The notes under the pieces are model-generated. The model was not told the DNA's origin and made no database searches. It saw only the letters and a list, made by a program, of their open reading frames with translations. Of a DNA stretch of 64,000 bases, positions 1 to 64,000 are shown in pieces. Made by a program: the position numbers and the translations under genes. Source of the DNA: Balanoglossus misakiensis (lineage: Eukaryota; Animalia; Hemichordata); the NCBI GenBank assembly GCA_040954595.2, contig CM082587.2, positions 5,816,206-5,880,205 of the forward strand, read 5' to 3'. Positions within the stretch are counted from its first letter, which is position 1. Each line of letters begins with the position of its first letter.

Positions 1-4
1 AGTT

Positions 5-58
5 GTATGACGTGTATGTGTACGCATGTAGCGTATGACGTGTATGTGTACGCATGTA
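5..58. repeat. Short tandem duplication (26-bp core, 28-bp period)
   Basis: GTATGACGTGTATGTGTACGCATGTA occurs at 5-30 and 33-58. Confidence 0.85.
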
Positions 59-2349
59 TCAACGCCCCGTGTGCAGTAGAACGCACGACTTCTTAATATC
101 AAAGCTGACTCTAAATGAGAACAGCTGAAGATGATTCCACCTATTGTAAAGCAATGTCAGTCATTTATACTATCTGAACTTTGGGGTTTCCGAAAATGTA
201 TGATGTACGTTTCCTCTCTTCAACATTGGGATGCGCATTATACTGAACACATGTATACACATATATTCGACATACATATCACTATGCTACCCTAACTCAC
301 CCAACAGTATAGATGTTTCATACACATTCATATTTGAGTGTACCCCATCTATACAGCTCGCTAGTTTTGTTAACCTTTTCTCCCTTATTGCTTTTCATTC
401 GATAGAACTATTCAAGAAAAGCGCAGCTTAATATAAATAACTTGAGAAATACATATTGTGGTAGCTTAGGAGTATATTATTTTGTTATTTATTGTCTTTA
501 TGTATTTAATATTTAACAGAACCTTCAACTTGAGGGGGAAACAGTCGTACCATCAAACAATGCAAGAGTGAACTTAATCGGGTCATTTTCTTTGTGTGTG
601 TTGTAACCAAATTTCTGGCAGCGGATTTTTGGCATTTACTTTTTGTGATATAAAACTGTCTTTTCCTTTTCCGTGTACTTTATTACACTGATGTCAATAA
701 AGTGTCCACTGTTGCTTGATTTAAACGACGTGTCTGTTGAACTTACACTTGTCTCCCCCAGATGATTGCTGCTCATTGCGAGATCTCGCGAGACCTTGTT
801 AATTACATATCAAGTTTTCCTACAAATCCAGCTTTGTAGAAAACTAGAAGAGTGCAGAGTTGAACATAAATTGTAACATTTGTATGTGCTGGGCCAAGTG
901 TTGTTTGTCCTGTGTCACGAGAATGCCACCCTTAGACCCCATAGAAATTGCATAGTCACGCCAAATCTCGCAAGGTCTCGTGGAGTTCGTAAAATGGTCT
1001 ATTTACCATCCTTCGCGGAATTCGTACGAATACCGTAAACATAACAGACCAAGATGGCCTGAATATTCCAAGATATTCAATTCATGGGTCGACAATTCTA
1101 GATATCGCTTTCATTTATTAATATTCACTCTAAAACGGAAATGGCTGAATGAAACCCGAAATATATATCCTCTACGTACGAAGCAAATTGTTTAACCGCA
1201 CAGGAGGAGTAACTTCCTTTGCGTCATTTACTACTGAAGGTAGGTGGGAAGCACATTTACATTTTCTTTGATTGCATGGAATCACGTGTGTGTGTGTGTT
1301 TTTTGGTCAGCGATTGCCGGGGAAATTAAAGTAAGCTTTATTTACAACGCCGCTGCGGGCTGCAGTGACGTTCCCCTGTTTCCAAGGGAGACAATTTCCT
1401 AAGACGGCCTTCCTGGGCCGGCGAATGATGGATGGAAATAGTAAATTGGCGGGGATCTTCACAATTCACTGTCGGAAAAGTACTTCTTGAGCCATCGGAC
1501 GCAGATCTATCGCGCGCTCAGGCAATTAAACAAAATCGGTGACAACTCTCACCAACCGGCACACGGCTGATCCGTCATCTGTATTGTCTGAATGCGAACT
1601 CTTCAGAACAATTAAAAACGACATGTATGATGAAGAACATCTATGTTGAGGTTCTTTGCAGCTGTGGCACATGTCGATTCTTTTATCCGGACCTTTTTTT
1701 ACTTCTATTTTCCTCATTTGTCTGGCCAAACGCTGTATGCTCAACGCCATTACAAGCGTTTCAAGGGATCTTTATCGTACACTATGAGAGTAAGCTTGAT
1801 ATACGAGCCACATGTGACAGTGCTCCGTTAGAAGCAAACTGTCATTTTTCTTTCGCAAGACACGGCATATTTTTTTCTAGATAGGTCGAGTTCTCCTTCT
1901 ACATGTACTTCCGTGAACCATTCGAATTTGACATAGGCCTGCGCGCCCTGCGGTGTGTAATTTATCAAAAAGCTGTTAGTTGGGAGCCCCGCTGATGCAA
2001 ATGCACACTAGATATTGTGTATTCCTGTCCCTGTGTGTCAACACGCATTGATTCCCGGGCTATTCTGGCTGATGGTATGACGACATTTGTTTCCACAACA
2101 AAAGAGCGCGTGATTGCACGCCTGTCTGCAGGGAACTCGACGACAGCGGAAGTGCAGCGAGAGCGGAGGGATTTTTCCCCCCACCATTAGCAGCGCAGAT
2201 TACCGGGACAGTAATTAGATCTCAAGTACCGATTCATCATCTTCGCCCTGAGCCGTGCTCATCACAACGTTCGCATCGGATGCGGACCTGGGGCAACTGC
2301 GAAAAACTAACAACACGGAGGGTTCTATTCATAGCCACGAAAACGATGC

Positions 2350-2364
2350 AGAGAGAGAGAGAGC

Positions 2365-2398
<34 letters not shown>

Positions 2399-2733
2399 GA
2401 GACAGAGAGAGAGGGGGGGGGGGGAGAAAGAGACAGACAGACTCCAATTATTAAAAGTTACATGCATACATACATACATACATACATACATACATACATA
2501 CATACATACATACATACATACATACATGCATACATACATACATACATACATACATACATACATACATACATACATACATACATACATACATACATACATA
2601 CATACATACATACATACATACATACATACATACATACATACATACATACATACATACATACATACATACATACATACATACATACATACATACATACATA
2701 CATACATACATACATACATACATACATACATAC
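2350..2733. repeat. Compound microsatellite (AG)n + (TACA)n
   Basis: (AG)n/G-run at about 2350-2440, then about 270 bp of TACA. Explains the MYVC/HTYI ORFs. Confidence 0.98.
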
Positions 2734-3669
2734 TGTCAAAACAAAACAGATATAAAAGAAGATTCCCACCATATAAGCATTATTCTTATGCGTGGACAAC
2801 ACAAAAAATAACCAGATTTCCTTGTGTGGGTTTATTCGCCCCCGGTGACACCGACCTATATTTAAAAGGTGAGATCTTTCATTCGACCCTCTTTAACAGT
2901 TGGAACGGTAATTACCCTTTTTGTGCACCGTTTGTTTAGAAAGCAGAAGTGTTTACCCTTGCCTGGCAGGCATTTTGGCCAGGTGCCAACTCCAAACACG
3001 TCAGAAAGTGATAACTGGTCTCAAACAGCTACTGTGTGTGTGGTTCACTTCGATCGTGTGTGTTGCCACGCACAGAAAGAATGACGCAGAATCTCAGCGC
3101 GCGGGCTGGTTGCATGCTTCGGGATATCTCTCTTGCTACCCCCTCTCCCCCCAGTCGTAGTGCTGTCCAGACCTGACCTGACCATGCTGAACCGAGAGTG
3201 GAAGTAAAAGTCAATGATAGAGAACAAGAGTAACGTTAACGATTGTTAAGCGGGGTACAATCTGGGGAGAGCCCGGTTACATTTTAGAACTTTCCCCTGT
3301 TTTGCTTGTAGCCAGACAGCGGCCAGGGAACGGTCGGGCGATCACGCACACACCCCCAAATATCGCCGACGTCTCGCAAACCCGGATGTTGTCACTTCTT
3401 GGAACTTATGAACCAATCCGGGTGGCCGTAATGGTAGGGGTGTCATACGTTCGCTTGAAACAACGCCGGAAATGTCGGAAAAGACTTCACCGGTAATTGC
3501 CCACTGAGCTATGCGGTGTTTCTTCGTTTATTGTGTTGATTGAATACTCAAACACCAGTCACATTAGTTGATCGGCTACACAACAGTCGCAAAAAACACC
3601 CTTTAACAATTTACGTCAAACATCATCGCAGGAAGTCGGTGATACCGTCAGACACTCGACTTTCACATT

Positions 3670-3964
3670 TGTTACGATTGTACTACGAATGCATAGAATT
3701 TAAATGGTGGTGGATGAACAATAAGGGTGTACGTCATTAACATATCATTAGCTGTAGTAGCCGTACACCTGGGTATTTTGAATATTACGTAAGGGTTTTT
3801 GATTTTTGACTCTCGGCGACGGCAGTCAAGTGGCGTGAGCCGAACAGAAAACAGACAAGTAGCACTCGGCCATGATATGAGCGACGGGGACTGGTATCTT
3901 GTAATCCACGTGGGAGCTCGGTGTTGAAGTTCAGCACGTCGGGTATGTCCTGTTGGTTTGAATT
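3670..3964 (+). repeat. Dispersed direct repeat, copy 1 (about 290 bp)
   Basis: Highly similar to 10006-10296 (TGTTACGATTGTACTACGAATGCATAGAATTTAAAT...CACGTCGGGTATGTCCTGTTGGTTT), with a few small indels. Confidence 0.95.
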
Positions 3965-5893
3965 ACCTATGTCTAGTCTAAAGTGGTTTGAACATAAACA
4001 ACAACAAAAACGAGAGCTGAATGGAAAAAAAAAACTGTGTCAGGCATTCGCAATTAATAGCTAGATATTACAGACCGATGGACACGTACAATCGGAAAAG
4101 ACATCACACGTTCATAGATTTTGACTCGTGAAGAGACACCTCCAAATTATCAATCACAGGTTGCAGATTTGCTATTGCGTGCATGTATTGGGCAGGAGCT
4201 GAAAGGCTCGACCGGTAATTGACGAGATAAAAAAGTGGCTGTGAATTCTCGGTACCCAGGGAGATGGCGCGTGATATATGCGTGTCTGTCGTGACTTCCA
4301 GCGTCTCGCATTGCGTGGAATGCGGATTAGAAAGGTTTCAGCCACTGGCAATTACTATACCCGCCGCAACTTGAAGATGAGGCGATTATATCGAACCGGG
4401 CACATTTTTTTTTCTCGAATTTATCATTTGTCTGCATATTCTCGTTACTACTACAGCTGCAGAGTTAAAGCTTCATTAGCTGTAACTTTCCGCTATGTTG
4501 TCGGTATTTTTAATTTGTGTATATCTCCATACTTGGTCAAATCCTTGAAGCCTTATGGTATGCCTAGTATTTAGCTTATCAGCACAGCCTTTACGTATGG
4601 AGTCGACAAAATATGATGAATTCAAGTCCGGACAAGAATTCATTTGTCAACAATAACAATCCTATGGTTGTTACGCATAAACGGGCTTATGCTGACAAGC
4701 GAACTTGGTATAGGCTAATAGCATGCAGTTTGGAGTTCGCATAACACGAACCAGAAATGCTAAAAAAATATAGCCAAAAGTTACGACTCGTGTCCCTTTA
4801 ACGTATAAAACGTATCTCGGGCAATAAACCGAGACTGATTCATCGGTCCCCTTTGCCCGTTTAGATCATGTATGTACATTATCACTTGAATGGGGATTAC
4901 CGGCAAACTTCGAACGCTAATCCACTCCAAAACGTCAATCACTACTGTGACATCATAACTGTCATTGGCACTCAGCGCTATGACGTAATCCCGACGCGCT
5001 AAAACAACTATAGTAATAGACCGCATCCGTTTCGTCACTCCGCGCAGACGCGGAGGTTTGAAACTGAAACGGTGTCTCTTCAACAAGAATCTTCATAATG
5101 TCGTGTAATTTACAGGCTGGAGTTTAGCCGGCCATGACTGATAATACACGCGTCCCGCGGGCGAGGTTAATGTACACGCGGGGATTTACTAATACTTGAC
5201 ATGAAGCGGAGTGATCCCATTGATCGGGGAAGGCACAAGATGACAAATGAGGCTTTATGGATACTCTTTTTCTTTGAGATATCATCGTGTCACGTGATTA
5301 CCTAAAGAGCATCGCACGCTCTCCCACGAAAGCGCAGATGTCGTGACAAGATATTACACCGGGTGTGATCTTGTCAACCTCTGAATGCCAGAGTGGTCCC
5401 GTGTGACTGTTCATGACAGCGACGGACTCCGTAATCCGTCAGATTTGCGGAGTCGGAGATACCAACAATGTACAACAGAAGCGCCCTGAAGTTGAAACAC
5501 CCATATATTATATTTTTCCATGTTGCTATCTTTGGCACACACGTATCAGGTAATTTGACGGTCCTTCACTACCAGATGCCAAGGGTAATCAATTATCATC
5601 GTCGCCAAAAGGTCAACATTGAAATGTGACAAATTGCCTTCCACTGTTTTCGCTTATTTCACTAAATTGCGGAATTGAAATCGAAACCCAACAGTCACGA
5701 CGTTTCCTTTTCAGATGTCATCGATATAAGTCTCTTTGAATGTGATTCGAAGTGACAGGTACAGAGATCATACTGGATTCATCCAGTCCATCTAGACTCA
5801 GCTCAAACGAACAATGGCCCACTCCAATTATTTCTGAACTACACATTTTATTCAGCCCAAACTCAAGATATCAAAAAAGATATAAAAACAAAG

Positions 5894-5973
5894 ATACATA
5901 CATACATACATACATACATACATACATACATACATACATACATACATACATACATACATTGATGGGGTTAGGT

Positions 5974-6014
<41 letters not shown>

Positions 6015-6039
6015 CGGGGGGTGGGAGGGAGAGAGAGAG

Positions 6040-6076
<37 letters not shown>

Positions 6077-6135
6077 CATACATACATACATACATACATA
6101 CATACATACATACATACATACATACATACATACAT

Positions 6136-6175
<40 letters not shown>

Positions 6176-6327
6176 ACATACATACCTACCTACATACATA
6201 CATACATACATACATACATACATACATACATACATACATACATACATACATACATACATACATACATACATACATACATACATACATACATACATACATA
6301 CATACATACATACATACATACATACAT

Positions 6328-6400
<73 letters not shown>
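5894..6400. repeat. Compound microsatellite (TACA)n/(AG)n/(AAAG)n/(CAGA)n/(CA)n
   Basis: Directly visible simple repeats. Confidence 0.98.
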
Positions 6401-6402
<2 letters not shown>

Positions 6403-6970
6403 GCAAAATCGTCAGAAACCCCCAAAGACGGCTAAATAACCCAATTATTGAACCAAATCAAAAAGCCTTCGAAAGTTCACCCCCCAAAAAGTATCATGTA
6501 AAACGGCAAACGCACACGTTTTACTATTCAAGGCCGGCGCGGCGCACAGTCCGTCACAAGTCATTATATTTTAGACGATCGATAAGGAACTGATAGCTAT
6601 CAAAACGGGGATCACCAATGATTCGCCTGAGACCGCGACAATTTAAAGACCGTCTAGTTCACGACGACGCCGTCCCACGAGCCGGTGGCTCCAACTGTAA
6701 TTGACGAGGCGTTGCCAAATTATAAGACGATTAGAAATCCCTCGGGGGACATTTGCTGATGAGGGTTTCCAGTTGGATGAGAAGAGAGCGTCTGGGATGG
6801 GAAAACAAGGCTGTACATTCACAGTTACAAAATCATAGGGTACGATGATGGGGAACGACATGTTCGTGATGAAATCTATATTCTGGCTGATCCTATTGTG
6901 TGGTGTCTACTATTCAAGTTGCCCAGGTCATTTTGATCTTGGAACTTTCTTGGGGAAAGTTAATAAGGTA

Positions 6971-7364
6971 ATAAGGTAGTACGCACTTCGAAAATCAAGG
7001 TCTTGAACTTTCTCTAATATTTTTGCTCAAGGCAACTTTATATGAGGATAGTCTCATCTCTTAAAATTGAGAAGAAAAATTGGGGGTGATCGCGCAAAAT
7101 GTTGAGTGACAGAGCAAATGTTCTCAAATTGTCTCCAATTTGAAATTCAGAATGGCCTTCAATCTCTGTGTTAACTCTATGAACAAAATTGTTGGTGATT
7201 TTATATTTTTTTAAATAACCAACAAGACGGTGAACACCCCATTTTCGTTTTTATTTTCTAAACGGTTCCTGACACGCAGTAATTTAGCAAATAATTTATA
7301 TGTTTGGAAGAGCATCAGGTTTTTTTCTAATAAGCTCTCCTCGAGGCGGATGGTACTACCTTAA
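6971..7364. mobile_element. Non-autonomous DNA transposon (MITE), TTAA-type, Kolobok-like
   Basis: Termini AGGTAGTAC...GTACTACCT are inverted repeats, flanked by ATAA (left) and TTAA (right). AT-rich non-coding interior. Superfamily is inferred. Confidence 0.7.
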
Positions 7365-7469
7365 TCAGAGGGCTGAGCGGAAAATACCTTAGCCTCAAGG
7401 CCGTGTAGGAAACGGGTTTGAGCACGCTTAGTCATGTAGCCATGATTTGAGACCTCAGTCAACTGTGAC

Positions 7470-7492
7470 GGACAGAGAGAGAGAGGGGGGGG

Positions 7493-7546
<54 letters not shown>

Positions 7547-7596
7547 GAGAGAGAGAGAGAGAGACAGAGACAGAGAGAGAGAGAGAGACAGACAGA
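7470..7596. repeat. (AG)n/(CAGA)n microsatellite
   Basis: Directly visible. Confidence 0.97.
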
Positions 7597-10005
7597 CTGC
7601 ACAATTCAAAACGATGTCAGTGTGCGAATTATATTATCCGCCAGTCCTCACATATATCACCTTCTGAGTTCAAGAGATACCCACTTGTCGGTGGTTTCGA
7701 GCCTGTGCGTTGCTATCTACTAATGTCGAGTGTAAACTGTTCTCTTGCAATTTAAGGTCTACCCTTTTGTACATTTGTGTCATACCCTGCACGTTTCTGT
7801 TACCGGGCAACCGTAACACGCGGAGGATAGTAACCCACATTAACCCGGATCAATTTCGACGAACCCCGAATTCCACAAACCCGATGCCGGTCACCAATTT
7901 TTAGTCTGTGGTATCTCAAAATCCTGGCTGTAGTGTTCAGAGCGGGCGGGAGCATGCGCACACACTCTCAGGAGAACGGGTGCATGGCTGAATACGGACT
8001 GGCCAGATTTTATTCAATTCCATCATTTATATAGCAACACAACTTGGAATGAGAAACCAAGCTGCTCGCTGCTGACTTGGCGGTGATATTCAACTGAGGC
8101 AGATCAATGTTGCGACCCCCCCCCCCCATACACTAGCAACCAAGGCAGATTCAAAGTATGCATCAGACATATATGCGAAGGCAACGTGGAAAACTATGTC
8201 ACTCAACTGCCCCGTATGTGTAACATTTCTGTTACTTGAATAATTCACGTGATTTTACATGGAGCAAACCGGAAAAATGAAACAAAGCCAACAGACAATA
8301 AAATGGCCATTAAACGTTTGAAAAGTGCGTGGGTGTTTCGGTTAAATTTGCCTAATACTACACTTGCAAAGTGTGCCGTGGGTTTGTCAACAGAAAGCGT
8401 CGATTTGAATTCAGGCTTAGCTCCATCAAAAACCGCAACAGTGTGCATTACCGCATTACAAATACGCTGTATTTTCCGTAATTATGACAAGAACGAATAA
8501 GGCACGGTGTTATTACCAGCAATGAAGAATGCTTTCTGACATTATCCGATTTTATACGTAGCAGATCGATCACACGACAAATCCTTCACGTCAAAGACTA
8601 AAACTAAAATGTTATTTTGCGGCGATTGGGAGCAATATGCCAGAGACTTTATACGACACCGGGAGGCATAATCGTCGAAGGAACAGTTTGCAGTTAGTCT
8701 CGTCATTTTCTGAATCTGTGTACATGTATAGTTTGTCGCGCCATAAAAATGTGAACACTTGCGTGTGTTCGTCGAGAGAAGAAAAGAAATTTCATTTCGT
8801 ACGCCTCTGTTTCCCCTGTCAGGTGTCAAGGGTCGCCGATGTTGACATTTCGCGAAATGATACGGCATCCCCTTTGGCTATTCAGTTGCTATTGTGCGCA
8901 CACGAACGACTGTAAACAGAAGTCGCAAAAACGTCAGTATCTGCACTTCAAGGAGGACAAATCGACTTTTTACAAGGCTCTTATAAACACGCTCGCATTC
9001 TATACAACATCCTTTTGTTGGGAAACACGTCAGCGTTGCTCTTTCACAATTCGCGTGGAATCATTCTGTAGTGGTAGTGAAAAATTCCGCGAGATGATGA
9101 TGGTGCCCTGCCCAGCGGGACACCTTTCGGGGCTTCTAATCGATGCCTTTGTCGATTTGAAACGACTGAAAAGTACACCGCATGCACTCATAACGGTAAT
9201 GGATTGACAAGATATAGAACGTGTAGAGGCCGGTTTGTGGAGATGTCATAGTCGCAGCGCCGGGTAAACAGCCCCAGAATGACGAGTCCAATTCATCGCA
9301 CCAGAAACTCCAAGGGGCTAGTTATCAAAAACGGTGCAGGGTACCCTTTCGATCCATTATTGATATGATGGTAAAAGTCCCCGAGCGCATTGATTTGGGA
9401 CGCTTCTAAAAGCCTGCTATATATATCGAAACAGAAAACGGGGTCAAATGATTTTCACTTTGAAACCTCGAAAATGTGACTGCGATTTGAGAAAGGGGTT
9501 TAACTTCGTGGACGACACAGCTAGGTCTGAAGAAAGAGAAGAGCGATTTAACGAAGATGCGTGAGGGCGCAAATCTACATGATATGCTGGGCCACCTGTG
9601 GCGTTGCACCACCGTGACTGTGAACGCAATCGGATCACATCTGTGATTTGCTATGCGCTGTATAAGCTTGTCTGTCACTAGATTCCAATACTTATTCTCA
9701 AATTTTCAGGATCACGAGGTTCAGCTTGCAATTAAATGTTTCACACACGACAATACTAAATAGGTCAGGGGATTTAACACCATTGCAAAACCACGACCTC
9801 TTTACGGCAACAGTTTCAGAATTGCCTGAAGTCTGCTCTCCGGGAGGTAGACTCTGGCTCGCGAGAATGGGTATTTAAATATGTGTTTCAAGCATCGTAG
9901 AAATGAGGCGATACCCTTTCATTTCCCTTATAAAGATATTTATTTACATGTATTTCTTATTATAAAAACCCATCACGAAAAATACACAATAACGTTTGTT
10001 TGTTC

Positions 10006-10296
10006 TGTTACGATTGTACTACGAATGCATAGAATTTAAATGTCAGTGGTGGATGAACAATAAGGGTGTACGTCATTAACATAGCGTTAGCTGTAGTAGC
10101 CGTACACCTGGGTATTTTGAATATTACGTAAGGGTTTTTGATTTTTGACTCGGCAACGGCAGTCAAGTGGCGTGAGCCGAACAGACAACAGACAAGTTGC
10201 ACTCGGCCATGAGCGACGGGGACTGGTATCTTGTAATCCACGTGGGAGCTCGGTGTTGAAGTTCAGCACGTCGGGTATGTCCTGTTGGTTTAAATT
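10006..10296 (+). repeat. Dispersed direct repeat, copy 2 (about 290 bp)
   Basis: Matches 3670-3964; lies about 850 bp beyond the SLC22 stop codon. Confidence 0.95.
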
Positions 10297-11144
10297 CAGC
10301 GTTGCTCTCGGACTTAAAATGCATGTCTACGCCAGCAACTGTAAGTGAAGTGAACCTGTTAATTTCTTCTGAGAGGACTTCAGGAAAGAACTTTGTGAGA
10401 AAGCAGCACGCCAGCGTGAACCATCGTTGAAGTCCGTATAAAACGTTCAGTCTACCATTCCTGTCTGTAGCCGAGGAACGCAAATTTTCCCTGAGGTAAG
10501 CCTGATACATATTTTCCGAAAATGACTGTGAGGGCGTGTTCCTTATATTCACACTGCAAGCAGTGAACTCAAACTATTCCCGAAAAGAGGTTTCATCCAA
10601 GTCAATCATGATTTAGTTTTCACGTCTTTCTCTCTGTTCCCAAGCATGGCATCCAGAATCCACAGCGGACATTAAAAAGTGATATGTTAACATTGTGTGG
10701 TTGCTTGCTATATTTAGCCGCATCAACAAACGCAAAACACCGGCCCGTTTTCTCACCTTTGAAATAAACAGCCAGTGCCATGTTTGACCCAAGTCTTTAA
10801 TATTCACGAACACCGCCACAAGTTATTGAGCCTAAAACTATGCTGATATTACGGAGTACATGCATGGCTTGGAGTACACGGTGACCTTAACTGTATACGG
10901 TCACCTATTGAAAATTAGGCACAGTTGCCATGGCAAATTGAGATCTTGCCAATCACAGATTTTCAGTGGGTGGCACACGCGAAAACAGAGCGCCACCATA
11001 TACTCTTTAGAACGCTCAAATACGCCATTTCAGCCATATATGGTCGTATGTAAACTGGAGGTGACTGTACACCTTTAACCCTCACTATACAGTTTTCTGC
11101 CCAAGCAAAGAGGGCGGTATTAGTTTTAATGCCAAGCGTACTGA

Positions 11145-14100
11145 TCATTTTATTATCATTGCCTCCATGGGTACCACTTCCTTGTCCTTAACTCGGTATA
11201 TCTCACCATAACCATGACGACCATCCGTTTTTTTCTTTGGTGTCCTGAAATTAACAGAGGTAAATGTGCGGATTATTGTTTTTAGATAAACTTTTTAGTT
11301 TTTGCGGAGGAAAATGTTATATTACACCAACAGACGCAATACGATTGTGAATTTAAACTGTTCTATCGACTAAGGATGAGGAGAAGATTTAAGAATTTTA
11401 TTGATTCAAAATATGCTACAAGTGGCAGCAATTGGGGGACATTAATGAAGTTGACTCACTTTCCGAACCGTTCCCCTTCCTCAAGAGTTTCCGGTAGCCT
11501 CTTTCCGCGCGTTTCCGGTAGAGGCAGGATCAAAATTCCCGCCAAGATGCACGCGGCACCAAACACAACCGGTGGCAGTTTCGCCCAGAGGTTTGCCATC
11601 AGCAGGAGCTGGGGAGCTATGATGCCGCCGAGACGGGCGCACATGGAGCACAGACCAATGCCGACGGACCTGCAAAAAATGGTTCCGTATACTAAAGGCT
11701 TGTGACTGTTGACATAGATGGCTTTATCTGTAGGGCAGATTATGCAAATAACCCGTTCCGCGTCATGGAGGACGGCATAGGCCCGTGTGCAAAGGTCCAC
11801 CACCTGGTTTGGCGTGTGAATTGCCAGACTTCTCAAGTGTTCAGAAATCTGGCAAATTTCGCCGCCATGCAGCTACCCATGATATAAAATGAAGTTGACA
11901 CACGGTAGAAAAATATGGATAATAATAGCCAACAGTTAAGTTACTGGGGCTTTAACACTCACCTTAATGGGGTGGGGAATAGTTCAGCCGAGTAGACATA
12001 CACCATCCCAAAGGAACAAGTGACTGAAAATTTGCTGACAGTGGCCAGTGTTATTCCTATCCAAACAGTATCGCCACCTTGATAAAAATGAAGGATGCTT
12101 TCATCATATTTTGAAGGGCGTTTTGAGCAAAAATCATGATACAATGTAGTATATAATTACAAAACTTTGAAAAGGCAGTGGTGGTATATGTATACGGAAG
12201 GCATGATTGTTAATGTTCAATCGGCCTACTGAAAGTCAAAGCAGTCTAAAAGTTTTGGGGGATGTCAAAAGTAGGCTTACAAAGATGAACGAATGCTTCG
12301 GTCAAAGTAGAAAACGTGTAGACGTAAATTCTAGATTTACAATCATTGACAGCATACATATCTCTGATAACCAGAAGCCTACATCCTAACGTATATTACA
12401 ACTGACGAGGCCGGACAAGTGCGGCGTCTGTTATACTTACACGGGGGCACAAATGCGGCGCAGATACACGCAATCCCGCCGATCACCATTGTATAGAACA
12501 TCGACCAACGACGGCCAAGTCTCCGCCAGTCCATAATGAAAACGCCCAAAAGGTAGGCTGGAATTTCAACAGCGCCCGCTACAAAACAGTTGATGTAGTC
12601 GTTGCCGCCGAGGTTGGAAGTGTTGAACGCAAGACCGTAGTAGACAAGGGTGTTAACAAACCTGTATAAGAATCAAATACGCGAGATTGGAATTTAAAGG
12701 GCGATAATCGTCTTGTGCGCATGTGCTAAACCAGAGACTCTGGTTACACAAAATGCATACAGTCAATGCCATAAGGCAGCGTCCTCCTTCTCCTTCAATG
12801 TATATTTACCAGTTATAAAACAGTATAAGAGTCTTCTTTCTCATGTTTGGCAGACGGAAGAGATCAAGGAAACTTGCTTCTTTCTGATTTCCTTTCTGGG
12901 ACTCCTGCAAAACGCACAGAATAATCATTTGTGCATAAGAAATACATATGGCACATGAAACCCCTATCTGACAAAATCAATGCATTGAATCCAATGGATT
13001 GTCTTTGGATAAGATAAACTTTTGGCACGATTTAGCCGTGACATTACAAGATTGCAATTCGCCGGTTTTAAATTGACAGAGACAGAGAAAAACTTGCGTA
13101 TTTCAAGTCGTTTTGGATGAAAAAAATGGAACATACCACTTTGCCGCTCACGGTCTTTTTAAGGGGGTTCCACTGTTCACTGAAGATGTCATCTGGAACC
13201 GGCACCTTGTTGACACGTCCACACTTTCTGATTATTCGCTCGGCCTCTTCGTTTCTCCCGACAGAAAGTAGCCATCTTGGTGACTCCGGGACAAGCCTTT
13301 AGGAAAACCACGTACAGGAAAAGCTTAAAAGTACAGAAATATTTCAGCCAAAGAAAACAGATTCTCACAGCCTCTTGTAGTTTGTTATCCTGGGCTGGTT
13401 TGGTGCTGATCTGACCTTTTCTTTGAATTTATTATGAGTGAGGATTCTAATACTAGTACTTAAGACCCCAGGATCGTAAACAATGAACACCTAAAACACG
13501 GTGATAACAGCGCCCCCTGGAGCATCGGGTTTCAAGGTTACAATAGGTGCAAGGCATGCTGGGTGTGGACGGCGGCCATATTTGGCGTTACACGTGGTGG
13601 CGTGTCACAAGTATAGATGTGATGCCGATCACCGAGAGAACTTTAAGTCATGCCCGGAACACAACACTCTGGCGCTGGAACAGCCTTATTTGTTTGTTTA
13701 AAAAGGTGACTTGTATTCCAACTTACCACCAGTATGACAAAAAGAGAATGGCTGGAACTGTTAGTACCAGTTGCAAAACTTGCCAATCTCGTATCAAGTA
13801 GCCATATAAAGCCAGCAACATGTACCCAACTCCAAAAAACATCGAATACGCCATTCCTGCCACCGTTCTCTTTGACGGCCCAACCATTTCAGTGGCTGAT
13901 ATAAAAGAAAAAACACGACAGGGAGATTTACTTTGTGCCATATGACGATAATTTCTAAACATCTGCTTTCATCATGCTTAAGAAATAAAAAAAATATTTT
14001 CTTTCAAAGTTCTATTGGACGATTCACGCGAAATTGAGAAAATGTCGACGTTATTCCTCCTTTACGGACGAAAACGTGGAATCTCCTGAATTATAAGAAA

Positions 14101-15279
14101 ACGTAAACATGATTGGCACATTACCTAATACAAATCCCGCCAAATAGGCGCCAAAGGCTGTGCAAGCCACACAGAGTCGACCAATGGCGAACACCCAGTA
14201 ATTCGGAGCAAAGGCAGTTATCACTCCAAAAACAACCTCCAGCGCGACGCAAATCAGAAAACCTCGTTTGCGACCAAACCTTCGGAAACGAGAGTGAAAA
14301 TTAGTGACCACATATTAGCATTAAGGTTAGATTCAAGTATCAGTATTTTGTAAATATTACAAAAGTGAAATAACGGTTTCTTACTTGTCTAGAACATTTC
14401 CAAAGACAAAGGACCCGATTAGGAATCCCAACATGTAGAACGAGGAAGCCAGTGCGCCCAGGTATTCATCGTCACACACCAGATCGAACTGCCAAAAAAT
14501 AAAATTTAAATTGATGTACAGTGTGATATCATGTTTTGAATTGCATTGCTTTGTCAAGTTTTTTATTCTTTGCTGCGTGTGTCTGTGTACCGAGTGTGCG
14601 TGATCTGGTATCGTGCACACGCTATGCAAGTGGATGGCGTTTAGAATGGCAACATCTAATTCAGTACGCATGAACACGTCTTTTGGGGGGATGGGGGTGT
14701 GGGGTTGGTAAACCAGTCTCTCCTAGCATAGCGAGCGAAGTTCGTCTTGGTGTCCACCGATTTATAGGACAACAATCACCAGAAACAATTGAAATATTGT
14801 TTTCTGTGACAAGAGACCAGATAATATATTAAACGGCTTACCTGTTGAAACACCGTCGATTTGTACTGTGATCTGTCGTACTCCCACCCATGGTCACACT
14901 TTATTATCGTGTCATTTCTGTGCGGCAGCGTGCCCTGTTCGAAGGAGTACACTATGTCCTGGTGACTGACGTTGTATCGGTAGCACTGGCTGAAGGTCGA
15001 CGTGGCGCCGCAGCCGTTGTCCGTCTGCGCCCTTGGAATGGTCAGGTTCTTCACCAGCTCCTCGCAGTCGGCCGTGACGTTGGCGAGACAGATCTGCGCG
15101 CCGCTGTCGGCGGAACCCGGCACTCGGCACCAGGCGTCGGTGGTGGCGAGCAGGAAGACGGGGGCTATGGCGTGCAACGCGGCGGGGATGGCCCACATCC
15201 CCATGAGGATATAGACCCTGATTTGGTACTTGCCAAATTCCCCCAGGATGTGCTTCAAAACGTCATCGAAGTGCAACAT
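11145..15279 (-). CDS. SLC22-family (MFS) organic cation transporter-like protein, 10 coding exons
   Basis: Exons 15279-14842, 14488-14385, 14279-14125, 13895-13727, 13296-13137, 12904-12810, 12661-12441, 12077-11963, 11669-11460, 11244-11145, all GT-AG with consistent phases. SLC22 hallmarks: [19 protein letters not shown] start, Cys-rich first extracellular loop, [51 protein letters not shown]. Confidence 0.95.
12694..12747 (+). repeat. Short dispersed repeat (intronic MITE-like fragment)
   Basis: TTAAAGGG...ATCGTCTT.TGCGCA.GTGC.AAACCAGAGACTCTGGTTACA is shared with 39684-39737. Confidence 0.8.
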
Positions 15280-17618
15280 TTTGGCTGGAAGAAGGAGAAA
15301 AACCGGAGAAGATACTGGGTGTCATGTTTCTCAATAGTTTCCTTGTGTGAACGACACCTGTGAGGGAATTGATGTGTGAGTGGTATCTGGGAACACAAAG
15401 GGTACCTGAGAAATTATAAATCGGGTCTGGCATCACTGGGCCGGCAGAATCCTAAGGGGTCTCTATTTTAACAACCACGAGGTACCTACCGTGGGATAGG
15501 ATAGACTGTCATTGTTTAACTGTTCGTATGCAACACAATGTCATGATATGCTTGACCAATTCACTGTGCTGGCATACAGTGTCCGAGTTAGAATCCGTAC
15601 AAAAACATTATGCCTTTTTCGCAAGCCTTGGTAGATGTTAACGCTGGCCCGAGTCGTGCATGATAAAAGCTTGTAGAAAGCACGAGTGATCTATCTCCCT
15701 GCCTGCCTGCTTACCCGTCTGTCTGTACCCCTTCCAATCACCTTTTCAGGCACACTTGCATTTTAGGACAACTGATGAAATTTTACTGGGACACAAAACA
15801 GATATTATATGTACAATATGATCTACTTTGCTTTCAAAACTCGTGGATATGCAAACGCACTGCCACACCTTAGTTGGTCAGGGGTATAAATAGCCGTATG
15901 TAGTGTGCATGTACAATAGCAGTTCTTCTGGGGAGCACATGGGGCCTACGCCTAATGTTGATCTTGACGGAACATGTTGGCCTACTAGTGATTTCATTTG
16001 TCCGAAAATTTTACCCTCTGTGAACAACTCCATTATCAGAAAAAGGGCACAAATAGAGTAGAAAAAAATCTTGACGTAGAAAATTTGGTACCACACATGC
16101 AAACTGCTCGAAAAAGTCATTGGAATTTGGAACTGCCACAGCTGCCACCTGTAGAGTGTCCCACATATACCAGGTGCACTGTATCAAACAGTCAAACAAG
16201 AAATGAATACAGCGTAAAAATCCAGCAGTTGGCTTCCAGGCACCCCATGCAAGTTGCAGCGTTTACATGCACCCTGAAGGCGACGGTGTTCATCATGTTC
16301 ATTGACCATATACCCACGCCGCACCCCATTTTGCTGGGGATACAAGTCGCAGGCGGCCCGGTTGTAAACGACAGTAACCCACAAAAAGTATGTTAGATGA
16401 GATTTACCTTAAAATTGACCGACAGTCTCGTCAGCAAGTGCCACTTCACGCAAGATGGCTCCCCTTTTAATGCAAATACACACAGTTCATCGTTTAGTCT
16501 ACTTCTGGTACTATATAAAGACCATTCAAGCCGAGGTCATTGGAATTATGCATACAGATTAGTACTTTGGGTAACAAAGGGATATACTCCCGGTGCTGCA
16601 GAGAGTGAGCGACTGACGTTGCGCTAACTTTTTTTTAGCCGATTGCACTTTCTATTTTGAGAAGTCTGTAATCGATACACAAAACAGTTGTTTTCAGTAG
16701 CTGTCTCCGAACAGTGTGTTAAATCGATAAAAATTGACAATGGTTGGGCACTTGAGGGAACAGTGCTGCGTAATTGTACCTTTTGGTTGCCTTTCCTGTA
16801 TAACTTTCTCTGATGTACCTTGTTTTTATGGCAATCCCCGCACAATGCTTAACCTGTATTACTGTCAACATAACATGCAAATGCATTGCTGCCAGTGTTA
16901 AGTGTCGATAAACTATAAGAATACAAGCCTATGCGTGCGTGACAGTCCCTCTATCCATAGTCAGTGACTGTGTGCTCTATCAATGGCAGTACTGGCTGAC
17001 GAGCTGAATGCCAGGTATTCATTCTTTAACGGTGCCAGTGAAGAGAATATACGTTGTCAATGAGATTAGCATCGCGACCACTTCCACTTTCATTGGTGCA
17101 TTTGCATTTGGCACCGTCGTTACAGCTAAAAATATCTTGAGTTGTTTGGACCAACTTCATTTTTTCTAAAGTAAAGTTGGGCCTCCATAGTAGTAATTGG
17201 GGTGAAAAGGGTTAGGCTTTCGCTTGGTGGAGGACGGTTGTGCAGCTACGGGAATCGGCTATGCCGTTTCGTGTTCGTCTCTTGTGGCCATGTGACTGTT
17301 AACAGAACATGGATGGGAACGTACATGTACATGTATATGACCTCAATACCTGTAAACGGACAGTGGCAATTAATTTTATTAATAGTTTAATTTATAATAG
17401 CATTTTTTATCCTCCCTTAAGCGCAACGAAACAAACCGGTAGCTGCAATAATTGTAGTCCGGGAGGGGGGGGGGGTAAGGGTTAGGTCAAACTGACTGAC
17501 CGACCCTTCCCTGACGGCCCAAGGCTACACTCATCGCAGCTAAATAAATCACCACTGGACTGGCACTCCCCAGCATGACAAGTTTTCCTGGGCAATGTAC
17601 CCAGTTATTGTTGATAAC

Positions 17619-17719
17619 TTAGGGAGCCGTCATTATTTACGACCAGGTGGGTCGCAAAAGTGACGTCTAGTGAAATTCCTCTCCCCCCCCCCCGGCGTCA
17701 ATAATGGCTGTTCCCTTAA
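17619..17719. mobile_element. About 100-bp MITE, PIF/Harbinger-like
   Basis: Left end AGGGAGCCGTCATTATT vs reverse complement of right end AGGGAACAGCCATTATT; TTA on both sides of the GGG...CCC termini. Confidence 0.6.
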
Positions 17720-17915
17720 TGTGTAAGTACGGAATATCGAGGGCTCTCCTACCGCCAAACAACAAACAACAGACAATTTAACGTCTATTGGAGAGAACAG
17801 GGCCCGATTACAATAGACAAAAAAAACTGCAAATATCAAACAGAACATGTCATTACTTGCCCTCTAATAAGCCAAAATATCTATGACAGAATTTCCATCA
17901 CATAAACAAGCAGCG

Positions 17916-17921
17916 TTTATT
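17916..17921 (-). terminator. Candidate polyadenylation signal (AATAAA) of SKIV2L
   Basis: TTTATT on +, about 1 kb past the SKIV2L stop, at the end of an AT-rich UTR-like tract. Confidence 0.4.
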
Positions 17922-18947
17922 TTTACTACTTGTTGAAAAGCTATAATGCAGTGTGTTCATTTCGATCCATTAACATACACAGGTGCCAAACAAAATACAC
18001 ATACACATATGTATTTTACTCAATCAAAATACTGAAGCATTTTAATTCCAAAAATGAGTCTAACAGTTCCAGCTTCAAAATTAAAAGTTGTATGACATGA
18101 AATATAAAAATAATTTCCAAGGCATGTAAATTATTTTCTGTGTATTTTGTTTTTACACGAATATACCTTTATGATCCAGTGGCACAAAAATTTCATTTTT
18201 AGCTCTTATACTATAAATAATAATCTTTCTCAATCAGTATATTGTCAAATTCGACAATCTTATTGAAAATTCATTAGATACACTGGTTCGTCTGTAATAG
18301 TACAGATGCTTGTCTTGAGTTGGATATATCGTACCATCAAGATTTTTTCCCATTTTGGCATCGGTGTCAGTTGCTAGCCGTGTGCACAACTCATGCAGAC
18401 AGGACCTTGACATGTCTTATCTATATGTATTTCTGTTGTGATTCATTTGATTCCTGACTTCGAATTTACTTTCATGTTTCCAAAAATCATGCACGAGCAT
18501 GTTTGTGATCATGGCTGCATTAACATATTCCCTACTTGCTCACTTGAATTCAATGCATATGCAAATGCTCGTCAAAACACAACCTTCACTGGCCAGACTA
18601 TGTTTCTGAATGCTCTAAAACATGACTGGCACGAATGCTCTATTAACTTTATTAGCTTTGTTTCATTGCAAGTATCATCTACGCTTTTCAAATCTTCTAA
18701 AAAGATCGGCAGTATCTGTAATCACAGTCTGGCAGTACATCAAATTCACACTTAGCCAGAATTCTTTGAAGTTGCTTCTGATTTTGTCACATTGGCACCC
18801 CAGCCGGGAATATAAAACCTTCTAATCATTACTGTCACACTCAGTTCCGCACAGCACGCCATATTTGGAGGCTTGCCTCAGCCAAGCAACGCGTGGACAA
18901 ATACGATGTATATTGTTCAGTGTGAGGTCAATTCCGCTATCTCTCCA

Positions 18948-28576
<9,629 letters not shown>

Positions 28577-28584
<8 letters not shown>

Positions 28585-29074
28585 TTTAATATAGAGGGCG
28601 GGCTTCCCTCAGCGCGGAAATGTAAACATTAATTGGAGCCGAGATGTAACAAACTTTCGTGCTGTTTTTCTATGACGTCATACCTCGTAACCCCGAGAAG
28701 GAAATGTACAGTCGTCGCTATTTCGACCCCAATAACAACACACAGGCGGCCCAGGTTTGTTGTTTTTGAGACCCTCGGTACGTGATAATAAGCTACACAG
28801 ATTCATCGTTTTGCAGAAAGGTTTTTGTTGAGGAAACGCGCTGCCCAAAGACTAGACATTCTCATATTTTTTTTACTGAGCACTCCTGCTGGAGAAGCCA
28901 TCACAGATATCGTCCATGTACAAGTGTCAAGTGAACAAACTTGTCTGATTGTGAGTCATCATGGAGCATCCGTCGCTTTAATAATAGACTAGATATTTGA
29001 TGGGATCAAAACCAAGCTGCGTAAAGAAGCAGGCAACTGTCCAAGATTCGCCAAACCCCGAAACAAGTGACGCT
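28577..29074. promoter_or_regulatory. Bidirectional promoter region SKIV2L / LRSAM1
   Basis: Divergent ATGs about 490 bp apart. YY1-type GCCGCCATTTT overlaps the SKIV2L ATG (28577-28587), ETS-like GCGGAAAT at about 28615, perfect CRE TGACGTCA at 28673-28680. Confidence 0.7.
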
Positions 29075-32000
29075 ATGCCGCTGTTTGGACATAGACAGAG
29101 CGCAGAGGGCAAAAAGAGACAAGAACATAGCATCTATGTGGTGAGTATACACTGCATCTTGTAGTTGTAGAATGAATGTATTTTTCTAATTGCCCTGTGG
29201 AAACCCTGATTTTTGGCAGTCCTCAAGGTAATTTGTATTGCTATCAGTAATCATGCGTATATAACTACATGTATACATCTATGTATGCATACATGTATTA
29301 TATACACATGTATAACATTTTATATATAAACAAACAAACAAACACACACACACAGAAAGTATTCGACTGGTCCGACACAAAGTGCTGAAGTGCTCAATAC
29401 AATATATAAAGTCACTGGACTCACTCAACTGCTGGTTTAGTCTCCCGGTGAGTGATTCCAGTGACTCTCAAAATAGCATTGCAGAGATTATACCACCTAT
29501 CGTTTCTCCAGCTACCCTTATTTTATACTTTAGTATCAATCACTTTGTATCGGACCACTGGCAGTTTCATAAGGTTGTTACTTTGAGCCAGTATGGCATG
29601 TGTTAATGTAGTGCTTCCCACAACACGCACAAAAATTTCATGGTCTAAGTAACTGGTCTCAACTGACTGGAAAGAATTTCCAGTCAGGCTCAGACTTACA
29701 ACATGATAATAAGGAGTTGACCAGGCAGGACACACACATTTTATATGTTGCAATTTGAACACGCTGTATATTAAATTAATGGGTGCCACACCCATTTAAT
29801 CAGCTGACATACAGACAGTGCGTGGCTATTGGGGTATGCATCACCAAGAGATGATAAACTGATGCAAATGCGAGTAATATGGCTTAATGGTGAGTATTTT
29901 AGAGGATAGAGAATATATTTTAAGTGTTTTATTGTGGGGAAAAAATGTGAAATTTGGCAGCACTAGAGGCTTTAATGTCTGGAAACAGACCAAATCTAAT
30001 CCACAGAATGAATGTAGCCAATGGTGGGGTCTTAGATAATATCTAATCCTTACAGAGGATTAGATAATTTCTAATCCTTACAGAGAGGATTATTGAAGCT
30101 TTGGCCAAGACCTCTAGATAAATTGTAGGCATATGAACAAGATAAACGTAGTAACATGAATTATGAATTAACATGAAACATTATCAGAAACTGAAATCCT
30201 AAAAAATAATGCAACTGTCAGAATATTAAGCCAAGACAATAAATATAACTGATGTATAAATAAACAGATTCAAATGGACATTGTCCATCATGAAACATAG
30301 CAAAGACTCTGAGATACATGTATCAGGTAGGACTGACTCAGAACCAGTGAATTCAGCTCAGCAGGTACACATGTACATATTTAATAGATGTACATGTAGT
30401 ACTAGGTTAAAAGGACATGTGTATCCATTGTGTATGTTGATTTGACATCATATTTCAGTGAATTTTCAATGAAGTATTTCAGAAAGAGATATGATCAGAA
30501 TACCATAATCATCTGGAAGAGGTCTCTGTACTTCTTGGGGGGGGGGGGGGGGGGATATTATGAGCTTTTTTCAGTATTCAAAAGATACAATGACTAAGCG
30601 TTTGTTTCTCTCAATTCCTTCAGTGGATTAATTTAACCAAAGAGAATTTTTTTGTCAAATAGAACTCCTTATCAACAGAATCTGTTCAATTTCCTTCTTA
30701 CTATGTCGATGCAGTCCCCCACACTGATCCGTCCTCGTGCTGAAATTGAATTCATTTCTTGCTTTTGAGCAAATTAAAACAAGACTAACCTGATTTGGGT
30801 AGAATAGATAGATCAGATGAGTCATTCCTTTTTCTGAAAATGGATACATTTGATTTTGTTTTTCTCACTCCTCTCTTTTTGAGAGCATTTGATCATTTAC
30901 TGCCTGGATGAAGTTTAGCCTTGATCTGATAATTGCCATGTCAAGGCCGTTGTATTCCTGGGTTCATGCAGCGGTCTTGGGCACACACTGTATATCTTGG
31001 TGAAATCGTGTACCTGTTTTTTCACGTGGTGAACTTAGATAATTATGTCCCAATCATTTTGGGTGTGGTGAAATTGAACACCACAAAAATGTCAAGTTAT
31101 CATTATTTAAATTAATCCACGCAAAAGAAAAATAAGTTGTCGTGCACAGAGTGGTACGACACATGGAATCAAGGTGCTTTGCAACCCGCAAATTCTAATG
31201 AAAAATTCAGGATCATGTGTCCTCGCAACAGTCATAGATTTACTGAAGGCAATCATTCATCATGTCACTCGGAACATTTTGCAACCGAAGCCCTTTCAAT
31301 AGCCTGGGATTAATATGGTGATGGGGGGAAGGCCAACGAGAGATATCTCGAATCATCTAGGTCAACAAACGCATTGAAGACGCGCCCATGGCTGCGATGG
31401 GAATATTGTTGAATTACTGCCGGAGCCATTGAACAGGAAACCTGCTTATGGCCAAAGATCTATCATTTTCATAATACAGCAGCTTTGATACAAACAAATG
31501 TACAAAGTCACTATGAGTCCACATGCACTATTTCTGTTGATAACCCAGATTTCTGTCCGAGTCAAGATGATGAATTTCTGACTGAAAGAGTTGAATGCAC
31601 TTCGCATATTTGATTTGACATTGCATTACATTATTCAACATGGAGTGTTTACTTCCGATAAACCATGTGCACTCAGACAGAAGAAAAATGAGCTGTTCAA
31701 TACGCAGAAAAAGTAATTCTATAAAAATAGTGAAAAGTTATGTACAGATAGTGGAGCCTTAATTAAAAAAAGGAGAAAAATAATTCGCAGATAAATGGAT
31801 GCATTATAGCAAGTTGTATGGTGTCTTTTCACAGAGCCGGCATTTGTATTCTACTCCTGCAGAAGTATCCTCTTTACAACAAGGACACTTACAAGAACAC
31901 ACTATACCCTTGGGTGAAATGTTACTGGCAAAACTAATACACCTGCACAATGCTATCATAAAACGTTATTGGAATATATATGTCGGCCAGATACTTTCTT

Positions 32001-35000
32001 GACATCAAAGTCCGTTGGCACGTGAATTTACTGCACGCAGCTGGGATACACCAGTAAATATTTTGTGTTACAGGTTATATTGGCGTCAGTCAAATGAAAG
32101 TGTCACTGAAAGGTGCTGTGAAAAATCCCATGTACACGTACGCTGGAATTGATAACTTGGTCGTGTATCAAGAAAATAGCTAGAAATCCTAGTGCATGTT
32201 GATGTTATGTATATTCAATACATAAGGTCACTTGGCTAATACGTTCCATGCTCCTATTGCATGTGTTAAAACTACCCATTACTTTTATCTTGTATGTATC
32301 AGAATAGGAATACTCAGCCAATTTGTTGACTACAGTATCTTGAGACCTTATTTTACTTGAGAGACTTTTTTCAACACATTGTTAATGATGAACATGTCAG
32401 AAAACAGATTTTCAAAATTCAGGTATTTCATATTGTACAGGTAGTTGGCGTATGACTGTCAAGGTCACCTTGTTACAAACAAATACAGTAGCAGATGGGA
32501 GTGAATGCCTTTTCAATGGGAAAGGATGATTAAATTATGAACGTTTTTTGAAAAGTTGGATCATTGTGTTGTTTGCAGTTTTATTTAATGTGTTTTCCAG
32601 GCTGGTCTTGTATGTGGGCACACCTCAAAATGGTGTTTAAACTTGTAAAATGTATGTACATACATATGTACGTGTGTATACAGGTACGTGTACGGATGTG
32701 TATGTACATTTCTATGTATGTGCATGTATGTATACATTTATATTTTGTATGTACAATGTTATAACTTAAGTATATTTAATGGTGCTTTTTGTGTCCCAAT
32801 TTCAGGCAAAGGAGTCTCCAGAGCCAACATTTGCTGTATCAAACTGTGAGCTCACCGAAGTAAGTTCTTTTTGATAATATCAAACGTCATCATCAATCTG
32901 TGACTATCCCTAACCCTAAGTAGCCATGCAAAAGTTCTATGATAATGATTCGGGTGAATAATAGTAAGAGTAAGTCCCACATGTATGATAATTATGGTTT
33001 CTTTTGTTTTTTGTAATTACAGGTCCCGAGTGGAGTCTTTTCTCTATGCAAAGTACTCAGGAAGGAGGTGTGAAACTTTTTATTTATGCAATTTTTAAAC
33101 TTTAGATTTGAGACATCCAAGTTTTAACTTTCTTCAGAGCTATTTCTTACATGGTCAATTTCTTTCTTTCAAATGAAACACTACAAACATTTGAATAAGA
33201 AAGTGTTACATCCCACTCTAACATGATAATTAATATATACATGTACTTGCAATCACTTCAAATCCATCTCTCTCTCTCTCTCTTTCTCTCTGCGTTGATT
33301 ACAGGCATTATTACTTCACGAGAACTGGCTCACTTCTCTGAAAAATGGAGGCAGTCTGAAAGATCTGGCTTATCTGAGGGTGAGTCTGAACACTAGTCGG
33401 GGGTCACATTTGTCATTTGGGTACCCTGTTTATACAATGTTCGATTGAGTACTTACATATACATGTATACGTGCAAGTCTCGAAGACTCTGCAGTGCTGT
33501 TGTAGCCAGATCACATACAGCCTGAATATACAGTTCACAGCTGCTTCTAACTATGTGAAGAATTTGACGAGACAAATTAAAGAAGTGTAATTGTGACAGA
33601 ACTATGCATGAGGAAAATGTGAATTGTGCAAAGTAACGGGTTCTGGTGGTGCTGCCAAGTCACTCTCGAGCAAACGCAGTGTTACTACATAGAATATGAT
33701 ATCCAACCGGCGGATGTCACTCACAACAGAAATAGGGCTATTTCAATGTAACACATTAGGGTGTACAGCGTAGTAATCGATCGTGTGTTTACACCGACAG
33801 ATTCTGGACCTGCATCAGAATGAATTCCATGAACTGCCCGATGAGATTGGAGAGATGCACAGCCTGCAGGTCCTGAACGTGGGCCACAACAAACTGAAGA
33901 AGCTACCGCGGTCCGTCGGGAGACTTCAGATGCTTCAGTCATTAATACTCAAAGGTGAGCATGAATGATCATCGCTGGAGTGTCAGATTGGATCGTCCAC
34001 CTGTGGGCAACGCTAACCCTTTTGCAACCATGGTTTGGCCCACATCCATTGTTTTCTACAGTAAAACAGGACCTATATGTAGAGAAACGGGGATGGAAGG
34101 GTTGGGTCTTTCATCACCGCAGCTTGGTTCATCCTCGCATATCATCTCCAATGGGAGGATTGGCCGATTGTTATTTTATAACACCCAGGGTTGTTTTCTT
34201 GGTACACTTTGATCTCCAGGAAACAAACTGCAGTCTTTACCAGAAGAAGTTTGTCAGCTCAGATGTCTCCGTACGCTGGACATTTCAAACAATAACATCA
34301 AAACGTTGCCAAAGAACCTCTGTCAAATTAGAACATTGGAGGTAAGCCCATACAGTAACTCATGAGAAAAGTCACAATGTAATGCATAACACCTTAATAT
34401 ATAGGGGACTTGAAATTAGAATTTTAAGGTAATTATATTGTACGTCCATTGTATCCTCACAGAATTTGATAGTGGATGCCAAGTCCATGGTGTACCCACC
34501 TGCAGAGATTTGCCTTGAGGGCACAGAAGCAATGATGAAATACTTGTGCTCAGGTCAGTGTTGCTTGTCGGTTAAGAGTAAGTGGTTTTCTCTTCTGAGG
34601 CATGTCCCTGTCGAGCAGAATATCATAAATAATTCCCCACACGATGAATAGTATTACGCCAAACGATGACAGCTTTCATCTTTTTGTTGTCGAGTCACTG
34701 TTTTCAGCCGATTGTACCATCGGAGTCATGCGAAATTGTGTCTTTAATCCCTGCTAGCTGCCGGAATAGAGTACATTCCGGCATCCAAGTTTCTGCTGGA
34801 CGTGCTGGAAATACCGAAAGCCATGCAGCCGACCATCAGCTCCCATTCCTTGAAAGCTATCCAGGACGATGACAGTGCTCTGCAGGACACGCTATCACAC
34901 TACGAAAAAATGAAGGTGAGTTCGTTCAGGAGATGGCAGTGTTAGTGGAGTGGGGGGTTGGGTTAGACCATTGTGCCCTCTAAGCCTGTATAAAGCACCA

Positions 35001-38000
35001 CCGACCAAAGACACTCACTGGTGACTGAAAGAAATTAACCATAAAACATGCAAGAGTATAGGGCTGACTCAGAGAAATTTCTAGAAATCCTCAAATTGAC
35101 TGTAAGCTTTTAAAAATTATGTTTGTTAGAGGGCACACTGGTATCGACTACCGGTATCTAAAATTTTAATTCATACTTGCAGATGGAATTGAACAGACTG
35201 TTACAGACAAGCCAAATACTATCTTATACATACTTTAAAGATCAAAAATTGAACTTCCGTACACTGAACAAATATTTGCAAAAATAACCATAAATTACTG
35301 CTGCTGTTCCTAAACCTTCCTTTTCAAACTACAAAGTATACCCTTACCGGTTTCTCAGAAATACACACATCGTTGTAGTCATCTGTACGTGTAGTTCTGT
35401 TTTGTCGGTGGTCAATTTTTGAGCCTCCTGCCTTTCGCCCGACAGGAACAAAAGCGTCGCCAGGCGATGGAGCTGGAACGCATGCTGGAAGAACACCAGA
35501 GGGAACAGGCGGAGATCATCTCCAACGCGGAGAAACAGAGAGGGAATATCCTTAATGCAATCGCCGAGGTAAGGATGGCGGGCACAGGAATGGGTGAACT
35601 GACAGCTTGGTGGCTGGAGAGAGAATCTTTCACTTCACACGATGTCATCTTCTCTGGTTGAGAGAAAAGTTTTTTTAAAGTCCTAATAGCTGCCTCTTAT
35701 AGGCTAGAATCACTTTTCATTTGAAATCTGTAAATTTTGATGCGAATACTTCTCTGTGTGTTCCCGAGAAAAATCATTGAATCAGAGTGCAGCAATTGAA
35801 AGGAAAATATGAAATGTGTCCCCTCATCAATTATTAGTCAGAGTCAGAGACTATGCATATTGCTTATCTCTTCTCTCTCATCTCCACAGGATCAGGAACG
35901 TATGGACAAAGGAATCAAGTCCCAAGTTGAGAAGAGTCACCAAGAACAGAAACAGCTTGTATCAACTCTGTATCAAGGTATTTAAAGCCCTAAGAGCTGG
36001 GTACCTTTGTGCATTATTTTTCAGATTTTTACTTTCTGGTCCATCCAGGCAGAATTCTGTGACCGGGTCTGGACAGTTTTGCATATTAAAAAGAAAGGGA
36101 AAGGAAACTGATCACTGAGGGCGCTCACACCTGTCGTTATTTTGCAGCGGAAAAGAATTCCCACGAACTGATGAACCAGCTTTTAGTCATGAATGAAAAG
36201 TAAGTATGGGCGGACAATGAACTGTACGCATTCCTACTCACAAAACACAAAGTTTCGATAATCTAAATATTCCAAATGTCCGTTGATCAAAGTCAATGAT
36301 ATGATCATCATGGAATGAAATAGTTACGCTGTGTTTTAACTTTGGAATACTGTAACCAGAAGATTTGAAAAGCCCAAGTGACTCATGAAGTCATATTGAA
36401 TCATGCATGAAATGGCCAGTTTGACCCGGTGTGGACAAACAGGCATGCACGTGGCTGACACTAAACACGCTTTTTGTAACTTGTATCACAGGGCCCGCAA
36501 GACAGAAGAATTGCTGGAAATAATGGAAAGAGAAAGGTATTGTTTTTGTTACCTGGTTTTATCTTGCAAACTTGTTTTTTCCATTGGTCCATTATTCTAG
36601 TTCCAGTCCCTTAATATTTGAACTCTTGGCGTCGATTTGCCTACTCATGTAAAGTGGTCTGTTTGTTTCTACCAACAGTGAGTGTCTGGTGATAAATTTT
36701 TGTAGAAGGATTGTTATGGTATTTTTTGCTTTTCAATGCACCCTTTAGTGTGCTTGTATTTCGTGTAATTATTTCTGCGAAAACCTTGTCAATGAAGTTA
36801 TTCATCTTCTAATTTCAGAATGGAACTGGATGAAACGTTCAATATCGCCTACGAGGAACACAACAATCTCAGGGAAAAAGATGTTCTGGGTGAGTTATAA
36901 AAAACGAAAGCAGTTCTCATCATGACTTGTGAGGCCGCTGTACTATACTCGACAAAAGTTTCATGGCGTGACATTGGCTCATTAGTAATGGTCAGCAGTA
37001 CTTTCACTTAAAGTGTGTTTAGTAACTTTACCTCTGTTCTTAGAAGAAACAATATTTTATCACACACACATACAAACTCAAAAAGCATTTTCTTGGGAGA
37101 AATTTTCAACTAAAACGTACTCCTTTGACTCAAAAACACACATGCACTTAATGCTTCTTTGTGCTTCCTCTGTCCATCAGAATCCATGCAAGTTGTGTTG
37201 ACCGAGAACTTCAACCTGGAACTCTTGCGCCAGGCCTACGAGGCTCACAAGGAAGAGATTGTGAGGACCACACAAGTAGCGTAAGTAACGCCCCCAAGAA
37301 ATAAACCCAGACAGGTACAGAGCGAGTGTTTTCTGAACCTGCGGCTCTTGGTGGAAAACAAAAGCTTTTTCCTGAACTCTGTTTTAATTTTACTCACATT
37401 GCACCATATTTATGAATTTTTCCCCTTTCTCTATCTTCGTACAGTGAGAGCAACAATGCGGAGAAATTGGAACTTTTGCTCAGTGCCAAGGATATGAACA
37501 ACGACGCCCTCATGAAACAGCTGATGAAAGACGTGAGCATAAACTCAGTTATCCATTTCCCTTTCGCTTCCTCAGTTCAGTTCAGGTCTTGCTCATTTCC
37601 CAGTTTCTGCAGTGTTCCTACCACTTAAGAAATTTCTGGAGAAAAAAAATCTCCTAATGTAGAGTTTTTCTCAGTAAAAGTTGTAAAGTTGTCACCAGAC
37701 CACTTTCGTCGTTCTTTTTCATATTGCGTAAATCTTCCAGCGTTTTCCCAATGTAATTTGTCCTTCTGGTGTTTTGCAACAGGAAAAATTCCAAATGGAA
37801 GCGTTTGAGGCTCTGCAGCTGGAGAAGGATGCCAAGAATCAACGTATCACAGCTCAGGTAATGATGACATATGGTGCGGTTTGGTGGGCTTTGTTATTGT
37901 CAGTGCTACACTGTTGTTTTGTGTTGTCTCTGCAACTGGTCATACTCTTGTAATATTTGACCTGTGAACTTTCACTGTGAATGCATAATGACTGCAATTT

Positions 38001-39938
38001 CTTTGCCACTGCAGATTGAACTGATCGAACAACAGCTGGCCGACCTGTCGATGTTGGAACTGGACAAGAAGAACGAGAAGGCCGAGGCCGAGAGCAACAT
38101 CCTGGAGCAGCGACGAATCGAGCTCTGCAAGATGCTGATCCAGCTGATGGATGAGCAGGAGAGGAGACAGATAGAACTGAAGAAGAGATTGGTAAGTTTG
38201 TCATCAAGGCAAAGTTCACCGGCCGTAGCAAATCCTGCGACTCGTGTGGGACAAAAAAAATCCCGGACTCGTGTGAGAAATATGATCCCATGTCCTTGGG
38301 AGTGTGAGATTCTATTATTCACAATAATCTCTGTCCCTTGTCAAATTTCTGTTTGCACCACTGTAGAGTGTTTTAGAAGTAGATGCGCACACTGGCCTTT
38401 CAACAAGATCTCTTGAATCCGATGTATACGAGCCATTTTGAATCCTCATTTTGTTTAAATATGAGCAAAAAAAATCATGATTACAAGACTCTGTTCTTGG
38501 TGCTTCGTTGATCAAAAATCAGCATGGCATACACAAAATGCGTCTTTATGAAATGGAAAACCAACATCCCGCAGTCTTACAGGGTGGAAATGCCACTGAC
38601 ATCTGCCAACGTTTCACAGCATCCGAGGCTCTAATCTGTCTCACTCCATCTTCTTCACAGCTTGAAATGGAGAGGAAGAGAGAGGATGACGCCGTCGACT
38701 ACTGGCTTGTGCAGTACCAGAGACTCCTCGATCAGAAACCACATCATCTAATTGATCGGGTAAGGCCTGCTGGAACATCCTTTTTTCGAGATGTGGATTT
38801 TGCGAAGTGTTATGTGCTCGGGGGACTTGCTTGCTACGTGAAATTGATGCAGTAGGTCTGGGTTCAAATCCTTGTAAAATACAGGTCGATACCAATGTCG
38901 GTGAAAAAGTTCAAAAATATCTTGTGATTGTCTTCCCAGGAACATGGCATGGAGATCGCCGTCTTGAGTATTCTGCGCAAGGCCAAAGCGGAAGACTATG
39001 TTCCGAATTTTTCACGGCACCGGGTTTCCATCGAGACGCTGGTTGTCATGACAGAACAGGATCTAACAATTGTAAGTACCTGTACTGATCTGTGAGTTAT
39101 TTTTTATGAGTGTGTCTTGCATAATTAAGGAGCATTTTAATATAGTTCATTTCAGTCGATAGAAAACTATTTCAAGAATAACAAACCAAATCTGAAATTT
39201 GGTAGCAATATGGTCACAAGAAAATATGAAAACACTGTTTGTGAAATTATTTTATGAAATGATTTTGAATGTGCATATATGATGGTCTCGTGTGATATGC
39301 AAATAAAAGTATCAAAGTTGTTGCCAGTTTACAGTTATGTGAAAATCAAGAATGGAGGTAAAATTGCGATTGTCTTAATATCCACTACAGATGGGCGTGC
39401 ATGAGGTTGGATTGCGCAAGGCAATCCTGCTGGCCATCGATGACTATCTGACTCAACAGAAGAAGGAGTCCAAACTCAAGGAGGAGGACGATGACACGAA
39501 AGTGCGGCCACCATCGGCGCCGCCCGTGCCAGCCCCTGCCGAGCCGTCGGCTCCCGCTGAAGAGATCAACGCGTTTGTCAACGCCGAGTGCGTTGTCTGC
39601 ATGGAGAGGATGGTAAGTTCTTTATCTAATTGCAAATTTGTTAAAGCCATCAGTGGTAAGGATTTGGAAGAGTAGCCGTGTGGTTAAAGGGAAACGATCG
39701 TCTTATGCGCACGTGCCAAACCAGAGACTCTGGTTACAACAAAGGGCCACATAAGGTCATTAAACATGTATTCCCTTAACTCATGTGCCTTCACATTCTG
39801 ATCTATTCACAGTCGAGTATGGTCTTCATGCCGTGCGGACACGTCTGTTGCTGCTACGAGTGTGCCGGTCCCATCGACCAGTGCCCCATGTGCCGCGCCC
39901 GGCTCACCATGAAAGTCATCCTGAACAAGCAGGGCTGA
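29075..39938 (+). CDS. LRSAM1: E3 ubiquitin ligase LRSAM1 (LRR, coiled coil, SAM, PSAP, RING); about 21 coding exons
   Basis: Exon 29075-29140 MPLFGHRQSAEGKKRQEHSIYV; 32806-32859 AKESPEPTFAVSNCELTE; VPSGVFSLCKVLRKE; LRRs (ILDLHQNEFHELPDEIG); DYWLVQYQRLLDQKP; SAM (MGVHEVGLRKAIL); two PSAP motifs; RING CVVC...PCGHVCCCYEC...CPMCR; TGA 39936-39938. Confidence 0.96.
30031..30092. repeat. 28-bp tandem duplication with internal palindrome
   Basis: TTAGATAAT(A/T)TCTAATCCTTACAGAG occurs twice in LRSAM1 intron 1. Confidence 0.8.
39684..39779 (+). mobile_element. About 95-bp MITE-like element in the last LRSAM1 intron
   Basis: TTAAAGGGAA...TTCCCTTAA termini; the 5' half is shared with 12694-12747, including the hairpin AACCAGAG-A-CTCTGGTT. 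Confidence 0.6.
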
Positions 39939-42900
39939 GTTTGGATTTTGTTACAGTAATTCCACTCTGCATTGTACTCCTGTGCTTGTCTTGAAACCGA
40001 GCCGTCATTGTATATAAAGCGCCAATGCCATGCCAGCCACAGCGACAGTCACTGGCATGATTTTGGTTACCATAGATATAGTTACCATGGATGTAGTTAC
40101 TTAAAAGATGCATAGTGGCTTGTACATACATACATACATAAAAGACAGATCCACGAACCCAATCCTAGATGATCCATCTCGCAAAAGATCCATGCTGAAA
40201 ATATTAATATTTATATGTTTTCTGCATGTCCGATAGGAGTAAATATACCCTAAGCTCAAAAGGATCGTGAGAGCTGAATGTAGCTTGTCCTGTCCATTAA
40301 CTTGTGGAAAAAATAAATTTTGATAGCATTTGTTTCTTCTGATAATATGTTGAATAATCGGCAAATAATTTTTTTAAAATCCTACATTGCTAACGCTAAT
40401 GGAAAAACACAGAAAAAAAAAGTTTTTTATCCTGAAGAAGGTCAGTTTTATATTGTTGTTGCCTTAATGAAATTTAAATTTTTTAAGATCTGCGCGATAA
40501 AAATTGCTGTCAGTAGCTAACATACGATTAGAGTATCGTACTTGCTGGTAGTTGATTACCATTTGGAATATTTGTGCTAGTGTCATCTGTAACTCAACAT
40601 GCTTGTGATCCAGCATTAGTTGTCATGGGCTGAAGCAGTTGAAATCGTCGGTCTTCATTGTTATCACCCGTGTCACTGGGTCCCACCGCTGTAATGTGAC
40701 CTCTCACCTCCAACGCGACATTACACAACTGAATAGGTGCACATTATCGCGCAGGATCAACCACCCGTTGCACTCGGGAAGGTTGTACCGAGTGAATGAA
40801 GGATCAAAGGGGTACTCCTCTGATTTAGACATGTCCCTATATGGTTAACAGGACATGTCTCACTCTTCTAATGATCCTATGGTGGGCACACTATTTTCTG
40901 TGTGGCCACCAAAATAAAATCAGTTATTCGCTCCACTTTTATAGTACCTATTGTATCTATTACAATTTTTTATGAAAAAAATAGATGGTTGTATGTTGTT
41001 ATTTTACAGGAAAAGCGTCAATATGCAAGTTTGGGATAAGGTTTGGCAGGATGTGACTCAGAAGCCAATATGTCCACCTGCAACTGGTTATCATGACGAC
41101 ATAACACATTTCAAACTGCAAAGAATTATTGTGATTTGTTGTAACTATAGATAACAGTTATATACTTGTTAACCAGAAGTCATGTCTGGAACAGTGTAGG
41201 CACCATTAACATAAAGTAGTGAAATGGCCTTGTCGGGTATGCCTGATTAATAGTCAGATTGTTTTGGACATAAAAAACAAAATGGCTGACTGGCAGCCAT
41301 ATTGGATTGCATCACAGAAGCATTTGCATGTTTCTTGTGGCTATGGACGCAACAAGGTAAAAGAGATACACATGGCACACCAGTTTAAGTCTAGTCATGG
41401 TGTCTTACCTGAGTTATGGTGAAAGGGGCAAAGTCGCTCTTTGTGAAAATTTATTCAGTCATATCTACAAGCGTTTCATGTTGGTAGACTGAGCATGAGG
41501 AAAACAGACTGTGGTATATGCAGCAGGGAAAGGAGTCATTCACAGGGTGTGTTTGGAGGAGGGCATTGTTTGAATTTAGCTTATTTCTCAAGCAGTGGCA
41601 GTTGTAAATATCTTTTCTATAGTAATTTTTAATCATTCAAAATTGGCAGAGCTTAGCAATTCTGGTAATTAAATTGTGACATTTACTCTGTTTTTTACAG
41701 TTAGCAATATAGTGCCTGAAAAGTTATGACTCCGGAATGTGCTAGCCTGCTTCTTTGGGTTTGAAACAACATTATTTACTTCATCACTCAACCAATACCC
41801 GCAATGAGATGACATTTGTAGATGGTTTGTAAAGTATTGTTTGTAGGACAGGTACTGTTAACAAATTATAAATAAACGTTTCTTTGCAAAAGTTACCTTT
41901 GTGGTAGAAAAAATTGTTCCGTGACGACATAAGTTTGTTGTAATACTAATAGGGATTCTTGTTAACACAGTTGGTCTGTACAAACTTTTTCTCTTCGTAA
42001 ACTCTGATGTCAAAGTAGAAAAGTATTGCAAGTATAGAAGTCAGTTGGTGATTTTACAGTTTAGATGGTACTACATTGTACTAAGTGGACAGCATCACAA
42101 TTCTTTGTGATAAGAACAGATTTTCTTGTTAATGGTAGCACAGTGATATTGAAATTGGATTGGGATGGTAGTACGTGAATTAAAGCAGGCACAGCTGGTG
42201 TTTGTGAAGGTGAAGGAGGTGGGGAGGGTTTTTTAAAGGAGTCATGTGTCACTGAACACATACATGTATGGCAACAGACACGACGGGAGCTGGCTGATTC
42301 CACAAACATTAATTGATTGTGCCCAGTCAATTTGATCAGTTTACTGGCACCCAAAACTAATGTTTTTTTTTGTTTATTATCATGACACCATTAACGGGGA
42401 ATGTTCCCAGTTCCAAAAAATGTTTAAATCGTTAGTAGATATTTTTAACACATGTCAATCTGACAACTTTCATAATACAATTAATCCATCACAACCTTGA
42501 AAGCCAAATATCTTATCTTCGCCAAACAGCCACAGATGCGGGGGTATATAGAAAGAGTCATAGCTAATCAAATGACTCTGCACCATCCGCAAAAAATATT
42601 AACAGTAAAAACAACTATTAAGCTTTTCACTTCCCCCAACTTATCAGTCCAGAGGCGTCAATAGAATGATACGACACGCATCAGTGCGCATGCTTGGGGT
42701 TGTCAAGGTTAAGTCAGAGACTGGAACTGACATCAGAGAACTATTTTCTTCATAAAAGGAACGTCACTGATAACATTTCTTAGGAATTTTTTAATATGTC
42801 AAATGTAATGTCTTTTTGGTCCACTGCAATGGGACTGATTGTGTCGGCAAACTTCTAAATGATTCCAAAGGTCAATTGTAATATCCATTCTCAATCACAT

Positions 42901-45900
42901 GAATAATACATTGTGTATACACCAGAATAAACAACATGTTTCAAAGTTTGTGTTTTGTTCTGTATGTACATGGTGGTATACATGTGTGTGTTCATATATA
43001 TGTACATTGTATATTGTTTAACTTAACATGCGAATCACCTTATGAAACAGTCGACTTTATCCTTTTAGCTCTTTGGTCAAGACGAAATTGAAATGACCTT
43101 GGTATCTTTTAAATGAAGGGCGTATGTATTTTTCATGGAAAACTATTTTGTTCATAATATTATCAGGCATCTACCATGCAATTGTGTACTTCACAAGCGG
43201 ACGTAATTTTACCCACACATTTTCCTGTGTCGTGAAATATGCCATCAGGCCTTACAGTAATATTGATAGTAACGTCGGCCCCTCAAGGACGAACGTTGTT
43301 GAGAAGGATCTTGAAACTTGTACACACCACAGGTGTTGGGTAGTTTTTGCTGCGTGGGATAATCGCCTTTATATCTGCGTGGACTTCTAATGGCTGTAGA
43401 TGACACAACCTTTCCCGCAGAGCCAGACGTTGCTTCCTCTGCTACCTGGAGGAGATGGGACGGCGGATGTACCGTTGCCATGGAGAGACAGGCGCGCGTC
43501 CGGGCCGGCGACAAAACACTTCTCGGCGGGAGGAATTTTCGCTGCAATCATAAGTGGCTCGAATCTCGACCACCGCAGGGTTGATTGCTATGCAAGTTGT
43601 TGCAGGTCTCGATTAACATATTTACAGTGCCCAATTGACTTTTTCCGTTATATAACGACGTCAATCAAAAGACAAGTTGTTGTTGGTGGTGGTCATGTTG
43701 TTGTTGTTAAGTCAGAACCTTTGGCCGCACTCGCAAAATATTTCATATATATATATACGACTGCATTGGTGCCGTCGTATTGTCTCCAAATGATTTCAAG
43801 TTGAGGCGACTTCGAAACTACCAAAACCTTTTGATTCCCCCCAGTACCCAAAATTACTAATTTGAACACTCCTTAGTCAACACGCTGATTTTGAAATGGA
43901 TCCCAATGACGAAGTTGCGACGTCGCAGCCATAGAAAACCACGGAGAAGCAAACAGATCTTCTGCACAAATTTTGATAGCTGTAGGAGTTATGTAGGATG
44001 TCTATATGGATAGAACTCTTCTGAAATGAATATGTACCGGTCACGAGCGCTAAAATATGATACAAAGGAATTCAATGTCTCTTTAGCGAGACGTCACACA
44101 GCATCGGATGTCTAAAAGCCAGTTCCGAGCCAGATCCTAAAAACGACTGTAATACCGCCTTTTCTTGCTTTAAACTGCTCTGGGGTGTACCGTGTACTAT
44201 ATTTATAGTTCAACTGATCCCACAAAGTTCTCGGGCACTAACGATATTCGAACTCGGAGTCTTTTACAAGAGGATTTAGCAAACAGAAGACGAAATATAA
44301 GAAGGGTTGTTTTGTATTTTTTTTTCTCACTCGAAAACATCGTATTCATCCGGTTTTGTTTTGCATAGTCCGCACGTCACGTTTCTCGTCGGATTTGTGA
44401 ACCCTCGGAGATATTACTGTCAACACATGCGCTTTTTGATGTAGGAGATAGTGTGATGCTGGGACAACATATTTACGCGCTAGATTTTGTTGTGTCAGCG
44501 AGTAACATTTAGTAAACCTGTTACAAAATACACGAACAAAATTGAATGATTCGCGATGTTGGATTTTAAAGGCAAATGGTAAATAGAATCGTAAGTTTAC
44601 GTAACTTCAGTATGTTGGTACATCATGAATGTATCGATGTATTCTGATATATGTTGAAAAGTTGTATTTGTGTAAGTAATGACATGGGGGAGACAATTCT
44701 ATGCAAGTGTACGAGATAGCAATCTTACCGTGAGCGCCAATTTGATGCACGGCTCAAACTATTATACAAGCCGACTAACAGTGTTTTCACACTTTGGAAA
44801 AACACGACCCGAGGTGAATATGGGACCGCATATATCGATACGATGTGCTTTGAAATTGGAGAAAGGTTAGAAAATCGAAAAAGACGTTCTTTGAACAAAG
44901 ATCTAACATACATACGTGTATGGCATTTGCGGCTGTTCGGGTCTGCCGCAATGAATTGTGATATGTTTATTATTAAACGAAACAAGTTTCGCTAATGTGC
45001 CGCTTTAGGGCGAACAATTCAAATTTCGTGACAAATTTTCGTTCTAGTAGTCAATCTGACGGGTACGGTCGCTGAAAAGAAGCCTATACCATTCTCTGTA
45101 AATTGGACGCTAGAGATGTCTCTTTGGCAACGTCTGCGCCGCCGCAGTTCCAATGCCCGGGGAACTGCCTCGAATGCGTGAATCGAAGTTTAATTCAACA
45201 GACCAGACAAACCTCAACTATTGTTTACGAGATAACGAAAGTCCCGCGGTGTCAGCAAAGACCACTTTTTTTTTCTTCAAAAAAATCAATTTTGGCGAGA
45301 CAACTCTGTGTGCTGACTTCGCTCGCGTGTGATTCATGGCGTACCGTTTTGCTCTCGCGAAACGAGGGCATTGTCAGTACGAAAATACCAGAGTGACTTT
45401 CAGACGCGTCTGCATGAAAATTGCAAATTATGGCCACGGGACACTGGTGTTTTTTTGTACGCACTCTCTACTTTTCAAAGGCTTTAGGTGAATTCAGCCG
45501 AGTTCTGAGATTAGGGCACTGTGAGAGCGTAGGCACGCGATAAACAATTACCAATATTTCCAGCGAATGCAGTTAGAATACGCGATATGCTTTGCTACAG
45601 GGTATTCGTTGAATCCCCCAAAATGTGGTAAATGTCACGTAATGTCAACCGAAGTCACAGACACTGATAGTGGCGTTGGTCGATCGTTTTCGTTAACCGT
45701 GCCTGTCAAAGCATCTAACCGTTCACAACCCGGAGGCGTCGCGACGATGAAATGTCGTTGCACCTTAAAGTCACGGTTATGTCGACATTCCATTAAATAT
45801 ATACGGTCACCTCTAATTTACATATGCCTATAGACGCTCAAAAGTGGTATAGCTATAACTTGTCAAAAGGGTGTGTCTATGAATGTTCGGTGGCGCACTT

Positions 45901-46347
45901 TTTTCGCGTGTGCCACCCACTGAGAATCTGTGATACTGATTGGCTATATTTCAGTTTTCCATTTTCCATGCACACGCCCCCACACCACGAACTATGGAAG
46001 TGCCATCTTCCAGTCAGGATCGCTTTCCGTGGAATATCGTTTTGTTAACTCATTCAACAAACGCTCGACCATATTACAGACTCTAACCTCAAATAAGATC
46101 ACATCAAGTAAGGAGACTCCGCCTCTCAATGGTGAGATCACGTCGCACTAGCATAGCACCTGCGATTCATTCATCACTGATACTCACTGATCGCCTAGAT
46201 ACCGAAGAAGTCTTTCGTCGTTCTCCACTGGGGCCGTTACTCATTGCGAGAATTCAGCGCCAGCGAGAAATTCCTCCTGTGGGTTACGTATACTCACGAC
46301 TGATCGTTACTCGTATCGTATTCACGCATGTGGAAGACGGCACCGGC

Positions 46348-47391
46348 ATGGCAAATCTGACTGACGGCGACGAAGACGGCTCGTTCCTGCCCCACTCCCT
46401 GGTGGAAAAGACGCTGACGATCTCGTGGGGCGTGATCGGCATCGTCGGCATGGTCGCCAACGCTTTCGTGATATTCATTTTCCTCCGCGTTCCCTCCCTG
46501 CGCTCCATCACCAACCTCTTTCTGATGCACCAGTCGCTGCTGGACTGCGTCAGCAGCGCCATCCTGGTGGCGGTGAAGTTCATCCCCGTCCGGTGGCCGC
46601 TTCGCCTCGGCGCCTTCAACGACTTCGTCTGCAAGGTCTGGGTGTCCGAGTACATCGTGATGAGCCTCGTGGTGGCGTCCACCCTGAACTTGATCTGCGT
46701 GTCGTTCGAGCGGTACTTCGCCATCGTCCACCCGATCATGCACAGGAACCGGCTGACGGAGACGAAGGCCAGGGTGGTGATGGTCTTCGTGTGGGTGCTG
46801 GGCTACAGCGTGGAGTTGGTGTGGCTGGTGGTCCCCCGCGCCGACGACGGCGGCTACTGCTCCATGGTGTGGCCAAGTGCCACGTACCAGACCTTCTCCG
46901 GCGTCTACTTCTTCACCCTCATGTTCGCGCTGCCCGTCGCCCTGATGACGTACGCCTACCTGAGGATCTTCCTGTCGCTGCGGCAGAAGAACCCGGTGCT
47001 CGGCGCCCAGACGGCGGCCAACAGCGGCAGGGCCGCCACCATGACCAAGGCCAGCCGGAACGTCATCAAGACGCTGGCCATGGTGTTCGCCGCCTACGTC
47101 TGCTGCTGGCTGCCGCAGCAGACGATGTTCTTCATGTTCACCGTCGGACTGCCCGTCGACCTCGCCGGCAACGCCTTCAACGTGGCCATGGTTCTGGTCA
47201 ACTGCAACATGCTCGTCAACCCCTTCATCTACGCGTTCCAGTACCGCCAGTTCATCCAGGGCGTCAAAAAGACCTGTGGCTGGCGGGGCCCCGCCGTCGC
47301 GCCACACGGAGCGGCCCCGAGCAACTCAAGACAAGGACTGACCACCGGAACAACCTTAAGAAGTAACACAGTGTCAACGTCTAACATATGA
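46348..47391 (+). CDS. Intronless orphan class A (rhodopsin-like) GPCR, peptide-receptor-like
   Basis: ATG 46348 in good context (GGCATGG), N-glycosylation sequon NLT, seven hydrophobic segments, TM1 AN, TM2 HQSLLD, TM3 Cys and SFERYFAIVHP, TM4 W, TM6 CCWLP, TM7 NPFIY. Strong GC3 bias begins near this ATG rather than at 46129. Confidence 0.93.
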   Translation: MANLTDGDEDGSFLPHSLVEKTLTISWGVIGIVGMVANAFVIFIFLRVPSLRSITNLFLMHQSLLDCVSSAILVAVKFIPVRWPLRLGAFNDFVCKVWVSEYIVMSLVVASTLNLICVSFERYFAIVHPIMHRNRLTETKARVVMVFVWVLGYSVELVWLVVPRADDGGYCSMVWPSATYQTFSGVYFFTLMFALPVALMTYAYLRIFLSLRQKNPVLGAQTAANSGRAATMTKASRNVIKTLAMVFAAYVCCWLPQQTMFFMFTVGLPVDLAGNAFNVAMVLVNCNMLVNPFIYAFQYRQFIQGVKKTCGWRGPAVAPHGAAPSNSRQGLTTGTTLRSNTVSTSNI

Positions 47392-47416
47392 CTCACTTCT
47401 TTGATTCTCTCTTGAC

Positions 47417-47750
47417 TTAGAGGGACACTGTCGTCACTTTTGACAATTTTTTGGTTATGCTGTTTGTTCTTTTTCTGTTCACTGAAAAAAAAACCTAAAA
47501 TATCTAATAACTCAACTTAAACCCTGATTATTGGCAAAACACAGGAATTCTAATGTTACATGTCTCAATTTTTGGCATTAAGCAAAAATTACTTGATCAC
47601 AGGATTCACGTGTTGCATCTACACAATCAGGTTGTGAGTGGTAACAGCCAGTAATCAGACATATTTTACTGAGCTAACAACATAAGTCAAGCGCGCGTCA
47701 AAAAACAGCAATATAACCAAAATAGTGTCAAAAGTGAGCGTCTTTCTCCC
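47417..47750. mobile_element. Degenerate MITE with long imperfect TIRs just after the GPCR stop
   Basis: TCACTTTTGACAATTTTTTGGTTATGCTGTTT near the left end pairs with AAACAGCAATATAACCAAAATAGTGTCAAAAGTGA near the right end; GGGA...TCCC termini. Confidence 0.7.
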
Positions 47751-50313
47751 ATCAAAGAACGAGCTTGCCAGGAAAAAATTCCCTCGGCACTATTTTGTAC
47801 CCAGTGGACGTAAAACCCCCGAAAAGACGTAAGTTTCTACTTTGCAATAATTCAGTAAGACTGAAGACCTGAAGACGTTATTACGCGGGATCTTCAAACA
47901 TCCAACAGTACAGTAGTGATCCGTCTAGAGGTTCCGTTGTTTTAAAAAACTCAGCGAACATTTCTCAGTTAAAATTATTGTTACATGTCCGTGCAGTGTG
48001 GCAACATCTTCGATTCCACCTCGACCCTTCAGCAATTTAGTCGTTCGGTGTCTCACCTATCGATTTCTTCTTGAGAGAGTGTTTTACCCAGCAGTGATGT
48101 ACGTGTACTAGCTATAGCTACTTCGATGAACATCTGACCCTAAAACTACATCATTAAGGGTTTCACTCATTTTTTAGTTGCCATGGTGTTGTCGTCTTAA
48201 TTCTATTAGGCAAGACATGCCCAGCAGAGAAACCGAGGCTGCCTATTTTATAAGGCGACCCTCTTTTTCTGAAGATTACTTTCGTATTTTTGTATTTTTT
48301 GATAATGTCATGTGCTGTGAGGTAGTGCCGGTAATTTGCAGCGACGATAGGCTATCAAGACATCTGTAGTTGAGATGTGTCCTCTGTGTATTAGTGTGAC
48401 CGAAATCTTATAAATAGATAACTGATGTCTATCGATGTGTGTATCAACCACGTGTTGTTGTGTTTTTTCATCGTTAACTGACCATGACGTCACAGGCCGC
48501 GAACGTCTTTTGCCGTTTCATCGCCCTAATCAGAGGTCGACGCATTTGGCTGTACGCTTCTTCGAAGGCAATAATTCGGAATACGTGCCAAACGCCTAAT
48601 TGCGATATACTGCAGCCGCCAGTCACTCAAGCTAGCGTTCATTACCCCGTCGGCCACGTGCATCCCGACTTTGTTATTCGCAGTCTCGGTAAAATGGGCC
48701 GACAGCGCTTACAAAAAATGAAGACCTGGCGAGTTAGGCGCTCGCTTTCTGCCGTGCCGAAGTAAACGCATTGAGCTTTACTGCATGTGAATCCGTGTGA
48801 TTTGTTTTCGAAGTCGTCGATCGGTGTCGCGTCTTGGTCGGTGCACCTTGATGTGATGTAGCGTTCTCTGAGTGTGTGCATGACAGGCTACATCGCAGGC
48901 CGAGTTAATTTCATAAGGAAAAATCTCTCAGTAGACCTACGAATAAGTACAAACAGGCTACATAAATGTTCTACTGCCCATTCAGAAAATATGCCAGTTG
49001 TGTTCGCGTAGGTAGTTTTGCAAAAAAATACCAGACAACCGAAAACCAACAAAACAACGAAAAGGGGGACATGGAAAATAGAGAGTACGCCCGACCCAAG
49101 AAATATGATCAGTACACACGTCATAAGGCCTTCGGTTAACACTAAGATATTAGTCAAACAATGGGCAAAATCCTTGAAAGTCGATTTCTGTAATCTGATT
49201 ACTCTGTGCTGCTTTTCAGTAAAGCAACAACATATATGTATACATTATAGCGATATTAATAATGGATGTGCAGATACAGTTGCAGTCAGTTGACGTTCTA
49301 CCATCCAAACTGCAAGGGTGGACTTTTTCACGTACGTACATTATTTTGGAGTAAGTGTCTCATTAGTACAACCTGATTTTGCCGGTTTGTGTTATCTAAC
49401 TCATATTCTCATAGAGATGAGAATCGAAAACGTTGCTTGTCTGGTGGAGGAGAACCCGGCTAATATCTCGGTATTCCAACAAGTAATAAGTCACTTGGAT
49501 TTATCAGCATGACACAGAACTCTATGAACGGCGGAGATTCCACTATTTGACCCCCCCCCCCATAGTTTGTTACCCAGGCCTGTCTGTCTACAGAACGCCG
49601 ATGCCCCCCAAGCTGAGAACGGAGTCAGCGCGTTCCATTTAAGTTGAAAGAGAGAAGATGTTGAGCAACACTCTTTAACAACAATAGCTGAAATAGATTC
49701 TGCGAAATGCGCAGCGCTGCTGAAACTCGTTGCGTTAGCTGTGGGGAGTCTAAAACGACGGGCTCTGTCATCTTGTATGGCGTTATTTCCAAGTGCCTTG
49801 CTGATCAGTGGTTGAGAAAATGGATAAATGGGGGGGGGGGGGGGTAGCCCCACACGCCAGCTTGAATTGCTCGCCATACTTTAAGCTTGGCTTTCAACAG
49901 CCGTGTGCGGGATGCGAAAGAGTCCAGGTGGAAATAAACGTACAAAGGGAAGCCGCCGGAAAATTTGGAGACTCGTTCGGACAAGTGGTGGCAACCACAA
50001 GAGATTTGTGATGTCTAGCGTAGCCAAAATTGGATCTTCGAAATTGCTAGAGCCAATCACGCAAGATTATTTCACCAAACTCAACATTTAGGAATTCTTA
50101 AGAGAGACGTGGGGAAGTATCCTTCAAGCGCTCTCCTCATCAATGCAGACCGGTTATTCCCTTATAATATCGCCCGCAGGTCTCCAAACTTTACAAGCAC
50201 TTTACGGCCCCCTCGTCGTACGGTCGGTTAATTAATTACTCTACCGTTCTCCGACCTCACCATCTCGCGTCGCGAAAACACATGGCCTCAAATTCGAAAT
50301 CGAGAGAGGGGAG

Positions 50314-50695
<382 letters not shown>

Positions 50696-53600
50696 CCGTT
50701 TGCAAATAGAGCTTTAATATTATTGTTGATAGGTGAATTTAGGGGTTACAGCAGAAGAATCGATAACATCTTTTTTTGGAGTCGCCAACTGCAGATCAAA
50801 CGGAAATCGCTCTTTCAAAGTAACAAAGGTTACAACTTTGCTCATTTAGCGTATCTCTTTGACCTACTCAAGATCTCAAAAACACGTTTTAGTTTTCAAC
50901 ACTTTGTGTCTCCTTGAACTCTGTAGTGCGCATGCTTCAACTCGGCACATAATGGGAATGATACTACCGCGGGAGGCTGAGTAAGTGTGCGTGTGTGACG
51001 TACCCAGCGACATTTTGCAGTCGGGCAGGGTTCGCACATCGACCCGTTGGCGTGCGGAAAGAAGACTCGGCCACTTCAAGCAAGACAAGGAGCACACACG
51101 CTCACCCCTAAGCATGCAGAGCACTTATGCCGGTTTCAAATGTAAAAAAAAGTGTCGGCTAGTAAAAGTGAAAAACAACAACAACCGCCACAGAGTTGCT
51201 TTTGTAGAAATGTCAAACCCCAACCGTTGTTTGAGTAACTTTCAGCGCACTCGGAAATCCGTCTATCTATGGTGACAATGTTTGTAGTTTTATCGAATAC
51301 GTCAAGAACATCTCTCAGAAGTAAATGTGTGCTTTTGTTGTCCTCTTGTGGCATAGACACAACACTAAATACATTTTACGTATAGTTTTTTTTATCTATA
51401 CATTTGGGAGTCCATGTAGGGAATGGATGGGTAATCTTTCCGTAACTATGGTGATCATGATCCCGCCAGAGGGGGGGGGGGGCGACAGGAGTTAGAACAG
51501 CTGCTATTATTACCAGTACCTTGGAGAAATCAGATGCAATTTGTCTTATAGTAATTTCAGAAAATGCGCGGAGATGTGACTGTTACTATGGCAGCGCAAT
51601 CACCCTGCCTGTATGTGTGATATTTGCACGACAGCAAACAGGAAGTCCGCCATATTGTATGACGGAATAGTCTTCAACTCGGTGAAGATTACGACAATAC
51701 TATAATAATGCCAATTTTAGCTGATGTAGTCTACACCATTTATATCCCACCGTGTGTGTATACGGAGAGAAATATTGAATACCTGATCAATTATTCGCCT
51801 ATTTGCATTTGGGTTGAGTGAAACTAGTGGGAACATTTTACACGATCACAGATAAGCGTTAAGGATTACCGACTCTTTACTATTAAATGCTGTTTTCGCG
51901 CAAAGCAGGAACTGATGTGTGACTCTACATTCTCTATGATATCAAACTTTTCCCGTCCCAGTTGATTAGAAGCTGGATGTCGAGGGCACGTTGGCATGGT
52001 GATGAAACACAACTAATTCCGCAGAGTATATTCATCTTTCAAAGTATTGTATAAGTATTTAATATCGTAAGCGGGATGTGCGTATTGTAGTTGCCCGCCG
52101 AGAAATCAAGATAAATCCCTACGTAAGCGGAAATTTCAAATATTAATTATTAATTTAAAGCTGATGTTTTCCGTCGCGCCACTAATTTGCCTTCGGCTAA
52201 TCTCGTATGCCAGTTTAAGTATTGTGCTATCACTTATTTGTTTCGCCCCGTACAGAATTTGAATTTCTCGTGAAAAACACGGGTTATCTTTTAACGGCTA
52301 AAGCTCCTGACGCACGCCACAAAAACAACGCTGTCAGCTGATGTCGACAAGTCTGGTTTGTCGCGATCGATGAATTTCATTTTCCATAAAACCCGTCGGT
52401 GCGGCATCGAGTTGTTTGCGCTTAGTCTCCGCTTCGACACGATTCCTCGATCTACTATCACCCCAGGGACAAGTAGCAATAGGTAACCCTCTGCATGCTT
52501 AAGAACTTGTGCCCGATGACAGGCGTTGCCTAGAGATAACAATAACATCCCCGAGGGACAAAAAAACATCACAAACAACCAATTTCGCGATATTCACAAC
52601 GTCCCGAAACCGCGTCAACAGGATTCATGAAAGAGGTATTGAAATATACAGACACGTTTCAGGCACTTCTTTCATCTTGTTTTTTTTTAATCTTTGCAAT
52701 GCATGGAAATACCTTTTACCTTGGCGATAAGTGTAAATGCATCATTTTGAGGAAAAATCAGTTTTACATGACTCAGAGGGTAAAACGCCATTACTTTCTG
52801 TTTGTTTACGCCACATTTCTATTCCTCCGTGAATTGTCACGTGCTGAATTGCCGATGACCGAAACAACTCGGTGAATAATGGATGACATGACCGATCCAA
52901 CGGTGAAATACTGATCTATCTATGCCCACATCACGAACATTGTGATTCGTTTCCATACTTTCTCTGCCCTGCAAATTCTACGTCATTGTGTTCTGGAGTA
53001 AATGGAAAAATGTAAGGCTGTCGTTTCCGGCAGTTGCGCGTAATAAGAGCATGATTCTTGTCACATATTATTCTTGTCACGGGGGAGCAACGATTCAAAC
53101 CACAACAGTTCCGTTTTTTTGCACGATCTACTACATGTATCACCATGAGCCTCCCGCCGTCGCTGTAACTGCCAAAAGCCGGGAATATTATCATCGTTGT
53201 GCTTTATTTCAAGAGGGTAACCTGAGTTACAAAATCTCAGCCAGAAAATGGTTAGTCGATGGGTGGTATAGAGATACGGGGTGGTTCATTTTGACACAGT
53301 GGGGGCAGGGGGGCGGTCAGGAAAATGTTCGAAATAATCTAGTAAAAAATGACCAGTGGATAAGGTACCCCTAAATATAATGCTACCTCATCTATCTTCC
53401 AGTCTCCCCCCCCCCCCCCCCCCGGTTATCAAGTGGTCCAACCCTAACTAAGATTAAGCTACCTCACACCTCTTTCCTTTGAATGCACGGCTGTCCAGGG
53501 CCAATGCATGGGCACTGATATAACTTTCCGTCAATGCGAATTAGGAAAGAGCTTTGGGAATCGTGTGAGTCGGGGAAGTGTGCATATTTTACGAGTCTGC

Positions 53601-54391
53601 TTCAGGGCCCGGGGAAGGTCACGTTTTCGACTTGGAAATTTGACATTTCGGTTCCGTTAGTACATGTAGTACACAAAAGGCAGTTTGTGCGAGCCCTTGA
53701 CGACAGTGACAATGGATACATCCTTTGGGTATTGCACATTAGGCTTCAATCAAGAAGAATGTTTTCCTCTGCCACAGGATTATCCTGATGATCCAATAAG
53801 CGGAAAACCGTACGTTTCACCGGCAAAATCTGTCTTTTCAGAGGATGCGGTGATTTTCAGGGCCGCCTGATGTGTGTACGTCATCGTATAATTTCTCATT
53901 GTTAATAAGATGTAGGCGGTAATCGTCTGGGGGTAACAAACTTTGAACCTTCGAAGTTTGAGGGCATATATTACCAATAATTGAGATCTTTCGATGTCCC
54001 CAGACAATTTGACTCTCTTATCTCGAGATCGCAAATACCCGATGTTGTCTCCGGCGAATCGACTAAATCCACGTTGGAGTGATTCCGATTGATTTGAAAC
54101 CTATGCCTCCGGCGCAAGATAGGAGATCATCAGATAATGATCGCGCAGAAATTCAAAACGTTGTTAAATGTCATATAGCCTACATCCAGTGGCCAATGCA
54201 GATGATTATCGTGGGTTACAAACATTTTCTCTTGGTGTATAGCCAAATGTGCTCACGATCTCGACCAGAAGGATGCAGGTCAATTTATAGCCTAAACTTT
54301 CGCAAATACTGACATGTGTCTGTACTTCACGTGACCTACAACCGGAAATGCATCACAGACCGGACACGTTGTTGCTTTAGAGTCTAAAGTT

Positions 54392-54902
54392 TGTTACGAC
54401 GCTCCCTGTTTAGTTGCTTGGTCGAGAGAGGGGTAGCTTTTCTTTGCATAACAAAGGGCCCTGCCTTTCAACTAGTTCATTTAAATATTAGTTAACCAGA
54501 TGGTCACCCATATAAAAGGCCTTCTCGCAAAAATCACGAGGCACACTTCTCAACAGTGCCTGGGAGGAGCACGTCACTCCACATCGCCTTGGGAATTAGG
54601 AATCTACCTAGCTGGTCTGGACTCTGTGAGCAACGGACTACTGTGAGCAACTGACTTCTGTGAGCAACTGGCTTCTGTGAATGACGGACTTCGTCAGCAA
54701 CGGACTTATGTGCCTTGGTGAGGCTTGAGTTCGGCCAGGGCTTTTGTGGACTCGGTAACTCCTCGACCAAGCAGGGTAAAACACATAGAACATTTTTTTT
54801 TCTGTGAGACCTTTTGATTTTAGAAGGCTAGTTGTTCAATTAAATATTCTGTTGTTGAACTACAGACTCCATTGTGTGCTCCCGGTTTTTTCTACCGTAA
54901 CA
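54392..54902 (+). mobile_element. Solo LTR (511 bp), probably Ty3/Gypsy-type
   Basis: TG...CA ends with 7-bp inverted termini TGTTACG/CGTAACA; exact 4-bp TSD AGTT (54388-54391 and 54903-54906); TATAAAA at 54511; ATTAAA at 54839. Confidence 0.88.
54624..54707 (+). repeat. 17-bp tandem repeat x5 inside the solo LTR
   Basis: Consensus CTGTGAGCAAC(G/T)GACTT at 54624, 54641, 54658, 54675 and 54692. Confidence 0.9.
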
Positions 54903-55432
54903 AGTTGTAAAGTGGAGGGCATGCGAACGAGAGTTTCTATTCATGATTGCACGAAAAGGTAGGCCCCTCAAAGCTGAAGGCCGCATCGCGCGACAATGCA
55001 ATCATGCATGCATGCTAGACATCATTACAATGACCCTCTATCTTGTTAGGCAGAGACTTGAGGCGTGAGCATTAACGCCATTAATGCTGTTGATTTTTCT
55101 CTCAGAAACTTGGCCTAGTCAGCTGGCATACTGCGTGCTTGGCTGGCGGCGCAACACGTTCTGATATTTGATCTCCGTTGCACATCCGTTTAATATGGTG
55201 ACTTCGCTCAATTTATACTCGAAAAATAGGAGCACGAGTGACATTGCCACTGGCGCTATATTTGCATATACATGTAAAGTTGTACTGTACATGTACACAT
55301 ATTAGCCGGCACGCCGCACCGTTGATGGAAGCAATCGAGAATTCATGACAGTATACATCAGTAATATCCATGTTGCATCTTTAAAATAACGAGAAATTGA
55401 CAGACATAATTTTTCTATCACGGAAAAAGCAT

Positions 55433-55438
55433 TTTATT
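55433..55438 (-). terminator. Candidate polyadenylation signal (AATAAA) of DUSP12
   Basis: TTTATT on +, about 800 bp downstream of the DUSP12 stop. Confidence 0.45.
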
Positions 55439-56239
55439 GAACAATAAACTGAGCCATATTAATGCAAATATTGAATATTCACATTTACCATAATTACACT
55501 TATAAACGAAATCCACACGCCCTGTCTGTGTCGACATGTACTAAAACCTTGCTTGTGTGACCCCAACAATTTGTCAAAACGGCAAAAGCAAACACGGGCA
55601 TTGCGAGTCAATCCTGACAATCTGCATTCGACGAAGTTTTTTGTTTTGTTTTCTGAACAGATACATGCATTTTATTCTGTTGTCTATGTATGCATAAACA
55701 TCACAGCGGTTTAGGAAAACAAATGACAACGACTTTGAAATTCACCACAGAGTTTTCTGTTTGAGAGCTCTTTTTAGCACATCAGTCAAGTCCAACCAGC
55801 AAGTGAATTGCGGTTGGCAGGGACGCAACTTTATGTTAAATCAAATCGGGGGTGCTAGTATTTTGTACGGCGCCAAGCAGTGGCAACAGACCCCATACTT
55901 TTGTTTTCATACAGTACGGTAGCCTGTTGAAATTGACTGTGATTAGGGCACAGCTCAATGACTTTGGGGTACCATGTAATGTGGCAATCTGCAATAACAC
56001 AGGAAACAACGATCTGATCGCTAACAATTCAACAGAAGTGGACAATTTATGCATGGAACAAAACGGCAAAAACAGCAACACTGCCACATCAGCAGTATCT
56101 CTTGTCATAGAGTGAGAAAGCATTAAATTAATCCATGGTTTATTTCAGAAAAAAGAAATAATGAGCAAAATCCAACTGAAATGTCTGATTTTGGCAATAA
56201 ACTTCTTTTACAGAGAGTTGTTGTCCGGACGCGGCAAGG

Positions 56240-59200
56240 CTACTGCGACACCGCTGCAGCCGCTGCAGCAGACTGGCCGTGCTCTGCTTCAGGGTCCGCG
56301 GGCCTCGGCCTGGTTTCGTCCACTTTGCTGCAGTGGATTTTGAAGGCCGGGGTCACCCAGGTCGCGCACGAACACTGGTCACCTGAGGAAGGAAGCAACA
56401 AACAAACATACCAATTACCATTAAGTGGTGGTGGTGGGGGGCGGGGAGGTAAATTGCGCCGAAACTCAAAATACAAGGATGTTATTTTAAAGCCTCCATA
56501 GCGTAAGAATCATCCATGTTCTAACATTTATACTTTTGTTGTAATTTGAATAAATATGACAGGCATATCATTACCAGAGAGTCTGTGAAGAATTCTCACC
56601 TGCCCAGTTGAAAGAACCCAGTCTCGAGTTACACTTGGGACACATCAGCTGTGAACCGAAACAGATAAAAGAAGATGTACAATCCTATCACTTACAAACA
56701 GAAGATCTGTCAGAGAAGACGATCCCCTTCAGCTTTGGAGAGATCAAAGTAGCCATTCCAGATCAAATCCAACAACTGGGTGTTACCAAGGGCGGTCAGG
56801 GCGGCCATTTTGTTAACCTTTGACACATGACCCACAGTGACCTACAAAATCACCCCGAGTATTTTCATGCCCTAACAGCACGTTATACGGAAACCAATTT
56901 GTCGTGTACTATGCTTGTGGCTTACAGCGGTTATTCGTAGACACTAGACATCAGGAGAAGAGATGACTTGTAGACTACGTACCTTTCCTCCTAGCCTTCC
57001 CATGAGAATCGGTTCCATCCAGGCCACCGGCTCCACAAACATGGACGTGCACGTCACTTGAGTTGGGAACTGCGACCGCCCCGATTTGGACTTGAAGATG
57101 CGCGAACCCTTGCCGACGGCGTGTTTGATGACACTGGTCCCCTTGACGACAGCCCTCCGACACATCTTGCATTTGTAAATGACTTGCGACGGATCTGCCT
57201 CCGTTTGCTGGGGGTCCTTTGCAAGGCAGTGGGAAAACGAGTCATCGTACATCTGCCTCTCTGCAGAAAAAAAAACATTGAAATGGTCTAACACCTTAAG
57301 TAAATCTTAAATATTAATCTTTTTTGATAAAAAAGTTCTTACTACACACTGCTCAAAATAAATGACATTAAATTTCACTTACGAAGTACTATTTTGGCCG
57401 TCTTTTCCAGCTTGAACTGTTTGTACATGGGATCATCCTTGAAATCTTTCTTGCATCCCATGGCTTCAAACAACCTCAGCTGTTCCATAAATCCGTGGTT
57501 CGGTCTGTAACACAATAGTCAGTAATCTATAATTCGAGCAAATGGTGATATTCAGTCGATGGCCGGCTCATGCAAACAGGTACTCAAAGAAGTCCATGCG
57601 AGGAAGTTAGAACACAAACAATTTTTAATTTATTCGGCATGTTAATATGGTCATTTTTTCGCCAACATTCAATCGCTGGGTACCGTGCATTGTCTATGTA
57701 TATTGGCCACCTCTACCTCTGAATGTACATGTCCGTCTGTCACGTCCGTCTATTGGTGTGTCTTTATCGGTAACCACCTGCTTTAACCCAGATGTTCAAT
57801 GGATGACTTGATACATGGACACTTACTATGATGAGAGTTGAATGTGTCATGACAATGGGAAAGAGGAAGGATTAGATTTGCCAGTTTTGTAATGAATGTC
57901 TCTTTCAGGCTTGCTTGATCTAGATATATATTTGTCAACAAACACCACAAGAACATAATAACATTAATAACTTTGTACAATTGACAAAAATAATTTCTCC
58001 TGTTTTATCAAGCCTGCTGAGACGGATACACCGTTATCACCTATGTGCGGTGCCCCTTAATGTCTTTAAGTTTCCTTCACCAGTGTTCCCCTTTAAACAA
58101 ATATCTCCATGGTAACAGATTATGAACGTATATACACCACACAGATGCCTACCCTGAATCAGAATGAATCTGTCGAACGAACTGTAGCGTGTCGTCGGCG
58201 GGTTTTTTGTCTTTGCTCATTAAATATGCAACAATAATAGTGGCACTCCTTGACATCCCCATGAAGCTGCATGCAAACACGTACACATAAAAACAACACA
58301 AACAAGGGGGATAAAAATGAAATAATAACAAAAATTGGTGATGGGTTCACTAGAAAATGTGACGTCATTTCATCAAGTTTGATATGACCCAATGCGGCAA
58401 ATCCTTTTATTAAAATATTTTGATCAAAATTTCAAATGAGTGTTTCAGGTGTTACAATTAGAAACAAGTTTTAAAATTTCTTGACAAAAAAAGAACCTGT
58501 GAATTAGACCGTTTACCGGCAAGTCAGATCAAGATTGATAAAATGTTAAAGATTTCATGTCGACCTTTGACCAGAATATGTCAAAGGTCAACATGAGTCA
58601 GAGGTCGGTTGGTTAATAACAGACAAGTTTCGATTTTCACTTTCGCTGTTTGTACACTGATTTCAATCTCCATAGTTTGGTCCATTTTTGTGAATTTTTT
58701 TTTATTTAAAAAAAAATTCTGGCATGAAGGCAAGGACCAGTGCTGGGAGATCAGGGAAAGAAAACAGGAAAAGAGAAAATCGGAAACTCAGCATCTGTGG
58801 GAAGTATTAGTGAGAGAGAGAGGGAGAGAGGAAAGCCTACCCAACTCTGGGTCTGATCCGTTTGACTTGCGACAGAGTTTCGTCCAATTTGGCGAATTCT
58901 TTTCGCATGATGTGGGCAATGACTATAGTGGCACTCCTGGAAGCACCCATCATGCTGCAGTGATCAAAAGAATCGGCAGTCCTTTTAGTGTCATCATCCG
59001 AACAGAATTGTTTTTGTTGTTGTTGTGTGTTACGCCTACCCCCCCCCCCCCCCTGAACAAATCTGGATTCTAAATAGCATGTCTTTCCAATGACCATGTT
59101 TTTGTGTGTGGCCACTCAAGTGAAAATCAGTGACTGGGTAGATCTCAATTTTCCATGGTGTGTCTGTAGCTAAATTTGCATGCCTCAGATCCTCTTACAA

Positions 59201-60710
59201 GAAAAACAAGACAAAGTCCACCTGATCACTTCAATATCATTTACTGTCCCTTCACAGTATTTTTCGGAAACACATTAGCATTCGTTCCATCGCGCATATT
59301 AGTATTCCGCTGGGTGTTGGGCTTGAGACGACGACGGAGTGTGAATGCGAGATCGGTCACGTCACAGGAAGTGGAGACTGCCCTCGCGCATACAAATCAG
59401 GCCATGGATCCTGATGAACCCGAATGCAGGACAAGTGAATTAGAACACGACACAGAACAGCGTGACAAGCGAGGCAGGAAAGTCCTCATAAATCACACTG
59501 TACACTATCGGGCAGTGTCAAGATTAATATCAGAAAACATTATTTTTACAACATTATTTTTGCTATTGTGATAACTGAATTTAAGACGTAAATTCAGTTA
59601 GTAATAATGTATCAACGATAAAAATATCCCTATTTATATGAATATGTTCATAAGCCATAAATATTGCTGGGTAGAACAATAGGCTCCAGGGAACTGGAGC
59701 TTGTATTTGACGCGCTCAGCAGAATTAGGTGAAAAATTACTCTCACGGTCCCTCAAACACAGCTAAGTGGTATCTACCCTATCTGACGTACCATCTCAAA
59801 AGAATACAGCTATTTTTGGCAGCCGACCTTTCGAGAATACTCAGAGGGCCATCTGTCAATGTGGAAGGAAGAAGAATTGTGATTTATAAAGACATTTCAC
59901 TAACGATCGGCGAGAGAGTGGTTAAGAGATCTGATGGTTGTCATTTGTCCTACGTAATCCTTTTTAACTCTATCAACATGAACCGACTGCGATGCTAGGA
60001 TACGCTGTGGTACTGGATTGGGGGAGGGGGCCAAGACTTGCATGAACTAGTTTTGGCTTGTTAATTGATGCACAATAGGAGGGGGGACCCAGGAAGAATT
60101 GTCAAGCAGCTCTATAAGCCAATACTAGTAAATAACTACAGGCAAATACAGAAAGGCTGCCCTCTTGAGATGGCAAATGTGCTACTCACATCAATAACTA
60201 ATCCGCTTAAGCTTGATACCATCAGTTCATAATACTAAATCAAACCCTGAGATAATTACCTTTTTTGTCAGCAAGTTTTGGCATATCATTATAAATATTA
60301 CATTAAACTGATCATATTATTGTACTTTGATTATCTTTCTCTTGTACTTGCCATACACAAATATACAATGTCAGTATACAAGGATACAAACAGATTTCAT
60401 AGAGTGGGACATGTGACACAAGCAGCCCCTCCCCCCCCTCTCCTGACACACGTGCTTACCAATGGACCAGTACTCCTCCCTTTCGCACGCCCTCCTCCAC
60501 AAAGTCCAAGCACTCGGGGAAGTGGCTAAGTATGTCTTCATTGGGGACATCGGAAACTTTGACGAAGTTGTACTTGAAATCTACGCTCCTGATTTCCAAC
60601 GGTTCGTACTCTAGCGTCAAGATGTGAGTGATGTTGGCCGCCTTCAGCGCCTCCACGTCGTAGGCGTCCGCTCGGCAGCCGATGTACAGACCCGGTCTGA
60701 TTTTGTGCAT
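56240..60710 (-). CDS. DUSP12: Dual-specificity phosphatase DUSP12/YVH1 (DSP domain + C-terminal Zn-binding domain) with duplicated exon 2
   Basis: Exons 60710-60460 (MHKIRPGLYIG...GGVLVH-TG), 58954-58841 or 58266-58153, 57504-57383 (PNHGFMEQLRLFEAMG), 57260-56983 (YKCKMCRR...H...CTSMFVEPVAWM), 56648-56600 (LMCPKCNSRLGSFNWAG), 56382-56240 (QCSCATWVTPAFKIHCSKVD). This is the YVH1-type Zn domain. Confidence 0.95.
58153..58266 (-). CDS. DUSP12: DUSP12 alternative exon 2B (P-loop C-FMGMSRS)
   Basis: 114 nt, CAG acceptor, GG|GTAGGC donor, phase 2-2, open frame FMGMSRSATIIVAYLMSKDKKPADDTLQFVRQIHSDSG. Confidence 0.85.
58841..58954 (-). CDS. DUSP12: DUSP12 alternative exon 2A (P-loop C-MMGASRS)
   Basis: 114 nt, CAG acceptor, GG|GTAGGC donor, phase 2-2, open frame MMGASRSATIVIAHIMRKEFAKLDETLSQVKRIRPRVG. 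Confidence 0.85.
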
Positions 60711-61600
60711 GGTGGTTTTCTCAAAGAATCAGCAAGAAGAAACGTTCTCGTCTGGTTGGAATTCCCCCCTTTGTTACGCGGCGTCTAAGTGACGGCGTCG
60801 ATCTATCAGCGAGGCCCTGACATGGAAATGGTAAGGTTCACGAAGGGTTTCAGAGGCGGCCGAAAAACTCGGTAAGGTTGCCCCGTGCCGCAAGCAAGAC
60901 CAACCCACGGTACCCGTCACTCGAACACGCGTCGTACGGACGATCGGCGCCCCGTCGGCAGACGGTACAAGTGGTATCTACTGTTCTTGCAGACAAGAAT
61001 TTAAGTTCCCAAGCGCGGTCTTCACAATCTTGCGAAACGGCATCTTTCCTGAATTTCAATTTCAGAACCTTGAGCAATCCAAGCGAATGATCGCTGCCAT
61101 CATGAATAACGGACACCCTAGCTTGTTAATCAAGAGTTTCAACAATACGCCCTCTCCCACTATATACTTCGATACTTCTGTTTTCACAGAAATTAAAACC
61201 TTGACTAACTCTACTGATGAAGGAAATGGGATGGATGCATATGCACGTTATTTCAGAAACACCTGGTTTTGTTGTTTGCCGCGGTTACTAGCCACAACAC
61301 GACTTAACTACAGCTTGCATACCGATTTATCGTCGTGACTGGATTTGCAGGGAAGAGTGCAGTGCACGTGTTTTTTGTTTACTTCCGGTAATGCTGTCTT
61401 CCGGTAGAGAGCCTTCTGGGTTGACCGTGCAACTGAATGGAGTGAGTTGCTAGTGCTTTCGCAAGATCTGACAAAAATAACAGGTTTGTTGTAACACTCT
61501 GTCGACAGCATTGATAAAATGATAGCCTTCGCTCACATGGTGATGTTCTTTCTCTCTAAAACGTGGAGTTATCTGACACAGGCCAAAGATGGTAAGTAGA
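60711..61600. promoter_or_regulatory. Divergent promoter region DUSP12 / EXD3
   Basis: CpG-rich 60770-60965; plus-strand donor consensus GTAAGG at 60831 and 60872 and GTAAGT at 61592; ETS-type ACTTCCGG at 61381 and TCTTCCGG at 61397. Confidence 0.5.
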
Positions 61601-62078
61601 ATATCCGACGCGCCCCGCCCCCGGATGTGATTGAAGTTTACAGGTGTCACCATGGAGCCCCCCTCAAGCTCGAAAGTATTAAATGCGCGGTGTTGTGTTT
61701 TTGCCGTCGATATTTATCACTCGACGCAGGTGTACCGTGACGAATGCAGTCAGTGTGATCATGAATTTTCACGTTAATGGTGTGGTCTTAGCTGCAATAT
61801 TGTAGCCTTCGTGGGATGGTGGTGGTGGGGGGGGGGGGGGGGGATGTGGAACTTTAGTGGGTGACCCAACCAACCCACCAAGGCTACAGTTATTGCAGCT
61901 AGTGTGCCCCAAACCAACACATTCTCCAATGTACCCCCTCTCAAACCAACTCAGCCCAGATCATCTGCCCAAATTTATCACATATTCAATTCTGTACAAA
62001 AGTTTCTCAGAACACAACAAAACTTTTCTTCTAAAACTTTTAGATAGAAATGTCGAAGTAGAGGAATGTGGTGTTGTC

Positions 62079-63658
62079 ATGGAAACAAATGAGAGCTTCA
62101 GTCAAGGGAGTGCAAGAGACGATCCTCTGATGAGCCAACCAACAAAACACGCAGAGAGTACAACCTCAGTCTCGCCAGAGTTTCTGCATCAACTTGAGGC
62201 CAGGCAAGTGGAAAGAATCGAACAAACCGCCTCGCTACAGGCCAAGTCCACGAGACCCAGTGACGGGACACCTGTGGTGCATTCTGCGAGCACCGATGGG
62301 GCAACGATGCAAGACGAGGAATTCAGAAAAGAGCGCTGTCTGGAGAAGATGCAGACAGCGTGGAGCAAGACAGATCGGACAATGGTTGCATCTCTTCTGG
62401 CGGAAGGTCTCAGGAACGCTGAAAACCCGTTTAGCTTTGTCTTGTACCTGGTGCAGAACAGCGGTGATGTCACGGGTAATAAGAAGAAAGCAGACTGCCT
62501 GGCACTGGTCGTCATCAAGGAATTCGATATGTGGCTTCACAGACATGGGAAAGAATTACAGGTATGCAAGCCAGGCCCAGTTAAGGTAGAATGGAACTTG
62601 AAAAACCTATTGTCATTGTGCTTGATTAATTCAAGGTCAGGAAGTTTTAAAAACATTCTCACTTGACACAGTATTTATCCCCTATGAGGCCAGGGAACTT
62701 GTCCAGATCTGCTATGGACTCTCGCTGCTGATAACAAGTTGTTGTACATTCAATACTCAGAAAGCCAATATTCTTTTAACACCGGACACCAAGCTTCAAG
62801 CCCTGAACGTCGGAAGTCGACTCCACCCAAGCATATTTGAGAGCATCGTAAAAATTTACAAATTGGCCGAGGAAGGAAATGAATTCCTCTTGCCATATGT
62901 GAACAAGTTGCTCAGAAAACACCTTTATAAGGAGGTAAGTGTGATCGAGTTCAGATTGGATCTTTGTTATTGTGACTGCAGAATGCCAAGGTGATTGCGC
63001 AATGCGTGATTTGAGGCACATGAATATTCACCATTGATAATTAGTCATCATCATCATCATTGTTGTCATCTTTATCAGGTGATGATGATGGTGATGTCGA
63101 TAATGATGGTGATGATGATAATGATGATTATGATAATGATGGTGATGATGATGATGACTACGATGATGATGATAAAGATGATGATGATGATGGCTATGAT
63201 GATGATGATTATGATGACAATGATGATCATGATTATGATGACAATGATGATGATGATGATGACGAGGACAACAACGACAATGATTGTTAAATGCCACTGC
63301 TGTGTCATTCTTGTAGAAGTTATAAACGTTCTTCTGCCTTTCCTTTCATTACACAGACGGCGAATTGTGTGGCGAAGTTGAATTTACAACACTGTTTCTC
63401 ACTGAAAGAGGTACGTCATCGACAGGATGGTTTTAATATATTTTTTATTTGATTGATATTTAGACAAATTGGGGTCAGTGATTCCAGTGTACAAATCTCA
63501 ATTTTTTGTCTCACCCAGATCGTGCTGCCCCTGATCTACCAAGACAAGGCCAATCTGGCCGAACGCTATTTACATGGCTGTAAGGATCTGCAGCTCTCCC
63601 TGGTTAAGGTGCTGGACACCTACTGCGAAAAAGGTTTTGACATGGATAAAGTTCTCGA
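62079..63658 (+). CDS. EXD3: EXD3 / Mut-7 / Nibbler 3'-5' exonuclease homolog, 5' part only (continues beyond the window)
   Basis: Exons about 62079-62561, 62761-62934 (KLQALNVG...LLRKHLYKE), 63357-63410 (TANCVAKLNLQ), 63519-63658 (IVLPLIYQDKANLAERYLHGCKDLQLSLVKVLDTYCEKGFD). The last resembles the recalled human EXD3 segment PLLLQDKVALVERY...DSWCQPGFD. The start codon is uncertain and the nuclease domain is not in the window. Confidence 0.85.
63045..63285. repeat. (CAT)n/(GAT)n trinucleotide microsatellite in EXD3 intron
   Basis: Directly visible; explains the poly-M/D/H/I ORFs. Confidence 0.97.
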
Positions 63659-64000
63659 GTAAGTATTCTTATCTGTGCCAGCAAAAAAATTGGGGTCAAA
63701 ATCACAGACTGGTACCAGAAGTATATATGATGAAAAAATCTGTGTGTGGCTAATATTTGATGTGGGTGAATTTTTTTAAAAACTACAAAAATCAGTTTGA
63801 TGATGAGATGTATATAGCGGTCCGTATTTTAAGAGTGGCCAGAAATTTGGAATTATGGTGATCATTCAAAATTAAAAATGGTGTCAACATGATATTATAT
63901 GACCACTAAATTTAATTTTGTCCAATTGCGACCTGGCAATTCCCAATGTGGTCATCAACATTCGTATCGTGTGACGACACATCACAGAATGTGAGCGAGA

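Follow-up and report, generated by a model that had tools for sequence, protein, structure and literature searches.

Among the described cases in which one phosphatase gene yields alternative enzymes, the closest to the locus analysed here are ACP1 and DUSP13. Exons 3 and 4 of ACP1, which encodes the cysteine-based phosphatase LMW-PTP, are described as mutually exclusive (PMC3785452, PMC4465641), and these homologous alternative exons give rise to two isoforms of the same length, known as fast and slow (PMC3785452); the alternative exon listed for this gene spans 114 nt and 38 aa and comes after the C-x5-R loop, which belongs to the part of the protein that both isoforms share (PMC8373072). 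DUSP13 produces two dual-specificity phosphatases with different loops from one gene, in this case by a swap of the whole protein (PMC8373072). Homologous exon substitutions derived from tandem duplication, including those of PKM, KHK and MAPK14, involve adjacent exons of the same phase that are ancient and preserve the fold. A human catalogue describes 236 such substitutions, and its supplement holds no match for DUSP12 (PMC8373072); nine events are reported in which exon switches touch catalytic sites (PMC7954323). DUSP12/YVH1 proteins combine a DSP domain with a C-terminal zinc domain. Their role at the ribosome is explained by the zinc domain, and the sources consulted describe what the phosphatase domain does as unknown (10.1101/444414, PMC9404827); the yeast protein can release Mrt4 with its zinc domain alone, a step for which the phosphatase domain is dispensable (PMC9404827, 10.1101/444414).

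The DUSP12 gene of the acorn worm Balanoglossus misakiensis contains two versions of the exon that encodes the catalytic loop, here called A and B. Judged by sequence comparison, the feature is real and ancient and behaves as pairs of homologous mutually exclusive exons do. It shares with the ACP1 pair the cysteine-based enzyme, the homologous alternative exons and the equal length of the two isoforms, and with PKM, KHK and MAPK14 the adjacent, phase-matched, ancient and fold-preserving exons. In contrast to ACP1, the protein belongs to another fold class, and the loop, together with the final base of the catalytic Cys codon, lies within the swapped exon; in contrast to DUSP13, the exchange changes 38 residues, with the flanks and the zinc domain shared. 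Unlike homologous exon pairs in general, the event is seemingly limited to one lineage, and co-inclusion of both exons is annotated. What sets it apart, as read from the exons, is the exchange of the signature loop itself. No earlier description of alternative loop exons in DUSP12 was found in the literature searched, which took in few subscription papers; the isoforms themselves are already in RefSeq as automatic models.

Organization of the gene and its paired exons

The gene lies on the minus strand of the window (the whole 64-kb stretch of DNA analysed) and has seven coding exons including both A and B. Coding exon 1 (60460..60710) contributes 83 codons, including that of the general acid D54, and the TG of the Cys84 codon; it ends with CAT TG followed by gtaagc, and the split codon of the catalytic Cys is completed by the C supplied by either A or B. 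Exon 2A (58841..58954, 114 nt) encodes, after this final base, the loop MMGASR, two helices and the tail RIRPRV, and exon 2B (58153..58266, also 114 nt) encodes the loop FMGMSR, a KDKK patch and two helices. The two are separated by an intron of 574 nt (58267..58840), read from the sequence as GT-AG. Their borders are identical, with tgcag before the C at the acceptor and GG before gtaggc at the donor, and their phase is the same; splicing from either donor to the acceptor of exon 3 (junction 57504) keeps the frame. Exon 3 (57383..57504, 122 nt) carries the PNHGF helix that ends the phosphatase domain, exon 4 (56983..57260, 278 nt) the linker and the start of the zinc-binding domain, exon 5 (56600..56648, 49 nt) a further part of this domain, and the coding part of exon 6 up to the stop codon (56240..56382) its end. 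With exon 5 at 56648-56600, splicing of A only or B only gives 318 aa in each case and inclusion of both gives 356 aa in frame; skipping both joins TG to an A, and the reading frame of the B. misakiensis gene stops at codon 84.

A and B are identical at 59 of 114 nt and 17 of 38 aa, share a 14-nt core and contain no stop. Each matches Pfam DSPc on its own, at positions 81-116 (E 7.7e-8) for A and 82-114 (E 1.4e-8) for B. A profile of the segment, run against all six frames of the 64-kb window, matches at these two places only, and a tblastn search of the window with the A+B protein of Ptychodera places each remaining exon at a single site. The pair thus has the arrangement of homologous mutually exclusive exons, being adjacent in one gene and equal in phase and length. 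The synonymous divergence between the two is near saturation (pS 0.70), pN amounts to 0.23 in codons 1-16 and 0.59 in codons 17-37, and the intron flanks, compared over 100 nt per side, match at 23/100 and 31/100 positions; because of this near-saturated divergence and the unrelated flanking introns, an old exon duplication is indicated and not an assembly duplicate. What an earlier note on this DNA had reported of the layout is confirmed throughout: exon 1 ending within the Cys codon, two 114-nt exons of the same phase and donor that each complete TGC, a shared core, intact stop-free loops, and the remaining exons present in single copy.

An Rfam search of window positions 55500-61500 gave no match. 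The surrounding coding exons presumably belong to an SLC22-type transporter (11456-15321, minus), a SKI2-type helicase (19249-27123, minus), an LRSAM1-like RING protein (37961-39675, plus) and an intronless GPCR (46087-47391, plus), and those at 61806-62666 (plus) look like part of a gene that starts head to head with DUSP12.

Distribution and age of the duplication

A search with exon 1 yielded six proteins out of 36 candidates, all of them from acorn worms, with Ptychodera flava as the nearest relative found (77 of 83 residues identical), in keeping with a probable place of the gene's bearer among the ptychoderids. Both A and B are present in all four acorn worms compared, namely B. misakiensis and three others, the latter representing one family each and thereby three sampled families in all. 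In P. flava, the four RefSeq isoforms correspond to A+B (X1, 357 aa), B (X2, 319 aa), A (X3, 319 aa) and neither (X4, 281 aa). Glandiceps talaboti has a single model of 354 aa with A+B, and Saccoglossus kowalevskii has two records of 316 aa, one with A (XP_077866103.1) and one with B (XP_006817535.1), which are identical at 290 of 316 residues and have all 26 differences within residues 85-122. The XP_ records of the relatives are computed models, of a kind whose splice variants would rest on aligned transcripts.

Over the 37 residues encoded by the exon, identity among the four species is 20-30/37 between copies of A, 19-30/37 between copies of B and 12-17/37 between A and B. Sixteen of these positions are invariant in A and 16 in B; fixed differences between the two are found at +1 (M/F) and +19 (E/D), numbered from the Cys, and the residues used at +4 and at eight further positions are disjoint. 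Comparison of B. misakiensis with its three relatives gives identities for A/B of 81/81%, 68/59% and 54/51%, and for exon 4 of 75, 62 and 57%, A and B being conserved at about the level of exon 4 in these acorn worms. Neither exon has decayed in the three other species, which supports the core of the earlier interpretation.

Beyond acorn worms the segment is typically present once. The DUSP12 zinc motif occurs in 235 of the 271 proteins compared, and in these the segment is single in 218, absent from 14 and double in three, the last group consisting of two hemichordate A+B models and one algal protein with two whole domains; a tandem segment copy is found only in the two hemichordate models among the 235, in which respect they are unlike other DUSP12/YVH1 proteins. 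The algal DUSP12-like protein has both of its whole DSP domains ahead of the zinc motif, and another protein has two identical segment copies, perhaps through a model error. One version each is present in the annotated records of 11 echinoderm species, in seven amphioxus records and in Acropora, and vertebrate records likewise show one copy, these counts being of annotated records, in which a two-exon gene can show one exon per record as it does in Saccoglossus. A metagenome scan gave one distant locus, which was left out of the comparisons.

The exon border at the Cys codon is common to acorn worms, fish, frog and coral. In Trachinotus, Spea and Acropora there are short isoforms from which these 38 residues, and no others, are missing, with the Cys codon split at the identical point; because they drop precisely that block, the catalytic-loop exon is ancestral to DUSP12. 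Such in-frame, loop-exon-skipping isoforms, annotated in fish, frog, coral and Ptychodera, have an intact zinc domain and a phosphatase that is predicted to be dead. Scored against a profile of outgroup segments (183 kept, with 45 of 228 left out for different spacing), B reaches 55-59 bits and A 40-50 bits. In a tree built from the 37 columns, the four A rows form one group at 89/77 and B is not resolved as a clade. Harrimaniidae branch outside the sister families Ptychoderidae and Spengelidae, and the divergence of Ptychodera from Schizocardium is reported to be more than 370 million years old (PMC11175523). Since the copies group by type, A with A and B with B, a single old duplication ahead of the family split is the simplest reading of the sequences; it likely preceded the split of the three sampled families, which would make it more than 370 million years old, and it appears confined to acorn worms. 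Derivation of A from another DUSP gene is not favoured, as A shares the xMG loop with echinoderm DUSP12 and the 14-nt core and donor with B.

Consequences of the exchange for the phosphatase domain

Both single-exon frames contain the HCx5R loop of a DSP domain, and the general acid expected of DUSP12/YVH1, D54, is invariant in a 120-row alignment. Pfam DSPc matches the A and B isoforms of P. flava with 94 and 93 bits, respectively (cut-off 33.5). The zinc-binding domain is recognizable by near-invariant Cys/His columns, with which exons 4-6 of the window agree, and the best sequence match in the PDB is yeast Yvh1 (E 7.8e-43), the alignment to 6n8m extending to residue 294. In the predicted fold of the P. 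flava A isoform (pLDDT 92.4), the swapped exon corresponds to the loop and to helices 90-103 and 107-117, and the model matches human DUSP12 (4ki9, TM 0.90 by target) and DUSP19. An AlphaFold model of the A+B form, made from an alignment of only 8 rows, has a pLDDT of 41.7, too low to be informative.

A and B both keep the Cys, Gly at +3, Ser at +5 and Arg at +6, and D54 lies in the constant exon 1. As far as the alignments tell, the switch affects two positions of the loop, +1 and +4, and both helices that follow it, not the catalytic residues, so that the label 'active-site switch', previously given to the locus, is an overstatement. Position +1 is M in every A and F in every B of the four species, and +4 is Ala in all copies of A, a residue found there in just 4 of 183 outgroup segments, and M, V or I in copies of B. 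Side chains of the loop shape the pocket and its depth. Further along the segment, the tail RIRPRV is invariant in A, and the net charge over positions +28 to +37 is +4 in A and between 0 and +2 in B; this tail sits just before the PNxGF motif, where R is present in 78 and P in 94 of the 183 outgroup segments. B has its own invariant patch, KDKK, at +18 to +21. Among 287 proteins, the patches of A (RIRPRV, MMGASR) and B (KDKK, F at +1) are absent elsewhere, save for FMG.SR in one. Exon A of Glandiceps has Gly in place of Ser at +7, after the catalytic Arg (loop at residues 84-92 of the model), as does one of the 183 outgroup segments, and catalysis may be weakened in this copy. Helix 4 of MKP7 binds JNK1 via D268 and K275 (PMC4802042). 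These residues map to +24 and +31 of the swapped segment, which are similar in A and B, and the known MKP7-type contacts would for this reason not distinguish the two; neighbouring positions do differ. A and B are predicted to have the same chemistry and different substrate-binding surfaces.

Exon choice and competing explanations

Single-exon models, A alone and B alone, exist in RefSeq for P. flava and Saccoglossus, all of them computed. A+B models, in which the two exons co-occur, are annotated in two of three relatives (P. flava X1 and Glandiceps); together with the open A+B frame and the 574-nt intron, this speaks against the term 'mutually exclusive' used in the earlier note, lowering the case for strict exclusivity and leaving the statement that the pair works like one. 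Three standard mechanisms of exclusion were considered and rejected: steric exclusion, because the 574-nt intron is long enough for A-to-B splicing; decay of a frameshifted co-included form, because A+B is in frame; and spliceosome mismatch, because the A and B donors are both of the identical GT type.

RNA helices are predicted between 59050-59032 and 58838-58820, covering the A donor, and between 58807-58790 and 58149-58132, covering the B donor. Compared with a Markov null, they are equalled in 0/100 (A) and 1/100 (B) cases, against 17-81/100 for the four constitutive donors; compared with real genomic stretches, they are not significant (6/156 and 18/156, respectively), and pairing over the donors may be taken as a lead only. 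At 59052-59032 (minus), about 15 consecutive G lead into GGGTAGGC, an octamer identical to the A and B donors that is found just three times in the 64 kb, each time at DUSP12; the copy after the G run is possibly a decoy donor or due to chance, and the run is predicted to pair with a CU tract downstream of the A donor. A third exon copy at this additional GGGTAGGC (59041) was rejected, as neither the profile nor blastn gave a match. A branch-point-like CTAAT and the acceptor-like TTCCCACAG are found at 58810-58795 (minus), 46 nt past the A donor; exon 1 joined to TTCCCACAG would hit a stop, and this region also takes part in the predicted pairing over the B donor. Within the A-B intron, three strong stems are predicted (58555-58596; 58523-58545 with 58366-58388; 58625-58651 with 58762-58789), which would cut its effective length, and one of them may be a small repeat element.

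We consider it probable that the 114-nt loop exon was duplicated in tandem and that splicing takes one copy in most mRNAs, yielding two 318-aa phosphatases with the same predicted chemistry and a different substrate-contact surface. Exon 1 supplies TG and either copy the C that completes Cys84; in this model, the choice would arise because the acceptors of A and B compete, under regulation, for the donor of exon 1, and exclusion would be leaky, as A+B and skip forms are annotated. B would be nearer to the ancestral exon, A having gained new constraints (Ala at +4 and the invariant RIRPRV ahead of PNxGF), and the swap would retune the pocket rim and the helix-4 face on a constant zinc domain. 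Because the yeast zinc domain alone achieves Mrt4 release, the ribosome role would be untouched. The earlier idea of one gene making two phosphatases on the same zinc domain is upheld by the models of relatives that use each exon alone; its other half, different activities or substrates, is at the level of prediction. Only tentatively, and with some reserve, can the fuller proposal be put forward that a regulated splice switch, kept for more than 370 million years in acorn worms, exchanges the catalytic loop and a substrate-docking helix of DUSP12, so that the one zinc domain that binds the ribosome is combined with either of two enzymes acting on different substrates, or with a catalytically dead form; this would be the first switch of a C-x5-R loop inside a single tyrosine-phosphatase domain.

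It is unlikely that A and B are instead independent cassettes giving a four-way set (A, B, A+B and neither), in which co-included and skipped forms would lower phosphatase activity with the zinc domain kept. All four models are annotated in P. flava and A+B only in Glandiceps, the A+B form is in frame across a 574-nt intron, and the annotation of fish, frog and coral likewise includes skip forms; however, the skip form of the B. misakiensis gene meets a stop at codon 84, A+B puts 38 additional residues within the phosphatase domain, and its second loop begins with Gly rather than Cys, yet the G, S, R and S of the B loop are invariant, a conservation as if catalytic that fits use of B alone. 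The chances seem slimmer again that one of the copies, more probably A, has little activity or acts as an adaptor and that the switch turns catalysis on or off without changing the substrate: the greater distance of A from the DUSP12 profile, its rare Ala at +4, the Gly that Glandiceps has at +7 and the basic tail (net +4), which is invariant and resembles a binding patch, would fit this, but A keeps an intact C-x5-R in each of the four species, followed by Ser in three of them, retains the R-P ahead of PNxGF that most outgroup DUSP12s have, and is modelled as a complete DSP domain. The same catalytic residues in both copies might mean that A and B are redundant, each surviving only because splicing uses it so frequently that losing it would be harmful; this is quite improbable given that each has its own invariant patch in four species. 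An assembly artefact or decayed pseudo-exon deserves almost no credence and is effectively refuted by the saturated synonymous divergence, the unrelated flanks and the presence of both copies in gene models of three independent genomes.

On the preferred reading of one copy per mRNA, the signature loop of a class I cysteine phosphatase would join the protein parts exchanged by homologous exon switching, and the A and B isoforms, which differ at 21 of 318 residues, would provide a matched natural pair for substrate trapping. The exon pair is a candidate shared character of acorn worms, and the retention of two differently constrained loop versions by one lineage indicates that the phosphatase surface of DUSP12 is under selection.
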